This document shows positions 1 through 64,000 of a DNA stretch of 64,000 nt, piece by piece. The stretch covers positions 736,001 to 800,000 of the forward strand of contig CAVYTU010000017.1 of assembly GCA_963771465.1 (NCBI GenBank). Direction: 5' to 3'. This DNA is from an uncultured delta proteobacterium (GTDB lineage Bacteria > Desulfobacterota > Binatia > UBA9968). The number at the start of each line of letters is the position of its first letter. The first letter of the stretch is position 1. The notes under the pieces were generated by a model. That model saw only the letters and a list, made by a program, of their open reading frames with translations, had not been told where the DNA came from and did not search any database. The position numbers and the translations under genes are program-made.

Positions 1-2
1 TC

Positions 3-617
3 GGTCGGCAAATCGGCCAAACCAGCCGCGACGGCGATCAGCGCGTGAAAAACCTTGAAACGCGGTTGGCTAAGATCGAGGAAGAAAGTAAATCGCAGGC
101 GCAATCGCTCAAAACCAGGGAAGACGAGCTCAAGCAGTTGCGCGAATCAGCTCAGGCGGCGCAGGCCGAACAAGCGGTGCAACAACAAAGTTCACCGACG
201 AGCGCTGGTTATGCTGAAGCCGCGCAAGCAGCGGAGTCCGACATTGTTCGCCGCGACTACGAAAGCGCCTGGCGCAACTTTGAGAAAAAGGATTACCGGG
301 TTGCGATTACCCGCTTCAGAGAGTTTCTAAAAAAGCATCAAAAAAGTCGACTGGCACCGAGCGCGCAATTTTGGATCGGTGAATCTCATTTTGCGTTGCG
401 AGAATTCGACAAGGCGATCGTCGAGTTCGATGAAGTACGGCGCAAATATCCACAGGCCGAGCGGGTGCCTGCGGCACTGCTTCGGCAGGGTTCGGCCTTC
501 GCCGAATTGGGCGAAAAGCTCAATGCCCGGTTAGTTTTGCAAGAGTTGCTGGAGAAGTATCCCAATTCCGCCGAAGCGCCGCGGGCGAAGCAAAGACTCA
601 AATCGCTCGAATCGTAA
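3..617 (+). CDS. cpoB: Tol-Pal system protein CpoB/YbgF (5' end outside window)
   Basis: Coiled-coil N-part followed by TPR repeats (YESAWRNFEKKDY, AQFWIGESHF, ALLRQGSAF, YPNSAEA). The frame is open back to base 3, so the start lies upstream of the window. Confidence 0.85.
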   Translation, partial: GRQIGQTSRDGDQRVKNLETRLAKIEEESKSQAQSLKTREDELKQLRESAQAAQAEQAVQQQSSPTSAGYAEAAQAAESDIVRRDYESAWRNFEKKDYRVAITRFREFLKKHQKSRLAPSAQFWIGESHFALREFDKAIVEFDEVRRKYPQAERVPAALLRQGSAFAELGEKLNARLVLQELLEKYPNSAEAPRAKQRLKSLES

Positions 618-897
618 TCAGCCGGTTGCGTCGCACTTTTGAAATCCGTTTCTGCCGCTGAGAGAGCTTTTCCAGTTGGACTATCCTAGTCCGGATGATT
701 CGCAGTAAAACTGCGATCGAGGTGCAACCGTTGCGGAATCAACATCGTGCCGAGCGCGGAGACCGATCTGAAACATTTGGCCGCCGGTGATTCCTCCAGG
801 GTCACATCTCGATCAACAGTGTGTCGCCCGGTTTTCTCGTCGCATGAATAATCCGGTCTCGTCCGTTTGCACCGCTGTCGGTTGATCATCAGAGTCA

Positions 898-1836
898 ATG
901 CAGATTTTTCGTCACATCGATGACCCAAGCCTGTCTTTGCAAGGGACGGTAATGACCTTGGGAAATTTCGACGGAATTCATCGCGGCCACCAAGCGCTGA
1001 TCGGCGCCGTGGTGACTGAGGCAAAAAATCTCGACATGGTGTCGCTGGTTCTGACCTTCGAGCCTCATCCCTTGAAAGTGCTCGCACCCGAGCGGGCGCC
1101 GAGAATGCTGCTCGCCCATAAAGATAAAATGCAATTGCTCCAAGCGCTCGGCGTCGATATCGTCGTCATCCAGAAATTCGATTTATCATTTGCCAAGTTA
1201 AGCGCGGCGGAGTTCGTCAGGACGGTTCTGGTGGACCGGCTTAAGGCGCGCAAGATTTGGGTCGGCAAGGACCTAAGGTTTGGGCAGGGACGCAAGGGTG
1301 GGGTCGCCGATTTGGCGCGATGGGGCAGCGAACTGGGTTTTACCGTGGCGACCGTGGAACCCGTTCTCGTCGGCGGCGAGCGCGTCAGTAGTTCGCACAT
1401 CCGTGAGCTTGTCAGTAACGGCCAAGTCGACCGTGTCGAGTCGATGTTGGGCCGCTACTATTTTCTCTCAGGGCGTGTGATCAGCGGCCAGCGGCGCGGA
1501 CGCGATCTCGGCTTCCCGACCGCTAACATATCTACGCGCGCCGAGGTATTGCCACTGGATGGGATTTACGCGACGCTGTTTCAGCTCGGCGAGCGCCAAT
1601 ATTTGAGTGTCAGCAGCATTGGCGTCAATCCGACATTTGGCGCCGGGCCGCGAACGGTCGAGAGTTTTATTCTTAACTTCAACGGAGATATTTACGGCGA
1701 AGCCGTCAACCTGTCGTTTGTTAAGAGAATCCGCGCGGAGCATCGATTTGATTCGGTCGATGGCTTGGTAAGCCAAATCCAGCGCGACGTTGACGACGCC
1801 AAAGCAATATTTGCCGGATTGCGCCTCGACGGATGA
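898..1836 (+). CDS. ribF: Bifunctional riboflavin kinase/FAD synthetase
   Basis: GNFDGIHRGH, TFEPHP, VSSSHIR, GRDLGFPTAN, GVNPTF motifs. Confidence 0.97.
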   Translation: MQIFRHIDDPSLSLQGTVMTLGNFDGIHRGHQALIGAVVTEAKNLDMVSLVLTFEPHPLKVLAPERAPRMLLAHKDKMQLLQALGVDIVVIQKFDLSFAKLSAAEFVRTVLVDRLKARKIWVGKDLRFGQGRKGGVADLARWGSELGFTVATVEPVLVGGERVSSSHIRELVSNGQVDRVESMLGRYYFLSGRVISGQRRGRDLGFPTANISTRAEVLPLDGIYATLFQLGERQYLSVSSIGVNPTFGAGPRTVESFILNFNGDIYGEAVNLSFVKRIRAEHRFDSVDGLVSQIQRDVDDAKAIFAGLRLDG

Positions 1837-1860
1837 ACAACGACGCGCGGCAACCCACCG

Positions 1861-2913
1861 ATGATTGTTAATACGCTAGCGATCGATGAAAAGTCAGCGG
1901 GCATGCGGTTGGACGTGTATCTTGCGCACGAATTGGCTGAGTCGGAGACGCGGCCTGGATTTAGCCGCGCGGAAATCCAGCGGCTTATTCTTGAGGGGCA
2001 AATAACCCTCAATGATGTGAAGACGAAACCGAGTGTGCGGCTCAAGGCTAAAGATCGCATCGTGATTCAATGCTTGCCGCCGCGGGAAACTCATATTCAA
2101 GCGGAAGCGTTGGCGTTGGATATTCTCCATGAGAATGCGGACTATCTTGTTATTAACAAAGCGCCGGGCATGGTGGTTCACCCAGCGGCGGGTCGATCGA
2201 CGGGCACGCTGGTGAATGCGCTTTTGCATCACTGTCCGGACCTGGCTGGCATTGGCGGTGAGCGGCGGCCGGGGATCGTCCACCGTTTGGACAAGGAAAC
2301 CTCCGGAGTCATGGTCGTCGCCAAGAATATGTTCGCTTTTCAAAAGCTAGCAGCTCAGTTCAAAAACCGCAGTGTTGGTAAAGAGTACGTGGCGTTGGCA
2401 TGGGGCGAAATCAAGCCCGACGATGGTCGTATCGATCGACCCATTGGGCGGCACCGTTCGGACCGAAAGCGCATGTCGAGCGTGCATTTTATTAATAAGT
2501 TCCGCCAAGCGCAGACGGAGTGGCGCGTTGAGCAGCGGTTCCAGGTAAATGAGGGTAATCGTGTTCATGGCGCGCTGACGCTGTTACGATTGCGGCCGCG
2601 TACCGGACGAACCCATCAGTTACGAGTGCATCTAGCCGATATGGGGCATCCTATCGTCGGCGATAAAATTTATGGCTATAAACGGAAAACCGAGGGTCGC
2701 GCCGGCGCGATCGACCCGATTGTCGAGGGATTTCCGCGCCAAGCGCTCCATGCCGAACGCTTGTCCCTCAATGATGTGCGCAACGGCGAGCGATTAGAGT
2801 TTACTGCGCCATTGGCAGAAGATATGAGAGTGTTATTATGTTATCTGCGCGGCCGTCGAGATGAGATCGGTCATGGCAAAATTTCTCACCTGCGAAAGGT
2901 GCAAAGGGGTTGA
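1861..2913 (+). CDS. rluD: RluA-family 23S rRNA pseudouridine synthase with S4 domain (RluD-like)
   Basis: N-terminal S4 (RLDVYL...SRAEIQRLI), INKAPGMVVHP, catalytic HRLDKETSG, TGRTHQLRVH, QALHA. Confidence 0.9.
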   Translation: MIVNTLAIDEKSAGMRLDVYLAHELAESETRPGFSRAEIQRLILEGQITLNDVKTKPSVRLKAKDRIVIQCLPPRETHIQAEALALDILHENADYLVINKAPGMVVHPAAGRSTGTLVNALLHHCPDLAGIGGERRPGIVHRLDKETSGVMVVAKNMFAFQKLAAQFKNRSVGKEYVALAWGEIKPDDGRIDRPIGRHRSDRKRMSSVHFINKFRQAQTEWRVEQRFQVNEGNRVHGALTLLRLRPRTGRTHQLRVHLADMGHPIVGDKIYGYKRKTEGRAGAIDPIVEGFPRQALHAERLSLNDVRNGERLEFTAPLAEDMRVLLCYLRGRRDEIGHGKISHLRKVQRG

Positions 2914-2938
2914 CAAGGAGTCGGCGTTTCAATAGTAT
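2910..2938 (+). promoter_or_regulatory. sigma70-type promoter for rho
   Basis: TTGACA (2910-2915, contains the rluD stop codon), 17-bp spacer, TAGTAT (2933-2938). Confidence 0.75.
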
Positions 2939-3252
2939 TGAGAAAAGAAAAATTCATTTCAGCAATTTCTTTTACTAATCCCCACACGAATATCGAACTC
3001 ACGCGGCTCTAAGCGTTCAAAAGTTGATTGTTTTTTCTAAAGAGAAATTGGTGCCCGCATCCTGATGCTTGTCGGCCCGGCATGCTTATCCCTACAGCTA
3101 TGTCCAGTGCGACGATGATTTTCCTGCGTTTCTGTCAAAATCCATAGACGGGTACGCCGGCGGATTGGTTTTTTTAAAACTCAACGAAGTTTGCAAATCA
3201 CGCGGCGACTGTTCAAAGCCGCGCTTGGGTAAAAAAAGGGGAGGTACAGTGT

Positions 3253-4557
3253 ATGGTTCGTGGTAGAACTCGTGCTGCCGAGCCGGAGGCCGCCGTCGAA
3301 GACAACAGCTTGAATCTTAAAGAACTCAAGGAAAAGAAGATCGGTGACCTCGCGCTGATTGGCAAGACCTTCAACATTGAAGGCGCCGCCAATATGCGCA
3401 AGCAAGAGCTGATCTTTGCCATCTTGCAGGCGCAGACGGAGCAAAACGGCCATATCTATGGCGAGGGTGTGCTCGAGACGCTACCCGATGGTTTCGGCTT
3501 TTTGCGAGCGCCGGATTACAACTACCTGCCGGGACCTGATGATATTTACGTATCGCCCAGCCAGATTCGCCGGTTTAGCCTGCGCACGGGCGATATTATT
3601 TCGGGCCATATCCGTCCGCCCAAAGAGGGTGAACGCTACTTCGCGCTGCTCAAAGTCGAGACGATTAACTACGAAGACCCGGAGCGGGCTCGAGAGAAGA
3701 TATTGTTCGACAATCTTACGCCGCTCTATCCCAACGAGCGGTTGCGTCTGGAAGCTCAGCCTGACGATTACACGACCCGCATCGTTGACCTGCTCACGCC
3801 CATCGGTAAAGGCCAACGCGGCCTGATCGTCGCTGCGCCGCGCACCGGCAAGACGATGATGTTGCAGCATATCGCCAAAGCGATTGCGCATAATCACAAA
3901 GAAGTGATTTTGATCGTGCTGCTCATCGACGAGCGCCCCGAGGAAGTGACTGACATGCAGCGTTCGGTGGACGGCGAGGTGATCAGTTCGACTTTCGATG
4001 AACCGGCGACTCGCCATGTGCAAGTCGCCGAGATGGTGATCGAAAAGGCCAAGCGGTTGGTCGAACATGGCAAGGATGTGGTTATTCTGCTCGATAGTAT
4101 TACGCGTTTGGCGCGCGCTTATAACACGGTGGTGCCGCCAAGCGGGAAAATACTCTCCGGTGGTGTCGATTCCAACGCGCTGCATAAACCGAAAAAGTTT
4201 TTCGGCGCGGCGCGTAATATCGAGGATGGCGGCAGTCTCACCATCATTGCAACGGCGCTGATCGATACTGGCAGCCGCATGGATGAAGTGATTTTTGAAG
4301 AGTTCAAAGGCACCGGCAACATGGAGGTTCATCTCGATCGGCGCCTAATGGATAAGCGCGTTTTCCCGGCCATCGATATCAACAAGTCAGGTACCCGCAA
4401 AGAGGAGTTGTTAATCGCCAGGGAAGATTTGAACCGCATTTGGATATTGCGCAAAGTGTTATCGCAATTGAGCGTGGTCGACGCGATGGAATTCTTGCTC
4501 GACAAGATGCGCGGCACCAAGACCAATAAGGACTTCCTCGAATCAATGAGCCAATAG
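3253..4557 (+). CDS. rho: Transcription termination factor Rho
   Basis: [69 protein letters not shown]. Confidence 0.99.
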
Positions 4558-4697
4558 TTGCCGCTAGGCGACGCAAACTTGCGTAGGCCGGCGAACTCTG
4601 TTAAAAATCGCACGTTGCCGCGACCCCTAGATGTTGGCGACGATCTGCGCAGCGATGCTTTGGGAGCCAGCGAAAGCATCGCTGATTATCAATAATT

Positions 4698-4773
4698 CAC
4701 ACCCTCTCCGATTGCCGTCGCGGTGCCCAACGGGTGCGGCGGTAAGCTGACGGGAGGGGAGGACAAAACCAAA
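4698..4773 (+). promoter_or_regulatory. rpsB (S2) leader RNA structure, t44-like
   Basis: CACAC, then outer stem CCCTCTCCG/CGGGAGGGG, inner stem TTGCCGTCGC/GCGGCGGTAA with a GGT bulge and apical GCCC-AAC-GGGT, directly upstream of rpsB. Resembles the known S2 autogenous-control leader. Confidence 0.65.
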
Positions 4774-4783
4774 GGAGAATCGG

Positions 4784-5560
4784 ATGGGCGACATTTCCAT
4801 GAAACAGTTACTCGAGGCGGGAGTTCACTTCGGCCACCAAACCAGCCGGTGGAACCCGAAGATGAAGCCTTATATTTTCGGCGCCCGCAACGGCATTCAT
4901 ATCATCGACTTGCAGCAAACGGTGACGATGTTCAAGGAATTGGAAGCAGTGGTGCGCGACCTCGCGGCGTCGGGCGGACATATACTATTCGTCGGTACTA
5001 AAAAGCAGGCGCAGGACGCGATTAAAGAAGAGGCGGCACGCTGTGGCATGTTCCATGTGCATAACCGCTGGTTGGGTGGCACGCTGACCAATTTTTCGAC
5101 GATTCGGCAGAGTATCGATCGCTTGCGTAAAATTGAGGAGATGGAAAACGATCCGAAAATCGTCGAGGCGTTGACCAAGAAAGAAATGCTCGGTCTGAGA
5201 CGCGAAAAAGACAAACTTGAGCTGTCGCTCGGCGGCATCAAGACCATGCGCAAGCTCCCCGATGCGATCTTCGTAATCGATCCCAAGCAGGAAGAAATCG
5301 CCGTCAAGGAGGCGCGCAAGCTCGGCATTCCCGTTATCGCCGTGATCGACAGCAATTGCGATCCAGATATGATCGACTACAAGGTGCCGGGCAACGACGA
5401 TGCGATTCGCGCGATTCGACTTTTCTGCTCGGCGATTGCCGAAGCGGTAATCGAAGGCAAAACGATTTACGAGCAATCCCTCGTCAAGGGAAAAGACGAG
5501 GATAGAGCCGCGGAGGTCTCGGCGGCGTCGATGGCGGAAAGCGCCGCGGCGGGAGTTTAG
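4784..5560 (+). CDS. rpsB: 30S ribosomal protein S2
   Basis: [42 protein letters not shown]. Confidence 0.99.
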
Positions 5561-5565
5561 TTTCG

Positions 5566-6174
5566 ATGGAAGTTACTGCAAGCATGGTCAAAGACCTCCG
5601 GGAAAAATCCGGCGCGGGCATGATGGATTGTAAAAAAGCCCTCGCCGAAACCGGCGGGGACATGCAGAAAGCGTTCGACTATTTACGCCAAAAAGGGCTC
5701 GCCGCGGCGGCCAAGAAAGCCAATCGTGCGGCGAGCGATGGCGCGGTGGGCGCTTATGTTCACGCCGGTGGTAAGATCGGCGTGTTGGTGGAAATCAATT
5801 GCGAAACCGACTTCGTCGCGCGCACGGCTGAATTTCAAGCGTTATTGAAAGACGTTGCCATGCAGATCGCCGCGGCCAGTCCGCTCTGCGTGCGACGTGA
5901 AGAAGTGACCGCAGCCGACTTGGACAAGGAAAGAGAAATCTACCGCCGGCAGGCGTTAGAGTCAGGCAAACCGGAAAAAATCGTCGACAAAATCGTCGAT
6001 GGCAAAATTGATAAATTTTACTCCGAAGTGTGCTTGCTCGAACAATCATTTATCAAAGACCCGGACAAGAAAGTCATCGATGTGGTGAACGATGCCATCG
6101 CCCGGCTTGGCGAGAATATCCAGATTCGCCGCTTCTCGCGCTACCATCTTGGCGAAGGTGTCGGCAAAGAGTAA
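5566..6174 (+). CDS. tsf: Elongation factor Ts (short form)
   Basis: [38 protein letters not shown]. Confidence 0.99.
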
Positions 6175-6192
6175 TCGATTGGGTCGGGTTTC

Positions 6193-6924
6193 ATGAACAA
6201 CGGCGCCCTCAAGTATAAACGCATCCTGCTCAAAGTTACCGGCGAAGTATTTGCCGGTCCGCAAAATTTCGGTATCGATGGCAACGCCATCAAAGCCTTC
6301 GCCCAAGAGATCAAAGATGTAAAAGCGATGGGTTGTGACCTCGCCATGGTTGTCGGCGGCGGAAATATTTTTCGCGGCGCGGTGGCGAGCGAGATCGGCA
6401 TGGACCGCGCCAGCGCCGATACGATGGGAATGCTGGCGACCGTGATTAACAGTCTGGCCTTGCAGGATGCGTTGGAGCAATTGGGGGTTTCGACCCGGGT
6501 CTTATCGGCGATCGAGATGCGTCAAGTGGCGGAGCCGTATATCCGCCGGCGCGCGACCCGCCATCTGGAAAAAGGCCGCGTGGTGATTTTTGCCGGTGGC
6601 ACCGGCAATCCTTATTTCACCACCGATACCACCGCGAGTTTGCGCGCCATGGAAGTTGGCGCGGAAGTGATTCTCAAAGCGACCAAAGTAGAAGGCGTTT
6701 TCGACGCCGACCCTTTAAAGGTTGCCGACGCGACTAAATTCGAGGAGCTGACCTACATCGAGGTGCTCAACCGCGAGCTCAAGGTGATGGATTCCACGGC
6801 AATTTCGCTTTGCATGGATAACAATTTGCCGATTATCGTTTTCAATCTTATGGAGAAGGGTAATATCAAAAGGGTCGTGTCGGGTGATCCGATCGGTACA
6901 CTGGTCAGCGGAGGAAAGCGATGA
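6193..6924 (+). CDS. pyrH: UMP kinase
   Basis: [35 protein letters not shown]. Confidence 0.99.
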
Positions 6925-7478
6925 ACGAAGCGGTTTTCACTCAGCTGCAAAAGGAAATGGAAGGTTCGGTGGGTGCGCTGCGTAAGGAACTCACCAAGCT
7001 GCGCACGGGAAGAGCGTCGACGGCCCTGCTCGATCATATCGTCGTTGATTACTACGGCGCCTCGACCCCGCTCAACCAGCTGTCGACCTTGAGCGCGCCA
7101 GAGCCACGGTTGTTAGTGATTCAGCCTTTTGACCGCAGCGCGATGGTGGAAATCGAGAAAGCAATACTCAAGTCCGACCTCGGTTTGACCCCTAATAACG
7201 ACGGCAAAGTCATTCGTATTCCCATCCCGCAATTAACTGAAGAACGGCGTAAGGAATTGGTCAAGCATGTCAAGCGCATCGCCGAAGAGTATCGCGTCTC
7301 GGTGCGCAATCACCGTCGTGTTTGCATCGAACATTTGAAAGAAGCCGAAAAGAAAAAAGAAATTACTGCCGATGACGCGAAGCATGGCCAGGAGCGAGTG
7401 CAGAAAATTACTGATGATTTCATTGGCCGGATCGATCACATTGTCAAAGGCAAGGAAGAAGAGGTCATGGCGGTATAG
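6921..7478 (+). CDS. frr: Ribosome recycling factor
   Basis: [33 protein letters not shown]. Confidence 0.99.
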
Positions 7479-7585
7479 GTCCGCTGTCTGGCTGTTACTC
7501 TTCTATCCTCGGTTTGACGCCCAGTTTTTCCCGGCCGTTTAGCGTAACTTGTCGCCGCGATGAATCCGCACTTGCCAAGGTCGCA

Positions 7586-8365
7586 ATGGAGTTAGACGGC
7601 TTAGACAAGAACCGCCTGCCCGCCCATATCGCCATTATCATGGATGGTAACGGCCGTTGGGCCAAATCCCGCGGTAAGAACCGCATTGAGGGGCATCGCC
7701 GCGGGAAGACTTCGGTCCGAGTCATCGTCGAAATGAGCCGCAAGATCGGTATCCGTTACTTATCACTGTACGCGTTCTCCACCGAAAACTGGTTTCGCCC
7801 CGACGATGAAGTTGACGCGTTGATGGGCTTGCTGGAACACTATCTCGCCGCCGAGCAGGCGAAGATGATGCGCTACGGTATTCGTCTGCTCGCGGTCGGC
7901 GATCGTAGCCGCTTGCCCCAGAGCGTTCGGCGCGCGCTGGAAAACGTCATCGAGATGACCCGCGACAACCAGCGAATGACCGTGATTCTGGCCCTCAGCT
8001 ACAGTGGCCGGGACGATATCGTGCGCATGGTTAAGAGCATCGCTGCAGACGCCCGCGAGGGAAAATGCGAACTGGGCGATATCGACGAGCGCCTGGTTAG
8101 CGCCCGCCTCGATACCGCCGGTGTTCCCGATCCCGATCTGTTGATTCGGACCAGCGGTGAGATGCGCATCAGCAATTTTTTTCTCTGGCAGATCGCTTAC
8201 AGCGAGCTTTACGTGACTAGCACCCTTTGGCCGGAGTTCCGCGAGAAGGAATATCTGCAGGCTCTGCTTGAGTATCAGCGCCGCCGCCGCCGCTTCGGCC
8301 GTACCGACGAGCAAGTCGACGAAGTTGCCACGCCGCAGCTGGAGGCCGGTGGACGCCAATCTTAG
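7586..8365 (+). CDS. uppS: Undecaprenyl diphosphate synthase
   Basis: HIAIIMDGNGRWA, YAFSTENW, PDLLIRTSGEMRISNFFLWQ. Start moved to ATG 7586. Confidence 0.97.
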   Translation: MELDGLDKNRLPAHIAIIMDGNGRWAKSRGKNRIEGHRRGKTSVRVIVEMSRKIGIRYLSLYAFSTENWFRPDDEVDALMGLLEHYLAAEQAKMMRYGIRLLAVGDRSRLPQSVRRALENVIEMTRDNQRMTVILALSYSGRDDIVRMVKSIAADAREGKCELGDIDERLVSARLDTAGVPDPDLLIRTSGEMRISNFFLWQIAYSELYVTSTLWPEFREKEYLQALLEYQRRRRRFGRTDEQVDEVATPQLEAGGRQS

Positions 8366-9155
8366 GTTGCGAGTGGCCACCGCGGGGGTCGGCATTCCGC
8401 TGTTAGTTTGGTTGGTCGGCTGGAGTCCGTTTTTTGTGTTCTCAGGATTTTTCTCGTTGTTGACACTCGCCGCGTTATGGGAGTTTTATGCCATGGTTTT
8501 CCCGCAACATTCGTTGGGGCGGGCCGCGGGTATCTTGAGCGGGTTTGGGTTGGCGCAGCTAACGCTCGCCGTCGACGCTTCGGTTTACACCAATCTGCTC
8601 GCCTTGGCACTGATCTGCGTCTTCGCGGCTTTGCTTTTTTATCGTCACGTCGTCGAACCCCAATTAAACCCTTGGTCTTGGACTGCCATCGGCGGATTCT
8701 ATATCGGCTACCTGTTGCCGCATTTGATTTTATTATTTGGTCAACCCAACGGCCGCGCCTGGGTGTTTTGGCTTTTCTTGGTCGTCATGGCCGGTGATAG
8801 TGCGGCTTACTTTATCGGTCGCCGTTTCGGTAGCCGCAAGTTGGCACCGCACTTGAGCCCTGGGAAAACTGTCGAAGGGGCTTGCGGTTATGTGGTGGGG
8901 GCTGTCTTAGGCGGCTTTGTCGCTGCCGCTTTGGCCTTCGAGCGAATTTCCTGGTGGGAAATTTTTCTGCTCTCGGTCGCGGTCAGTGTGCTGGGGCAGG
9001 TTGGTGATCTTTTCGAGTCTTGGATCAAGCGTGTTCATCACGTTAAAGATTCCGGAAAGCTGTTGCCGGGCCACGGCGGAGTACTCGATCGGCTCGACAG
9101 CTTGATTTTCCCGGCGGCTTTCACCGCTGTCTATTTGAGGATGTTTCATTCATGA
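8349..9155 (+). CDS. cdsA: Phosphatidate cytidylyltransferase
   Basis: Multi-TM protein with DSAAYFIG, SPGKTVEG, GDLFESWIKR, KDSGKLLPGHGGVLDRLDS. GTG start after GGAGG. Confidence 0.95.
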   Translation: MDANLRLRVATAGVGIPLLVWLVGWSPFFVFSGFFSLLTLAALWEFYAMVFPQHSLGRAAGILSGFGLAQLTLAVDASVYTNLLALALICVFAALLFYRHVVEPQLNPWSWTAIGGFYIGYLLPHLILLFGQPNGRAWVFWLFLVVMAGDSAAYFIGRRFGSRKLAPHLSPGKTVEGACGYVVGAVLGGFVAAALAFERISWWEIFLLSVAVSVLGQVGDLFESWIKRVHHVKDSGKLLPGHGGVLDRLDSLIFPAAFTAVYLRMFHS

Positions 9156-10300
9156 GGACAATTGCGCTGCTCGGTTCGACCGGCTCCATCGGCGTGAGCA
9201 CGCTGCGATTGGTGCGCGAGTTTCCCCATCTATTCAAGATCCACGGCATGGTGGCGGGCAAGAATCTTACTCGGTTAGCCAAACAGGTGAAGGAGTTCAA
9301 ACCCAAATGTGTCGCGATTCAACACGAAGCCGATCTGCCGCGGCTGCGCAAACTCTTGGGCAATACTAAAGTCACAATCCTACACGGTGAGGCCGGTGCA
9401 TCGGCCGTGGCGACCGCCGCTGATGTCGATGTGGTCTTGGCGGCGATTGTCGGCGGCGCCGGTCTGATGCCGACGCTCAATGGTTTGTTGGCGGGTAAAG
9501 AGATCGCCCTCGCCAACAAAGAGGCGCTCGTTATGGCCGGTGAAATATTCATCAAGGCGGCTAAAAAAAAGCGTGTGCGTCTGCTGCCCGTCGATAGCGA
9601 GCACAGTGCGATCTTTCAGTGCCTGCAAGGCAATGAACGGGGCGACGTCGACAAAATTATTCTGACCGCTTCCGGCGGGCCGTTCTTACGAATGCCGCTC
9701 AACCGTTTGGCCCACGTCAGCATCGCCCAGGCGCTGAAGCATCCAAATTGGAAGATGGGACAAAAAATTACCATCGACTCGGCGACGATGATGAACAAGG
9801 GGTTGGAAGTGATCGAAGCTCGCTGGGAGTTCGACATGGTGCCGGACAATATCCAGGTGGTGATCCATCCCCAAAGCGTGGTTCATTCCATGGTGCGCTA
9901 CCAAGACGGCGCGGTCATGGCCCAACTCGGCATTGCCGATATGCGCATCCCAATCGCTTATGCCTTGGCATTTCCGCACCGGCTGAAAGGCAGCTGGAGC
10001 CCGCTGGACCTGACCCAACACGGCGAGTTAAACTTTCTTCCCGTGGAGCACAAACGCTTTCCCGCGCTATCTTTGGCTTATGGGGCGTTGCGTGCAGGCG
10101 GCACGATGGCGACCGCGCTGAACGGCGCCAATGAAGTGGCGGTGGCGGCATTTTTGAGCGGCAGGATAGGATTTCGCGAAATACATCGTATAATTGATAA
10201 AACTTTGCAGCGCCACATCAACGGTCAGGCGCGAGACGTTGGGACGGTCCTGGACGTGGATCGTTGGGCTCGCGCACAGGCAAATTCGTTGATCGGCTGA
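9152..10300 (+). CDS. dxr: 1-deoxy-D-xylulose 5-phosphate reductoisomerase
   Basis: LGSTGSIG, LANKEALV, PVDSEHSAIFQ, HPNWKMG, TIDSATMMNKGLE. Confidence 0.99.
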   Translation: MRTIALLGSTGSIGVSTLRLVREFPHLFKIHGMVAGKNLTRLAKQVKEFKPKCVAIQHEADLPRLRKLLGNTKVTILHGEAGASAVATAADVDVVLAAIVGGAGLMPTLNGLLAGKEIALANKEALVMAGEIFIKAAKKKRVRLLPVDSEHSAIFQCLQGNERGDVDKIILTASGGPFLRMPLNRLAHVSIAQALKHPNWKMGQKITIDSATMMNKGLEVIEARWEFDMVPDNIQVVIHPQSVVHSMVRYQDGAVMAQLGIADMRIPIAYALAFPHRLKGSWSPLDLTQHGELNFLPVEHKRFPALSLAYGALRAGGTMATALNGANEVAVAAFLSGRIGFREIHRIIDKTLQRHINGQARDVGTVLDVDRWARAQANSLIG

Positions 10301-10322
10301 AATCGATTAAGGAGCTTATTGA

Positions 10323-11405
10323 ATGGAAAGTTTCGCTTATTCCGTCGTCGCCGCTATTATCGGCCTCGGTGTGCTGATTGTCTTTCACGAATTCGGCCAT
10401 TTTTTGGTGGCGAAACTATCCGGCGTCGGCGTGATCACATTTTCCGTTGGCTTCGGCCCCAAGCTTTGGGTGAGGAAAAAGGGCGAAACCGAGTATGCCT
10501 TGAGCGCCTTTCCCCTCGGCGGTTACGTCAAGATGGTCGGCGAAGATCCCGATCAAGAAGTACAACCCGGTGACCGGGAAAAGTCGTTCGCCCACAAGAG
10601 CTTGCTCAAGCGCATCGCCATCGTGGTCGCCGGGCCGGGATTTAATCTACTCTTGGCCGTATTGCTGCTGATGGTGGTTTATACGTTTTACGGCGTGCCC
10701 GTGATGTCGACGCAAGTGAGCGGCGTGGAGAAAGGCTCTCCGGCCGAGAAGGCCGGTATCGTAAAAGGGGACCGGATTATTTCCCTGGATGGCAAGACGG
10801 TCGAGCAGTGGGAAGAGCTTTCGGGTGGCATCAAAGCGAGCGCTGGCAAACCTCTCGAACTTCAGATTCGCCGCGGCAGCGAAACGGTCAATGTCACGGT
10901 ACAGCCGACTCAAAAGGAAGGCAAAAATATTTTCGGTGAACGTAAAGATGATTGGATGATTGGCATCGGCAGTCAAGTGAGCCTCGAAAAAGGCAACCCA
11001 GGTCTAGCCATTGTCCGAGCATTTTACCAAACCTACGATTATTCGAAGCTTACATTACTAGCCTTCTACAAGATGATTGTCGGCGACGTGTCGCCGCGCA
11101 ACATCGGCGGACCGATTTTGATCGCGCAAATGGCCGGCCAGCAGGCGCAAGAAGGACTCGGCAGCTTTTTGGCCTTCTTGGCGGTGTTGAGCATCAACTT
11201 GGGTGTGCTCAATCTCTTGCCGGTGCCCGTGCTCGACGGCGGTCACCTGTTGTTTTTTCTAGTCGAGGCGGTGATTCGTAAGCCGGTAGCGGTTAGATAT
11301 CGCGAGATGGCGCAACAGGTCGGCATCTGCCTTCTGGCGCTGCTCATGGTCTACGCTTTCTATAATGACATCGTCCGATTTTTTGAAAAACAGGTTGGTG
11401 GATGA
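10323..11405 (+). CDS. rseP: RIP metalloprotease RseP
   Basis: HEFGH zinc motif, PLGGYVKM, one PDZ domain, NLLPVPVLDGG. Confidence 0.97.
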   Translation: MESFAYSVVAAIIGLGVLIVFHEFGHFLVAKLSGVGVITFSVGFGPKLWVRKKGETEYALSAFPLGGYVKMVGEDPDQEVQPGDREKSFAHKSLLKRIAIVVAGPGFNLLLAVLLLMVVYTFYGVPVMSTQVSGVEKGSPAEKAGIVKGDRIISLDGKTVEQWEELSGGIKASAGKPLELQIRRGSETVNVTVQPTQKEGKNIFGERKDDWMIGIGSQVSLEKGNPGLAIVRAFYQTYDYSKLTLLAFYKMIVGDVSPRNIGGPILIAQMAGQQAQEGLGSFLAFLAVLSINLGVLNLLPVPVLDGGHLLFFLVEAVIRKPVAVRYREMAQQVGICLLALLMVYAFYNDIVRFFEKQVGG

Positions 11406-12151
11406 GAATTCTCGGCATCGATACCGCCACTACGACCGCGAGCGTCGCGTTAATCGATGATCACCAGCCAGTCGCTGAAAAGTTCTATAACAGAAACAGT
11501 GAAGTTTCTGAAAACCTCGCGATTGCACCCAAAGGTAATCACGCCGAGATCATTCTGCCGCTGATTCGAGCCGTTCTCGACCAAGCAAAGCTTTGCTTGT
11601 CTGAGCTTGATGGTATTGCCGTGTCGATCGGTCCCGGATCGTTTACCGGATTGAGGATCGCGTTGGCGACGGTCAAAGGGCTTGCCTACGAACTAGGTAT
11701 CCCGGTGGTCGGCATCTCGACACTGCACGCGCAAGCCTCTCGCGTTTGCGACACCGGCGAGCTTATTTGTGCGATGCTCGACGCGCGCAAACGAGAAGTC
11801 TACGCTGCGCTGTTTCGCCGCGTGAACGGTAATCTCATGCGGTTGTCAGACGACGGCGTCATGTCGATGACAAACGCTATTGAGATGATTCAAAGCGCGC
11901 GTCAAAATGATGGGTGTACCGTCATCGGTGACGGCGCCCAGGCTTATGATAAAGTTTTGTTGCAATCCCTCGGCGCGCGGCTACGCATCGCCGCCGAGAC
12001 TGAATGTTCTACGGTGGCGCGCCGGGTCGCGGAGCTCGCTCAGACGCGCTTGGGCGCTCCAGCGGAGGACGATTTGGCTACTCTTGTGCCGCTTTATTTG
12101 CGTTCGTCGGAAGCTCAAAGCAAAAGCGCATTGTCAGTGCTAACTTGTTGA
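11402..12151 (+). CDS. tsaB: tRNA t6A biosynthesis protein TsaB
   Basis: ILGIDTAT, GPGSFTGLRI, DARKREVY, PLYLRSSEA. Confidence 0.95.
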   Translation: MRILGIDTATTTASVALIDDHQPVAEKFYNRNSEVSENLAIAPKGNHAEIILPLIRAVLDQAKLCLSELDGIAVSIGPGSFTGLRIALATVKGLAYELGIPVVGISTLHAQASRVCDTGELICAMLDARKREVYAALFRRVNGNLMRLSDDGVMSMTNAIEMIQSARQNDGCTVIGDGAQAYDKVLLQSLGARLRIAAETECSTVARRVAELAQTRLGAPAEDDLATLVPLYLRSSEAQSKSALSVLTC

Positions 12152-12172
12152 AATGCTATATGGAAAACTACG

Positions 12173-12201
12173 TTGACAAAGAGTTTAGCGTAAGTTAAAT
12201 T
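12173..12201 (+). promoter_or_regulatory. sigma70-type promoter for DUF465-ilvBN
   Basis: TTGACA (12173-12178), 17 bp, TAAATT (12196-12201). Confidence 0.7.
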
Positions 12202-12244
12202 GAGGCCCGCTCGAAGCCAAAAAAATAAAATTAGGAGGCGCCGT

Positions 12245-12463
12245 ATGGAGCATAGAGAAGAACAAACGATTGTCTCCCTGCTGGACAAGGATCCAGAGTT
12301 GAAGAAATTTTATCATGAGCACCAGGAGCTTGAAAAAAAGCTCGCTGAATTTCAGCATAAACATATTTTGTCTCCTGAAGAAGAATTGGAGATGAAAAAA
12401 ATTCAGAAGCTAAAACTGATCGGCAAGGATCGGATCATGGAGCTTCTAGGAAAATACCGGTAG
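12245..12463 (+). CDS. DUF465/YdcH-family small coiled-coil protein
   Basis: AGGAGG RBS; 72 aa with HQELEKKL and KKIQKLKLIGKDRI, typical of the family. Confidence 0.8.
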   Translation: MEHREEQTIVSLLDKDPELKKFYHEHQELEKKLAEFQHKHILSPEEELEMKKIQKLKLIGKDRIMELLGKYR

Positions 12464-12487
12464 CTGCCGGTTTCGCTAAAGGATTGT

Positions 12488-14266
12488 ATGAAGATGACGG
12501 GCGCGGAGATATTTTGTGAGTCGCTAAAGTGCGAAGGGGTGAAAACCGTTTTCGGCTTGCCCGGCGGAGTGGTGTTAAAGATTTTCGACGTCTTGTGCCA
12601 GCGCAAAGACATCGAGTTTATCCTCACGCGCCATGAACAAGGCGCGGCTCATATGGCCGAAGGCTATGCCAAAGCGACCGGCAAAGCCGGCGTCGTCTTG
12701 GTGACCTCCGGCCCTGGGATGACGAACATCGTTACCGGCTTGGCCGATGCTTACATGGATTCCGTGCCGTTGGTTGCGTTCACCGGTCAAGTTTCGACCG
12801 ATCTGATCGGCAACGATGCTTTTCAAGAGGCCGATAACGTCGGCATTAGTCGTCCTTGTACGAAGCACAATGTGCTGGTGAAAGACGTTAACGATCTCGC
12901 CCAAGCGATCAAGGAAGCGTTTTACATCGCCACCAGCGGCCGGCCGGGACCGGTGTTGGTCGATATTCCGAAGGATGTCAGCATCGCCAAAGCGGAGTTC
13001 AAGTACCCCGACAAAGTCAATCTGCGCGGATACAACCCAGGGGTGGTTGGCAGCAAGCAAAATATCAGGCTAGCCGCCGAAGAAATCATGAAGGCGAAGA
13101 AGCCGATTATTTACGTCGGTGGCGGCGCGGTGTTTTCCGATGCCGCTGAAGAGATTCGCGAGTTGGCGGAAATCACGCAAATCCCCGTGACCATGACGTT
13201 GATGGGACTCGGTAGCTTTCCGGGCGATCATCCGTTGTCGCTCGGCATGCTCGGCATGCACGGCGGCTACTGGACCAATATGGCGATGCATCATGCCGAT
13301 CTGCTAATCGCCGTGGGCGCTCGTTTCGACGACCGCGTTACCGGCAAACTCTCCGAGTTTTGCCCGGAAGCCCGAGTGATTCATATCGATATCGATCCGA
13401 CATCGATCAAGAAAACTTTTCACGCGCATATTCCGATCGTCGGCGATGTCAAACCTGTGCTTCGACAAATGAACGTCATTCTGCGTTCCATGGATGGCAA
13501 TGCGGCGAGCATGAGAGCTTATCGCGCGCCATGGATCAAACAGGTCGAAGAGTGGCGAAAAACTCATCCGTTGACCTACAAGCAGGATGATAAGGTCATC
13601 AAGCCGCAGTACGTCATCGAAAAGCTCTACGACCTAGCCAAGCGCGACGCGATCGTTGCCACCGATGTCGGCCAGCACCAAATGTTCGCGGCGCAATATT
13701 TCAAGGGATATAAGCCGCGCACATGGCTGACTTCAGGCGGACTCGGCACGATGGGTTTTGGATTTCCGGCCGCCATTGGCGCTCAAGTCGCTTTTCCCGA
13801 CCGGCAAGTGCTTTGTATCACTAGTGAGGGCAGCTTCCAGATGAATTTGCAGGAGCTGGTGGTTGCCGCGCTGCACAAGTTGCCGGTGAAAATCGTTCTG
13901 CTCAATAACGGCGTGCACGGCATGGTGCGCCAATGGCAAGATCTTTTCTATGAAGGTCGCTACTCGGCGAGTGTTCTTGGTAAGACGCCGGATTTCGTCA
14001 AATTGGCGGACGCCTACGGCATCGTCGGACTGCGCGCGCTCAAACCCGGCGAAGTCGAGCCGGTGCTCAAAGAAGGCTTGAAACATAAAGGCCCGGTGCT
14101 GATGGATATTCATACCGACCCGTACGAGAACTGCTATCCGATGATTCCCGCCGGCGGGGCGCAGCATGAGATGATGCTTGAAGATCCGCCGGAGCTTAAA
14201 CTGGCACGCAAAGGTGGATCACGTAAGAGAAAGGTGGATGAGGGCGAGGGTGAGCTTCCTGCCTAA
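12488..14266 (+). CDS. ilvB: Acetolactate synthase large subunit
   Basis: FGLPGG, RHEQGAAHMAEGY, TSGPG, DVGQHQM, SGGLGTMGFG, GMVRQWQ. Confidence 0.97.
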   Translation: MKMTGAEIFCESLKCEGVKTVFGLPGGVVLKIFDVLCQRKDIEFILTRHEQGAAHMAEGYAKATGKAGVVLVTSGPGMTNIVTGLADAYMDSVPLVAFTGQVSTDLIGNDAFQEADNVGISRPCTKHNVLVKDVNDLAQAIKEAFYIATSGRPGPVLVDIPKDVSIAKAEFKYPDKVNLRGYNPGVVGSKQNIRLAAEEIMKAKKPIIYVGGGAVFSDAAEEIRELAEITQIPVTMTLMGLGSFPGDHPLSLGMLGMHGGYWTNMAMHHADLLIAVGARFDDRVTGKLSEFCPEARVIHIDIDPTSIKKTFHAHIPIVGDVKPVLRQMNVILRSMDGNAASMRAYRAPWIKQVEEWRKTHPLTYKQDDKVIKPQYVIEKLYDLAKRDAIVATDVGQHQMFAAQYFKGYKPRTWLTSGGLGTMGFGFPAAIGAQVAFPDRQVLCITSEGSFQMNLQELVVAALHKLPVKIVLLNNGVHGMVRQWQDLFYEGRYSASVLGKTPDFVKLADAYGIVGLRALKPGEVEPVLKEGLKHKGPVLMDIHTDPYENCYPMIPAGGAQHEMMLEDPPELKLARKGGSRKRKVDEGEGELPA

Positions 14267-14277
14267 TTTTTTCGCGA

Positions 14278-14799
14278 ATGGAACATATCATATCAGTTCT
14301 CGTTGAGAACAAGTTCGGCGTGCTCGCCAGAGTCGCCGGACTCTTTAGTGCCCGAGGCTATAATATCGAGAGTCTGTCAGTTGCGCCGACGTTAGATCCG
14401 TCGACGTCGATGATTACCATCGTCACCGACGGTGACGACCGCATCATCGAGCAGATCATGAAGCAACTCAACAAAGTCGTCGAAGTGTTAGAAGTCGTCG
14501 ACTTGACCGAGACGCACTTTCTCGACCGCGAGACCGCGTTAATCAAAGTGCACACGAAACCTGCGCACCGCGATGAAGCGATTCGGATCGCGGCGATCTT
14601 TCGCGCCAATATCGTCGATTCCTCGGCAACGACGTACACCATCGAGATCACCGGCGATACTGAAAAAGTCGAGGCGATGATCAATATGCTCAAGCCCCTC
14701 GGTATCAAAGAGTTGATCCGCACCGGGCGCATCGCGATCTCGCGCGAGACCACCCGCACCGCCTTTCCCCGGCGTGAACCCGCGCTGCTGAAAAATTAA
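14278..14799 (+). CDS. ilvN: Acetolactate synthase small subunit
   Basis: ACT domain VLVENKFGVLARVAGLFSARGYNIESLSV. Confidence 0.97.
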   Translation: MEHIISVLVENKFGVLARVAGLFSARGYNIESLSVAPTLDPSTSMITIVTDGDDRIIEQIMKQLNKVVEVLEVVDLTETHFLDRETALIKVHTKPAHRDEAIRIAAIFRANIVDSSATTYTIEITGDTEKVEAMINMLKPLGIKELIRTGRIAISRETTRTAFPRREPALLKN

Positions 14800-14907
14800 G
14801 ATCAGTCCAAGCCTTCTATCGAGGTTTTCGGAGTTACCGAGCTTCTTTCTCGATTGCCAACGGTTGTGACTACTTCATATCCGTCGATTTGGCCGTAGCG
14901 TCCTTAA

Positions 14908-15126
14908 CTACTTCCTTAACTTGCTACCGGCGTCTTTGATGGTGTCGCCAGCTTTTTCCATCGCCTGACCGGTCTGTTCCTTTGCCCGGTCCACTGCTTG
15001 GTCAATTGCGGCGCCAGCTTTCTCGGCCGGGCCTTTGGAATCCTCTTCGGCTTTGCCGCACGCGCCGACGAACATAAGAAACGTCGCCGCGACGGCTCCC
15101 AAGGATAATTTTCTTGTCGCTCTCAT
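14908..15126 (-). CDS. Small lipoprotein, Ala/Lys/Glu-rich
   Basis: Signal peptide with lipobox (VGAC); GPAEKAGAAID...MEKAGDTIKD amphipathic repeats; GGGAGG RBS on the minus strand. Confidence 0.75.
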   Translation of the reverse strand: MRATRKLSLGAVAATFLMFVGACGKAEEDSKGPAEKAGAAIDQAVDRAKEQTGQAMEKAGDTIKDAGSKLRK

Positions 15127-15484
15127 CGCTTCGCTCGTCCTCCCTTAACGTCAACAGATAGTTTTTTTTAGCACCCAGGAAGGCGTAGCTTCAAGAGAAT
15201 TCTGATAAGATTCGCTCCGGCTTGGCACGTCTAACAATGAGTTCACGGCGCGGACGGAATAGCTTAGCTAGTAGGCGAGGGCGAGGGGATAATGCTAAGA
15301 TTTTTTGATTCACAGTGTCACGAGCAACTCGGGAACTGTCGCCGACGTATAAGAATGTCGTTAACCGCTGCTTGCGCGAAAAAGGTTACGATCTGATCGG
15401 GGGAACTGATTCTCCGGCTCTTATTCCTGTCCATCAGCGACCCCATCCAATCTACCAAAGTCGTTGTCTTACGCGCACTTGCCG

Positions 15485-15513
15485 TTGACTTAGCAAGGTC
15501 CAGTCGGCATAGT
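15485..15513 (+). promoter_or_regulatory. Possible sigma70 promoter for the ilvC-psd-pssA-leuA unit
   Basis: TTGACT, 17 bp, CATAGT, ending about 30 bp before the ilvC ATG. Confidence 0.5.
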
Positions 15514-15543
15514 AGAAGGGGTTAAATTCACAGGAGTAAAAAC

Positions 15544-16560
<1,017 letters not shown>

Positions 16561-16588
16561 TCGCCATGGATTGCGGCCGAATTTCCGT

Positions 16589-17218
16589 ATGAGAATCGCT
16601 CGCGAAGGCTATCCGCTTATTGCGACCATTGCGATTGCGGCGCTGATCGCTCTTGGGATCGGCTGGAGCTTGCTGGGCAGTTTGCTGGCGGTTTTGACGC
16701 TCGCCGTGGCGGCATTTTTTCGCGATCCTGAACGCGTGGTTCCCGCCGGCGACAATCTGATTGTTTCACCGGCTGATGGCAAAGTGGTCAGCATCGCACC
16801 GGCGTCTGCGGGCGGCATGTTTGACGGCGCGGCAACTCGAATCAGCATCTTTCTTTCACCCCTCGACGTGCACATCAACCGTGTGCCCGTAGCGGGAAAG
16901 ATTGACGCGGTACAGTATCAACCGGGGCAATTTCTCCCGGCCTACAAAGCCGACGCCTGGGAGCGCAATGAACAAAATGCGCTCAAGATCCTTTGCAGCG
17001 GCGCGCGCTTTATCGGCGTTGTGCAGATTGCCGGGATATTGGCCCGGCGTATTGTTTGCCGGGTCAAACGAGGCGATGATCTTAAGCGCGGTGATAGATT
17101 CGGATTGATTATGTTTGGGTCGCGAACCGACACATATTTGCCTGCCAGCTGTTCGGTAGAAGTTATCGAAGGGCAGAGAGTCAAAGGCGGTGAAACAATA
17201 ATCGGGAGGTTTGTATGA
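16589..17218 (+). CDS. psd: Phosphatidylserine decarboxylase proenzyme
   Basis: FFRDPER, SPADG, IFLSPLDVHINR, NEQN, self-cleavage FGSRTD. Confidence 0.95.
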   Translation: MRIAREGYPLIATIAIAALIALGIGWSLLGSLLAVLTLAVAAFFRDPERVVPAGDNLIVSPADGKVVSIAPASAGGMFDGAATRISIFLSPLDVHINRVPVAGKIDAVQYQPGQFLPAYKADAWERNEQNALKILCSGARFIGVVQIAGILARRIVCRVKRGDDLKRGDRFGLIMFGSRTDTYLPASCSVEVIEGQRVKGGETIIGRFV

Positions 17219-18072
17219 GCGCGATGAATGCGCCGGACCCCGAACAGTTTTCCGGCTCGACAAAAGTTCGCTTGCTGCGCCGGCGCGGCAAGCCGCGAGT
17301 GCCGTTGCGCCAGCGTATGCGCTCGGATCAGCTGCGCAAGGGCGTTTACCTGATCCCGAGTTTATTTACCGCCGGCAACTTGATGTGCGGTTTCTTTTCG
17401 ATTATCGCAACGTTTCACGGCGAATACGTTAACGCGGCATTGCTGATTTTATTGGCGAATGTGTTCGACGGCGTCGATGGCTATGTTGCCCGCTTGACCC
17501 GAACTACCAGCCAATTTGGCGTCGAATTCGACTCACTCGCCGATGTTGTCGCCTTCGGTGTCGCGCCGGGGGTTTTAGTTTACTTCTGGGCGCTGTTGCC
17601 GTGGCAGACGTGGGGCTGGTTGGCGGCCTCGACCTATGTGGTTTGCGGCGCGCTTAGATTATCGCGCTTCAACGTGCAAGCGCAGGGTTTGACGAGGAAT
17701 CATTTTGTCGGCTTGCCGATCCCGGCGGCGGCTCAAATGATTACGTCCTCTATTATTTTGTATAACTACCTCGATGGCGCCACTGCACCGAACCGCCACC
17801 TGGTATTCTTGCTAGTCGTTTACGGCTTGGCAGCGCTGATGGTGAGCAGCATTCCGTACTTTACCCTTAAGAACAACGATATCAGAAAGCGTCATCCCCA
17901 TTGGATGTTGGTTTCCGGCTTGATTTTGATTACACTGATCATCGCCGAGAGACATATTATGTTTTTTACGATTGTCTTACTGTACACGTTATCCGGGCCC
18001 TTATTATGGTGCTTAACGGCGCTTAAGCACAGACGGGAGCTGAGCCGGGAGGCGGTTAAAGAATCGCCGTAA
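17215..18072 (+). CDS. pssA: CDP-diacylglycerol-serine O-phosphatidyltransferase
   Basis: CDP-alcohol motif DGVDGYVAR...FGVEFDSLADVVAFG, LRLSRFN, FVGLPIP. Confidence 0.96.
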   Translation: MSAMNAPDPEQFSGSTKVRLLRRRGKPRVPLRQRMRSDQLRKGVYLIPSLFTAGNLMCGFFSIIATFHGEYVNAALLILLANVFDGVDGYVARLTRTTSQFGVEFDSLADVVAFGVAPGVLVYFWALLPWQTWGWLAASTYVVCGALRLSRFNVQAQGLTRNHFVGLPIPAAAQMITSSIILYNYLDGATAPNRHLVFLLVVYGLAALMVSSIPYFTLKNNDIRKRHPHWMLVSGLILITLIIAERHIMFFTIVLLYTLSGPLLWCLTALKHRRELSREAVKESP

Positions 18073-18095
18073 CATCCTGCTCAGGTAAAAACAAA

Positions 18096-18133
18096 AAAAC
18101 TCCCGTTGGCCCTGCCGCGGGAGTTTTCATTTC
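18096..18133 (+). terminator. Intrinsic terminator between pssA and leuA (probable attenuator)
   Basis: AAAACTCCCG (18096-18105) pairs with CGGGAGTTTT (18118-18127), with extra TGGC/GCCG pairing inside and a TTTTCATTTC tail. It ends about 40 nt upstream of the leuA ATG. Confidence 0.75.
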
Positions 18134-18172
18134 TGGGTTGGGCCAGCGGACAACGTGAGAGGAGACGCTAAA

Positions 18173-19740
<1,568 letters not shown>

Positions 19741-19744
<4 letters not shown>

Positions 19745-20832
19745 ACTACAAGATCGCGGTTTTACCGGGCGACGGCATCGGCCCTGAGGTAATGGGCGAG
19801 GGCACTCAGGTTCTAAATCAAATAGCGAAACTTTACGGTTTCACCGTTGAGTTGGAGCCCGGCGTGGTTGGCGGCGCGTCCATCGACGCCCACGGCAAAC
19901 CGCTCACCGATGCGGTTTTGAACTTAGCCAAGCAGAGCGATGCCGTTTTACTCGGCGCCATGGGCGGGCCTAAGTGGGACGGGCTCGATTATTCGATTCG
20001 CCCCGAGCGCGCGCTGTTAGCGTTACGTCAAGAATTGGGTTTGTTCGCCAATCTCCGTCCGGTAAAATTATTTTCCGCGCTGGCTTCGGCCTCGACGTTG
20101 AAGCGAGAAGTGGTCGAGGGCACGGACATGCTCGTGGTGCGGGAATTGACCGGCGGAATCTACTTCGGCCAACCCAAGGGCGTGACGACATTGCCGGACG
20201 GCACCGAGCGCGGCGTGAATACGGAAGTTTACACGACGCCGGAGATCGAACGGATCGCTCACGTCGCGTTTCAAGCGGCGCAAAAGCGGCGCAAGAAAGT
20301 CACGTCGGTCGATAAAGCCAATGTGCTCGAGGTCACCGAACTGTGGCGCAGGGTGGTGACTCGCCTTCACAAACACGAGGCCTACGCCGGCATCGAGCTT
20401 GAACATATTCTCGTCGACAATTGCGCCATGCAGCTGATTCGCAACCCGCGCCAATTCGACGTGCTGGTGACCACGAATATGTTCGGCGATATTTTGAGCG
20501 ACGAAGCCGCCATGCTGACGGGTTCCATCGGCATGCTGCCGTCGGCGAGTTTGGGCGGCAAAGTTGGCATGTACGAGCCGGTCCATGGCAGCGCGCCGGA
20601 CATCACCGGGCAGGACAAGGCGAATCCACTGGCGACGATTCTCAGCGTCGCCATGATGCTGCGTCATTCCTTAGACCAGGCGGTAGGGGCGGATCGCATC
20701 GAAAAAGCCGTCGAAGATGTGTTGAACGAGGGCTATCGTACGGCGGATATTCAAGAGCCGGGCTGCAAGCCGGTCGGCTGCAGGCAGATGGGACAACTAG
20801 TGCGGGACAAAGTCGCCCAGGCGAGGGGATAA
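19741..20832 (+). CDS. leuB: 3-isopropylmalate dehydrogenase
   Basis: [53 protein letters not shown] overlap with leuA. Confidence 0.98.
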
Positions 20833-20837
20833 TCAGT

Positions 20838-21860
20838 GTGAAAAAAGAAACCTACAACGTCGCCGTTGTCGGCGCTACCGGCGCCGTCGGCGAGCAGATG
20901 CGAGAAGTGTTGGAAGAGCGCCAGTTTCCCGTCGGCGAATTACGCCTGCTCGCGTCGGAGCGTTCCGCCGGGCAGTATCTGCCGTTTCAAGGTCGCCAGT
21001 TGCGTGTCGAAGCTCTCAAAGAAGATTCGTTCAAAAACATCGACATCGGTTTATTCTCAGCCGGCGGCAGCGTCAGCGCCAAGTTCGCGCCTTTAGCCGT
21101 GGGTGCCGGCGCGGTCGTGGTCGACAACACGGCTTTTTTTCGCATGGAGCCAGACGTGCCGTTGGTCGTTCCCGAAGTGAACGCCAAAGAGATTGGCAAA
21201 TACAAGGCGCGCGGCATCATCGCCAATCCGAATTGCTCGACGATCCAATTGGTCGTCGCGCTCAAGCCGATTCACGACGCGGCGCGGCTCAAACGCGTGG
21301 TCGTGTCCACCTATCAATCCGTTTCCGGCGCCGGGCGTCAGGCGATGGATGAGTTGAGCCAGCAAGTCACCGCGCTCTTCAGCGGCCACGAGATCCGCAA
21401 GCAAAAGTTTCCGCACCAGATCGCGTTTAACTGTATTCCACACATCGATGTGTTTATGGACGGCGGCTACACAAAAGAAGAGTGGAAGTTGATCAACGAG
21501 ACCCGCAAGATTTTCGCCGAGCCGAATCTGCCGGTGACCGCCACCACCGTGCGCGTGCCGGTGTTTTGCAGCCACTCGGAATCCGTCAACGTCGAGACCG
21601 AAAGAAAGTTAAGCGCCCAAGGGGCGAAAGATATTTTGCGTGATGCGCCCGGGGTGCTTCTGGTGGACGAGCCGGAAAATGATCTTTACCCGATGGCGAT
21701 CGACGCCACCGGCAAAGACGCGACCTACGTCGGTAGAATCCGCGAAGACGATTCCATCGCCAACGGGTTAAACCTCTGGGTGGTCGCCGACAACCTGCGC
21801 AAAGGCGCAGCGCTCAACGCCGTTCAGATTGCTGAGATTCTGATCCGCGATTATCTCTAG
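20838..21860 (+). CDS. asd: Aspartate-semialdehyde dehydrogenase
   Basis: VVGATGAVG, IANPNCSTIQ, TYQSVSGAG, VRVPVFCSHSE, DNLRKGAALNA. GTG start. Confidence 0.98.
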   Translation: MKKETYNVAVVGATGAVGEQMREVLEERQFPVGELRLLASERSAGQYLPFQGRQLRVEALKEDSFKNIDIGLFSAGGSVSAKFAPLAVGAGAVVVDNTAFFRMEPDVPLVVPEVNAKEIGKYKARGIIANPNCSTIQLVVALKPIHDAARLKRVVVSTYQSVSGAGRQAMDELSQQVTALFSGHEIRKQKFPHQIAFNCIPHIDVFMDGGYTKEEWKLINETRKIFAEPNLPVTATTVRVPVFCSHSESVNVETERKLSAQGAKDILRDAPGVLLVDEPENDLYPMAIDATGKDATYVGRIREDDSIANGLNLWVVADNLRKGAALNAVQIAEILIRDYL

Positions 21861-21910
21861 GTTTCGGATTGCCGATCAGAATGAGCCGGGTGCGCTCTTG
21901 TTCTAGATCT

Positions 21911-21931
21911 CGAAACTCGAAACCCGAAACA
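21911..21931. repeat. Three tandem heptamers CGAAACN
   Basis: CGAAACT CGAAACC CGAAACA, with a complementary GTTTCGG at 21861-21867. Confidence 0.6.
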
Positions 21932-21937
21932 GCTCTC

Positions 21938-22669
21938 GTGAAGATCAAACTCACCATTGAGTACGACGGGACGAATTACCACGGCTGGCAGATTCAGCAG
22001 AACTGCGAATCGATACAGGCGGTCCTTGAACGCGCACTGGCAATTTTCTTACGCACCTTCACCCGCGTCGCGGCGGCGGGTCGTACCGATGCCGGCGTTC
22101 ACGCCTTAGGGCAAGTCGCTACTTTCGACACAGAGCATGAATATAAACCGCACCGAATCCGGCGCGCCCTCAACGCTCTCACGCCGCCAGATATCACGAT
22201 CAAGGAAGTGGAGTCCGTGCCAGACTCGTTCGATCCCCGGCGCGACGCGCGCGGTCGAGTGTACGAGTATCATATCCTCAATCGGCCGACACCATCGCCG
22301 TTCTATCGCAACCGCGCTTGGCATTTGCATGAGCGGTTGAATGTGGCGGCGATGCGCGCCGCGATTTCCTGCTTACCCGGCGAACATGACTTTACTTCGT
22401 TTCGCGCCGGCGACTGCGACGCGGCGCATCCGATTCGCAGGGTCTTTCAAACCTCCCTCGAGCAGCGCGGCGAGTTGCTGGTGTTTAGCATCGAAGCCAC
22501 AGCGTTTTTGCGTCACATGGTGCGCAATATCGTCGGCACGCTGGTCGAAGTGGGAACTGGCCGGCGCTCGATGGAAGAGTTTCAGCAGTTGCTGGAACTG
22601 AATGAGCGCAGTAAAGCCGGCGATACCGCGCCGCCGAATGGATTGTATTTGGTAAAGGTTGACTACTAG
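21938..22669 (+). CDS. truA: tRNA pseudouridine(38-40) synthase
   Basis: EYDGTNYHGWQ, GRTDAGVHA, GEHDFTSF, FLRHMVR, APPNGLYL. Confidence 0.97.
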   Translation: MKIKLTIEYDGTNYHGWQIQQNCESIQAVLERALAIFLRTFTRVAAAGRTDAGVHALGQVATFDTEHEYKPHRIRRALNALTPPDITIKEVESVPDSFDPRRDARGRVYEYHILNRPTPSPFYRNRAWHLHERLNVAAMRAAISCLPGEHDFTSFRAGDCDAAHPIRRVFQTSLEQRGELLVFSIEATAFLRHMVRNIVGTLVEVGTGRRSMEEFQQLLELNERSKAGDTAPPNGLYLVKVDY

Positions 22670-22790
22670 CCTCACTAACTCGGTTCAGGCGCGAATGGAC
22701 CAGGGGACTTTTACGTCGGCTGGAACCGTTTATTCAGCAGCAAGCGGTAATGGGCAACCGTCTCAGAGTCGATCGTCAAGCGATGACGAA

Positions 22791-23782
22791 TCATCCAAAC
22801 GGGGTCGCGTCGCGTAGCCAAGCCCTCTGGCCAGCCGACAAAGGTCCGGAGCGAAAGAAAAGCGGATTCGCCGAGATCGCTTTCTCCGCGAACAGCCAGT
22901 GATAATGCAAGTGAATCAGATGGGGGAAAACAGTCTTGACCAATACCGGATCAACCCGGTCGTGCGAGTGCAACGGATAATTGTAGGTTGGCGGTAGCTG
23001 TCGAACTCGTCGAGTGGTGCTCCAGATTGCTAAAGACAGCGCTGCCTGGTTTGAGCCCCAGAGCTTACCCGCCTCACCTTCGACCCAGCCTACACCGGAC
23101 CGAATCGGGATCGTTTTAGCGTACGGTCGAAGGCCTTGACGGATGGACGTAAAGAAAAAGTCTGCCCATTTGCGCAGGATTCCGAGATCGCCCTGGCCAC
23201 TACCAGCCGCCGTTGTAGCTCGCCTTGATTCGATGGCGGTCAATAGAAGTTTCGCTCCAAGGGATTTCGTCATAATCGACGCCACAGCAGCGGCATAGAG
23301 CTTGCCGATAGATGTCGAAGCCGTCCGGCGGGCCATCGGTACACATCCCTTTTATATCGACGGGTCGCAGCGCCACATCAATATCCGGTGCCAGGAGAAA
23401 TTCGCACGGCTCGCGCAAGAAAAGCGTGTCGCTATCCAGGATCACCAGAATTTCGTGTCGGCGCGGCGCCTCGATGTGCGCGGCTGCCGCTACCCGATTG
23501 GCCGATCCGTACTCACGACATTCCGAATTAAGAATCGTGTCGCTGTAGTGCACCCGCAGATCGTCGAGTCTTCTGCGAGTGTCGATGGAAATCGCGTGTT
23601 CGGCGCGCGGCGAGAGCGCATAAATGGCGCAGTCTTAAAGCGACCCGTATAGCGATGCATGCAACAAAGCCGACATCGGGTTTTTCAGTTACGGAAAACG
23701 CTGCTGGAGTGTCCATTTCTACCGATGGACGAGTCGCATGCCGCACGTTGATGCGAGATAAAATGCGCAGAAGTGATTTCAT
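22791..23782 (-). pseudogene. Frameshifted glycosyltransferase-like (GT-A, DxD) gene
   Basis: Three overlapping minus-strand frames (23528-23782, 23200-23553, 22791-23336) read as one protein: GFVACI / AIYALSPR...YGSANR...LVILDSDTLFL...YNGG / W...NQAALS...LP..YNYPL...HLHYH. Confidence 0.6.
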
Positions 23783-24022
23783 TATTCGGTTGGTAGTCGG
23801 ACAGCTGATAGAGAAGCCACGCCGAGCCGTTGGAGATCGGCTATCTCAAATTGCTCTACACGACTTGCAAGATTTCTTGTTGATCCGTATCGCCACTTAT
23901 GATTCGAAAGTCAAGCCACGTTTACGGTTTCAATATCGTCTCATTCTCCCATAGGTGCGAGGCGAATGATTGGTGTAGCGAATGACACGTCGGGACTCTG
24001 CGATCCCTGCGTTGATTGTTAT

Positions 24023-24051
24023 TTGACAGCAAGAGCCGATTTACTTATACC
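24023..24051 (+). promoter_or_regulatory. sigma70-type promoter
   Basis: TTGACA, 17 bp, TATACC. Confidence 0.6.
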
Positions 24052-24096
24052 CAAGCGAAGAGTTCGATTTTGCGCGAAAATCCTGGGAGGGTTTCA

Positions 24097-25011
24097 ATGA
24101 TGATGCCGCAACACGATAACTTTTACGATGTTTACTCGAAGGCGAAGAAGATCAAGATCCAATGGCCCAACGACGCGCGCATGGCGATCGCATTGGCCGG
24201 CAATCTGGAAGCTTGGACCGAGATTCCTAACGCCAAGCACCGGCGCACGCATCATGTCGGCGGATCGAATCCGATCAAGGAAGACGACGTGGTGTCTCAG
24301 TACGATTGCCGAACTGCGAGCGAGAATGATTACGGCGGCCGAACTGGCGTGTGGCGGATTCTTCGCATCCTCGACAAGTACGATGTGAAGGCGTCATTCA
24401 ATACCAACGCGCTCTGTATTTATCGCTATCCAGAGGCCGTGAAGGCGGTACATGAACGCGGTCATGAGATCGTGGGCCATTCGTATGCAGAAGACATTCA
24501 GCTCACACAGCTGACTGCCGAGCAGGAGCGCGATGAGATTCGCACCTGCGCCAAGATGTTCGAAGATTTCACCGGAGTGCGTCCAACCGGCTGGCTGACC
24601 TCCGGCATGCGCCACACGGAACGGACGTTGGCGATTCTCGCCGATGAAGGTTTTGCTTGGCATGGCGACGCGGTCAACGACGACAATCCCTATCCTGCGA
24701 CCATCAACGGCAAGACGATGATAATTGTGCCGTATAAAAATGCCGTCAGCGGCTTGAACGACACCGGTATGTATCGGCGCGGCATCACGGCGCGCGATGT
24801 GTTCAATTCATTCAAAGACGAGTTCGATCTGCTTTATGAAGAATCGGCGACCGAGCCCAAGATGCTGACGCTGGCGATGCATTGTCAGATGGCTTTTCCA
24901 GCGACAGGAAAAGTTTACGACGACTGTATTAAATATGCGAAAACGTTTCCCGATCTTTGGTTCGCGAAAAGAGGTGAGATCGTTGAGTGGGTAAAGAAGA
25001 CCTGCTTGTAA
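24097..25011 (+). CDS. Polysaccharide deacetylase family (CE4, PuuE-like) protein
   Basis: WPNDARMAIAL, DYGGRTGVWRILRILD, GHEIVGHSY, RPTGW, FKDEFDLLYEE. GGGAGG RBS. Confidence 0.85.
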   Translation: MMMPQHDNFYDVYSKAKKIKIQWPNDARMAIALAGNLEAWTEIPNAKHRRTHHVGGSNPIKEDDVVSQYDCRTASENDYGGRTGVWRILRILDKYDVKASFNTNALCIYRYPEAVKAVHERGHEIVGHSYAEDIQLTQLTAEQERDEIRTCAKMFEDFTGVRPTGWLTSGMRHTERTLAILADEGFAWHGDAVNDDNPYPATINGKTMIIVPYKNAVSGLNDTGMYRRGITARDVFNSFKDEFDLLYEESATEPKMLTLAMHCQMAFPATGKVYDDCIKYAKTFPDLWFAKRGEIVEWVKKTCL

Positions 25012-25077
25012 TACCATCACTCCGTCGATTTGTGTTATTTCCTCTCCCTGAGGGAAAGGATGTAAGCAGGAGAGGAT

Positions 25078-26460
25078 ATGTGCGACACAGCCGATGACGG
25101 CGTCGGGATTAGCGATTCGCTGCCGCATGAATTGCAGCTCCGCAACCAAGGACTGCGCACTGCAGATATCTCAGCGCTGATGCCCGTTGCCCGCAAGCTG
25201 GCGAGTTCGCGTGAGAACCGCGATAGCCATATCGGCTTTGTCGGTTACGACAAGACTAAAGCGGGCAACAAGATTCTCATCGCCATCGACCGCGAGTACG
25301 ATCTCGACGTTCCCCACGCGGTAGCCGCCGCGCTGCGCGAGAAAGGTGCCCACGTCGATCTGCTGGTTGCCGACATGGGCAGTCCCGACCGCCTCTTCGA
25401 CTACACCGACGAAGTCGACGTGATTATGCGGCGGGAACCGTGGGAAAATAATCCACGCCGCTGGGAGGGCATGCCTTACATCGAGGACTTCGCGCTGCGC
25501 GGCGGCTATGATTTGCTCATTCACGGCAAAGGCGGGCCGATTCCGCAAACCGAATTTCGCTACGAACAGATTCCCTGGCTCCGCGCCGAGCATTTCTTGC
25601 AGCGCTCGACGACCTATCCGCTCGATTTGCATTTGCTGATCAACAAAAAAACCTGGGACCCAATCTGGGAGTACTGCCGCGGCGGGCGCGCACGGCTGAC
25701 GGATGCCGAAGGGACGGATATCTCTTGGACCTACTGGGATGAGTATTACGACGGCACGCGCTACGGCTTTTCCTCGACGCCGCGCAACGGCCATCTGTTC
25801 GGCCATCCGGTGCCGCCAATCATCGCTAAAGAAGATGCCAGCGGCGTGGTCGCTGGCACGACGAGCCATTTCTCCAAAGCATTTCCACAGGTCCAGGTCG
25901 ACTTGGAAGGCGGGCAAGTTGTCAAAGTTCTTGGCGGCGCTGCGTACGGCGATGCATGGCGAACTTTGCTCAATGAAAGTAGAAATACCAAGTATCCCTG
26001 TTTCCCACGGCCCGGATTATTTTATCTGTGGGAAGTGGCGATCGGAACCAATCCGAAGATCATGCGACCTAGCCGCATCGAGAAACACTCTTCCGGCGGC
26101 TTCGAGTGGGAGCGGCGCCGTTCCGGCGTGATTCACATGGGCTTCGGTACCTTGTGGCGTTCGGCAGAGGAGAAATGGGCAGGAGAGAACGGCATTCTCT
26201 ACGGCCATCTGCATATTCATTTGCTGTTCCCGACCTTCAACGTCACGACCAAGAGCGGCAAGGAATATACGATCATTCGTAGCGGCAGACTAACCGCCCT
26301 CGACGATCCCGAAGTACGCAAGCTCGCCGAGAAATACGGCGACCCCGACGATCTCTTGCGCGAAGATTGGATCCCGCAAATACCGGGGATCACTTCGACA
26401 GGCTCGTATGAAGATTACGCGCGCAATCCGGGGCAGTGGATTTACGGACAGAACGCGTAA
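25078..26460 (+). CDS. Hypothetical metalloenzyme, aminopeptidase-T(M29)/NicX-like fold suspected
   Basis: 460-aa ORF with GAGG RBS; WEVAIGTNPK, GVIHMGFG, GHLHIH near the C-terminus. Confidence 0.55.
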   Translation: MCDTADDGVGISDSLPHELQLRNQGLRTADISALMPVARKLASSRENRDSHIGFVGYDKTKAGNKILIAIDREYDLDVPHAVAAALREKGAHVDLLVADMGSPDRLFDYTDEVDVIMRREPWENNPRRWEGMPYIEDFALRGGYDLLIHGKGGPIPQTEFRYEQIPWLRAEHFLQRSTTYPLDLHLLINKKTWDPIWEYCRGGRARLTDAEGTDISWTYWDEYYDGTRYGFSSTPRNGHLFGHPVPPIIAKEDASGVVAGTTSHFSKAFPQVQVDLEGGQVVKVLGGAAYGDAWRTLLNESRNTKYPCFPRPGLFYLWEVAIGTNPKIMRPSRIEKHSSGGFEWERRRSGVIHMGFGTLWRSAEEKWAGENGILYGHLHIHLLFPTFNVTTKSGKEYTIIRSGRLTALDDPEVRKLAEKYGDPDDLLREDWIPQIPGITSTGSYEDYARNPGQWIYGQNA

Positions 26461-26683
26461 TAAATCGGCTGGAGAGACGGTCCGAAGTGGCGCGCCGAAT
26501 GGAGAAAGTGGGCTTGTAATATTTGGATTCCAAGGACTGAGTTCCTGATTGCGAATATCCGCCGATGAAACACCCCCCGCAAATTGCTTCGAGGTGTTTC
26601 ATTGTATAAAGGCTGGACTGCTAAGTGACGCTCGCGTAATCTTTCTCCGCGGCACTCCCAACCGGCCAATTTTTGTCTAGAAG

Positions 26684-27064
26684 ATGCCAAATTCAATGAG
26701 CACAATTCTAGTTGCTGAAGACATCGAAGCCGATCGCATGATTGTTGTCACCTTGCTCAATGCGGAGGGACATACGGTGCTGGAGGCCATCGATGGTCAG
26801 GCCGGGCTGGAGTCTTTGCGTAAGGAGCGCCCGGACCTGGCAATACTCGATGTGAACCTGCCCGCGATGGATGGGTTAAGTGTCATTAAGGAGATGCGTG
26901 CAGATTCATCTATTGCCGATATTCCGGTGATGTTTTGCACCGCTTGGTACGATGAATACAACACCGAAAGAGCGATCCGCTCATCTGGCTATCCCGTTAT
27001 CTCAAATCCGATATCGTTTGAGCACCTTGTGAGGACCGTGAACGCGGCGCTAGGTCTGAAGTAG
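26684..27064 (+). CDS. Single-domain response regulator (receiver)
   Basis: ILVAED, PDLAILDVNLPAMDG, IPVMFCTA. Start may be ATG 26696. Confidence 0.85.
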   Translation: MPNSMSTILVAEDIEADRMIVVTLLNAEGHTVLEAIDGQAGLESLRKERPDLAILDVNLPAMDGLSVIKEMRADSSIADIPVMFCTAWYDEYNTERAIRSSGYPVISNPISFEHLVRTVNAALGLK

Positions 27065-27152
27065 CCAACTATACAGATACGCGGAGGAGAATCGCGCTGC
27101 ATTTCGCGCTCCTCCTGCTTCGATCGCCCATCATTCGGCAAATTTCTGGCTC

Positions 27153-27181
27153 TTGAAGTCCTAGATACCGACCGATATTAT
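27153..27181 (+). promoter_or_regulatory. sigma70-type promoter for leuCD
   Basis: TTGAAG, 17 bp, TATTAT, immediately before the AAGGAG RBS. Confidence 0.6.
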
Positions 27182-27203
27182 CGCGCCCAAGGAGAATTTT
27201 TCG

Positions 27204-28601
27204 ATGGCCGGACGGACTCTTTACGATAAGATTTGGCAATCCCATAGCGTGGGTGTTTTGCCGACAGGGCAAACCCAGCTATTTATCGGGCTTCATCTGA
27301 TTCACGAGATCACCACGGCGCCGGCGTTCGATATGCTGCGTGAGAAGGGTATGGACGTGGCATTTCCTGATCGGACGTTTGCGACTGTGGATCATATCGT
27401 ACCGACGGACATGCGCCAGCGGCCCTTTCTCGATCAGGAAGCGGAAGAACTGATTCAGGCGTTAGAAAGAAACGTCAAACAATTCGGCGTTGAATTCTTC
27501 GGTCTCGACAGCATGAATCAAGGCATCGTCCATGTGATCGGCCCGCAGCTGGGTCTCACGCAGCCCGGCATGACACTCGCCTGTGGCGACAGCCACACGA
27601 GCACGCACGGCGCATTCGGTGCCTTGGCTTTTGGCATCGGCACCAGCCAGGTGCGTGATGTGTTGGCGACGCAGACTCTGGCGATGGACAAGTTGAAAGT
27701 GCGCCGCATCAACGTCAACGGCACGCTCGGAGTCGGAGTTTACGCCAAGGATGTGATTCTCCATATCATTCGCAATTTAGGCGTCGGCGGCGGCAAAGGT
27801 TTCGCGTACGAATACGGCGGCGCGGTGATCGACCGGATGAACATGGAAGAGCGCATGACCGTGTGCAACATGAGCATCGAAGGCGGCGCGCTGGTGGGAT
27901 ACGTCAATCCGGATCAGACGACTTTTGATTATATCAATGGCCGTCCCCAAGCGCCCAAGGGCGAAGCCTTCGATCGGGCGGTGAAGTACTGGCAGTCGGT
28001 TGCCAGCGATAGCGATGCCGTGTTTGACGATGTCATCAACTACGACGGCAAGGATATCGAACCGACGGTGACTTGGGGCATCAATCCCGGCCAATCGGTT
28101 GGTGTGTCAGAAAACTTGCCCAAGCCGGAAACGTCGGCCGATCCTGACAGCGCCAAGAAGGCTTACGAACATATGGGCTGGACGCCCGGCGCGCCGATCA
28201 TCGGCACGCCGGTCAACGTTGCTTTCATCGGCTCGTGTACCAACGGCCGGCTAGCCGATTTCCGCGTGGCGGCAAGAATTGCCAAAGGCAGAAAAGTATA
28301 TCCCAACGTCCGCGCCTTGGTGGTCCCCGGTTCGGCGGAAGTTAAAAAGCTCGCCGAACAGGAAGGATTGGACAAGATCTTCGAAGCAGCGGGATTTGAG
28401 TGGCGCGAAGCGGGCTGTTCGATGTGCTTGGCGATGAATCCAGATAAACTCAACGGTCGGGAAATCTCCGCGTCGTCTTCCAACCGCAATTTCATCGGCC
28501 GGCAGGGGAGCCCGCAGGGACGGACATTGCTCATGAGCCCGGCGATGGTCGTGGCGGCGGCGCTCAATGGCAAAGTCGTCGACGTGCGCCAGTACGAGTA
28601 A
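27204..28601 (+). CDS. leuC: 3-isopropylmalate dehydratase large subunit
   Basis: [49 protein letters not shown]. Confidence 0.98.
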
Positions 28602-28611
28602 GCGAGGCAAC

Positions 28612-29226
28612 ATGAGCGAGATTATCAAAATCGTCAAAATCAGCGGCACCGCCGTGCCCATGCGCGGCAACGAGATCGATACCGACCGGATCATTCCGGC
28701 GCGCTACTTAAAAGAAGTGACTTTCGCGCGCATGGGCGACTATCCATTCTTCGACGAGCGCTATAGCAGCGACGGTAAGAAGAAAGATCATCCGTTCAAC
28801 GATCCCGAATATAGCGGCGCGTCGGTGCTATTCGTCAACAAGAATTTCGGCTGCGGCTCGTCGCGGGAACACGCGCCCCAGGCGCTCAACCGCTTCGGCA
28901 TCAAGGTGATCGTCGGCGAATCCTTCGCGGCGATCTTTGCCGGCAACTGCACGATGATGGGATTGCCGACCGTCACCGTCAGCGAAAAAGACATGCAACA
29001 ACTGATGAAGAGCGTCGAAGAAAATCCCCAGACCGAGTATAGCGTCGATCTCGACAGCAAGACGCTTACCTACGGCAGCGATAGAATCTCTATCGACCTG
29101 CCGGAAACGTACCGCACTGCGCTTACCGCCGGGTCGTGGGACTCGACCGCGCTCTTGCGCGCGAACCTCGACCAGGTTAAGAAGACCGCGGCCCAACTGC
29201 CTTACATCGACAATTTCGCCGGCTAG
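28612..29226 (+). CDS. leuD: 3-isopropylmalate dehydratase small subunit
   Basis: IDTDRIIPARYL, NFGCGSSREHAPQAL, SFAAIFAGNC. Confidence 0.98.
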   Translation: MSEIIKIVKISGTAVPMRGNEIDTDRIIPARYLKEVTFARMGDYPFFDERYSSDGKKKDHPFNDPEYSGASVLFVNKNFGCGSSREHAPQALNRFGIKVIVGESFAAIFAGNCTMMGLPTVTVSEKDMQQLMKSVEENPQTEYSVDLDSKTLTYGSDRISIDLPETYRTALTAGSWDSTALLRANLDQVKKTAAQLPYIDNFAG

Positions 29227-29272
29227 ATTCGACTTGATTCGACGGAGCGGTGACGGGTTTCGAGAATGATCG

Positions 29273-29971
29273 ATGTCTGAACGGATCGTTTCCATGCATG
29301 CCGCCCATCGTAGCGGCAAAGAAGTCGTCGATGGTTTTCTTTCGCGTCCATCGATTGGCGGCGAACGGCCGGCGGTCGTTTTAGTCCATGGTTATCGCGG
29401 ACTCGACGACGGCCAGCGCGCGGTGACGCGGCGATTCGCTCAGGAAGGTTTTGTTTGCCTCTCGCCCGACCTTTTTCACGGCAAGACCTATCACACGCTG
29501 GAAGATTGCGCGCTCAAGAAGACTTCACTCGATATTCCGCGCGCCGTTGCCAACATCGTCGACAGCGTACCCTATCTCAGAAAACTGCCGTGGGTCGGCA
29601 AGAAAAAAATCGCTGTCTTGGGTTTCTGCATGGGCGGCGGTTTGGCGCTCTACGCCTTGGCCCAATCCAAAGCCTTCGATGCCGGCGTGATCTATTACCA
29701 AAGCATGTTTCCCGACCCGGAGGATTTAAAGAGCATCAGCGCGCCGATGCTTTGCCACTACGGTACCGAGGATCACGGCACGACTCAAACAGAAATCGAC
29801 ATGTTTCGCGAGAGCCTGGACCGCTACAAAAGAAAGTATCAGATCGAGATGTATGCCGGCGCCGGTCACGCGTTCTTGAACAATCCATCGAGTAAGATCG
29901 CCGCCAATCGTGGCGCGGCGGAAAAATCGGTTGGTAGCACGACGAAGTGGCTGAAAAAAACATTGGCGTAG
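29273..29971 (+). CDS. Dienelactone hydrolase family protein
   Basis: GFCMGG nucleophile motif, SPDLF, YAGAGHAF. Confidence 0.92.
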   Translation: MSERIVSMHAAHRSGKEVVDGFLSRPSIGGERPAVVLVHGYRGLDDGQRAVTRRFAQEGFVCLSPDLFHGKTYHTLEDCALKKTSLDIPRAVANIVDSVPYLRKLPWVGKKKIAVLGFCMGGGLALYALAQSKAFDAGVIYYQSMFPDPEDLKSISAPMLCHYGTEDHGTTQTEIDMFRESLDRYKRKYQIEMYAGAGHAFLNNPSSKIAANRGAAEKSVGSTTKWLKKTLA

Positions 29972-29998
29972 TTGATGGCGAATGACTGGAGTTTGGTG

Positions 29999-30304
29999 AT
30001 GGCAAATAAATGGGACGAGCGAAAAAAGGCGCAGGAAGATGAATACTTCGTCAAGAAAGAGCGCGAGCAATTGGCCAAGCTTAAGGCCAAGCAGGATGCC
30101 GAAGCCAAAGAGGCGACGAAGATAGCCACTTATATGAAATGCCCCAAATGCGGCGAACCGCTCAAGGCGCGCAGCTTTCAGAAAATCGAGATCGACCAGT
30201 GCACTGGCTGCGGCGGTATTTGGCTCGACTCCGGCGAGTTGGAAAGCGTCGCCGAAAAGGAAGGCGGCAGCTGGTTGGGCAAGTTCTGGCAGAAAAACGG
30301 CTGA
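29999..30304 (+). CDS. zf-TFIIB-type zinc ribbon protein
   Basis: EDEYF coiled-coil N-terminus, MKCPKCG, IDQCTGCGGIWLDSGELE. Confidence 0.85.
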   Translation: MANKWDERKKAQEDEYFVKKEREQLAKLKAKQDAEAKEATKIATYMKCPKCGEPLKARSFQKIEIDQCTGCGGIWLDSGELESVAEKEGGSWLGKFWQKNG

Positions 30305-30355
30305 AGCGGGATGACAATCTAGTTACGTAAGGTCGATTCTAACAAGGAGACGGCG

Positions 30356-30916
30356 ATGAAAAAGCTCATCAGACATGTCGCGATTGTTTTGACGCTAACA
30401 GTGGTTCAGTTCACGGCGCCATTGGGCGCGCAAGAAGGTAAAATTGTTCCTTACGTGCCGACGCCGCAGGAAGTGGTGGATCGGATGCTCGAACTCGCTC
30501 AGGTTAAAGCGGGCGATGTGGTTTACGATCTTGGTTCGGGCGACGGACGGATCGTTGTGACGGCCGCCAAGAAATACGGCGTCAAAGCGATTGGTTTTGA
30601 AATCGACCCGCAGCGGATCAAAGAGTCCCATGAGAATATCAAAAAAGCCGGAGTCGAAAAATTGGTCGAGATTCGCCAGCAGGATATTCGCACCGTCGAT
30701 TTGTCGCAGGCGAGCGTGTTGACCATGTATCTGCTCCCGGAGGTCAATTTAATGATCCGGCCCAATATTTGGAAACAGATGAAAACCGGCTCGCGCATCG
30801 TATCCCACGATTTTGACATGGGCGATTGGAAACCGTTGAAAACCGAGCACATTAAAGACGGTTCGAGTTGGGATCATACGCTTTACCTTTGGCATGTCGA
30901 GGCGGGGAAGAAGTAG
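30356..30916 (+). CDS. Class I SAM-dependent methyltransferase with signal peptide
   Basis: Sec-like signal (MKKLIRHVAIVLTL...PLGA), PYVPTP, VYDLGSGDGRIV, GFEID, RIVSHDF. Confidence 0.9.
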   Translation: MKKLIRHVAIVLTLTVVQFTAPLGAQEGKIVPYVPTPQEVVDRMLELAQVKAGDVVYDLGSGDGRIVVTAAKKYGVKAIGFEIDPQRIKESHENIKKAGVEKLVEIRQQDIRTVDLSQASVLTMYLLPEVNLMIRPNIWKQMKTGSRIVSHDFDMGDWKPLKTEHIKDGSSWDHTLYLWHVEAGKK

Positions 30917-30939
30917 GTACGGTCGAGCGAGTAAATTCC

Positions 30940-32088
30940 ATGAAGCTCAAGCTGATCGTTTGTGGGGCGCTGGCCGCCACTTGTTATCTGACAGAGTCAG
31001 CGTCGGCGCAGATCAAGATCGGTGTCGCCGAGGCGTTGACCGGCAACGCTGCGCAGTATGGCGTGCCGATCCGCAAAGGCATCGAGCTTGCGGCAGGGGA
31101 GATCAACGCTGGCGGCGGGATCAACGGCAGCAAGATCGAGCTTGTCATCGAGGATGAGCAGGGGAAAAAAGAAGAGGCGATCAACGTTTTCAAGAAGCTC
31201 ATTTTTCAAGATAAGGTGCTGATGCTTTTTGGCCCGACCCTGTCCAATTCGGCGCAAGCCTCCGATCCGGTGGCGCAAGCGGCCAAGGTCGTCGTCTTTG
31301 GCACCTCGAATACCGCCGACGGCATCACGTCCATCGGTAACTTTGTTTTCCGCAACTCGGTTACCGAGGCGGATATTTTACCGGTGACGTTGAAAGTGGC
31401 GGCGCAGAAAACCGGCCTGAAAAAAGTCGCGGTGTTTTACGGCAACGACGACATCTTCACCAAGAGCGGCTACGACAATTTCAAGAAAGCGCTGGAGGCG
31501 CTTAAGATTCCGGTGACGACCACGGAGACATTTGCCAAAGGCGATGTGGATTTCAAACCGCAGCTGACCAAGGTCAAGTCGAGCAACCCCGATGCGATCG
31601 TGTTGTCGGCGTTGGTCGCCGAAGGGGCTCCGGCGATGGTTCAAGCCCGGCAACTGGGTATCGCTCTGCCGTTCATCGGCGGCAACGGTATGAACTCCCC
31701 CAAGATTTTCGACCTGGCGAAAGACAATTCTGATAACTTGTGGGTGGGCAGCCCTTGGTCCAGCGAGAATCCCGCGGCCGAGAATAAACGCTTCATCGCC
31801 AGCTATCAGAAAGCGCATGGCGCTTTACCGGACCAGTTTGCCGCGCAAGCCTATGACGCGTTGTATATCGTGGCTCAGGCGCTCAAAAAGATAAAACTCA
31901 ACGGCAAACTGGAAGCGGACCGCGCCGGGCTGCGCAATGCGCTGCCGGCAACTCAATGGGCCGGCGCCACCGGCCCCTTCAAATTCCGCCAGGTTAACGA
32001 CAAGGATGGCAAGCCGGCCGGTTACGACGCCGTGCAAACCGCTATCGTGATGATGACCAAGGGCACTCAGTACGTCATCCAAAAGTAA
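30940..32088 (+). CDS. Branched-chain amino acid-type ABC transporter substrate-binding protein
   Basis: Signal peptide, IKIGVAEALTG, INAGGGING, DFKPQLTK, AAQAYDA. Confidence 0.92.
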   Translation: MKLKLIVCGALAATCYLTESASAQIKIGVAEALTGNAAQYGVPIRKGIELAAGEINAGGGINGSKIELVIEDEQGKKEEAINVFKKLIFQDKVLMLFGPTLSNSAQASDPVAQAAKVVVFGTSNTADGITSIGNFVFRNSVTEADILPVTLKVAAQKTGLKKVAVFYGNDDIFTKSGYDNFKKALEALKIPVTTTETFAKGDVDFKPQLTKVKSSNPDAIVLSALVAEGAPAMVQARQLGIALPFIGGNGMNSPKIFDLAKDNSDNLWVGSPWSSENPAAENKRFIASYQKAHGALPDQFAAQAYDALYIVAQALKKIKLNGKLEADRAGLRNALPATQWAGATGPFKFRQVNDKDGKPAGYDAVQTAIVMMTKGTQYVIQK

Positions 32089-32091
32089 CGG

Positions 32092-32973
32092 ATGCTCACC
32101 CAACAGTTGGTTAACGCGATCTCCCTCGGTGGTGTCTACGCACTGTTCGCGCTCGGTTTTACCTTAGTCTTCGGGGTACTCGGCGTCGTCAATTTGGCCC
32201 ATGGCGCGCTCTTCATGCTCGGCGCCTATGCGGCGCTTCAAGCCGTGCTCATATTCCAGTTGCCATTATTGGCGGCGATTGTTGTCGCCATGCTGGTGAC
32301 CGCCGCGGGCGGTTGGCTGCTCGACAAATTCATTTTCGCCCCCTTGCGCGCGCGCCAGGCGCCTCATCTGGCGCCGATGATCGCGACCATCGGTCTGGCG
32401 ATCGCGCTTAACAGCACGATCCAAGGACTGTTCGGCGCGCAAAATTTGCGCTTTCCGGCCGAAGTTTTGCCTACGGACAGATTGCGCTTGGGCGCCGTTC
32501 ACATCACTTGGCTCGAAGTCGAAATAATTGTTCTGGCGATTGCTTTGATGGCAGTTTTGCTCTGGGGACTGAAAAAAACTCAGGTCGGCCGGGCGCTGCG
32601 GGGTCTGGCCGAGTCGGTCAAAGCCGCGGCGCTGGTCGGCGTCGATGTTGAAGGGCTATTTCGCGCCACCGCCCTGGTCGCTTCGCTGCTCGGCGGCGTT
32701 GCCGGGGTCTTGATCGCGCTTTACAGTAATGCCGTCTATCCCAGCATGGGACAACCGATGTTGCATAAAGGCATTGCGGTGGTGATCCTCGGCGGCATGG
32801 GCGATATTCGCGGCGCTTTGCTCGGCGGTTTTTTTCTCGGCTTCGCCGAGGTGTTTTCGGTCGCCTACATCGGCTCGACCATGCGCGACGCCGTCGCCTT
32901 CGGACTCTTGTTTACGATCTTGCTGCTGCGGCCCCAGGGGCTGTTCGGTCGCGCCGCGCAGCGGCGCGCCTGA
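32092..32973 (+). CDS. livH: Branched-chain amino acid ABC transporter permease (LivH-like)
   Basis: YALFALGFTLVFG, NLAHG, VILGGMG. Confidence 0.9.
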   Translation: MLTQQLVNAISLGGVYALFALGFTLVFGVLGVVNLAHGALFMLGAYAALQAVLIFQLPLLAAIVVAMLVTAAGGWLLDKFIFAPLRARQAPHLAPMIATIGLAIALNSTIQGLFGAQNLRFPAEVLPTDRLRLGAVHITWLEVEIIVLAIALMAVLLWGLKKTQVGRALRGLAESVKAAALVGVDVEGLFRATALVASLLGGVAGVLIALYSNAVYPSMGQPMLHKGIAVVILGGMGDIRGALLGGFFLGFAEVFSVAYIGSTMRDAVAFGLLFTILLLRPQGLFGRAAQRRA

Positions 32974-33023
32974 CGGCGCTCGCCGTCGCGAGTCAGATTC
33001 AAAACCAGCGTTCAGCATATCAT

Positions 33024-33884
33024 ATGGATTGGCTCGACACTTTTTGGTCAACCTACAGCACCTTGGTGCTTTCCCTCGGCACCAATGTTTTGCTGGCGTT
33101 GTCGATTTATCTGACCTTGTCTTGCGGCATGCTGACCGTCGCCAATGCCGCATTCATGGGACTGGGTGCCTACACCGCTGCGTCGCTCACACTCAAGAGC
33201 GGCATGGCGCTCTGGCCGGCGCTTGTCGGCGGGGTTTTTCTGCCAGTAATCATTGCACTGGCGATCGGACGGCCGACGCTTAGGCTGTCGGGCGTCTATC
33301 TAGCGATGGCGACGCTCGCCTTTGGCGAGGTGGTGCGAATTATTATTCTCAACAGCGAGGAAGTGACCGGCGGCGCTCTAGGTCTCAACGCCATTCCTCA
33401 ACTCACCGAGTGGTACGATGTTGCTGCAGCTTTTGGCATCGCGCTTTATGTGCTTTTACGATTGGCGCAGTCGCGCATTGGCCGAACGATGCTCGCCATC
33501 GCCCAAGATGAAACCGCGACCGAATTGATGGGTTTGAACGTGCGCGCTTATAAACTGTTCGCCTTTGTTGCCGGTGCCGGCTTGGCCGGTTTGGCCGGCG
33601 GGCTCAACGCGCATTTCACTTTTTTCATCAGTCCCAATGAATATGGTTTCGATCGTGGCGTAGAAATTCTCGCCATGGGTGTGTTGGGCGGCACGGGAAG
33701 CCCCTGGGGCGCGGTTGTCGGCGGCGTGCTGATTACTTTGTTGCCTGAGGTATTGCGTGGCTTGGGCGATTATCGGCCTCTTATCAACGGCGTGATTTTG
33801 ATCGTGATTATTCTCTACTCGCCCAAGGGCCTTTGGGAGCTTTTCCGCCTGGCCCGGCCAAACCTAGCGAAAACCGCGCTTTAG
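33024..33884 (+). CDS. livM: Branched-chain amino acid ABC transporter permease (LivM-like)
   Basis: AAFMGLGAY, LRLSGVYLAMATLAFGE, PKGL. Confidence 0.9.
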   Translation: MDWLDTFWSTYSTLVLSLGTNVLLALSIYLTLSCGMLTVANAAFMGLGAYTAASLTLKSGMALWPALVGGVFLPVIIALAIGRPTLRLSGVYLAMATLAFGEVVRIIILNSEEVTGGALGLNAIPQLTEWYDVAAAFGIALYVLLRLAQSRIGRTMLAIAQDETATELMGLNVRAYKLFAFVAGAGLAGLAGGLNAHFTFFISPNEYGFDRGVEILAMGVLGGTGSPWGAVVGGVLITLLPEVLRGLGDYRPLINGVILIVIILYSPKGLWELFRLARPNLAKTAL

Positions 33885-33890
33885 CTCGCC

Positions 33891-34679
33891 ATGCTCACGC
33901 TCAGCAAAGTGTCGAAGAGTTTTGGCGGTCTCAAGGTACTCGACGATTTGAGTCTCACCGTTGCGACGCGCGGTATTTTTGGTCTGATCGGGCCCAACGG
34001 CGCTGGCAAAACTACCGTGTTCAATCTCATTACCGGACTACTCACTCCCAGCGCCGGCACTATCGATTTTCTTGGCCAGCGCCTGGATGGTATGGCGCCC
34101 TTCGAAATTACCCGGCGCGGAGTGGCGCGCACTTTCCAAAATATTCGTGTCTTCAAAGAGATGACGTTACTGGAAAATGTCTTGGTAGCGTTGGGCGATC
34201 ACCCGAGTTACAGCGCATTCAGCCTGCTCATGCCGCTGTCGAATCATCGCCGGGCAGAGGCCGATGAACGTGAGCGCGCGGCCGAGCTATTATCGCGCCT
34301 TGGGCTCGCTGAGAAAGCTAATCGCTTCGCGGGAACCCTATCTTACGGCGAACAGCGCCGCTTGGAAATCGCCCGGGCGTTGGCGACCGGACCAAAGTTG
34401 TTGCTCCTCGATGAACCCGCCGCGGGCATGAATAGCGCCGAGAAGCACAATCTCATGAATGAGATCGTCAAACTCGATGACGGTGCGTTGAGCATTCTTA
34501 TCATCGAGCATGACATGCGCTTTGTGATGGAGATCTGTCAACGTATCGCGGTGTTGAATTTTGGCCGTCTGATCGCTCAAGGTAACCCGGCGGAGATTCG
34601 CGCCAACGCTGAGGTCATCGAGGCTTACTTGGGCCAGGACGATGATGCAACTGACGGGCGAAGCGGTGCGGCTTCATGA
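33891..34679 (+). CDS. livG: ABC ATPase (LivG-like)
   Basis: GPNGAGKTT, RTFQNIR, LSYGEQRRLEIARAL, LLDEPAAG, IEHDM. Confidence 0.93.
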   Translation: MLTLSKVSKSFGGLKVLDDLSLTVATRGIFGLIGPNGAGKTTVFNLITGLLTPSAGTIDFLGQRLDGMAPFEITRRGVARTFQNIRVFKEMTLLENVLVALGDHPSYSAFSLLMPLSNHRRAEADERERAAELLSRLGLAEKANRFAGTLSYGEQRRLEIARALATGPKLLLLDEPAAGMNSAEKHNLMNEIVKLDDGALSILIIEHDMRFVMEICQRIAVLNFGRLIAQGNPAEIRANAEVIEAYLGQDDDATDGRSGAAS

Positions 34680-35389
34680 GCGGCTTTCTCCAGGTCAGTG
34701 GCCTGCGTGTACATTACGGCGTAATCGAAGCGGTTAAGGGCATTGATCTAAATCTCGAGCGCGGCAAGATCACGACGTTGCTTGGCGCCAACGGCGCCGG
34801 CAAATCAACCACGCTCTTGGCGCTATCGGGATTGATTCGAGCCACGGCGGGGTCGGTGGTATTTGACGGGGTTGAGCTGCAGAAGTTGCAGTCCTACCAC
34901 ATTGTCGCCAAGGGCTTGGTCCAGGTACCTGAAGGGCGAGAAATCCTCACTTCGCTCACGGTCAGAGAAAATCTGCTATTGGGCGCTTACCGGCGCCAAC
35001 AGCAGATTGACGTGGACAGCGACTTGGAGCGCTTATTGGAATTGTTTCCACGTCTGCGTGAGCGCGTTGAGGGCGCGGCTGGGAATCTTTCCGGCGGCGA
35101 ACAACAAATGCTGGCTATCGCGCGCGCCCTGATGTCTAAGCCGCGCTTGCTCCTACTCGACGAACCGTCGATGGGTTTGGCGCCCATGCTAGTCCAGGAG
35201 ATTTTTCGCACCTTGCGCGCTCTCAATCAACGCGGATTGACGATTTTTCTGGTGGAGCAGAACGTCCATCAGGCCCTCAAGATCGCCGATTATGCGTATG
35301 TCATGGAAAACGGTGCGATCACGCTTTTCGGACCGAGCACGGAGCTGATGAAGAATCCCAAGGTCGTCGAAGCTTATCTAGGCGGGTAG
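34676..35389 (+). CDS. livF: ABC ATPase (LivF-like)
   Basis: GANGAGKST, VPEGR, LSGGEQQMLAIARAL, DEPSMGLAP, VEQN. Confidence 0.93.
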   Translation: MSGFLQVSGLRVHYGVIEAVKGIDLNLERGKITTLLGANGAGKSTTLLALSGLIRATAGSVVFDGVELQKLQSYHIVAKGLVQVPEGREILTSLTVRENLLLGAYRRQQQIDVDSDLERLLELFPRLRERVEGAAGNLSGGEQQMLAIARALMSKPRLLLLDEPSMGLAPMLVQEIFRTLRALNQRGLTIFLVEQNVHQALKIADYAYVMENGAITLFGPSTELMKNPKVVEAYLGG

Positions 35390-35625
35390 CCAGCCTTCGC
35401 GGTAACCCTCACCCTACCACATGAGTTTTAGGCAATCTGACGTAATCGGTGGAATATTAATTGATTTCGTCCATTAATACATTTCCGAGTGCTGCGAGGC
35501 GGCGCATTTACATATTTGTTTCAGTGCGCACGGGGTTTCGCTTTTCCTGCACTTCTACGTAGGATTTTCCTGCGGGACTCGTCTTTTTCTGTCGTCTTTT
35601 GTTACTTCTTGCATAGTTAAATTCA

Positions 35626-35640
35626 TGGCATGAAATCTGC
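35626..35640 (+). promoter_or_regulatory. sigma54 -24/-12 promoter
   Basis: TGGCAT-GAAAT-CTGC (GG-N10-GC) in AT-rich intergenic DNA, 43 bp before the ATG. Confidence 0.65.
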
Positions 35641-35683
35641 CTCTATTTTTGCCCTAGTAACAATTCAGGGTAGGAGGCCTGTT

Positions 35684-35887
35684 ATGGACGAAATACTGAC
35701 CGCTGGCGAAGTTGCAGAACTTTTACAAATCCATCCGCGTACGGTTTATAAGCTGGTGAAAGACGGGTCTATTCCCGGGCGAAAGTTTGGCGGCGGCTGG
35801 CGTTTTAGCCGTAGTGAGATCGTCGCCATGGTTTCACCGCAAGGAAATACTCCACCGCCGGGTAAAATGCACACCGAAGAGCGATAG
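35684..35887 (+). CDS. Excisionase-like HTH_17 DNA-binding protein
   Basis: AGGAGG RBS; ILTAGEVAELLQIHPRTVYKLVKDGSIPGRKFGGGWRF. Confidence 0.88.
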   Translation: MDEILTAGEVAELLQIHPRTVYKLVKDGSIPGRKFGGGWRFSRSEIVAMVSPQGNTPPPGKMHTEER

Positions 35888-36109
35888 ATCATTCTCCAAA
35901 CGAAGCGAATTCCCCGTTGTCGGGATTCGAATTGCGCGGCAAAAAAGATGCAGTGAGCCCCGGTCATTGGGACGGACGGTCGAGGACAACTAGCGTTGGC
36001 CGGAGAAGGCGATGCCTTGAGCGTCGGGTCTACCGGCCAGGGGTCATTGCGTCTAAGTCCGGGCAAAATCTGCTGCGCCGAACGGACAATCCATTTTAAT
36101 TGCCCATCG

Positions 36110-39019
36110 ATGGCTGATCAACCAGACGCATGGTTCGCGCGGCGGCGCTGGAGCATTCGCCATCGGCTAATGGCGTGGGGTCTCGGATTATTGGCCACCG
36201 CGCTGCTCGCCTACGTTATCATCGGTTCATACTACACTCGTGCGCAGATTCGCCGCGCTACGGCAGCGTTGCAAGCCCAAGTGGCGTCAGCCACAGCGCA
36301 GCGCGTCGAATCTTTGTTAGCGTATAAACTTGAACGACTCCACGATACTGCTCTCGATATGTCGGCCAGTCCCGCCGGTGGCGACGCGCAATATTTGCTC
36401 GGCTTACGGTTATTGAAAAGAGATGCCGGTTTTACCGAGCTTGCGGTTCTCAACGCGGATGGCCGGGAAGTCCTTAAATTTTCCGAATCTAGGCTCTACC
36501 CCGCTACTGATCTTCGCGATCGGAGCAACGCCGAATCATTTCGCCAAGCGAGTCGCGGCAGGAAGCTTTTCGCTAACGTCTCCAGCGCCGAGCCGGCGCA
36601 GTCCTCTCTCATCCTGGCCGTGCCGCTCGGGACAGAGTCAATGAACAGCGGTGTTTTGACCGCAAAGCTAAGTTTAGAAGTTTTCCGCGATACGATTAGT
36701 GACGTTCGCTTCGGTCACGGCGGTTACGCTTATCTCATCGAAAAGAGCGGCAATGTGATCGCTACGTCCGACCTGGCCGCGGTTCTCAAGCAGGTCCATC
36801 TTCACGGGCGAGCGAAACTCAACGGCTTCATTGAACGAGGCAAACCGGACAGTAATCCCGGGAGCGAGGAGCAGGGGATAGACGGTTCGCAGGTTCTCAG
36901 CACTTATGCGCCGGTGACCGGCTTGCCGTGGGCCGTGATTGTCGAGGAACCGGCGCGCCTGGCATTGGCCGATTTGGCAAGTTTGCGGCGCACCGACTCG
37001 CTACTGTTTCTGGCCCTTCTGTCGGTGGGAGCAGCGGTCATCATTTGGCTGAGCCGCAGGATAACGACTCCGATTCAGGATCTCAGAGCCGCCGTGGCGA
37101 TTATGGCGCATGGCAATCTGGAGCACCGCGCCAGCGTAACGAACTTCGATGAGATCGGCCAGCTCGCCGGTGAATTCAACACGATGGCTGATGTGTTGAA
37201 AAACTCCTATGCCAATCTCGAACAAAGAATAGAGCAGCGTACCGGCCAGGTCGCGGCGCTATACGGCGTTACCAAGACCGTCAATCAGTCCCTCGACTTG
37301 GATCGCGTGCTGCAGCAGGTGGTCGTGCAGATCACGGAAATTTTTCACTTCGATATGACACGGATTTACTTATTCGACGCCGAGCGAGAGCATCTTATCT
37401 CGCGCGCGGTGTTCGAGACTCACCCGGAGTCTTGGAGCGGTGTCGAACGCTTTGGCAAAGGTCAGAGCGTAGTGGGTCATGTTGCCGAAACCGGCGCCGC
37501 GATCATTTTTGACGATTTGCAGAGTGACCCGCGTTACGCCCAACTGAGCACGAGCAACGCCGGCCGGAACGCCAAGTTTCATTTTCTCGCGATATTGCCG
37601 ATCAAGATTCACGGCAAAATGTTAGGCACTTTAGCGCTGGCCGGCAAACAAAACCGCATCTTGGACGATGAGGAGCTGCGGCTTTTGACTTCCATGTGCG
37701 ATCATATCGCCTTGGCAGTGGAAAAGATCCATCTGTTTGATCAGGTGACGCGGCGGTCGCGCCATCTCGAAGTATTAAACACGATCGGCGCGGCGGTGAG
37801 CCAGTCGCTCAACTTGGATGAAGTGCTCGATCAGGCGGTGGATAAGATCGCCAAGGCTGTCGGCATCCACGCCGCCGTGATTTATCAGCTCAATATGGCG
37901 GATGGTCTTCTGCGCATGAAAGCGTTCCATGGAGTGCGCGACGACATGGCGGCGAGCATGGCGACGCTATCGGCCCACGCCGGTGTTGCCGGCAAAGTGA
38001 TCGAGACCGGACAGCGCGTGATTTTCGAAGATATTCAGAACGATGATCACTATCGCGCGTTAGCTCGTGAGGGCAAAGTCGTCGCCGTGGGGTTTGCCAG
38101 CGCTGCGGTGTTTCCGATCATAGCGAAGGAGAAAATCATCGGCACCCTGCACGTCGCCAGTCGCGCTAAGCGCCATTTTGCCGTTGACGAAACGGAACTG
38201 ATTCAAACCATCGCCGGCCAAGTCGGCGTCGCCATGGATAACGCCACGTTATTCACCGAAGTGAGCGACAAGACCAAGGCGTTAGGGCAAACCAACCAAG
38301 AGCTTCTCGATGCCACCCAGGCCAAGGCTGAGTTCATCGCGGCGATGTCCCATGAGCTGCGCACTCCTCTCAATATCGTCATGGGCAGCTCTGATCTGTT
38401 GCATGAAGGTTTTTTTGGCGAACTCAATGGTGGCCAGCAGGATGCCACGGAAAAAATTTGCCGCAACTCCCGGGTCTTGCTGAAAATGATCAATGACGTA
38501 TTGACGATCTCGCGCGTTGATGCCGGCCGCCTGACGTTGGAGTTGTCGACAGTTGAGGTCGAGGAAGTCATCGATCAGGCGCGCGCTTTGGTCGAGCAGG
38601 TTAACCGCGACAATCGATTGGAAGTGCGCTGGGATATTGACGCTAGCATTCCGCCGCTGGTGACCGATTCGTTGAAACTCGAGGAGATTTTACAAAACCT
38701 GATCGGCAACGCTTTCAAATTTACCCCCACCGGCCGCATCGAAGTGCGAGTGCAGAATCGGCCGGAGCAAGATCGAGTTGAATTTACCGTCGCCGATACC
38801 GGTATCGGCATCGCCGCCGAAGATCAAGGCAGAATTTTTGACGCCTTCGAGCAGTTAAAAGAAGCGCACACTGGTAGTTTTAATGGCGTCGGCCTGGGCC
38901 TGAACATTGTGCGCCGTTACCTCGACCTCATGCAGGGAGAAATTTCCGTCCAAAGCGAGCCCGGCCAGGGTGCTAAATTTACTTTCTCCGTGCCCCATTC
39001 CCTCCAGTTGAATTCCTGA
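36110..39019 (+). CDS. Membrane sensor histidine kinase (Cache-HAMP-2xGAF-HisKA-HATPase)
   Basis: Two TM helices flank an extracytoplasmic domain; HAMP (DEIGQLAGEFN), two GAF repeats, MSHELRTPL, NLIGNAFKFT, DTGIGI, GVGLGL. Start codon uncertain. Confidence 0.93.
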   Translation: MADQPDAWFARRRWSIRHRLMAWGLGLLATALLAYVIIGSYYTRAQIRRATAALQAQVASATAQRVESLLAYKLERLHDTALDMSASPAGGDAQYLLGLRLLKRDAGFTELAVLNADGREVLKFSESRLYPATDLRDRSNAESFRQASRGRKLFANVSSAEPAQSSLILAVPLGTESMNSGVLTAKLSLEVFRDTISDVRFGHGGYAYLIEKSGNVIATSDLAAVLKQVHLHGRAKLNGFIERGKPDSNPGSEEQGIDGSQVLSTYAPVTGLPWAVIVEEPARLALADLASLRRTDSLLFLALLSVGAAVIIWLSRRITTPIQDLRAAVAIMAHGNLEHRASVTNFDEIGQLAGEFNTMADVLKNSYANLEQRIEQRTGQVAALYGVTKTVNQSLDLDRVLQQVVVQITEIFHFDMTRIYLFDAEREHLISRAVFETHPESWSGVERFGKGQSVVGHVAETGAAIIFDDLQSDPRYAQLSTSNAGRNAKFHFLAILPIKIHGKMLGTLALAGKQNRILDDEELRLLTSMCDHIALAVEKIHLFDQVTRRSRHLEVLNTIGAAVSQSLNLDEVLDQAVDKIAKAVGIHAAVIYQLNMADGLLRMKAFHGVRDDMAASMATLSAHAGVAGKVIETGQRVIFEDIQNDDHYRALAREGKVVAVGFASAAVFPIIAKEKIIGTLHVASRAKRHFAVDETELIQTIAGQVGVAMDNATLFTEVSDKTKALGQTNQELLDATQAKAEFIAAMSHELRTPLNIVMGSSDLLHEGFFGELNGGQQDATEKICRNSRVLLKMINDVLTISRVDAGRLTLELSTVEVEEVIDQARALVEQVNRDNRLEVRWDIDASIPPLVTDSLKLEEILQNLIGNAFKFTPTGRIEVRVQNRPEQDRVEFTVADTGIGIAAEDQGRIFDAFEQLKEAHTGSFNGVGLGLNIVRRYLDLMQGEISVQSEPGQGAKFTFSVPHSLQLNS

Positions 39020-39086
39020 GCTTGCGTTCCGCTCAACGAGCGGCTAGGAAGTACAGAGTTCAAATTCTTTCTAGATTGGAATTGTT

Positions 39087-40262
39087 ATGGCCGGCGCACT
39101 GGCGGGAATCAAAGTCATCGAGGCGGCGAGTTACGTTACCGGCCCCTTCGCTTCTCAGCTGCTAGCGGACTTGGGCGCGGACGTGATCAAGATCGAAGAG
39201 CCCAAGCGCGGCGATCCCTTTCGCGGCTGGGGCGAGCGCAATTATGCCGCAACTTTTTGTAGCCTTAACCGCAACAAGAAGAGCATCACGTTGGACTTTC
39301 GCACAGACGAGGGACGGGATATTGCGTTTAAGTTAATCGCCGGCGCCGATGTATTTATTCAAAATTTTCGTCCCGGTGTACTAGATAAGCGCGGCTTGGG
39401 TTTCGACGATCTCAAGAAAGCCAATCCGAAACTGGTCTATTGTTCGATCTCGGGATTTGGTCCGACCGGACCTTATCGCGATATGCCGGGTTACGACACC
39501 ATCGGCCAAGCGCGCAGCGGGCTGCTCAGTTTGCTGACCGACCCGGGTAAGCCACAAGGAATGGGAATCTCATTCTCCGATCATCTTACCGGCATGTATG
39601 CCTGCTACGGCGTGCTCGGTGCGCTGATGAACCGGATGCTCACCGGCACAGGCCAACATGTCGAGACTTCGCTTTTGCGCGCGTCGGTTTCTTTTATTGC
39701 CGAAAATGCGGCGCGCTATTTCGAGACCGGCCACGTGCCGCGGCGCAAACATCGCACGACGACCGCAGGTGTATTCGCCTTCGAGGACGAAGACGGTCTG
39801 GCCTTCGTGCTGCACATGTCGTCGCCGGATAAATTTTGGCTTGCTCTTTTTGACGTCGTTGGCAAACCGGAATGGGCGCAAGACGCGCGCTTCAATAACC
39901 GCAAAGCCCGGGTGGAAAACTACGATGCGCTGAACGCGCAGCTGGCGCCGATTTTCCGCGGCGGTAAGCGCGAGGATTGGTTGCGCCGGCTGATTGAAAA
40001 AGATGTCCCCGCGGCGCCGATCAACACCCTCGACGAAGTGTTCGCCGATCCACAAGTGAAGACTTACGGTTTCCCTATCGAAGTCGAGCATGCGAAAATG
40101 GGCAAGATGAAATTGATCGGCAATGCCGTCGACATGAGCCGCACGCCGCCGTCCATCGATCGTCCGCCGCCCGTGCTGGGAGAGCATACTGAAGAAATCC
40201 TCGCCGATCTCGGCTACGACAGCGCGCGACTCGCCGCATTGAAAAACCAGGGAGCGATCTGA
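39087..40262 (+). CDS. Family III CoA-transferase (CaiB/BaiF)
   Basis: LAGIKVIE, GPFASQLLADLGADVIKIE, NRNKKSI, NFRPG, SISGFG, PPVLGEHT. Confidence 0.93.
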   Translation: MAGALAGIKVIEAASYVTGPFASQLLADLGADVIKIEEPKRGDPFRGWGERNYAATFCSLNRNKKSITLDFRTDEGRDIAFKLIAGADVFIQNFRPGVLDKRGLGFDDLKKANPKLVYCSISGFGPTGPYRDMPGYDTIGQARSGLLSLLTDPGKPQGMGISFSDHLTGMYACYGVLGALMNRMLTGTGQHVETSLLRASVSFIAENAARYFETGHVPRRKHRTTTAGVFAFEDEDGLAFVLHMSSPDKFWLALFDVVGKPEWAQDARFNNRKARVENYDALNAQLAPIFRGGKREDWLRRLIEKDVPAAPINTLDEVFADPQVKTYGFPIEVEHAKMGKMKLIGNAVDMSRTPPSIDRPPPVLGEHTEEILADLGYDSARLAALKNQGAI

Positions 40263-40326
40263 AGAAGTTGGATTGATGGCGTATCTGGGATGCACCCATT
40301 GCGTCAACACTCCGCGAGTTCCCGAC

Positions 40327-40809
40327 ATGCGTCATCCCAGTCTCGTTCTTTTATCGCACGATCATCATCATGGCCTGGCGTTGGCGTTACGCTGCCGCAA
40401 GCAGGCGCTTGGCCAGCTAAAACCGATGGGCGCCGCCGGATTGCGCCAACGGGCCAATGAGGTCGTCGAATTTTTCCATGCCAATCTGGTCGCGCACTTT
40501 CGCGCCGAGGAAGAAGTTTTATTGCCGCTTATGCGCACCTTGGTGCCGGCTAGCGCTGCGTTGCTCGATGAGTTGCTGAGTCAACACGAGCAGCTGCGTC
40601 AAGCAGTTCCCAAACTCCAAGCCGGCAGCGGCCTGGCGAAACTTATTTTTGACCTGGGCGATTTACTTGAACGTCATATTCGCAAAGAGGAGCGGGAGCT
40701 GTTTCCGCTCTTCGAAGCGCATGTCGATGCGGCTAGAGCTGAATCCGTTGGGGCGGAACTTAAACGGATTCTCGACGAAGGCGGCAAGAAGCCGGCTAAA
40801 ATGAGCTAA
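40327..40809 (+). CDS. Hemerythrin-like domain protein
   Basis: LSHDHHHGL, HFRAEEE, HEQL, HIRKEERELFP. Confidence 0.88.
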   Translation: MRHPSLVLLSHDHHHGLALALRCRKQALGQLKPMGAAGLRQRANEVVEFFHANLVAHFRAEEEVLLPLMRTLVPASAALLDELLSQHEQLRQAVPKLQAGSGLAKLIFDLGDLLERHIRKEERELFPLFEAHVDAARAESVGAELKRILDEGGKKPAKMS

Positions 40810-40857
40810 AGCCCGGCCGAGCCAATCTCTACACTTTATCGAGATTTTCAGCTGCCT

Positions 40858-41211
40858 CTAATCCATCAGTTTTAAAAGCACATGGCGGCGATTTTTTGTG
40901 TACGGCCTGACTTGGTTGGGCCAGCGGCCGTCTTCGATCGCTTTATCCCACGCCGGGCTGGTGAGCACCTCGGGACTTTCTAACTCATAGATCGCCGTGT
41001 AGGTCGGTTCATTGGGGATCTCGATGGTTTTACTCTCGCCGCCGATGTTCATTGTCAAAGTGCCGCGTTTGTAACGGCTGATGCCAACCACCCCCGGCAC
41101 TTTGCTAAGATTGGGCACATGTTCCTGGTCATAGACTTCGTTGAAAATCGCGTCGTGCTCCGGGTCGACGTCCATGCTGGCGATCATCAGATATTTTGCT
41201 TTGCCTGCCAT
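40858..41211 (-). CDS. Dimeric alpha/beta-barrel (EthD/DUF4286-like) protein
   Basis: GAGGAG RBS; MDVDPEHDAIFNEVYDQEHVP...VPGV...YTAIYELES. Confidence 0.7.
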   Translation of the reverse strand: MAGKAKYLMIASMDVDPEHDAIFNEVYDQEHVPNLSKVPGVVGISRYKRGTLTMNIGGESKTIEIPNEPTYTAIYELESPEVLTSPAWDKAIEDGRWPNQVRPYTKNRRHVLLKLMD

Positions 41212-41245
41212 GACTAAGGTCTCCTCGTCGTGTTTGCTGTTGGTT

Positions 41246-41608
41246 TTACATGCCCAGAAAGCTGCCGATATCCGGCGCCGGCGACTTAATTTCGACGACG
41301 ATCGATTCCTCGATGCCTTCGACGCCATGGGGCACGCCTTTGGGATGGCGGCAGACGTCGCCGGGGCCGAGAATATATTCTTCGCTGCCGACAATCATCT
41401 TGACCTTGCCCTTGACGACGTAGGCAAGGGATTCATGCTGATGCACATGTAACGGCGCGCCGACACCCGGCGTGTAGTGGATTTCCAAAAAAGTCATCTC
41501 ATCGCCTTTGATCAGCGGCTTTACCAGCAGATCGCCGCCATACATCGGCTTACCTTCGATGGCTTTGACCGTGATCGCCTTAACATCGGCGTTCTTTGAT
41601 AGAATCAT
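41246..41608 (-). CDS. Cupin domain protein
   Basis: PLHVHQHESLAYVVKG and GPGD...PKGVPH. Confidence 0.9.
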   Translation of the reverse strand: MILSKNADVKAITVKAIEGKPMYGGDLLVKPLIKGDEMTFLEIHYTPGVGAPLHVHQHESLAYVVKGKVKMIVGSEEYILGPGDVCRHPKGVPHGVEGIEESIVVEIKSPAPDIGSFLGM

Positions 41609-41809
41609 TACAGTCTCCTCCGCAAAGCTAACGAATGAAGTTCATGCTAGATCGCTAAGTATCAGGAAAGCCGCTATGAGTCCATCATTGGCGGAACGCA
41701 AAGACAGTGATCCAGGATTCGCCGGCATTGTTTGACAACGGTTGGGCGGCATGATTCCTAGTTGGAAATCGCCGTGATTGTGAAATTTCGCTCGTCATAA
41801 ACTACTTTC

Positions 41810-42415
41810 ATGAAGAAATGGTTAAAATGTCTGGCTTTATCCGGCGCGCTAATGCTTTTTCAGCACGGCATGGTGTCAGCGGAGGAGAAACCGATACGAT
41901 TGGTACCCGTTCTCAAGATCAACAAAGAATTGGACAAGCGCACTGAAATCAAACCATCGGCGATCCCCGGCGCGGGCGATGGATTGTTTGCCGTAACGTC
42001 AATCAAGAAAGGTGATGTGGTGGGCGAGTTGGGCGGACGGCTGGTTGCCGCGGAAGATTATCCGTTGGGCAATTATTATCTCGCTTCGATACCCGAGTGT
42101 GCTTGGGAAGAAACCAAGCCGTATAAATTTCTCGACGCCAAAGACTTCGGTGCCCATGTCAGCCGGATCAATTTTGCGCCCAAGCTGATCAATAGCATTG
42201 AAACTAACTTTCAAAACGCGACGATCCATCAGCTTTGCAATTATCCCTATGTGATCTTCGTCGCGCTCCAAGACATCGCGCCTGGAGAGGAGATTTGGGC
42301 GAGCTACGGGCCGTACTATAGCTACGATAAATTCATGTACGTTGCCGAGGTGCGCGATTTCTTCTGCGGCTTGTTAAAGACCGATTGCAGCGAGGAATAT
42401 TCTTTCGATCCTTGA
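41810..42415 (+). CDS. SET-domain protein with signal peptide (copy 1)
   Basis: SAIPGAGDGLFA..IKKGD, SRINF, ALQDIAPGEEIWASYG; N-terminal Sec-like signal ending VSA. Confidence 0.8.
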   Translation: MKKWLKCLALSGALMLFQHGMVSAEEKPIRLVPVLKINKELDKRTEIKPSAIPGAGDGLFAVTSIKKGDVVGELGGRLVAAEDYPLGNYYLASIPECAWEETKPYKFLDAKDFGAHVSRINFAPKLINSIETNFQNATIHQLCNYPYVIFVALQDIAPGEEIWASYGPYYSYDKFMYVAEVRDFFCGLLKTDCSEEYSFDP

Positions 42416-42481
42416 GCGATTGGTAAAATCATTTAGTTCGATTCGACCGTTGAAAAAATCACAGTCCTTTTAGGAGGCGAA

Positions 42482-43279
42482 ATGGAAATCTTCGATATTC
42501 ACCATCATCTCGGTTCGTTGACCGGCGGTAGTTTGCAGGAGGGCGACGGCTGGCAGGAGCGCGACTACACCAATAGGGTGCGGATCATGGATGCCAACGG
42601 CGTGGCGTCCGCGGCGATCCTGGCGGCGACGGGATACATTCAAGCGGACGGTATCAAGGATACCATGCGTAGTAATGACGTCGTTGCCGCCTATCGCCAG
42701 CGCGACCCCAAGCGTTTCCCCGTGGCCTGCGGCATCGTCGAGCCGTTGCACGGCGCGCGCTCGCTCGGCGAGCTGGAGCGGATGAAGCACGAGCTCCATC
42801 TTGACGGCGTGGTGTGGCACAGCCGCTTTCAAGGTGTCGCCGTCGACCATCAGCTGATGCGTCCATTATTAAAGAAAGTGAGCGACCTGGGTTTGATTCC
42901 GCTGATTCATACCAACGCCGAGTCCAATCTCGAAGCGGTGTGGCGCCTGGAGCGCTTGGCATTGGAATTCCCCGAGCTAACTTTCGTCTCCATGGACGCA
43001 TTGACCACCAATACCAACAGCCAGCTCGCCTTAGATATCGCCAAGCGGACGAAAAATATACTCTTCGACTCCGCCCATGTCCGCGGGTCGGCGTATGTGA
43101 AGAATTTCGTCGAGGCCGTGGGTTCCGAGCGGCTGATCTTTGGCAGTCTGTTTTACTCCACTCCGCCGAGCTATGAGCATTGCGCCACGCTGGCGGAGGT
43201 CAAAGAGGCGAAGATCAGCGATCAGGATAAGGCCAATGTTTTAGCGCTCAATGCCAAACGACTCTTTAAGATCGCATAG
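42482..43279 (+). CDS. Amidohydrolase_2 family protein
   Basis: DIHHH metal motif, GSERLIFGS, NAKRLF. AGGAGG RBS. Confidence 0.85.
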   Translation: MEIFDIHHHLGSLTGGSLQEGDGWQERDYTNRVRIMDANGVASAAILAATGYIQADGIKDTMRSNDVVAAYRQRDPKRFPVACGIVEPLHGARSLGELERMKHELHLDGVVWHSRFQGVAVDHQLMRPLLKKVSDLGLIPLIHTNAESNLEAVWRLERLALEFPELTFVSMDALTTNTNSQLALDIAKRTKNILFDSAHVRGSAYVKNFVEAVGSERLIFGSLFYSTPPSYEHCATLAEVKEAKISDQDKANVLALNAKRLFKIA

Positions 43280-43369
43280 CGGCAGGCGCTAATTGACAAA
43301 CCGGCGACGCCATGGTTTTTACTACGGAACTTTTTGAATGAGCAAGGGCGAGGTTCGCGCTTAGAGAGT

Positions 43370-43972
43370 ATGAAGAGATATTTTATAATCGGGCTTTTTA
43401 TTTTTGCGGTGATTTTTGTTTGGAGCACTGTGACGCTTTGGTCGGCTGACGCGCCAGTGAAGCCGGGACGGCTGCTAAAAATTAACAAGGAACTGGACAA
43501 GCGCACCGTGATCAAGAAGTCTTTGATCCCGGGTGCGGGAAATGGGCTGTTCGCGGTGGTGAGAATCAAGAAAGGCGAAGTAATCGGCCAGTTGGGTGGC
43601 CGACTCCTCGAAGAGTTTCCCCAAGGTAATCATTACGTTGGCGCGCTCATCGAATGCGCGCAAAAGGAAGCTCACCCGTATAAGTATCTCGACAGCAAGG
43701 ATAACGGCGCCAACGTGAGCCGTATCAATTTTGCGCCGAGTAAGATCAATGGTATCGATACCCATTTTCAAAACGCCGGGATCAATCGCCTGTGCAAACA
43801 CCCGTATTTCGAATTCGTCGCCTTGAAAGACATCGCGGCGGGCGAAGAGCTTTGGTCAAGTTACGGCCCGAATTATGATTACGAAAGATTCATGAGAATT
43901 CCCGCGGTGCGGGATTTTTTCTGCGGCTTGATCAAAACCGACTGCCGGGGAAAATACAGCTACGAACATTAA
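43370..43972 (+). CDS. SET-domain protein with signal peptide (copy 2)
   Basis: Paralog of 41810-42415: SLIPGAGNGLFA, SRINFAP, ALKDIAAGEELWSSYG; hydrophobic N-terminus ending WSA. Confidence 0.8.
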   Translation: MKRYFIIGLFIFAVIFVWSTVTLWSADAPVKPGRLLKINKELDKRTVIKKSLIPGAGNGLFAVVRIKKGEVIGQLGGRLLEEFPQGNHYVGALIECAQKEAHPYKYLDSKDNGANVSRINFAPSKINGIDTHFQNAGINRLCKHPYFEFVALKDIAAGEELWSSYGPNYDYERFMRIPAVRDFFCGLIKTDCRGKYSYEH

Positions 43973-44008
43973 TCCGTTCGGTGAAAAATTTTCCCAAGGA
44001 GACTAACG

Positions 44009-44143
44009 ATGAGCCAGGAAGATTGGGCGAAGAAATACGCGGCGATGGATCAACGGTTGATGCTCAAATATGAGCACTTGCCCAACGGCGAGCAAATCGG
44101 TAAGAAGCCAGCGCTGCCGAAGCCGGAAGCGAGGAAGTCCTAG
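44009..44143 (+). CDS. 44-aa hypothetical small protein
   Basis: AAGGAG RBS 7 nt before ATG; MSQEDWAKKYAAMDQRLMLKYEHLPNGEQIGKKPALPKPEARKS. Below the ORF-track cutoff. Confidence 0.55.
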   Translation: MSQEDWAKKYAAMDQRLMLKYEHLPNGEQIGKKPALPKPEARKS

Positions 44144-44205
44144 CGTCACTGTCTGAAAGTCGTCAGTTCGTCGTCAGCGAGTGTTTTGTCGCCGCAAAGC
44201 GCGGA

Positions 44206-45384
44206 TTAGCCATTCTGCTGCCGCGCGGCCGCAAAGGAAAACGCGTCATAAGCGTTCTCGGGAATCATCTTGATCATTTCGTCCCGCGCTGGGTCGCGAT
44301 TGACTCCCACCGGATCGTTGCCGGCCTGCACCGCTTGAATCTGCCCCCGTAACAGATTTCTAAACATGACGACACCGCGGTCGCCTTCGCCGAGGTGTTC
44401 CTTGGCGCGGTCGGCGATGGCGCCTTGGGTTTCCCAGGCCATATGGTCCTGGCTGGTGAAATTATCCATGTGAAAGTCGCCGTGTTCATCGGTGGTGCCG
44501 ACGTATTCGATGGGCGTGTCTTCCGGTTGCTCGACGGTCCTACCGTCTTTCGATGGGCTGAAACGGAATTGATAAACTTGAGTCGTCTGATCGTCGATGG
44601 GTGTGCGGAAGTGCATGGCGTAGCCGATGCGTACGGGAACGAAAAGAATATTTGGAAAGACCAGCGGGTGGGGTGTTTCAGCTGGGGTGCTTTCATCAGC
44701 GAAGATTCTTTGTTTCTGGATGCCCGCCCAATTCGTATGAATGACCAAATCAAAATCGATCTTGCTGACCATACGATAGTGAAACGGCACGTGATCGGGA
44801 TCGCCCTTGAGCTTGAGCGTGTGCGAGTGGAGAAAGTAAGTGTGCGTCGGGTCGACGGAGTTCTCCATTGCCTGAAGCCAGTTGCAGCGTAGCGTCTCGC
44901 AGACGTCGATCTTTTTGCCGCCGTCTTGGCGTACCAGTACGTCCCATTTCGGCAACAGCGGTTTTTTCTCCGGCGGTCCCATGTAGGCGAACAGTAGGCC
45001 GCCTAACTTCTCCACCGGATACGCCGGATGCTGAATCCTATCTTTGAAACCCGCCTCGGGATTTTCAAAAGGCTGATCGATGCAATTGCCGCACGCGTCG
45101 TACTTCCAGCCGTGATAGGCACAGCGGATGCCGTCCGGTTCGACGAAGCCGTAATAGAGCGATACGCCGCGGTGCGAACATTTTTCGGCGACCAGTCCAT
45201 AGTTGCCGCTCTTATCCCGATACAGGATTAGATTTTCACCGAGAATTCTAACCCGTTTCTTGGGCTTCGCATCGGTAAGCTCCGCCGCCGCAGCGGCGAC
45301 ATGCCAGTAGCGTCGCAGCAAGTCGCCAGCCGGAGTTCCCGGATTAACTCGGGTGAGAAGATCGTTTTCCGCTTGAGTAAGCAT
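44206..45384 (-). CDS. Rieske non-heme iron oxygenase subunit (LigXa/phthalate 4,5-dioxygenase-like)
   Basis: CSHRG and CAYHGW Rieske ligands, ENSVDPTHTYFLH, QDHMAWETQG. Confidence 0.92.
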   Translation of the reverse strand: MLTQAENDLLTRVNPGTPAGDLLRRYWHVAAAAAELTDAKPKKRVRILGENLILYRDKSGNYGLVAEKCSHRGVSLYYGFVEPDGIRCAYHGWKYDACGNCIDQPFENPEAGFKDRIQHPAYPVEKLGGLLFAYMGPPEKKPLLPKWDVLVRQDGGKKIDVCETLRCNWLQAMENSVDPTHTYFLHSHTLKLKGDPDHVPFHYRMVSKIDFDLVIHTNWAGIQKQRIFADESTPAETPHPLVFPNILFVPVRIGYAMHFRTPIDDQTTQVYQFRFSPSKDGRTVEQPEDTPIEYVGTTDEHGDFHMDNFTSQDHMAWETQGAIADRAKEHLGEGDRGVVMFRNLLRGQIQAVQAGNDPVGVNRDPARDEMIKMIPENAYDAFSFAAARQQNG

Positions 45385-45410
45385 GGCTGATTCACTCCTT
45401 ATAGCTCACG

Positions 45411-45440
45411 ACAGTACGTGAAACCGGCGCGCAGTGTCAA
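45411..45440 (-). promoter_or_regulatory. sigma70-type promoter for the Rieske gene
   Basis: Minus-strand TTGACA, 18 bp, TACTGT. Confidence 0.55.
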
Positions 45441-45511
45441 TGTTGGGAAGGCTTGAGCCGCGAGCAAAATGGAATGGAGAGATTCGACGGCAGTCGTAAT
45501 TTCTATTCCAC

Positions 45512-45541
45512 TTGACCGTATGATCTTGATCGCTCTATAAA
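45512..45541 (+). promoter_or_regulatory. sigma70-type promoter for the amidohydrolase genes
   Basis: TTGACC, 18 bp, TATAAA. Confidence 0.5.
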
Positions 45542-45582
45542 TGGCATTAACAATTAAATAAACTCTTCTATTGGAGGCTTTT

Positions 45583-46605
45583 ATGGCTCAAGCTTACGTC
45601 GATGCCGACGGGCATGTGATGGAGAATGCTGAGGACTTGCTCACATTCGTCAAGGCGCCATTTAATAATCGCGGCACGCGCAATTGGATGCCGAGTCTGG
45701 ATCATTTCCACACGCCAGCCGACGGCACACCGCGCACGCCAGGAACCTTCGATCCGAACACCGGACCGGAAGAGTGGCTGCAATTTCTTGATAAGACCGG
45801 CACCGAGTACACCGTGCTCTATCCGACAACGGGATTGGCCTACGGCAACGTCGCCTATCCCCAGTGGGCGCTGGCCTATGCGCAGGGCTACAATGATTAC
45901 ATTCACAAACGCTACTTGCAGCGCAGTACTAAGTTGCAGGCGGTGTCGCTGATTCCGATGCAGCATGTCGCCGATGCGGTCAAGGAACTACGGCGTTCGG
46001 TGCGGGATCTCGGTTTCATTGGCGCGATGATTCCATCCAACGGGCTGACGCGCCACCTGAGCCACGAAGAGTATTGGCCGATCTACGAGGAGGCAGAAAA
46101 GCTCAATTGTATCCTCGCCGTGCACGGCGGCAGTTATATCAACTTGGGCTTCAACACCTACACGGTTTTCCCGGCGACCCGCGCACTCGGCATGCCGTTC
46201 CCATTGGCCATCGCGATGACGGGCATGATGGTCGACGGCGTGCTCGATCGTTTCCCCAAGCTCCGCTTGGGTTTCATGGAAGGCGGCACGGCGTGGATTC
46301 CGCTGGTCATCGACCGTCTAGAGCGCGAACTGGAATACGGCGGGCTGAAACTCAAGCGCCATCCGCTCGACTATTTCACCGACGATCGAATTTTCATCGG
46401 CTGCGAGGGCAATGAGAAGGCGCTGGCTTACGCCATCGAACGGGTCGGCCCGAAACCTTTCATGTTCGCGTCGGATTTCCCGCACGAGATTTCCATCTCC
46501 AACTGCATGGAAGAAATCGACGAAGTGTTAGAGCGCGACGATCTCAAGAGGGAACACAAGGCCGCGATCCTCGGCGAGAACGCGCGGCGGTTTTACGGCC
46601 GGTAA
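45583..46605 (+). CDS. Amidohydrolase_2 family protein (decarboxylase/hydratase type)
   Basis: DADGHVME, VLYPT, YWPIYEEAE, GVLDRFPKLRLGFMEGG, FASDFPH, NARRFY. Confidence 0.9.
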   Translation: MAQAYVDADGHVMENAEDLLTFVKAPFNNRGTRNWMPSLDHFHTPADGTPRTPGTFDPNTGPEEWLQFLDKTGTEYTVLYPTTGLAYGNVAYPQWALAYAQGYNDYIHKRYLQRSTKLQAVSLIPMQHVADAVKELRRSVRDLGFIGAMIPSNGLTRHLSHEEYWPIYEEAEKLNCILAVHGGSYINLGFNTYTVFPATRALGMPFPLAIAMTGMMVDGVLDRFPKLRLGFMEGGTAWIPLVIDRLERELEYGGLKLKRHPLDYFTDDRIFIGCEGNEKALAYAIERVGPKPFMFASDFPHEISISNCMEEIDEVLERDDLKREHKAAILGENARRFYGR

Positions 46606-46685
46606 GCGCTGCAAAGTCTACTGTCATTGGTGACGCTGGCTTCCGCCGCGTCGAATTAGGATTCACAAGCAAGGAGTTTTTTACT

Positions 46686-47783
46686 ATGCGCATCGACATG
46701 GATACCCACTACACGCCTTTTGAGGCGCTGCGTCGGCTGGACGGACAATTTGGCGGCGATGGCCTTCGCTTTGGTTATGATCAGCGGGCTGCAGACGAGG
46801 TGATTTACTTTCAGAAGTATACTCACTCCAAGAAGTCCTCCATCCCCGATCTGAAAAGACGCATCGCGGATATGGACGTGGCAGAGTTCGACAAACAGGT
46901 GCTGATTTGCGGCAGTCGAATCACCTATTACGAAACACCTCCGGAGGTAGGTCTCGCAATCTGCCAGGCCTGCAATGACGGTTCGGCCGAGGCGATGAAT
47001 TTCTCCGAACGCTTTATCGGCGCCGCCATCGTGCCGCTGCAAGACGTTAACCTTGCCATCGAGGAACTTGAAAGAGCAGTCACGAAGCTCGGACTGAAAG
47101 CAGTTAACATCGCGACCAACATCAATGGCAAGCTACTCGATGCGCCGGAGTTGTGGCCGTTCTATCGCAAGGCCAGCGAACTCAATATCCCGGTGCTCGT
47201 TCATGGAGTATCCGATTTCATGGTCTACGGTGTGCGGCAAATTGATAAGCATCCGCCGTTTAGCCAGGTGCGCTTGACTGGCGTGCTCGGCTTCCCATTT
47301 GAAATGCAAATCGCGATTTCAAGTCTCATGTTGGGCGGTGTTCTCGATGAGTTTCCCGGCCTGAGATTTTGCTTTATGGAAGGCGGCGTCGGTTTCTTTG
47401 CGCATCTGATGGATCGGCTGACGGGTGATGCATACGCGTGGTTAACTTCCAAGTCCGAAGAGGAGAGAAAGACTGATCAAAAAAAGCGCGATCTTAGGGA
47501 CGCAGCGGGCAACCGCGAGGACATCGTCAAGGATCAACTGATTAAAAAATCTCCCGACCAGTATGTCGACAACTTGTACCTTTCAGTGGAGGTGTTTGAA
47601 AAACTGCTTCCCTATACGATTCAGAACTACGGCTGTGACAATCTCGTCTTGGGCAGCGATTACCCGCATCCCGACACTTTCTTTCCGCACACGGTGCCCC
47701 GACTCATGAGTCTGGACTCGATTTCAGCACAAGACAAAGAGAAGATCGTCGGAAAAAATGCGCAGCGACTGCTACGGCTTTAA
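46686..47783 (+). CDS. Amidohydrolase_2 family protein (ACMSD-like)
   Basis: DMDTH, VPLQD..LAIEELERAV, PVLVH, GGVLDEFPGLRFCFMEGG, GSDYPH, NAQRLL. Confidence 0.9.
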   Translation: MRIDMDTHYTPFEALRRLDGQFGGDGLRFGYDQRAADEVIYFQKYTHSKKSSIPDLKRRIADMDVAEFDKQVLICGSRITYYETPPEVGLAICQACNDGSAEAMNFSERFIGAAIVPLQDVNLAIEELERAVTKLGLKAVNIATNINGKLLDAPELWPFYRKASELNIPVLVHGVSDFMVYGVRQIDKHPPFSQVRLTGVLGFPFEMQIAISSLMLGGVLDEFPGLRFCFMEGGVGFFAHLMDRLTGDAYAWLTSKSEEERKTDQKKRDLRDAAGNREDIVKDQLIKKSPDQYVDNLYLSVEVFEKLLPYTIQNYGCDNLVLGSDYPHPDTFFPHTVPRLMSLDSISAQDKEKIVGKNAQRLLRL

Positions 47784-47816
47784 ATGTTCAAAACTCGATT
47801 GATAGCTGGAGGCTCA

Positions 47817-48839
47817 ATGAAACTCTCCCGTCCCGGATTTCTTGTTAACTTCATCACCTGGAGCTTTTTCTGTAGCACCTTGGTCAACGCCGCTGAGCTT
47901 GACGATCGCAAGAAACTCGTCGAAGCGGCAAACAAAGAAGGCAATGTGGTTTTCTATACGTCGATGGACGCCGGCGACGCTCGGTCGTTAACTCAAGCCT
48001 TTCAGAAGAAATATCCTGGGATCAAAACTGACTTCTATCGGGCCGGAAGAGAGGCCGTGTTTAGCCGCTTTTCACTGGAACAGAAGGCCGGCCGTTTTGT
48101 CACCGACGTAGTTAGCGTCGGCGAATTTCATGTCCTGGAAATGAAGAAGCAGGGGCTCATCACACGTTATCTTTCGCCTGAGATGCAAGCGTTCGCGCCG
48201 GAGTTCAAAGACCCGCAAGGATATTGGACCTGCGTCTATCTGACGGTGGCGGTTTTGGCCTACAACACGAGGCGAGTCAAACCTGATGAAGCGCCGCGCC
48301 GCTACGAAGATTTGCTCACTCCCAAATGGAAAGGCCGCATGGCTCTGGATGCCAATGAAGAGCGTTGGGTGCCGGGGCTCATGCAAACCATGGGACGCGA
48401 TAAAACCGTGAGCTATCTAAAGGCGCTCTCGCAGCAGGATATCTATATCCGGCGCGGCCGAAGCTTGCTCACGCAGCTTCTGCTTGCCGGGGAATTTGAC
48501 GTGCAGATCGTTGCTTACTGGCACGAGGTGAATCGCTTGATGAGGGATAAGGCGCCCATCGGCTGGGTCGGCATGGAGCCGGCGATTAGCGGCGCGCCGC
48601 AGATTAGTTTGGTCTCCAAGGCGCCGCACCCCAATGCCGCGCGGTTGTTTATCGATTATGTTATCTCCGCCGAGGGTCAGGGAATCATCGCCAAGCTCGG
48701 ACGGGTTGCCGCGCGCCCTGGGATCAAACCGGAAGGGTATCCGGAGAAGCTCAAGCTCTTTCTTCCCAACGCGGAGTTAGTCGCCGCCCAGCTCGACGAA
48801 AATCACAAGCTGTATGAGTCTTTGTTTTTGAAAAAATAG
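47817..48839 (+). CDS. ABC transporter substrate-binding protein (AfuA/thiamine-like), no adjacent permease
   Basis: Signal peptide, AANKEGNVVFYTS, AYNT, DLLTPKWKG, APHPNAARLFIDY. Confidence 0.88.
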   Translation: MKLSRPGFLVNFITWSFFCSTLVNAAELDDRKKLVEAANKEGNVVFYTSMDAGDARSLTQAFQKKYPGIKTDFYRAGREAVFSRFSLEQKAGRFVTDVVSVGEFHVLEMKKQGLITRYLSPEMQAFAPEFKDPQGYWTCVYLTVAVLAYNTRRVKPDEAPRRYEDLLTPKWKGRMALDANEERWVPGLMQTMGRDKTVSYLKALSQQDIYIRRGRSLLTQLLLAGEFDVQIVAYWHEVNRLMRDKAPIGWVGMEPAISGAPQISLVSKAPHPNAARLFIDYVISAEGQGIIAKLGRVAARPGIKPEGYPEKLKLFLPNAELVAAQLDENHKLYESLFLKK

Positions 48840-48868
48840 CCGCCGGATTTTGATGGCGCGATCGTCTG

Positions 48869-51277
48869 TCAGGAAAACGGACGCGCCGCGAGTCTTTCAC
48901 CGGGAGAAAAACCATGCGGAGCTTCGGGCTCGAGAGCAAGCCTTAAGGCCTCGTCCGCGGTTTTCAAAAACTCGAAGCGAATGCCCTCGCGGCCGGCGGG
49001 GGGAATCTCATCTAAATCTCTGCGGTTCATCTCAGGCAGCAAGACACAGGAAATCCCGGCCCTTTTTGCTGCCAGCATTTTTTCTTTAATCCCGCCTACC
49101 GGTAGCACCAAACCACGCAAGCTAATCTCGCCGGTCATGGCGATGTCTTTGCTAATGTGCCGTCCGGTTAACAGTGAAACGAGGGCGACGAAGAGCGTGA
49201 TTCCCGCGCTAGGGCCATCCTTTGGAATAGCGCCCGCGGGTATATGAATATGCAAGTCACTCTTTTTGAAGATCTCGGGATCAATGCCCAAGGTTTCCGC
49301 GCGCGATTTGACCAGGCTCAATGCTGCCTGGGCGCTTTCTTTCATGACTTCGCCCAACTGGCCGGTGAGAATTAACTTGCCGTCTCCCGCCATCTTGGTT
49401 GCTTCGACAAACAAGATATCTCCGCCAAACGGCGTCCAGGCCAAGCCCGTAGCTACGCCGGGTAAGCTGGTGCGCAGCGCGATCTCGTTGAAGAATCTCT
49501 TCGGGCCCAGGTAGCCATGGAGAGATTCTTGATCGATGGTGATGGTATCTTCATGACCATCCGCGACCCGCGTCGCTACGCTACGGCAGATAGCTCCCAG
49601 CTGACGCTCGAGTTGGCGCACGCCGGCTTCGCGCGTGTAGGAACGAATAACTTCCCGGATGGCATCATCGGTGAAATTAATCTGCTCCGCTTTGAGACCA
49701 TTCTCGGAGATTTGCCGAGGCACGAGGTAACCCTTGGCGATGACCAGTTTGTCCTCTTCGGTGTAGCCCGGCAATTCCAAAATTTCCATGCGGTCGCGTA
49801 GCGGGCCCGGCACCGTGTCGAGCACGTTCGCCGTCGCGATGAACAATACCTGAGATAGATCGAAGGGCACCGCAAGATAATGGTCTTGAAAGGTTGAATT
49901 CTGCGAAGGATCGAGGACCTCCAGCAACGCAGCGGAAGGGTCGCCATGAAAACTCGCGCTGAGTTTGTCGATCTCATCGAGCATGAAGACGGGATTTCGA
50001 CTGCCGGCCTTTTTAATCCCTTGAATAATATTTCCCGGCAGCGCGCCGATGTAGGTGCGCCGATGGCCGCGAATATCCGCTTCGTCATGGACGCCGCCGA
50101 GACTTTGGCGCACGAACTTACGATTCATCGCCCGAGCGATACTTTGTCCCAGGGAGGTCTTACCGACGCCCGGAGGGCCGACTAGACACAGGATAGGACT
50201 TTTCCCTTCCGGCATGAGCTTACGAACGGCGAGGAATTCGATGATACGCTTCTTCACTTTGTCGAGGCCGTAATGATCGGCGTCGAGAATCTCGCGGGCT
50301 TTTGGCAAGTCAATCTCTTCCTTGGTGACAATGCTCCAAGGCAGATCTACCAACCAATCGAAGTAGGTTCTCAACAACGAGTGTTCTGGCGACATCTCAG
50401 GAATTCGCTCCAGCCGCGCCAGCTCTTTGAGCGCTTCCGCCTCGACTTCGGGCGGCATCTTTGCGTCGTAGAGTTTTTGTCTAAGCTCTTCGACTGCAAC
50501 GCCTTTGCCGTCTTCTTCGCCCAGTTCTTTTTGAATTGCCTTCAATTGCTCGCGCAGGAAATATTGGCGCTGGGACTTATCCATGGATTCCTTGGTTTCC
50601 GCGCCAATTTTCTTGCTCAATTCCAGCAATTCGATCTGCCGCGCCAATTTTTCCGAAACTCTTTGGGCGCGCTTCTCGGGGTCAAGGATCGCCAGAACCT
50701 CTTGTTTCTCGGCGGTCGGCAGATCCAAGGTCGAAGCGATCATATCGATTACGGACAAAGGATCTTCAATCCGTTCGATCATCGCTCTCAGATCGTTCAT
50801 CGGATCAGGGAATAATGACAATGCCCGGGCGGCTTCCTGTCGCAGGTGTAGGATTCTCGCCTCGAACTCTTTTGTCTGCGGAACCAGTTCCTCCACCATG
50901 GTGACCCGCGCGATGAGGACGGGATCGGTCTCAATAAATTCGCGGATTTCAAAGCGGCGGCGGCCTTGAACGATGACCTGACGCCGACCGTCCGGTAGGG
51001 TAAACATTCGCAGCACGTCGGCGGCCGTACCGATATCGTAGAGGTCCTTGGGCTGCGGCGCGTCGGTATTTGGATCGCGTTGAACGACGAATCCGATCGG
51101 CACTTGTTGGCGCACCGCTTCTTCGACTGCGAGCAGCCGCGCCGGACGGCCGACCATCAATGGCATAATCATGGACGGATAGAGGACCCGGTTGCGCATT
51201 GGGATGATGATCAATGCGTCCGCGGGAATATTTAGGCGCGGCTTGGTTTTAGGGGTTTCCGTTGCTTCAGCGTTCAT
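48869..51277 (-). CDS. lon: ATP-dependent protease La (LonA)
   Basis: LON N-domain, GPPGVGKTS, RGHRRTYIGA, LDEIDK, PKDGPSAG, GGIKEK. Confidence 0.98.
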   Translation of the reverse strand: MNAEATETPKTKPRLNIPADALIIIPMRNRVLYPSMIMPLMVGRPARLLAVEEAVRQQVPIGFVVQRDPNTDAPQPKDLYDIGTAADVLRMFTLPDGRRQVIVQGRRRFEIREFIETDPVLIARVTMVEELVPQTKEFEARILHLRQEAARALSLFPDPMNDLRAMIERIEDPLSVIDMIASTLDLPTAEKQEVLAILDPEKRAQRVSEKLARQIELLELSKKIGAETKESMDKSQRQYFLREQLKAIQKELGEEDGKGVAVEELRQKLYDAKMPPEVEAEALKELARLERIPEMSPEHSLLRTYFDWLVDLPWSIVTKEEIDLPKAREILDADHYGLDKVKKRIIEFLAVRKLMPEGKSPILCLVGPPGVGKTSLGQSIARAMNRKFVRQSLGGVHDEADIRGHRRTYIGALPGNIIQGIKKAGSRNPVFMLDEIDKLSASFHGDPSAALLEVLDPSQNSTFQDHYLAVPFDLSQVLFIATANVLDTVPGPLRDRMEILELPGYTEEDKLVIAKGYLVPRQISENGLKAEQINFTDDAIREVIRSYTREAGVRQLERQLGAICRSVATRVADGHEDTITIDQESLHGYLGPKRFFNEIALRTSLPGVATGLAWTPFGGDILFVEATKMAGDGKLILTGQLGEVMKESAQAALSLVKSRAETLGIDPEIFKKSDLHIHIPAGAIPKDGPSAGITLFVALVSLLTGRHISKDIAMTGEISLRGLVLPVGGIKEKMLAAKRAGISCVLLPEMNRRDLDEIPPAGREGIRFEFLKTADEALRLALEPEAPHGFSPGERLAARPFS

Positions 51278-51705
51278 GCATTTTTCCTTAGCTCGATGAT
51301 GAGGAGCCCATCCTTGAAGGATATCTCTGCTAGCAATAACGGTTTCTCGTTGCCGACCAGCCTGACGCGCCGCTCAAAGCGGCCAAGCGGAACTTCCCAT
51401 AGCTTTAGCTCCCCATCGTGGCAGCAATTTGGCAGCGGCCGGTCGCCGGCGATGACCAAGTCGTGTCCCTCAAGCCGTACCTCGACCCGTTCAACTGCAA
51501 CGCCAGCGAGGGCAGACATCACCCACACGCTTTCGTCGGTCTCGACTACGTTAACGGGAGGCTCCCATCTTGGCGTTCTGCCAGGCTGTGCACGATAACG
51601 CGCATTGGCGGCGACTTGGAGAAAATTTCTCCGGATCCGCTCTGCCTGCTGGAGCAGATCGTTCGCTCGCTGCCACATGATAAAATCCCAATCGTGCCCT
51701 GCCAT
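51274..51705 (-). CDS. Hsp20/alpha-crystallin family protein
   Basis: WEPPVNVVET, LAGV, IAGDR, GRFERRV, DGLLIIEL; GGAGG RBS; overlaps the lon start. Confidence 0.88.
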   Translation of the reverse strand: MAGHDWDFIMWQRANDLLQQAERIRRNFLQVAANARYRAQPGRTPRWEPPVNVVETDESVWVMSALAGVAVERVEVRLEGHDLVIAGDRPLPNCCHDGELKLWEVPLGRFERRVRLVGNEKPLLLAEISFKDGLLIIELRKNA

Positions 51706-51760
51706 CTGCCCGCCTCCACTACACTTAAGTAAAATAGGCTGATTTTCGCGATTCCCTAAT

Positions 51761-51789
51761 AACCTAGGTATGGGATGGGCTATTGTCAA
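51761..51789 (-). promoter_or_regulatory. sigma70-type promoter for hsp20-lon
   Basis: Minus-strand TTGACA, 17 bp, TAGGTT. Confidence 0.65.
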
Positions 51790-51950
51790 GGAAAGTAAGC
51801 TGCCGGCCACGGCATAATTTCTCTTAAAGTTGGTCTAATATTGAACAGAATCCTTCACTGTCCCGGCATAAATTAAACCAAAGCGGCGCAAATCATTGCG
51901 AATTTTAGAAGTCAATCTGCCGGCACGTGAACTGTCGCGTTACGGAGGAC

Positions 51951-52343
51951 ATGTTGCGCACCACGCATATCACGCACAGACGCCAAGCACGCCAGCCAGT
52001 GTCCACCCGCAGGCCCGCCTCATACGATCGCACGGTCGCCAGCGGACTTCCTGAGCAGTTCTTTGACTCTCGGATCAAACTCGCCGCGGTGTGCCCCGAA
52101 ACGGCAATGATGTACGCTGTGCTCGAAGATGCTTTTCTCTGCTTTCACAAGCAGTTTGAGCCGGAGCCACGGTTCATTGAGCGCGCCCGCGAGGCTGAAG
52201 ATTGGTTCTTCAGGGAAGACTCTCGCTGGCTGTTCTCCTTCGTGTCGATCTGTGCCGCACTGGGGCTGGATCCTCACTACATCCGAAAAAAGCTTAAGCA
52301 GTGGAACCTACCCCGTCTCGACATAGCGCCGGCCACGAGATAG
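51951..52343 (+). CDS. Hypothetical protein (130 aa)
   Basis: GGAGG RBS; LPEQFF...PETAMMYAVLEDA...EAEDWF...FSFVSICAALGLDP.YIR pattern. Confidence 0.7.
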   Translation: MLRTTHITHRRQARQPVSTRRPASYDRTVASGLPEQFFDSRIKLAAVCPETAMMYAVLEDAFLCFHKQFEPEPRFIERAREAEDWFFREDSRWLFSFVSICAALGLDPHYIRKKLKQWNLPRLDIAPATR

Positions 52344-52456
52344 TATCCTTGGCGCAGGTTAACTGCCGAGGTTTCATTAGCCGAGAATAGATCACCGACC
52401 AAGCCCCGGGGAAAGTCGACTGTTTGATGTAGGCATCGTGGGCTTCGAAAGGAGAC

Positions 52457-53144
52457 ATGATGACGATTCAACAAACTCCCCAAGCCGACGAGTTCAAACA
52501 ACAACTGCGCGAATCGCTGCAGCGCGAGACCATGAATTCTCACGCCGTGAAGATCGCTCAGACACGACAACGTGTATTCCTGCGGCGATCAAGACGAGAC
52601 GGTTTATTTCATCGAGAGCGGGCAGATCAAACTGCTGATGGTCTCCACCGAGGGTAAAGAGTGTCTGTTGGCCATCCATAGCGGCGGCGATATTTTCGGT
52701 GAACTTTGCCTGTCGGGGTTGGGCGCGCGATTGGAGACCGCGACGGCGATGAAAGCAACGACTTTAAAACAGATACCGTGTTCACAGTTCTTTGCCCGTC
52801 TGAGCCACGACTCGCTGTATGAGGGGTTCGTGCGCTACCTGGCGGTGCGCATAGCCGACCAACAGCAGATCATCGCCAATCTCGTCACGGTCGATAGCGA
52901 GCAGCGGCTGGGCCAGACGTTGTTGCAGTTGGCCCGCACCATGGGCAAGAAGGATCCTCGCAGCATTCGCATCGAGCTCAAGATTACCCATGAAGAACTG
53001 TCCGAGATGGTCGGCACGACACGGCCGAGGATCAGCCTGTTCATGCAGCGGTTCCATAACCTTGGGCTGATCGAGACGAATAAGGACCATTTTCTCATCA
53101 TCAAAGAAACGAAACTCACCGATTACTTAGCGCACATTGCCTAG
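52457..53144 (+). pseudogene. Crp/Fnr-family transcriptional regulator with one-base insertion near 52559
   Basis: AAGGAG RBS and ATG at 52457. The cNMP-binding domain (VY.CGD..ETVYFIESGQIKL, GDIFGE) and HTH (ITHEELSEMVGTTRPRIS) are in the frame shifted by +1. Confidence 0.75.
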
Positions 53145-53279
53145 TGCTGCTGAGAGTCTAGGCGAGCCGCGCGATAGTTCTTTCTTGTTGGGTGCATCGC
53201 CGGTCAAAACATCGCGTGACGGCAGGGAAGTCAGGGGAACTCGACCTCTCTCTTCAAACTCCTATTTGCTAAGTCCCGT

Positions 53280-53314
53280 CGACCTTTTGGTCGGGCATCT
53301 CGACTGTTTCGTCG
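53280..53314. promoter_or_regulatory. Dyad operator/UAS copy 1
   Basis: CGAC-CTTTTG-GTCG-GGCATCT-CGAC-TGTTTC-GTCG. Confidence 0.75.
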
Positions 53315-53388
53315 TACCGTCCCAGTGTTTGCTTCCGTCACGCTAGATATTACCCAGCGATGTTAGCTGTCTTCCTGATTGCGAGCAC

Positions 53389-53404
53389 TGGCACATAAGC
53401 TGCT
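53389..53404 (+). promoter_or_regulatory. sigma54 promoter 1
   Basis: TGGCAC-ATAAG-CTGCT. Confidence 0.8.
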
Positions 53405-53448
53405 CTCATAGTGATTGAGAAAAGATATTAGAAAGAAGGTGCCTGACT

Positions 53449-53598
53449 ATGAGCCTGCTGTTGTTGATCGTATTAGTTCTGTTGCTGGTCGGCGGTTTGC
53501 CCAACTGGGGTTATCATAAGTATGGCTTTGCGCCCTCCGGTTTCGCCGGAACGGTGCTGCTCGTCGTGGTCATTTTGCTTTTGACCGGCCGGCTTTAA
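53449..53598 (+). CDS. DUF3309-family small membrane protein (49 aa)
   Basis: MSLLLLIVLVLLLVGGLPNWGYHKYGFAPSGFAGTVLLVVVILLLTGRL; GxLPxW...G..PSG...GR signature. Not in the ORF track. Confidence 0.88.
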   Translation: MSLLLLIVLVLLLVGGLPNWGYHKYGFAPSGFAGTVLLVVVILLLTGRL

Positions 53599-53706
53599 AG
53601 AGACCGCAGAGAATTTAAGGCACAGGGTTTCATTCCGGAGGTTACTAGAAATTCTTCGAGTAAGCCTGACTCGACCCTGCTAATCAGTACAACCGAGGAG
53701 GCTGCG

Positions 53707-53935
53707 ATGAAAAAATTAATGTTAGTGTTAGTGCTGTTGATCGGCGTCAGTCAAAGCGGCTGTGCATTCTTGGGCGGCGCGGCGGTAGGCAGCCTTGGGC
53801 ACTGGCGCGGGTTACGAAATCAATGCTAATAGCCAGATGGGCAAGTTGGAAAATGATTACAAAGCCGAGAGAATCTCTCGAAGTGAATACCTAGCTCGTA
53901 AATCGCAGATCGAAAAAGGCTCGATCATCTATTAG
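53707..53935 (+). pseudogene. Frameshifted copy of the 75-aa lipoprotein at 63681-63908
   Basis: Aligns end to end with 63681-63908 but is 229 nt rather than 228. An extra G at 53797-53799 gives a premature TAA at 53827-53829. Confidence 0.85.
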
Positions 53936-54120
53936 GAAACATCATTATTCTGTTCGATCGTATCGCTTCGGATTTAGTCCTAGACCCAAGACTCAATAGA
54001 CTCCCGAAGCGGATGGTTCAAAGAGCAAATAGGCGAATCGTCGCAGCACGGGAAGTTGAACGCTCGCGCTGCGACGATCTTGCGAGGTAGCCAAGGATCA
54101 GCTTAGAAAGGGATAGTATT

Positions 54121-54609
54121 ATGGCCTTTAGCAACGCCTGGTCGAACTGGTGGCGCGGTGTTCTCGGGCCTTCTCCTGATACAAATCAAAAGGTGATTGA
54201 GATCTTGTGCCAGCGGTACGTCGATGAGATGCAGCGAATCGAACGGTTTAAGCAGTATGCGGAGAAGATGCACTACCCGCAGTATCGCGACAAACTCCTG
54301 CGCATGGTGACGGAAAAAAGTCACCATGCCGAGCGGATTGGCGAGCGCATAGTCGCCGTCGGAGGTCTGATGCCGGACGTGGTCGACCAGCGCTCGACCG
54401 CACAAAACAGTTGGCGCTCTTTGTCGATGGCTCTCGACGAGGAGAGTCGCTCGGCCGACCGTCTGGAAGAGCAACTCCGGAGCATTCAATCCGAGCACGC
54501 CGACATCGCCCAATTCCTGCAACAGATTTCTCAAGAGCAAGAGAATCACCGTGTGGTAATCCGCGATATGATGATGCGCAGCGATCCGTTTGCGCTCTCG
54601 CTCGCTTAG
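54121..54609 (+). CDS. Ferritin-like four-helix-bundle protein
   Basis: Helical protein with DE...EKSHHAERIGERIVAVGG...DEE...EQENH pattern. Confidence 0.75.
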   Translation: MAFSNAWSNWWRGVLGPSPDTNQKVIEILCQRYVDEMQRIERFKQYAEKMHYPQYRDKLLRMVTEKSHHAERIGERIVAVGGLMPDVVDQRSTAQNSWRSLSMALDEESRSADRLEEQLRSIQSEHADIAQFLQQISQEQENHRVVIRDMMMRSDPFALSLA

Positions 54610-54714
54610 GACCAAGCTTAGCTCGCCCTCTCGAAGTACAACATTCGCAGAATCCAAAACGCATCGTTACACGTTTTCATCGCGGTGATTCAGTGAGATC
54701 TGAATGATCCAAAC

Positions 54715-54749
54715 CGACCCTTTGGTCGAGAGTCTCGACGCTTTCGACG
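54715..54749. promoter_or_regulatory. Dyad operator/UAS copy 2
   Basis: CGAC-CCTTTG-GTCG-AGAGTCT-CGAC-GCTTTC-GACG; core GTCGAGA-G-TCTCGAC is a perfect inverted repeat. Confidence 0.8.
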
Positions 54750-54823
54750 GAACTCTCTCCGCTTCTCGCTGCCAGACTATACAAAGCGATCGGATCACCT
54801 AGCTTTTTCCGCACTACAAGCCG

Positions 54824-54839
54824 TGGCACAGAGCTTGCG
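54824..54839 (+). promoter_or_regulatory. sigma54 promoter 2
   Basis: TGGCAC-AGAGC-TTGCG, near-perfect consensus. Confidence 0.85.
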
Positions 54840-54878
54840 CATTCTTAGTTCGATCGTCCCAAGAGACAAACTATCTAT

Positions 54879-55073
54879 ATGCTTGCAACCATTTTGATCG
54901 TCGTCATGATTTTGTTGCAGACAGGTGCGCTGTCACTGACTTTCATGATCGATCGACGATTTATTACCGCGGCGGTGAGGTCGAAACGTAAATCGGCTCA
55001 CTCAACAATACATAACCGGGAGCGGCCCAAAAGGCGCCGGTCTCGGAAACAGGGAGGTGCTTTATGCCTTTAG
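54879..55073 (+). CDS. Small ORF with DUF3309-like N-terminus (possibly degenerate)
   Basis: MLATILIVVMILLQTGALS followed by a basic tail without family resemblance; first ATG after sigma54 promoter 2. Confidence 0.4.
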   Translation: MLATILIVVMILLQTGALSLTFMIDRRFITAAVRSKRKSAHSTIHNRERPKRRRSRKQGGALCL

Positions 55074-55282
55074 TTCAACTCGTAGTCGTCCTGATCGTGG
55101 TTGGTGTTCTGCTCGGCCTGGTCAATCGCTACATACCGATGGCAGGATCGATCAAATCGATTCTCAATGGCGTTGTCGTCATCGGCGTAGTGCTGTGGCT
55201 GTTGAATGTTTTCGGGCTCATTAACTCGATCTCGGCGATCCGTGTGGGGAAGTTGTCTTGGCTCGGCGCCATCGGCGCATAG
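55064..55282 (+). CDS. Thivi_2564-like small membrane protein
   Basis: GGGAGG RBS; LIVVGVLLGLVNRYIPMAGSIKSILNGVVVI.VVLWLL.VFG, two TM helices. Confidence 0.8.
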   Translation: MPLVQLVVVLIVVGVLLGLVNRYIPMAGSIKSILNGVVVIGVVLWLLNVFGLINSISAIRVGKLSWLGAIGA

Positions 55283-55359
55283 TTGTGGCGAAGAGGACTC
55301 CCGAAGTTTCCAACCAGCCTGTAGTGTAACCGATAATCAGTGATCATGGAGTACCGTCT

Positions 55360-57930
55360 ATGTTGTATTGGTCACTGTTTTTTCTTTGTGTTACTCTAGC
55401 CGCGGGGCTACTAGGAATTGCTTTCACTGCGGCGCACGCGCGAAAAACTTTGCCGGCGCTCTATCCACACATTCGCTGGAACTGGGCGACTACTATTCCA
55501 ACTGGGTTCAGACGTTTGCGCGCGAGAGCACTGGCGGTGGCTCGCTTCACCAAACGACATTGGTGGCGAGGCATCCTTAATCTGGTAATTTGCACAACGC
55601 CGATAATAGCCGCTGTCGTGTCAATCGGAATTTATCGCGTCTATTTTGACCGCAAAGATTTGCCTGACATAGAAGCTTTCGTCCGCTTTGAATTTCCTAC
55701 CATCGGCACCGTCTACGATGCCAACGGCCAGCCGCTCATTGAACTGGCAAAAGAGTACCGCAAGATCACCCAGTATGAGGACATTCCGGCGATTGTTCGT
55801 GATGCCATCATCGCGACCGAAGACAAACACTTCTTCTCCCATAGCGGCGTTGATTATTCGGCATTTCCTCGCGTGCTGGGCAAAGTCAGGATTCGGGTTC
55901 TGGCGGCAGGGCTCACAGGTTTCGGCGGGCAAGACGAAGTTGAGAGCCCGGCGCTTCTGCCGCAAGGTGGATCGACGATCACTCAACAGCTCGTGCGCGG
56001 TCATTTTCTCAAAAACCTGACGGCGAATGAAAACAGCCACCAGCTCCAGCATGCCGGAATCGTACCGGGCGCGCTGTCTGCCGTGGTCGGCGGCCGGACC
56101 GTCAACATGCTGGTTCGCAAGCTGGAGGAGATGCGCCTCTCGTTGTGGCTCGAAAAAGCGATGGAGAATCGTTTCGGCTCGAAACGCAAGGCTAAGGAAG
56201 AGATTCTCGCCCGCTATGCCAGTTTCATTTACATGGGAAACAGCCAGTACGGGTTTGCCACCGCAGCGGAATATTATTTTGGCCGGCCGCTCGCCACTTT
56301 CACCGCCGATGACGCCGACAAGGCAGCGCTCCTCGCCGGCATCGCCAAGTCGCCGCGTTACTACGCTCCCACTGCGAAGGACAGCTCAAGGGTGTTGCGC
56401 CGCAGGAACCAAACCTTGGCGCTCATGGCAGGGAACGGTTTTATTTCTCGGGACACAAGGAGTGCAGCCGAACAGCGCCCAATTCAGGTGATCGCGCAGC
56501 GCAAAAGCAAGATGCTTGGGGCGCCCGCGGTCATGGATAATGTCCTTCAGGAACTCAAGCGCCGCGGCGACCTCGGCGTTGAGGATATTCTGCAAGGGCG
56601 TATCCAGGTTTACTCGACGGTGGATGTTCGCATGCAGCAACTGGCCAACCAGGCCCTGGAGCGCGGCCTCGAGCTCTACGAGCGGCGACACCCGAGTGCC
56701 AAAGGGATAGTCCAAGGTTCTGTGGTCGTGTTGAGGAACCGCGATGCGAGCATTCTCGCCGAGACGGGCGGCCGTCAGTTCTACAAGAACCGCTCCGCCG
56801 CATACAGCGACTTTAACCGCGTCACCAACTCCCTGCGGCAACCTGGATCAACGATGAAACCCATGGTTTATCTCGCTGCTTTTCGACAGGGAGGCTTTAA
56901 TCTTGAGACCGTGGTTCCCGACGAACCGATCGGTGTGCCGGACGGCGAGAAGCAGAATACGAAATGGATCTCGAACTACGATAAAACATTCAGAGGCATG
57001 ATTCCGCTCCGCGAGGCGCTCGCAGAATCCAGAAACGCCGTGGCGATTTGGCTCACGGGGGAGATCGGCATTGGCAGTGTTCTGGGCACGTCACGGAGTC
57101 TCGGGGTCAAGACGCGATTGCAGCCCTATGCGACGACGGGGTTGGGCGCGTCCGAAGTAAATTTGCTGGAGCTCGCCAATGCGTACCGCGCCATGGCATC
57201 GGGGATCTTCGCCGAGCCGTATGTGATCCGAAAAATCGTCCGCGATTCAGGCGAAGTGATGACCGAAAACGCAATGGAGCAGTCTGCGGTCAATATCAAC
57301 GACTCCGCGCTCGCGCTGATTCAGGAAGGCTTGCGCGGTGTGGTGCGTATGCCCAGCGGCACGGCCCATACGCTTAACTCTAACGTTTTCCCAATCGCGG
57401 TCATGGGCAAGACCGGGACGACAAACGAGTTCAGAGATGCGCTCTTTGTCGGCTCGACTTACGGCGCCGACGGCATCACCATCGCCGTCCGTGTCGGCTT
57501 CGACGATAACCGTTCGCTCGGAGCCAATGAAACCGGCGGTCGGCTGGCGTTGCCGGTTTTCAAAGAACTCATGCTCAACGTGTACCGCGAAAAGTTGGTC
57601 GGCGCCGCGCCCAAGTTTCCGCCGCAGATGGAGCAGAATATTAGCGATTATTTGGCGGGCGGCACCGTCGCAACGGGAGAGCCGTTAATCGAATTTAACC
57701 CTGTCAAATTTGCCAGTGCCCCTTTCGGTGCGTTTGACGGATCGCGGCGAAGCGTCTCAAGGACAGCCGTAGAAATATTTCAATCAAAATGTCTAAAATT
57801 GGACTGCGATCTATGTCAATTTGATCGACAATTCAAAAGTCTTCAAAAACTTATGGAAACTTTGAATAGACGGGATATCCTCCAGGAAGTTTCTAACCGA
57901 ATGCGGGTATTCCGGGTGGTATGTGGTTGA
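55360..57930 (+). CDS. Class A penicillin-binding protein (transglycosylase/transpeptidase)
   Basis: TG motifs EDKHFFSHSG, GGSTITQQL, RKLEE; TP motifs STMK, SRN, KTGT. Confidence 0.93.
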   Translation: MLYWSLFFLCVTLAAGLLGIAFTAAHARKTLPALYPHIRWNWATTIPTGFRRLRARALAVARFTKRHWWRGILNLVICTTPIIAAVVSIGIYRVYFDRKDLPDIEAFVRFEFPTIGTVYDANGQPLIELAKEYRKITQYEDIPAIVRDAIIATEDKHFFSHSGVDYSAFPRVLGKVRIRVLAAGLTGFGGQDEVESPALLPQGGSTITQQLVRGHFLKNLTANENSHQLQHAGIVPGALSAVVGGRTVNMLVRKLEEMRLSLWLEKAMENRFGSKRKAKEEILARYASFIYMGNSQYGFATAAEYYFGRPLATFTADDADKAALLAGIAKSPRYYAPTAKDSSRVLRRRNQTLALMAGNGFISRDTRSAAEQRPIQVIAQRKSKMLGAPAVMDNVLQELKRRGDLGVEDILQGRIQVYSTVDVRMQQLANQALERGLELYERRHPSAKGIVQGSVVVLRNRDASILAETGGRQFYKNRSAAYSDFNRVTNSLRQPGSTMKPMVYLAAFRQGGFNLETVVPDEPIGVPDGEKQNTKWISNYDKTFRGMIPLREALAESRNAVAIWLTGEIGIGSVLGTSRSLGVKTRLQPYATTGLGASEVNLLELANAYRAMASGIFAEPYVIRKIVRDSGEVMTENAMEQSAVNINDSALALIQEGLRGVVRMPSGTAHTLNSNVFPIAVMGKTGTTNEFRDALFVGSTYGADGITIAVRVGFDDNRSLGANETGGRLALPVFKELMLNVYREKLVGAAPKFPPQMEQNISDYLAGGTVATGEPLIEFNPVKFASAPFGAFDGSRRSVSRTAVEIFQSKCLKLDCDLCQFDRQFKSLQKLMETLNRRDILQEVSNRMRVFRVVCG

Positions 57931-57985
57931 ACCGTGTAGGTTAAGTACTGAAAACTTCCTCCTCTTTAATCCTAAGGAGAAAAAG

Positions 57986-58105
57986 ATGGGGGAGATTTCG
58001 ATCCCCGATGAGTGGCTCGACGACCCGCACCAACGGAGCACCATCGGTGAATCGCTTGCGACGACGATCGAAAATTGCAAGGACGCTATTCCTAAGCGCG
58101 TCTAA
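57986..58105 (+). CDS. Possible 39-aa small protein
   Basis: AAGGAG RBS before ATG; no recognisable motif. Confidence 0.3.
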   Translation: MGEISIPDEWLDDPHQRSTIGESLATTIENCKDAIPKRV

Positions 58106-58321
58106 GTTCTTCCCTTCATCCCGCCCTTGAGCTGTTCCGCGGCGGCGCGGCCGAGAACACGGCCTTAGATCGCCGCGGTTGGTTTGTCTTTCTCTCTCCC
58201 TTAGCCTCGCAATAGTTCTTTCGCGACCGTCCGGTATTGGACAGCATTCGATCCTGGTTACGTGCATGATGTGCGTCGAATAGCGCTTATCCAAAAAGCG
58301 CCATTTCAAAAGGAGTCTCAG

Positions 58322-60382
58322 ATGAAAACGGTAAAAGTTATTTTATTGGTGATGGCGGTACTTCTGCTGCCCAGATTCGCCGATGCATTAGACCTCGGTT
58401 CTGTGCGAATCAGCTTTTTGGAAGGCGATGTCCAGATGAGGACGACCGAGGCGGATGACTGGGTCCCTGCCGCGATTAACACACCTCTCGATGAAGGCGA
58501 CGAATTATGGGTGCCGGAGGGCGGCAGGATGGAGTTTCAGCTCAACACCGGGACTGCCGTGAGACTGGACCAGAATTCAGCGTTGCAGATACTGACTCTC
58601 GAGAGCAATTCTTCCCAGTTTTATCTAACTGAGGGGCATGTGTATGTGGATCATAATGCCCCGCGCGGTCATGTCCTCCAGTTCGACACCCCAGTATCAT
58701 CCCTGCGCGCCTATGACCGATCAGTTTTTAGAGTCGATGTCCCTGATCAGTATACCGATGTCTCGGTGTTTCGCGGTTCAGTAGACGCGGAAGGAAGCGA
58801 TGGCAGGACGCGGGTCAGCGCGGGCAGGACTCTGACACTCGGCGAGGGCAGAGAGGCGGAACTCTCGCCGGTCGGACGGGCCGATGCCTGGCAAAATTGG
58901 AATACTGAACGAGATCGGCGGTTCGCATTACGTGGAGACAGTTACCGATATCTCCCCGAAGAACTGCGAGTTTACTCCAGAGATTTGGATGACAATGGAA
59001 GGTGGATACAGGTTTCGGAATACGGTTACGTATGGACACCCCGCTCGGTCTCAACGGACTGGACGCCCTACCGAACCGGGAGGTGGATGTGGAGAGGCGG
59101 AGATTATGTATGGATAGGCTCTGAGCCCTGGGGATGGACACCGTATCATTACGGCAGATGGGCCCATGCTCCCCGAATCGGATGGTTTTGGGTTCCGCCC
59201 CAGCGGCGCCAAGTCTACTGGGGTCCCGGATACGTGGGGTGGGTTAAGACTCGCGATCACGTCGCTTGGGTGCCGCTGGCACCGCGGGAAGTGTACTACG
59301 GTTATGGCAACTACGGTCCGAACAGCGTGGACATTAGAAAGCGCAATGTAAGAGAGATCAACATAACCAACATCACCTACAAGAATGTGCAGGTGAACAA
59401 CAGCGTGACGGTCATCAATAATAATAGCTTCGTGAGCGGACGGCGCGATGTGGTCAATGTCAGAGAGAACCCGTTCTTGACCGAGAAGATAAACGTCGGC
59501 AGGCCGGACATAAAACCTGAAAAGGCGAGTTTTGCGCCGGTGGTAAAAACCATCGACCCCGCCAAGCTGCCGCCGCAGCAAGTCACCAAAATAGCGGTGA
59601 AAGATCTCAAACAAGAAAGGCGACTAGTCAAAGAGCAAAATCAGTCCGTGATCAACAAGGGTGAGCCGGTAAAATCCTTGGTCGTAAAGGCCGTGGCGCA
59701 ACCCAAGAGCCCAACGGAAAAAGTGCAAGAGCGTCAGCAGAAGGGCGCGAGCGCAGCAGCAGGAGAAACCCCTCGGGTGAAGAGTGAAGAAAAGTCTGCG
59801 AGCTCGAGCGCACCGCCTGCTGAGACCAAGGCAACAAAGGGCGGCAGTCCGTCAACCCCTCAACCGGCGGCGAAGCAAGCGGAGAGCGCTCGCGAAAAAG
59901 CGCAAGAGCCCCGGCAGACGCAGATGGAAAAGGGTAAGAGCGGTCCAGCAGTGGAAAGCCCCAGAGCCAAGGGAGAGGAAAAGTCCGCAGGCCCCGCCGC
60001 AACCACCGAGACAAAGGAGACTAAAGGCCGCAAGAGTCCTGCGCCAGTGTCTGAAACAAAACCTGAATCAACGGTCGAGCCGAGAGACAGAAAGTCGCCG
60101 CGGGCTGAAGAAAAGGCTGCAACCCCGGTCAAACCGGTCGAGACAATCGAGAGGAAAAGCGCAAAGCAATCAGGTCCTGACGACGGGCAAAAGTCAACGC
60201 CAAGTTCCGCTAAGGCCTCGAAGGCGAGCGATGAAACTAAAGGCAGCAAGCAAACCGTGGCGGAAAAAAAGGAATCAAGAGAAGAAAAGAAGGTCAAGAA
60301 AGAGGAACTCGACAGCAAGGGGAAATCCACTGAGACCAAAGAAGAGAAGATCGAGGAAAAACAGAAAACTCGCGATCAGTAG
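58322..60382 (+). CDS. Exported FecR-domain/DUF6600 protein with long low-complexity tail
   Basis: Signal peptide, RISFLEGDVQ...INTPL.EGD (FecR-like), Trp-rich WTPYRTGRW...EPWGWTPYHYGRW...WVPLAPRE, K/E/S/P-rich C-terminus. AAGGAG RBS. Confidence 0.85.
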   Translation: MKTVKVILLVMAVLLLPRFADALDLGSVRISFLEGDVQMRTTEADDWVPAAINTPLDEGDELWVPEGGRMEFQLNTGTAVRLDQNSALQILTLESNSSQFYLTEGHVYVDHNAPRGHVLQFDTPVSSLRAYDRSVFRVDVPDQYTDVSVFRGSVDAEGSDGRTRVSAGRTLTLGEGREAELSPVGRADAWQNWNTERDRRFALRGDSYRYLPEELRVYSRDLDDNGRWIQVSEYGYVWTPRSVSTDWTPYRTGRWMWRGGDYVWIGSEPWGWTPYHYGRWAHAPRIGWFWVPPQRRQVYWGPGYVGWVKTRDHVAWVPLAPREVYYGYGNYGPNSVDIRKRNVREINITNITYKNVQVNNSVTVINNNSFVSGRRDVVNVRENPFLTEKINVGRPDIKPEKASFAPVVKTIDPAKLPPQQVTKIAVKDLKQERRLVKEQNQSVINKGEPVKSLVVKAVAQPKSPTEKVQERQQKGASAAAGETPRVKSEEKSASSSAPPAETKATKGGSPSTPQPAAKQAESAREKAQEPRQTQMEKGKSGPAVESPRAKGEEKSAGPAATTETKETKGRKSPAPVSETKPESTVEPRDRKSPRAEEKAATPVKPVETIERKSAKQSGPDDGQKSTPSSAKASKASDETKGSKQTVAEKKESREEKKVKKEELDSKGKSTETKEEKIEEKQKTRDQ

Positions 60383-61435
60383 GACGTTAATAAAGAGGAT
60401 TAGTTGACGACCGCTCCGTTTTGCATAGCAAATTATTTCAAAAAGCTAATGACACCATCTGGCAGCAGAGAGAATGATTCAGAAGTTGTTCTCTCTGCCG
60501 CGCGGCAATTGACAAATGCCTGTCTCGACTTTGAGAGCAATTCGAGCAGTCCGCAAACAGGATTTAATTGCATGGTGCTGCCTTAATCACTGCGACCTAA
60601 TTTCACTAACTCCGCTCCGTCATAGCGCGCCGCAGGTGTCGCGGCTCCAGCGATAAATCTTATCCAGTTCGTCCAATTTTGGACAGAAACCCTCGTTGAC
60701 TCGGCTTAGGCTATTTCGAAATAGATGGAGGTGACCGATGGCTGCTGACAACCGCCGTGCCGAGGGTCGACGACCGCCACACCGAGGCAGAAGTGACCGC
60801 GAAAGTAATCCAGTATTGGGGGAGATTCGAGATGAGGAAAGCATCCCTTTGGGGAAAGAGCTGCCAAATCGAGAAACACGTGATTGGCAACGACGGCGCG
60901 GGCGATCGCATTTACAGCCGTTGGACACGCACAATTAGAGCCGGCGCCATTACCAGTGGAATGCTTGTAAAGCTCAGCAAAATTATTCTTTCCACTTTGG
61001 AGCTCGGTTTAAGCTTGCCCCAGCATAGCACGCTGTAAACGCGATAATGGTCGGTGGGGCAGAAAGATCGTTTTTGCGTTTCGAAGACGGCGCTAGCGTC
61101 GATTAGAACGATATCGCGATGAAAAGAGCAAGATTGCTATTGCATCTAATGATGGCACTGGGTCTTGGTGGGGAATGCTTTGCACTTTCAAACCGAGCCG
61201 CAGCCGCTGGCACGCTCCGGGAGGGACGTGGCGTGCACCCCGTGTACGAAAATGGTTCCAAAGCTCAGATTGTCGCCATAGCGGAAAAGAGTCATAGAGA
61301 CGAAAAAAATTGTCTCGCGCCGGTCCGATTAACGAGGACGAGGCGAAACGATTGAGGTTGATTTTTCTGCTCATGATGAGTCTGGGTCAATATCGGACCC
61401 TAACTCATTAGAACGCGGAAAAAATTCGAGCGATC

Positions 61436-61470
61436 CGACTGTTTAGTCGAAAGTCTCGACGCGATTGACG
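61436..61470. promoter_or_regulatory. Dyad operator/UAS copy 3
   Basis: CGAC-TGTTTA-GTCG-AAAGTCT-CGAC-GCGATT-GACG. Confidence 0.8.
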
Positions 61471-61545
61471 AGGTGCCTTGGCATTTCTCTTTTCCATTCC
61501 GAAAAATCCCGAGCTAAATCCGGCCGTCTCCGACATTTCAGCGTG

Positions 61546-61560
61546 CGGCACAACAGTTGC
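61546..61560 (+). promoter_or_regulatory. sigma54 promoter 3
   Basis: CGGCAC-AACAG-TTGC. Confidence 0.8.
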
Positions 61561-61613
61561 CCTAGAAAGTTTTATCGAGTCTGCGCTCGCCGCCGCGAAG
61601 GGAAGATGTGGTG

Positions 61614-61790
61614 ATGGACAAAATCATTCTGATTTTGCTGATCGGAATTTTCGGTTGGTGGATAGGAAACATGACGGGACAAGCTGCTTATGAGCCGGTA
61701 TTTGAAACCGACCCTAGCGAGATCGATATGATCTTCGGGATTGTCGGCGCTTCAGTCAGCGGTTACTTGTATGCGATTGTGCCCCGGTAG
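61614..61790 (+). CDS. Small membrane protein, divergent GlsB/YeaQ/YmgE-like
   Basis: Two hydrophobic segments; IGIFGWWIG...DMIFGIVGASVSGYL resembles the family motif. Start may be GTG 61608. Confidence 0.6.
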   Translation: MDKIILILLIGIFGWWIGNMTGQAAYEPVFETDPSEIDMIFGIVGASVSGYLYAIVPR

Positions 61791-61972
61791 CTAAAAACCG
61801 CCGAGCGAATGAAACCCAACTTTCGCTCTTTGTTTGCGTCCGCATTGGAGCAACCCGACGGCTTTTTAATGTCATCGAGTGTTGGACTGGAGTATGGCGA
61901 TGATTCTAAATCATCATCAGCAATAGCAACCCGATCCTTGCGCAAGGATCCGAACATTGAATGGAGATCAGT

Positions 61973-62185
61973 ATGTGGAACAAAGATGAGATCAAAGGCA
62001 AGGGTAAGCAAATCACTGGGGCGATCAAGGACAAGACGGGGGAATTGACTAACAATCCCAAGCTCGAAGCTAAGGGCGAAGCCGAACGCAGCGTTGGAAA
62101 ACTTCAGGAGCAGAGCGGCAAAGCGCGCCGGAAAACCGGTGAAGCAATTCAGAAGGTCGGCAAGGCGATTGCCGGCAAATTATAA
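61973..62185 (+). CDS. csbD: CsbD-family general stress protein
   Basis: NKDEIKGKGKQITGAIKDKTGELTNN..LEAKGEAE...GKLQE..G. GGAG RBS. Confidence 0.9.
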   Translation: MWNKDEIKGKGKQITGAIKDKTGELTNNPKLEAKGEAERSVGKLQEQSGKARRKTGEAIQKVGKAIAGKL

Positions 62186-62298
62186 CTCGCGAGTTAGCTT
62201 ACTGACTCGTACCACGTTTGGCAGCAGAGAGTTGTTTAATCAACTCTCTGCCGCCGGGCAACCCATAGCGGAGCTGCTGACCGCGAACGGAGGACACC

Positions 62299-62721
62299 GT
62301 GATGTATTCCTCATCGCCATTTTCCCGTTTCGCCAAGTGGACGGCACGAGCCACCGGCCATCCGGCGGCATTCGTCGCCGCCGCTTCGATCATTGTAGGC
62401 TGGGGCGTGACGGGCCCGATATTCAAGTTCAGCGACACGTGGCAACTGGTCATAAACACCGGCACGACGATCGTCACGTTCCTGATGGTATTTCTGATTC
62501 AAAATACCCAGAACCGCGATAGCCACGCCGTCCAACTCAAGCTCGACGAACTGATTCGCGCGGTGGGCGGCGCGCACAATGCGTTGCTCGACCTCGAAGA
62601 GCTTGAAGAAGCAGATCTCGAGCGCTTTCGCGCGCGCTATGAAGAACTCGCGTGCGCTGCACGGGAAGCGCTGGGGCGTGGGGAATTGGATACCGGCACG
62701 CCGGAAGTCAGATCGGATTGA
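62299..62721 (+). CDS. Low-affinity iron permease (Fet4-like) family protein
   Basis: FSDTWQLVINTGTTIVTFLMVFLIQNTQNRD...QLKLDELI. GGAGG RBS. Confidence 0.92.
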   Translation: MMYSSSPFSRFAKWTARATGHPAAFVAAASIIVGWGVTGPIFKFSDTWQLVINTGTTIVTFLMVFLIQNTQNRDSHAVQLKLDELIRAVGGAHNALLDLEELEEADLERFRARYEELACAAREALGRGELDTGTPEVRSD

Positions 62722-62904
62722 GTCACGCGTTCCGTGAAGATCGTTAGGCGCGACGCTTTGGCAAAATTTTAAGATAGCAGAATCGGGGCAAGGATTGCCT
62801 TTCGTTAATTTTTTCGTCGGTGATGCACTCAAGAGAGTCTCGTGGAGTCAGATAAAGCGAGTGGCATCAAAATATCGTTCGTTTAACACTTTAACTCAAG
62901 CTCT

Positions 62905-62929
62905 CGACCATTTGGTCGAGAGTTTCGAC
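62905..62929. promoter_or_regulatory. Dyad operator/UAS copy 4
   Basis: CGAC-CATTTG-GTCG-AGAGTTT-CGAC; CTCTCGAC-N6-GTCGAGAG is a perfect 8-bp dyad. Confidence 0.8.
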
Positions 62930-63011
62930 CATTTAGGTTTTATCTGTCGGTTTTTTTCAGACAACAGGAAACCAGCTACCGTAAACACAGCCTTTCTCGC
63001 CTAATAGCGCT

Positions 63012-63027
63012 TGGCATGGATAGTGCG
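63012..63027 (+). promoter_or_regulatory. sigma54 promoter 4
   Basis: TGGCAT-GGATA-GTGCG (GG-N10-GC). Confidence 0.72.
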
Positions 63028-63072
63028 CTAATCCAGGAGTGAAGAATCGACAACCCAAATAGAGGAGAGACT

Positions 63073-63153
63073 ATGGATACTATACTGATCGTTATTCTCG
63101 TGTTGCTTGTGGTCGGTGGTGGCGGCTGGGGATATTCTCGTCGGCGCCGGTAG
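63073..63153 (+). CDS. 26-aa single-TM microprotein
   Basis: GAGGAG RBS; MDTILIVILVLLVVGGGGWGYSRRRR. Confidence 0.8.
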   Translation: MDTILIVILVLLVVGGGGWGYSRRRR

Positions 63154-63209
63154 CGGCCGTTGACTAGTGCAGCGGTAAATCGCAAACGTGAATGAAAGGA
63201 GAATCTGAC

Positions 63210-63284
63210 ATGAATAATATTATTTACATCGTCGGTCTTGTAGTAGTAGTGCTTTTTGTCGCCGGTTATCTGGGACTGAGATAG
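63210..63284 (+). CDS. 24-aa single-TM microprotein
   Basis: AAGGAG RBS; MNNIIYIVGLVVVVLFVAGYLGLR. Confidence 0.8.
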   Translation: MNNIIYIVGLVVVVLFVAGYLGLR

Positions 63285-63680
63285 TTCGGAGCGTGCTCGG
63301 TACTACTTGCGACCAAGCTTTCCGGCCGGCCGCACGAAGTGAACAGAGAAATGTTTTATCCCATACGTCACCTGCTCACTCGACCCTTCGTGGAGCGTTT
63401 CGACGTTCAATCGAGCCGTTTCTTCGTTTCCGTTAGGAAGCCTCCGGAACTTATTGGAAACGCAGGCTTTCCCTTGTTACGAAGTCCGGCAACTGATAGT
63501 GCGCACATATTTGATGGGGCAAAAAGCCCTGCGCAGGGGCTGGCCTCATGATTTTTCTTTTCGCTTCGGTCTCTTTTTAGACAGCAATCTCTCAATTGTC
63601 AGGGTATCGGTAAAGACAACTAAGGCGTGGGGGCTGCACCAGACTTGACCCTACTAATCAGTCACAACCACGGAGTTAAA

Positions 63681-63908
63681 ATGAAAAAGTTAATGTTGGT
63701 GTTAGTGCTTTTGATCGGTGTCAGTCAAAGCGGTTGCGCGTTCCTCGGCGGAGCGGCGGTAGGCGGCCTAGCAACCGGAGCAGGCTACGAAATCAATGCT
63801 CATAGCCAGATGAACAAACTCGACGATGATTACAAAGCCGAGAGAATATCGCGCGCCGAATACCAAGCCCGGAAATCGCAGATCGAGAAGGGCTCAATTA
63901 TTTACTAG
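63681..63908 (+). CDS. 75-aa lipoprotein
   Basis: GGAG RBS; signal with lipobox QSGC, glycine-rich GGAAVGGLATGAG, C-terminal ISRAEYQARK (SHOCT-like). Paralog at 53707. Confidence 0.8.
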   Translation: MKKLMLVLVLLIGVSQSGCAFLGGAAVGGLATGAGYEINAHSQMNKLDDDYKAERISRAEYQARKSQIEKGSIIY

Positions 63909-63914
63909 GAGGTT

Positions 63915-64000
63915 ATGATGAACTTATTCAATCGTGCGGCAGCGAGTTTAACTTTCGCCATGGCATTGACGCTAAGCGCTGGGTGCATGGAGAACATCGC
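63915..64000 (+). CDS. Lipoprotein, truncated by window end
   Basis: AGGAGG RBS; MMNLFNRAAASLTFAMALTLSAGCMENI with lipobox SAGC. Confidence 0.65.
   Translation, partial: MMNLFNRAAASLTFAMALTLSAGCMENI

Follow-up and report, generated by a model that had tools for sequence, protein, structure and literature searches.

A putative leucine-responsive attenuator of leuA with its leader frame in the 3′ tail of pssA

Introduction

What decides whether RNA polymerase enters leuA when an intrinsic terminator stands directly before the gene and the spacer holds no leucine-rich leader peptide of its own? The question is raised by a locus in the window, i.e., the whole 64,000-nt stretch of DNA analysed here, from a genome of 6.9 Mb and 55.7% G+C. 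All on the plus strand, the genes ilvB (12488–14266), ilvN (14278–14799), ilvC (15544–16560), and psd (16571–17218) are followed by pssA (17215–18072, with its stop codon at 18070–18072), which encodes a 285-residue enzyme, and then by leuA (ATG at 18173, end at 19744; NF002086 match, E = 9.3e-232), leuB, asd, and truA, in that order. The ribosome-binding site of leuA, GAGAGGAGA, can be read from the sequence together with its ATG at 18157–18175.

A sequence-only reading of this DNA had proposed that the 3′ tail of pssA acts as the leucine attenuation leader of leuA. Following up on this proposal, we find that its comparative predictions came out positive and that sister lineages place a classical leader at this very position. 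We consider it probable, with appreciable doubt left, that the region is a ribosome-mediated, leucine-responsive transcription attenuator of leuA-leuB-asd, in which the pssA 3′ tail would serve as the leader frame.

Results

For comparison, 41 related genomes were searched at the protein level, which yielded pssA in 40 of them, and leuA lay directly 3′ of pssA in 30 of the 30 loci that this search returned. A pattern scan of contigs gave at least 30 loci sharing the pssA-leuA context, at least 19 of which were not already in the protein set; among the at least 118 pattern matches listed, 88 were unrelated terminator-like hairpins from other taxa. The junction set of the order comprises 49 distinct pssA-leuA junctions from three families (f1, which is the family of the window, f2, and f3) with spacers of 73–106 nt; these sequences are relatives, and counts across them are not independent events. 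Codon statistics for the genus were drawn from 20 pssA orthologs with 70–93% protein identity. The genus counts take in locus L007 from genome G005, and no conclusion hinges on it, because dropping L007 lowers each invariant count by just one.

The sequence-only reading had placed an intrinsic terminator at 18096–18133, just before the leuA ribosome-binding site, and this element is clearly there: its stem (18096–18127, plus strand) pairs CTCCCG (18100–18105) with CGGGAG (18118–18123), is lengthened by A-U pairs and an inner GGC/GCC, and is followed by UUUUCAUUUCU, with a folding energy of −20.0 kcal/mol and a z-score of −3.07. A consensus scan did not list it, as its loop is longer than the 8-nt limit of that scan. 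The terminator pattern occurs in 49 of the 49 junctions of the order, by construction for the 19 pattern-found loci and independently for the 30 protein-found ones. Its stem is invariant throughout the genus, and a search of the 6.9-Mb genome for a second copy of the motif found none beyond this single occurrence. The pssA stop at 18070 lies near the 5′ side of this intercistronic stem, which begins at 18096.

Families f2 and f3 bear directly on whether leuA might have its own start 3′ of the terminator, a layout that would speak against attenuation. In their spacers of 73–82 nt, the U-tract adjoins the leuA ribosome-binding site, and because of this leuA has no room for a promoter 3′ of the terminator. 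With this layout, leuA is transcribed only through the terminator, which must therefore be leaky or conditional. In the window, a promoter-like site at 18147–18174 (9 of 12 positions in the consensus scan) was rejected as a promoter, as it is weak and overlaps the leuA ATG. One contig from an RNA library covers 17969–18206 with zero differences (DNA carry-over being possible), which is compatible with read-through while falling short of proof.

An alternative structure competes for the 5′ arm of this terminator. The arm GACGGGAG (18032–18039, plus strand), which spans pssA codons 273–275 and includes CGGGAG, pairs with CUCCCGUU (18100–18107), and the resulting helix is stacked on a hairpin at 18040–18084 (H2) that spans the pssA stop codon and joins both antiterminator arms. 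This antiterminator is the minimum free energy (MFE) structure of 18028–18110, at −32.0 kcal/mol with a z-score of −4.47, and none of 200 shuffled sequences folded as well; a mutually exclusive fold with its 5′ arm inside pssA, as had been suggested from the letters alone, thus stands. In an alignment of 21 genus sequences, 98.8% of the cells of the antiterminator helix are paired and the helix is mostly invariant, with codon 274 being CGG and codon 275 GAG in 19 of 20 orthologs each. Within the coding tail just upstream lies a second hairpin, H1 (GUGCUUAA / UUAAGCAC; 18009–18030, arms 18009–18016 and 18023–18030, plus strand), which had been picked out earlier as an 8-bp candidate pause signal. 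It recurs in the MFE structure of 17990–18140 and is conserved, with 86% of cells paired across the 21 sequences and three pairs changed on both sides, including a compensatory synonymous change from TGC/AAG to TGT/AAA in 4 of the 21. H1 is possibly a pause or synchronising hairpin.

The compensatory changes looked for in the genus are found in both H1 and H2 (helices 3–5 of the alignment). For the structure as a whole, 27 cells are changed on both sides compared with 12.8 in shuffles (21 genus sequences), and 83.7% of cells are paired versus 35–52% when the partners are slid against each other. RNAalifold additionally predicts a long-range helix that contains L259, and part of the TTA conservation described below could serve such RNA helices, with L267 lying in H1 and L259 in this long-range helix.

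Beyond the genus, two further short-spacer families, f77 and f73, carry a homologous terminator (CTCCCGCTGG...CGCGGGAGTTTT). With these included, 45 of 53 junctions place the start of the best duplex with the terminator arm 35–38 nt past codon 260. The mean energy of the tail duplex is −16.2, whereas the best site within 300 nt upstream averages −12.2; the tail offers the stronger pairing in 40 of the 53. The pairing is also kept where the encoded residues shift from R-R-E to R-Q-R-G (CAACGGG with CCCGUUG). We further compared native tails with synonymous resamples (300 each, 15 representatives). In f1, the native folds gave z-scores of −4.2, −3.0, −3.6, −3.1, −2.6, and −2.0, plus −1.8 and −0.2 in weaker cases, and, these two aside, only 0–8 of the 300 resamples were as good as the native sequence. 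Native tails of f2 and f3 were not more stable than their synonymous resamples (z from −1.5 to +0.6). A strong predicted antiterminator is therefore well supported in f1 and f77, and the one predicted in f2 and f3 is weak or not significant.

In the genus only, another element follows the terminator, GGGCCAGCGGACAACG at 18140–18155 (plus strand). Its segment GGGCCAGCGG (18140–18149) pairs with the 5′ arm and loop of the terminator (18103–18112) in 94.7% of cells, with seven cells changed on both sides, compared with 19–49% paired when the partner is slid. In the MFE structure of the read-through RNA (−34.8), this helix replaces the terminator; since the element lies 3′ of the U-tract, it cannot affect whether polymerase terminates.

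Upstream of the antiterminator arm, the pssA frame is rich in a rare leucine codon. TTA stands at 17977, 17989, 18001, 18004, and 18013 (17977–18015, plus strand), the proposed regulatory codons, and a recount gave exactly the bias reported before: 5 of the last 8 Leu codons of pssA are TTA versus 4 of the first 33, out of 41 in all. TTA (6.4%) and CTA (5.8%) are the two rarest Leu codons across 1365 long open reading frames (ORFs) of the genome, which has five tRNA-Leu genes, each in single copy. Among the genus orthologs, TTA is kept at L259 in 20 of 20, at L264 in 20 of 20, at L267 in 17 of 19, and at L255 in 16 of 20, while the other four TTA codons of the window's pssA are kept in just 1–2 of 20. 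Across the gene, only four codons that are at least threefold degenerate are invariant in the genus, namely L238 (TTG), T240 (ACA), L259 (TTA), and L264 (TTA). Over the 49 junctions of the order, codon 264 is TTA in 44, TTG in 4, and CTA in 1, and codon 259 is TTA in 35, CTA in 12, and CTG in 2; at codon 259, TTA and CTA are swapped between families, such that the base differs but the codon stays rare. Synonymous diversity in the 20 orthologs averages 0.46 and falls to 0.24–0.34 in the last 30 codons. Rare Leu codons conserved ahead of the stop (19–31 codons before it) and suppressed synonymous variation in the tail, both foreseen by the sequence-only reading, are thus borne out.

The same bias is visible when the share of rare Leu codons is compared between parts of the locus in 29 full-length loci (tail window of 15 codons; leuA as far as sequenced). 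In the genus, rare codons make up 78 of 111 Leu codons in the tail, 51 of 634 in the rest of pssA, and 9 of 557 in leuA (0.70 versus 0.08 for tail and rest). The corresponding counts are 12 of 29, 26 of 195, and 14 of 154 in f2 (0.41 versus 0.13), and 15 of 30, 8 of 131, and 5 of 131 in f3 (0.50 versus 0.06). A separate leucine-rich leader ORF, whose absence had been remarked upon in the window, is likewise missing throughout the order: no out-of-frame ORF in any of the 49 junctions contains three Leu codons in a row. Leader ORFs in other frames were rejected as unconserved chance ORFs with no LLL run.

A different picture is seen elsewhere in the class, where 28 junctions, drawn from 12 sister families, have spacers of 176–339 nt. 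A leader ORF with a leucine run (e.g., ...GLLLSxPP...) is present in 27 of these 28 spacers, with examples such as MHTPPTADAVPTRRLLGLLLRIPPEGSGGGG, MYGNSRRPEALAGGLLLTSPPAARARV, and MDAITDTFAPLLGSLLLSCPFGVSVEA; these leaders have 24–44 codons, with LLL runs written in common codons. Terminator-like hairpins precede leuA in 25 of the 28 loci, and 25 of 28 have a perfect TTGACA between positions −39 and +50 relative to the pssA stop, which it often overlaps. Because the sister spacers hold a Leu-run ORF, a terminator, and TTGACA at the pssA end, the rule in the class, as judged from sequence, is for leuA to be driven by a promoter located there and controlled by classical leucine attenuation. The pssA segment homologous to the rare-codon tail could be anchored in 22 sister loci, which together have 44 Leu codons there (about 2 each). 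One of these is CTA and none is TTA; the focal order has 4–8 Leu codons in this segment, mostly rare ones. From the SGP motif to the stop there are 23–26 codons in the focal order and 16–60 in the sister families. The rare-codon, leucine-enriched tail is found exactly where the dedicated leader is absent. Outside the order but within the phylum, leuA follows pssA in 25 of 35 readable junctions, and the spacer is shorter than 45 nt in 15 of these 25; none carries the terminator motif.

Sequence features farther upstream suggest where transcription toward leuA may begin. Inside pssA, a promoter-like element of the pattern TTGnnn-17-TAnAnT (17908–17936, plus strand) consists of a putative −35 hexamer, TTGGTT (17908–17913), and a putative −10 hexamer, TACACT (17931–17936). 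Of the 49 junctions, 47 have the −10-like TAnnnT and 35 have both hexamers, always with a spacing of 17 nt. In a codon alignment of 29 orthologs, this is the sole column out of 750 that combines TAnnnT in 90% or more of the sequences (29 of 29) with TTG 23 nt farther 5′ in 60% or more (22 of 29). The residue at codon 240 varies between T, K, I, and M, but 45 of the 49 junctions have A as the third base of this codon. Downstream of the element, the in-frame ATG of pssA codon 249 (17959–17961, plus strand) is a candidate start for a 37-codon leader identical to the PssA tail, and the tail may thus also be translated separately from this internal start. Codon 249 is ATG in 40 of the 49 junctions, GTG in 8, and GTC in 1; its residue belongs to a conserved PssA motif, and conservation alone is no proof of initiation.

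Discussion

In the mechanism that we propose, every RNA polymerase reaching leuA would pass the terminator at 18096–18133, and the position of the ribosome on the pssA tail would set the outcome. A ribosome running to the stop at 18070 would unwind H2 (18040–18084), which holds the antiterminator arms, and the terminator would form. A ribosome lagging at the rare Leu codons of 17977–18015, which would be read by the single-copy tRNA-Leu(UAA) or tRNA-Leu(UAG), would allow the arm at 18032–18039 to capture the emerging 18100–18107, giving read-through. With its A site at codons 259–267, the ribosome would cover the RNA roughly to 18003–18028, and everything from 18032 on would stay free; a ribosome at the stop codon would cover about 18055–18085, such that the scaffold hairpin is melted and the antiterminator arms are uncovered. 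The earlier claim that a ribosome at the stop melts the antiterminator thus survives for the H2 scaffold, which is covered, and fails for the arms themselves, which are not. Starvation would also stall ribosomes farther upstream, pssA having 41 Leu codons.

In constrained folding, the terminator is favoured over the antiterminator in all modelled states, with a difference (antiterminator minus terminator) of +3.1 with no ribosome, +5.2 to +7.2 with the ribosome at codons 264 and 267, and +9.4 at the stop. The direction of the switch is only modestly supported by these modelled energies. Since the terminator is ahead at equilibrium in every state, the switch can only be kinetic, if it operates; classical attenuators are likewise kinetic. 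Folding with and without ribosome masks, a comparison suggested along with the sequence-only reading, did not discriminate the states: with ViennaRNA footprint masking, the 8-bp antiterminator helix was still possible, and with the mask at the stop the terminator arm had a paired probability of ~1.0 in the genus, in a model that ignores sterics and kinetics.

A device indifferent to leucine could be built from the same parts, either as a constitutive partial terminator that holds the ilv-psd-pssA and leuA-leuB-asd messages at a fixed ratio or as a coupling sensor of the rph-pyrE kind that responds to any lag of the ribosome. We regard this as unlikely, although it agrees with the thermodynamic preference for the terminator in all modelled states, the lack of discrimination by footprint masking, the weak antiterminator of f2 and f3, and the precedent of rph-pyrE for sensing without cognate codons (PMC2784333). 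It leaves unexplained the fixation of additional Leu residues and of the two rarest Leu codons just upstream of the arm, the restriction of this pattern to lineages without a dedicated Leu-run leader, and the fact that the regulated gene encodes the first committed leucine step.

Smaller still is the chance that termination is decided in trans, by an RNA-binding protein, small RNA, or tRNA that binds the terminator loop and downstream element, the rare codons being unrelated and, e.g., slowing translation while the last PssA helix enters the membrane. Such a factor would suit the predicted long-range helix, the covariation of the partner at 18140–18149 with the terminator loop, and the strict conservation of that loop, which plain terminators do not usually show. 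Against it, Rfam gives no match at E up to 1, T-boxes included, and a motif with a single genomic occurrence defines no regulon; the downstream element is limited to one genus, and rare Leu codons are not used in sister lineages whose PssA tails are similar. It is very improbable, finally, that protein constraint and common descent alone produced the structures and the codon bias, with no regulatory function behind them: the sequences are indeed related, so that counts overstate independence, and nearly invariant helix arms limit the covariation evidence, yet the genus shows no variation at codons 259 and 264, against a mean synonymous diversity of 0.46 elsewhere, native folds beat synonymous resamples, codon 259 alternates between TTA and CTA across families while staying rare, and the pairing outlasts amino acid changes.

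Leucine-responsive attenuation, the reading that we favour, is best compared with the enterobacterial leu attenuator (leuL). In both, a terminator stands directly before the first leucine-pathway gene, the antiterminator is built on the terminator 5′ arm, and rare Leu codons are so placed, with ~19–28 nt between the last control codons and the arm, that a stalled ribosome would free the antiterminator. Unlike leuL, the pssA case lacks a dedicated mini-gene; instead of a Leu run, it has control codons spread over the last transmembrane helix of the enzyme, with TTA commoner than CTA. Of the hallmarks of this attenuator class, the terminator, the exclusive antiterminator, and the cognate control codons are all present, and the dedicated short leader ORF is absent. 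Selective-charging theory for E. coli predicts UUA and UUG to be poor or insensitive control codons (PMC1183508), and in Streptomyces coelicolor, mutants of the predicted leuA and ilvB leaders did not behave as expected of classical attenuators (PMC1262725). The sister-family leaders share with the window the gene pair, the position, the terminator before leuA, and a promoter (here a candidate one) overlapping the pssA end, and differ in having a separate ORF and a spacer of 176–339 nt, versus 73–106 nt and no separate ORF here. The embedded sensor is supported as a departure from classical leucine attenuation, which uses a dedicated mini-gene.

An Rfam search of 10000–26000 found no family at E up to 1, with Leu_leader (RF00512) and T-box included. 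A T-box riboswitch was rejected in view of this missing match, a 100-nt spacer that is too short, and an antiterminator without a UGGN bulge. In E. coli, pyrE senses UTP via polymerase speed, with no known antiterminator helix or cognate control codons, unlike pssA-leuA, which has an RNA antiterminator and a Leu codon bias. Set against the rph-pyrE type, the window shows the stop of a full-length upstream gene near the terminator, but also an antiterminator, which is no part of the nucleotide-dependent polymerase pausing of that type. The likeness lies in the full-length upstream gene that acts as translated leader for a downstream biosynthetic gene, where read-through is set by translation of its 3′ end and by how far its stop codon lies from the attenuator hairpin (PMC2784333). 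The design had been called unfamiliar at the outset; given this precedent (PMC2784333), a full-length gene as leader is not new, whereas control codons in an enzyme tail are undescribed in the literature found. At the level of abstracts, we found no account of amino acid attenuator control codons in the tail of an enzyme gene. Attenuation of ampC is linked to growth rate rather than to an amino acid and is not known to involve regulatory codons. The frdD-ampC pair resembles the window in that the promoter of the downstream gene (a putative one for pssA) lies in the 3′ end of the upstream gene and that the terminator of the upstream gene doubles as attenuator of the downstream one; the E. coli ampC promoter and attenuator adjoin or lie within frdD (PMC12625342).

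More tentatively, and as a combined reading that is possible but on balance doubtful, four overlapping codes would share 230 nt, namely the last transmembrane helix of PssA, the leuA promoter, an in-frame 37-codon leader, and the terminator/antiterminator switch, and the sensor would have moved from a lost mini-gene into the enzyme tail. The lineage would have lost the Leu-run mini-gene that its sisters kept and recruited the rare Leu codons of the tail. If this is true, one could trace in evolution how a sensor passed out of a dedicated leader and into a functional protein-coding gene. The presence of dedicated and embedded forms in one class offers a natural series on the rebuilding of regulatory RNA, and rare codons may stand in for a codon run where the protein sequence is constrained. 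Attenuator searches target short intergenic leader ORFs and would miss sensor codons and an arm embedded in a gene. Synonymous sites at gene ends can face regulatory selection, which bears on annotation, codon-usage models, and gene refactoring.

Elsewhere in the window, the region 5′ of ilvB has a 72-codon ORF with no Leu/Ile/Val run, and neither a leader ORF nor a comparable terminator was found at leuCD (27204–29226). The leuC gene is preceded by TTGAAG-17-TATTAT at 27153–27181, and, judging from this upstream element, the organism appears to use promoters of the TTGnnn-17-TA type.

RNA-library contig and predicted alternative structures at the pssA-leuA junction

A soil RNA library yielded a contig of 238 nt that is identical to positions 17969-18206 of the window (zero differences) and runs through the tail of pssA and across the terminator into the start of leuA. 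On the 3' side of the U-tract of this terminator lies a further element, at 18140-18155, that pairs with 18103-18112, i.e., with the 5' arm and loop of the terminator, and that shows compensatory changes across the alignment of the window's own genus, to which it is specific. The read-through conformer that includes this element is more stable, at -34.8 kcal/mol. Possible roles for the element are in mRNA stability, in processing, or in leuA translation. RNAalifold additionally predicted a long-range helix, 17986-17995/18146-18155, that joins the region of pssA codon 259 (GUUAUCCG) to the sequence just 5' of the leuA ribosome-binding site. This predicted helix is almost invariant, with no pair changed on both sides.

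Proposed embedded leaders and dedicated leaders in relatives

Two more families outside the window's order, f77 (L196-L198) and f73 (L222), have short pssA-leuA spacers of 64-95 nt that lack a leader ORF. Their terminator is homologous but longer (CTCCCGCTGG...CCACGCGGGAGTTTT), and the pssA tail holds a complementary CCAGCGGG. Judged from these sequence features, the embedded form, a proposed attenuator without a separate leader ORF, is therefore wider than the order. In sister families of the same class (L031, L032, L036, L192-L230), the spacer carries members of a family of dedicated Leu-run leader peptides (...GLLLSxPP...), and a TTGACA hexamer frequently overlaps the pssA stop codon. Because the leader ATG follows the -10-like hexamer by only ~8-10 nt, these leader mRNAs are suggested to be leaderless.

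Other branched-chain loci in the window

The leuC-leuD pair (27204-29226), which follows a receiver-domain-like ORF at a distance of 7.5 kb downstream, seems not to share the leuA attenuator. The pair is preceded by a canonical promoter-like TTGAAG-17-TATTAT (27153-27181) and a GGAGGAG/CTCCTCC hairpin (~27083-27116), with no leader ORF within 27065-27203.

At the ilv cluster, a strong promoter-like TTGACA-17-TAAATT (12173-12201) precedes a 72-codon, Glu- and Lys-rich ORF (12246-12464), with ilvB beyond. We rejected this ORF as an ilv leader, since it lacks a branched-chain codon run. The ilvN-ilvC gap (14800-15543), which holds short ORFs alone on either strand, measures 744 nt, unusually long for an ilvBNC cluster.

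Follow-up and report, generated by a model that had tools for sequence, protein, structure and literature searches.

A predicted sigma-54 regulon of small membrane proteins and lipoproteins with enhancers at near-constant distance from their promoters in an uncultured Binatia bacterium

The question raised by this locus is whether four repeats lying ahead of very small membrane protein genes serve a single regulon, and which protein would activate it. In this study, we analyzed a stretch of 64,000 nt (the window; CAVYTU010000017.1, positions 736,001 to 800,000, forward strand, assembly GCA_963771465.1) from an uncultured delta proteobacterium (Binatia; UBA9968); C17 coordinates are those of the genome contig and include positions beyond the window. 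A preliminary description had proposed a sigma-54 small-protein programme run by one activator encoded outside the window, and each testable element of this proposal found support. We consider it likely that the four repeats are the upstream activating sequences (UAS) of one sigma-54 regulon with nine promoter modules, activated by a neighboring NtrC-type regulator.

First, the pattern CGAC-N6-GTCG-N7-CGAC was verified in the sequence at all four positions (Table 1). It matched five times in the window against 0.06 expected, a number reached by none of 100 shuffles; the fifth match was site 1 read in reverse. Each enhancer appeared as a pair of 14-bp CGAC-N6-GTCG dyads on the same helix face, with centers 21 bp apart and located ~103 and ~82 bp upstream of the -24 GG. 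An optional fourth half-site, GWCG, had also been claimed, and it held for sites 1-3 (GTCG, GACG and GACG) but not for site 4 (GGTT). When the genome was scanned with a position weight matrix (PWM) built from the sites, eight places scored 43-59 and a ninth 22.9, with a background of at most 21, which restricted the motif to one island and one further place. In all, nine enhancer-plus-promoter modules were present genome-wide: eight, all on the same strand, in a 29-kb island, four of them inside the window, and one on a separate contig (C18), whose enhancer was inverted and 28 bp further from its promoter than usual. The module was also conserved in relatives, in genomes of the same family and of another family.

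Second, the four sigma-54 promoter boxes were verified as well. YGGCAY-N5-NTGC fitted all four window promoters and all eight island promoters, with GG and GC exactly 10 bp apart; YGGCAY-N5-BTGC had eight matches in the window (2.5 expected; 0 of 100 shuffles reached eight), and the stricter promoter pattern had a genome frequency of 0.045 per kb per strand. Remeasured distances from the central GTCG to the GG were identical to those first reported (100, 100, 101 and 98 bp), and GG-N10-GC lay 108-111 bp downstream of the first CGAC in 8/8 island modules. Among 9,985 loose GG[CT]A-N7-NGC matches across the genome, only eight had a site scoring >16 within 60-180 bp upstream, and all eight were at 108-111 bp. 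Thus, the motif was genome-specific and tied to GG-N10-GC boxes at a fixed distance. Taking this genome and the fetched loci together, 74 of 100 unique PWM hits carried a promoter at 106-111 bp (n=1, 3, 13, 31, 18 and 8 for offsets of 106, 107, 108, 109, 110 and 111 bp, respectively), with the consensus GGCAC-N6-TGCT and with no alternative helical-phase classes; one further hit had a promoter at 124 bp and 25 had none. In the all-species genome scan, a promoter at that spacing was present in 42 of 80 fetched loci, 40 of which came from records titled Binatia, delta proteobacterium or one Thermodesulfobacteriota MAG, and 34 of the 38 loci without a promoter were lone hits in unrelated taxa.

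These distances bear on whether the repeats are protein-binding sites at all. They could instead act at the RNA level, as hairpins or as terminators for the same-strand operons ahead of them, or belong to a REP-like dispersed repeat, given that the inner half-sites form an inverted repeat and that site 4 folded strongly (z = -5.5) and was flagged terminator-like. However, the other three sites folded no better than shuffles (z = -1.5, -0.7 and +0.7), terminators or REPs would not be expected to keep a constant distance from a sigma-54 box or to co-occur with one regulator, and the motif was confined to the two places named above; we regard this explanation as extremely improbable.

The spacing seemed to be selected rather than the trace of a recent duplication, as had been suggested, because the intervening DNA was mostly unrelated between modules. 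Pairwise spacer identity among the eight island modules was 0.44-0.71, compared with a shuffled null of 0.53 +/- 0.04, and the top value belonged to P1 and P5, a paralogue of P1 located outside the window. The self-regulatory module kept its enhancer, promoter and spacing in all nine genomes compared, and in the two from another family the spacer DNA was unrelated. Information over the 74 modules peaked at -40, -31..-28 and -21..-18 relative to GG, and any IHF-like element amounted to a weakly conserved patch; the best HU/IHF-family gene scored 103 bits against an IHF alpha cut-off of 120.

Table 1. Features of the window and of contig C17 beyond it (window numbering unless prefixed C17)
Feature	Position	Strand	Remarks
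Enhancer (UAS) 1	53280..53314	+	CGACC-N4-GGTCG and CGAC-N6-GTCG dyads, centers 21 bp apart; PWM score 46.7
A/T-rich patch	53358..53375	+	Possible IHF or bend element (predicted); 15-32 bp upstream of P1 GG
Sigma-54 promoter P1	53389..53403	+	TGGCAC-N5-CTGC; GG 110 bp after first CGAC
DUF3309 small membrane protein, 49 aa	53449..53598	+	58.4 bits
Small lipoprotein gene	53707..53935	+	Broken across two frames as assembled; the paralogue at 63681-63908 is intact
Ferritin-like / rubrerythrin-like protein, 162 aa	54121..54609	+	27.3 bits
Enhancer (UAS) 2	54715..54749	+	PWM score 55.5
Sigma-54 promoter P2	54824..54838	+	TGGCAC-N5-TTGC; GG offset 110
Small hydrophobic ORF, 64 aa	54879..55073	+	First ~30 aa conserved in relative L017; C-terminus uncertain
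Thivi_2564 family membrane protein, 72 aa	55064..55282	+	NF041949, 66.9 bits
Class A penicillin-binding protein (transglycosylase + transpeptidase)	55360..57930	+	Same strand, 78 bp past preceding gene; possible P2 operon member
FecR + DUF6600 protein, long charged tail	58262..60382	+	Possible regulon member
Enhancer (UAS) 3	61436..61470	+	PWM score 48.6
Sigma-54 promoter P3	61546..61560	+	CGGCAC-N5-TTGC; GG offset 111
58-aa two-helix membrane protein	61614..61790	+	Without family match
CsbD-like protein	61973..62185	+	49.4 bits
Low-affinity iron permease family	62299..62721	+	Iron_permease PF04120, 179 bits
Enhancer (UAS) 4	62905..62939	+	Fourth half-site degenerate; PWM score 43.3
Sigma-54 promoter P4	63012..63026	+	TGGCAT-N5-GTGC; GG offset 108
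26-aa membrane peptide	63073..63153	+	N-terminal half of DUF3309, 29 bits; conserved in relative L005
24-aa hydrophobic peptide	63210..63284	+	Near-identical copy in P7 operon, C17:815850-815924
75-aa lipoprotein	63681..63908	+	Paralogue of 53707-53935 gene
212-aa lipoprotein gene, start only	63915..64000	+	Continues past window end
BON, YtxH, GT4 glycosyltransferase, Fe/Mn superoxide dismutase, cardiolipin synthase	C17:800626-806745		Same-strand run beyond window
Histidine kinase + NtrC-type response regulator	C17:818817-822010	Same strand as last module	End of its operon

Third, we considered the genes downstream. The first ORF started 41-54 bp after each box (40-55 bp had been reported) and encoded a tiny hydrophobic product of 49, 64, 58 or 26 aa; profile searches found no family match for the 64-aa and 58-aa ORFs. 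The csbD, ferritin-like, Fet4-like permease and Thivi_2564-like assignments were all matched by profile (Table 1). Families in the regulon included DUF3309, CsbD, BON, YtxH, ferritin-like, superoxide dismutase, cardiolipin synthase, Mla-like transporter and dodecin, to which the loci of relatives added entericidin-like lipoproteins. Judging from family names, it is reasonable to see in this gene content an envelope or general stress programme, as the preliminary description did.

A sigma-54 regulon needs RpoN and an activator. The rpoN gene was present (Sigma54_DBD, 214 bits at C14:367875-368351, in a 494-aa open frame), and the single activator predicted outside the window had a counterpart there that co-occurred with the motif. 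The last island module heads an operon, beginning ~18 kb beyond the window end, for an OmpA-like protein, a Cache-domain histidine kinase (sCache/HisKA/HATPase) and an NtrC-type response regulator (Response_reg, 111 bits; Sigma54_activat, 109 and 120 bits in two fragments; HTH_8, 55.8 bits). A GAFTGA loop was readable in the regulator translation, its best solved relatives were Aquifex NtrC-family regulators and ZraR, and the orthologue in G027, a genome from another family, was intact (456 aa, GSFTGA). Since kinase and regulator are the last genes of this operon, the system would activate itself. On the strength of synteny and co-occurrence, this kinase-adjoining regulator is most likely the binder of the enhancers.

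Comparison with relatives pointed in the same direction, with the regulator orthologue inside or beside the enhancer cluster. In all five genomes tested (G018, G020, G004, G014 and G015), the best regulator hit (82-88% identity) lay inside the motif cluster with a site ~3.6 kb upstream, and other regulators were below 50%, except for a second copy at 70-72% in G014 and G015. G019 showed the same arrangement, and so did G027 and G029 of another family. Five of five motif-less genomes of the genus (94-100% complete) also had no regulator orthologue. Among the other 89 family genomes, which are related and not independent, motif and orthologue (at least 82% identity) occurred together in 14, the motif alone in 8, the orthologue alone in 3 and neither in 64. 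Five of the 8 motif-only genomes were 60-89% complete or had their sites at a contig end, and hits of 71-74% were present in the remaining three, in two cases 3.2-3.5 kb downstream of a site. Regulator homologues of 70-78% identity were found in 17 family genomes with no motif.

The same comparisons bear on whether a different regulator binds the dyads, namely an island Crp/Fnr-family protein or another of the ~25 enhancer-binding proteins. The half-sites have a CRP-like geometry (5 bp with an N6 spacer), the island encodes two Crp-family paralogues (window 52457-53144; C17:807967-808647, the last gene of the P5 operon), and the genome has ~27 Sigma54_activat genes. However, G005 and G007 have no motif and yet carry the Crp paralogue (81-83% identity), which was not found in G027 and G029, where the motif adjoins the kinase-regulator operon; no other enhancer-binding protein was syntenic with the sites in the eight genomes examined. 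Moreover, sigma-54 promoters require an AAA+ activator in any case. We therefore judge a different binder to be quite improbable.

A somewhat less remote, though still unlikely, alternative is that the regulon is alive in the lineage and dead here, with a pseudogene for a regulator and nine silent relic promoters. As assembled here, the reading frame of the regulator gene is broken twice, by single extra bases at ~C17:821034-821039 and 821262 that are missing from three orthologues; if these breaks are real, the regulon would be silent in this genome. Frame breaks also affect the OmpA-like gene that shares the regulator's operon, one lipoprotein gene and one Crp gene. Against this, contigs from three public runs of three studies (X1, X4 and X8; at least 92% alike to this region) carry an extra G at the OmpA-like break (C17:818089), which would restore the frame by comparison with the intact G014 orthologue; this suggests that the break reflects an assembly indel or strain variation. 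Three of ~27 enhancer-binding protein genes were split genome-wide, a rate like that of the island and consistent with indel errors, and the enhancers and promoters of all nine modules were intact.

In the mechanism that we favor, a live regulon under the neighboring regulator, dimers of this NtrC-family protein (a receiver domain, an AAA+ domain with GAFTGA and a Fis-type HTH) would bind the dyads, and the Cache-domain kinase would phosphorylate them; the regulator would then form an active ring and, through DNA looping, contact the sigma-54 form of RNA polymerase at the GG-N10-GC promoter, probably aided by a bend in the conserved A/T-rich spacer patch. ATP hydrolysis would drive promoter opening, and the output would be small membrane proteins, lipoproteins and envelope or stress proteins. 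Binding, looping, signal and physiology are here predictions, drawn from the observed motif, spacing, rpoN, gene families, synteny and co-occurrence. A two-component enhancer-binding protein with tandem dyads, a sigma-54 promoter and envelope or stress genes is a textbook mechanism class. A ZraSR/NtrC-like, self-regulated sigma-54 regulon of familiar type with a previously undescribed operator is well supported; as the preliminary description had anticipated, no earlier account of operator or regulon was found in the literature searched.

We read the regulon as an envelope or general stress response resembling a much enlarged ZraSR (HydHG), the sigma-54 two-component envelope stress system of E. 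coli and Salmonella. Both pair a periplasm-sensing kinase with an NtrC-type regulator and are self-regulated, here by prediction, with output of an envelope-stress type, a likeness drawn from the genes. ZraS was the best NCBIfam match of the kinase, although below cut-off (56.8 versus 479 bits), and matches of the regulator included AtoC and ZraR (225 and 107 bits for the C- and N-terminal fragments, respectively, versus a ZraR cut-off of 760). The self-regulated operon starts with an OmpA-like gene in the genus and, in G027, with a 143-aa protein of no family followed by a DegP/HtrA protease. No zraP-like gene was identified among the annotated genes here. The E. coli regulon, according to the available part of the source, comprises zraP, zraSR and perhaps mgtA (PMC7657598). 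The regulon here is larger, with nine promoters and >40 genes.

NtrC at glnAp2 uses two same-face dyads ~80-130 bp upstream, with cooperative AAA+ ring assembly and looping. The module here shares tandem same-face dyads upstream of a sigma-54 promoter, but its dyad, CGAC-N6-GTCG with 21-bp center spacing, is not an NtrC site, and its enhancer-promoter distance stays within 6 bp over 74 modules, whereas NtrC enhancers tolerate very variable distances, with activity cited at up to 15 kb in the available text of PMC4641369. In the same text, comparative genomics likewise links two-component enhancer-binding proteins of Desulfovibrio vulgaris with stress genes (DVU3305 with a 'general stress response'; DVU3381 and DVU1419 with 'envelope stress'), and most of the promoters are, as here, at a short distance from the site (<100 nt). 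Those regulons, however, hold 1-3 operons each, in a lineage different from Binatia; the strings CGAC and GTCG are absent from its available main text (PMC4641369).

For an uncultured soil lineage, the Binatia, these results predict a sensor kinase with its regulator, an operator of 35 bp and nine target promoters, a set testable in a heterologous host. They also place DUF3309, Thivi_2564, membrane peptides of 24 to 58 aa and small lipoproteins in a shared envelope or general stress context, and the near-invariant enhancer-promoter distance, across many unrelated spacers and two bacterial families, provides a natural data set on sigma-54 looping geometry. The regulon fits the proposal, as given in the available part of PMC3162934, that the cell exterior is the main target of sigma-54 control.

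Finally, the gene content overlaps with SigB, RpoS and EcfG general stress regulons in CsbD, YtxH, BON (OsmY-like), ferritin-like, superoxide dismutase and, in relatives, entericidin-like lipoproteins. Such stress genes are assigned to SigB, RpoS or EcfG regulons, whereas -24/-12 promoters such as those found here depend on an ATPase activator instead of an alternative factor of the sigma-70 family. Equivalogs of RpoS and SigB/F/G all scored below cut-off (best 294 versus 378.7 bits and 135.6 versus 234.35 bits, respectively). We tentatively suggest, as a conceivable rather than a probable scenario, that in this Binatia family the job of RpoS, SigB or EcfG falls to sigma-54 together with one self-activating enhancer-binding protein of the two-component type; the regulon would have started out as one envelope-stress operon (OmpA-like or DegP protein, kinase and regulator, as in the sister family) and expanded in this genus to 9-12 operons by spread of a rigid enhancer-bend-promoter cassette whose geometry (106-111 bp) was itself selected. 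The genome has two or three extra group 1/2-like sigma genes, among which there may be another stress sigma. As a separate observation, one contig from one public RNA run, which gave contigs only, spans an enhancer.

Comparison across genomes argues that this uncultured lineage has a genuine, conserved sigma-54 regulon, for which the operator is new and there is a candidate two-component activator. Four modules lie in the window, each consisting of an enhancer (two CGAC-N6-GTCG dyads 21 bp apart) and a GG-N10-GC promoter, and four more (P5-P8) lie past its end. First, reading of the sequence placed the four enhancers and promoter boxes exactly where the preliminary description had put them, and its distances between the central GTCG and the GG (100, 100, 101 and 98 bp) were correct. 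The pattern CGAC-N6-GTCG-N7-CGAC had five matches in the window (the four sites plus site 1 read in reverse) against 0.06 expected, and YGGCAY-N5-BTGC had eight against 2.5 expected, four of them 108-111 bp beyond a site's first CGAC. Second, the first ORF after each promoter, described as a tiny hydrophobic protein, was indeed short and hydrophobic and started 41-54 bp downstream; the family calls (DUF3309, CsbD, Iron_permease, ferritin-like and Thivi_2564) were also borne out. A scan of window 52400-64000 for sigma-70 promoters and terminators gave background levels (8 against 7.1 and 17 against 13.3 expected, respectively). That the repeats function as RNA structure was rejected, as three of the four sites folded like shuffled sequences. 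Taken alone as RNA, enhancer 4 (window 62895-62955) formed a strong hairpin (-23.3 kcal/mol, z = -5.5) with a T-rich stretch after it, and this hairpin may also be the terminator of the preceding operon.

Features of the island and related loci (window positions, or contig coordinates where prefixed; for P1-P8, the genes that come next on that strand)
Feature	Location	Strand	Description
P1	53280 (enhancer), 53389 (box)	+	DUF3309, small lipoprotein, ferritin-like protein
P2	54715, 54824	+	Small membrane ORF, Thivi_2564, then perhaps PBP1A
P3	61436, 61546	+	58-aa membrane protein, CsbD, Iron_permease
P4	62905, 63012	+	26-aa and 24-aa membrane peptides, two lipoproteins; past the window BON, YtxH, GT4 glycosyltransferase, Fe/Mn superoxide dismutase, cardiolipin synthase
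P5	C17:806882	+	Paralogous copy of P1's genes, Crp-family regulator
P6	C17:809077	+	Glycine-zipper lipoprotein, MlaE/F/D-type transporter with its auxiliary lipoprotein
P7	C17:815188	+	Small ORFs, dodecin
P8	C17:817670	+	OmpA-like protein, 589-aa kinase (sCache_3_2, HisKA, HATPase), NtrC-type regulator
All eight sites	C17:789280-817670	+	
Ninth site	C18:26289-26441 (L004 10289-10441)		Inverted relative to a minus-strand CGGCAC-N5-TTGC box, upstream of a 78-aa lipoprotein gene
Kinase and regulator	C17:818817-822010	+	After the last module
Regulator gene	C17:820587-822010	+	Broken by two single extra bases
Crp-family gene	52457-53144		Single-base frame shift
Small lipoprotein gene	53707-53935		Single-base frame shift
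OmpA-like gene	C17:817836-818723		Single-base frame shift
Response regulator, 119 aa	C17:822540-822984 (L003 2540-2984)		Single domain; TGGCAT-N5-TTGC box 85 bp upstream
Segmental duplication	53280-53935 and C17:806882-808647		P1 module, DUF3309 and lipoprotein against P5; spacer identity 0.71
Lipoprotein, third copy	63681-63908		P1/P5 lipoprotein, after P4
FecR and DUF6600 protein	58262-60382		Has a K-, E-, S-, P- and T-rich C-terminal tail (about 250 aa)
Lon protease and Hsp20 genes	48869-51810	-	Just upstream of the island
Other sigma-54 box matches	23291, 35626	+	Without the regulon's enhancer
Other sigma-54 box matches	45119, 46183	-	Without the regulon's enhancer

A position weight matrix (PWM) built from the sites was run over the whole assembly (6.9 Mb, 19 contigs; the window is C17:736001-800000), giving scores of 43-59 for eight places, 22.9 for a ninth and at most 21 elsewhere. 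All eight C17 sites had a sigma-54 box whose GG lay 108-111 bp past the first CGAC; the co-occurrence with a preferred spacing, for which a PWM scan had been proposed, was thus present. In the reverse direction, 9,985 loose promoter-like matches were found genome-wide, of which only the eight on C17 were preceded, at 60-180 bp, by a site with a score over 16. The genome contained rpoN, the absence of which had been named as contradicting a sigma-54 regulon, and about 27 enhancer-binding protein genes. The ninth enhancer was 28 bp further from its promoter than in all other modules. In a relative (locus L013), a module at 12286 in the standard orientation precedes a small lipoprotein gene similar to the one on C18.

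Among 100 unique PWM hits in this genome and all fetched loci, the promoter lay at 106-111 bp in 74 (1, 3, 13, 31, 18 and 8 hits, respectively) and at 124 bp in one; the 25 hits having none were mostly single chance hits in unrelated taxa, and one was the inverted C18 site. Because the PWM was built from the genome's own sites, only the relatives provide independent support for the spacing. When the self-regulatory module was aligned over nine genomes, enhancer, promoter and distance were all kept, and the spacer was unrelated in the two sister-family genomes. Relative to the GG, weak conserved A/T patches lay near -40, -30 and -20 in the spacers, possibly reflecting an IHF site or an intrinsic bend; the three HU/IHF-family genes of the genome all fell short of the IHF-alpha cut-off.

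The loose form of the motif was present in 17 of 41 relatives (this genome included), with no match for the reversed control, and the strict form in 23 of 90 family genomes and 8 of 23 genera, with one control match. The strict form was missing from all 200 other genomes in a sample of the phylum, which shows, within that sampling, that the motif is no phylum-wide trait. The named motif-bearing records were titled Candidatus Binatia or (uncultured) delta proteobacterium. Sites in motif-bearing genomes were clustered and co-oriented, with up to 12 in one island (G020) when mismatches were allowed. Two more near-matches in a sister-family genome (G029:C5:487317 and 628756) have CGCC in place of CGAC in the outer half-sites and may represent a diverged form of the operator.

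The single activator that had been postulated outside the window has a candidate in the kinase-regulator pair. Since these two genes come after the last module and share its strand, the system would be self-activating. In the regulator, a receiver domain is combined with a GAFTGA-bearing AAA+ domain and HTH_8; the solved structures that match it best are those of Aquifex NtrC-family proteins and ZraR. The regulator's orthologue lay inside the motif cluster, about 3.6 kb downstream of a site, in all five genomes tested, and again adjoined a site in G019 and in the sister-family genomes G027 and G029; a co-occurring enhancer-binding protein gene, sought in the preliminary description, was thus found. 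The orthologue was absent from five near-complete motif-less genomes of the genus (one, G005, unpublished). Family-wide, 14 genomes had both motif and orthologue, 8 the motif only, 3 the orthologue only and 64 neither, counts to which no statistic was attached because the genomes are kin; for most exceptions the explanation is an incomplete genome, a contig end or a site that differs slightly. A Crp-family protein as the dyad binder was rejected, as its distribution across genomes runs opposite to that of the motif. Just past the kinase-regulator pair, the 119-aa response regulator and its box have no recognisable enhancer of the regulon's type.

Three orthologues of the regulator gene lack its two extra bases. 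At the break in the OmpA-like gene (C17:818089), contigs of three public runs carried an extra base; comparison with the intact orthologue in G014 indicates that the frame would be restored by it. This makes assembly indels a likely cause of the frame breaks in the island, and they may account for the regulator's own two breaks, at which public-run contigs showed no difference among the rows listed (48 further indel rows lay beyond the listing). Nearby long genes (Lon, PBP1A and the kinase) were intact. Six public RNA runs had small shares (0.29 of words in the best, X8), and an X8 contig (L129:10533-11188) spans enhancer 7; X8 offered contigs only, bearing on neither start site nor expression.

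The mechanism class is standard for NtrC-type regulators, and the regulon has an ordinary architecture; what makes it notable is its size, small-protein content and rigid geometry. General stress regulons with gene content similar to that of the island are elsewhere run by RpoS, SigB or EcfG. No RpoS or SigB equivalog passed the cut-off in this genome, and extra sigma-70-family genes exist. Among named systems ZraSR comes closest, but matches here fell far short of its equivalog cut-offs. The E. coli ZraSR regulon is reported to comprise only zraP, zraSR and perhaps mgtA (PMC7657598). Comparative work in Desulfovibrio describes small stress regulons of enhancer-binding proteins, but the CGAC/GTCG motif is absent from the paper's main text (PMC4641369). 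A 2025 comparison of sigma-54 regulons has no Binat*, CsbD or 'general stress' in its main text (PMC12316311). The literature on Binatota sigma factors yielded nothing on regulation, that on sigma54 with CsbD nothing relevant by title or abstract, and that on DUF3309 unrelated papers only. Consistent with the preliminary description, which had not recognised them, neither operator nor regulon was found described in the literature, where supplements could hold motif tables.

With regard to the surroundings, one Crp-family gene lies beside P1 and another beside P5. In G027, the operon runs enhancer, promoter, 143-aa protein, DegP/HtrA protease, kinase and regulator, and adjoins Hsp20 and ClpB. 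With Lon and Hsp20 by the island here, and ClpB and Hsp20 around the single module of G027, both therefore have a heat-shock/proteostasis neighbourhood.
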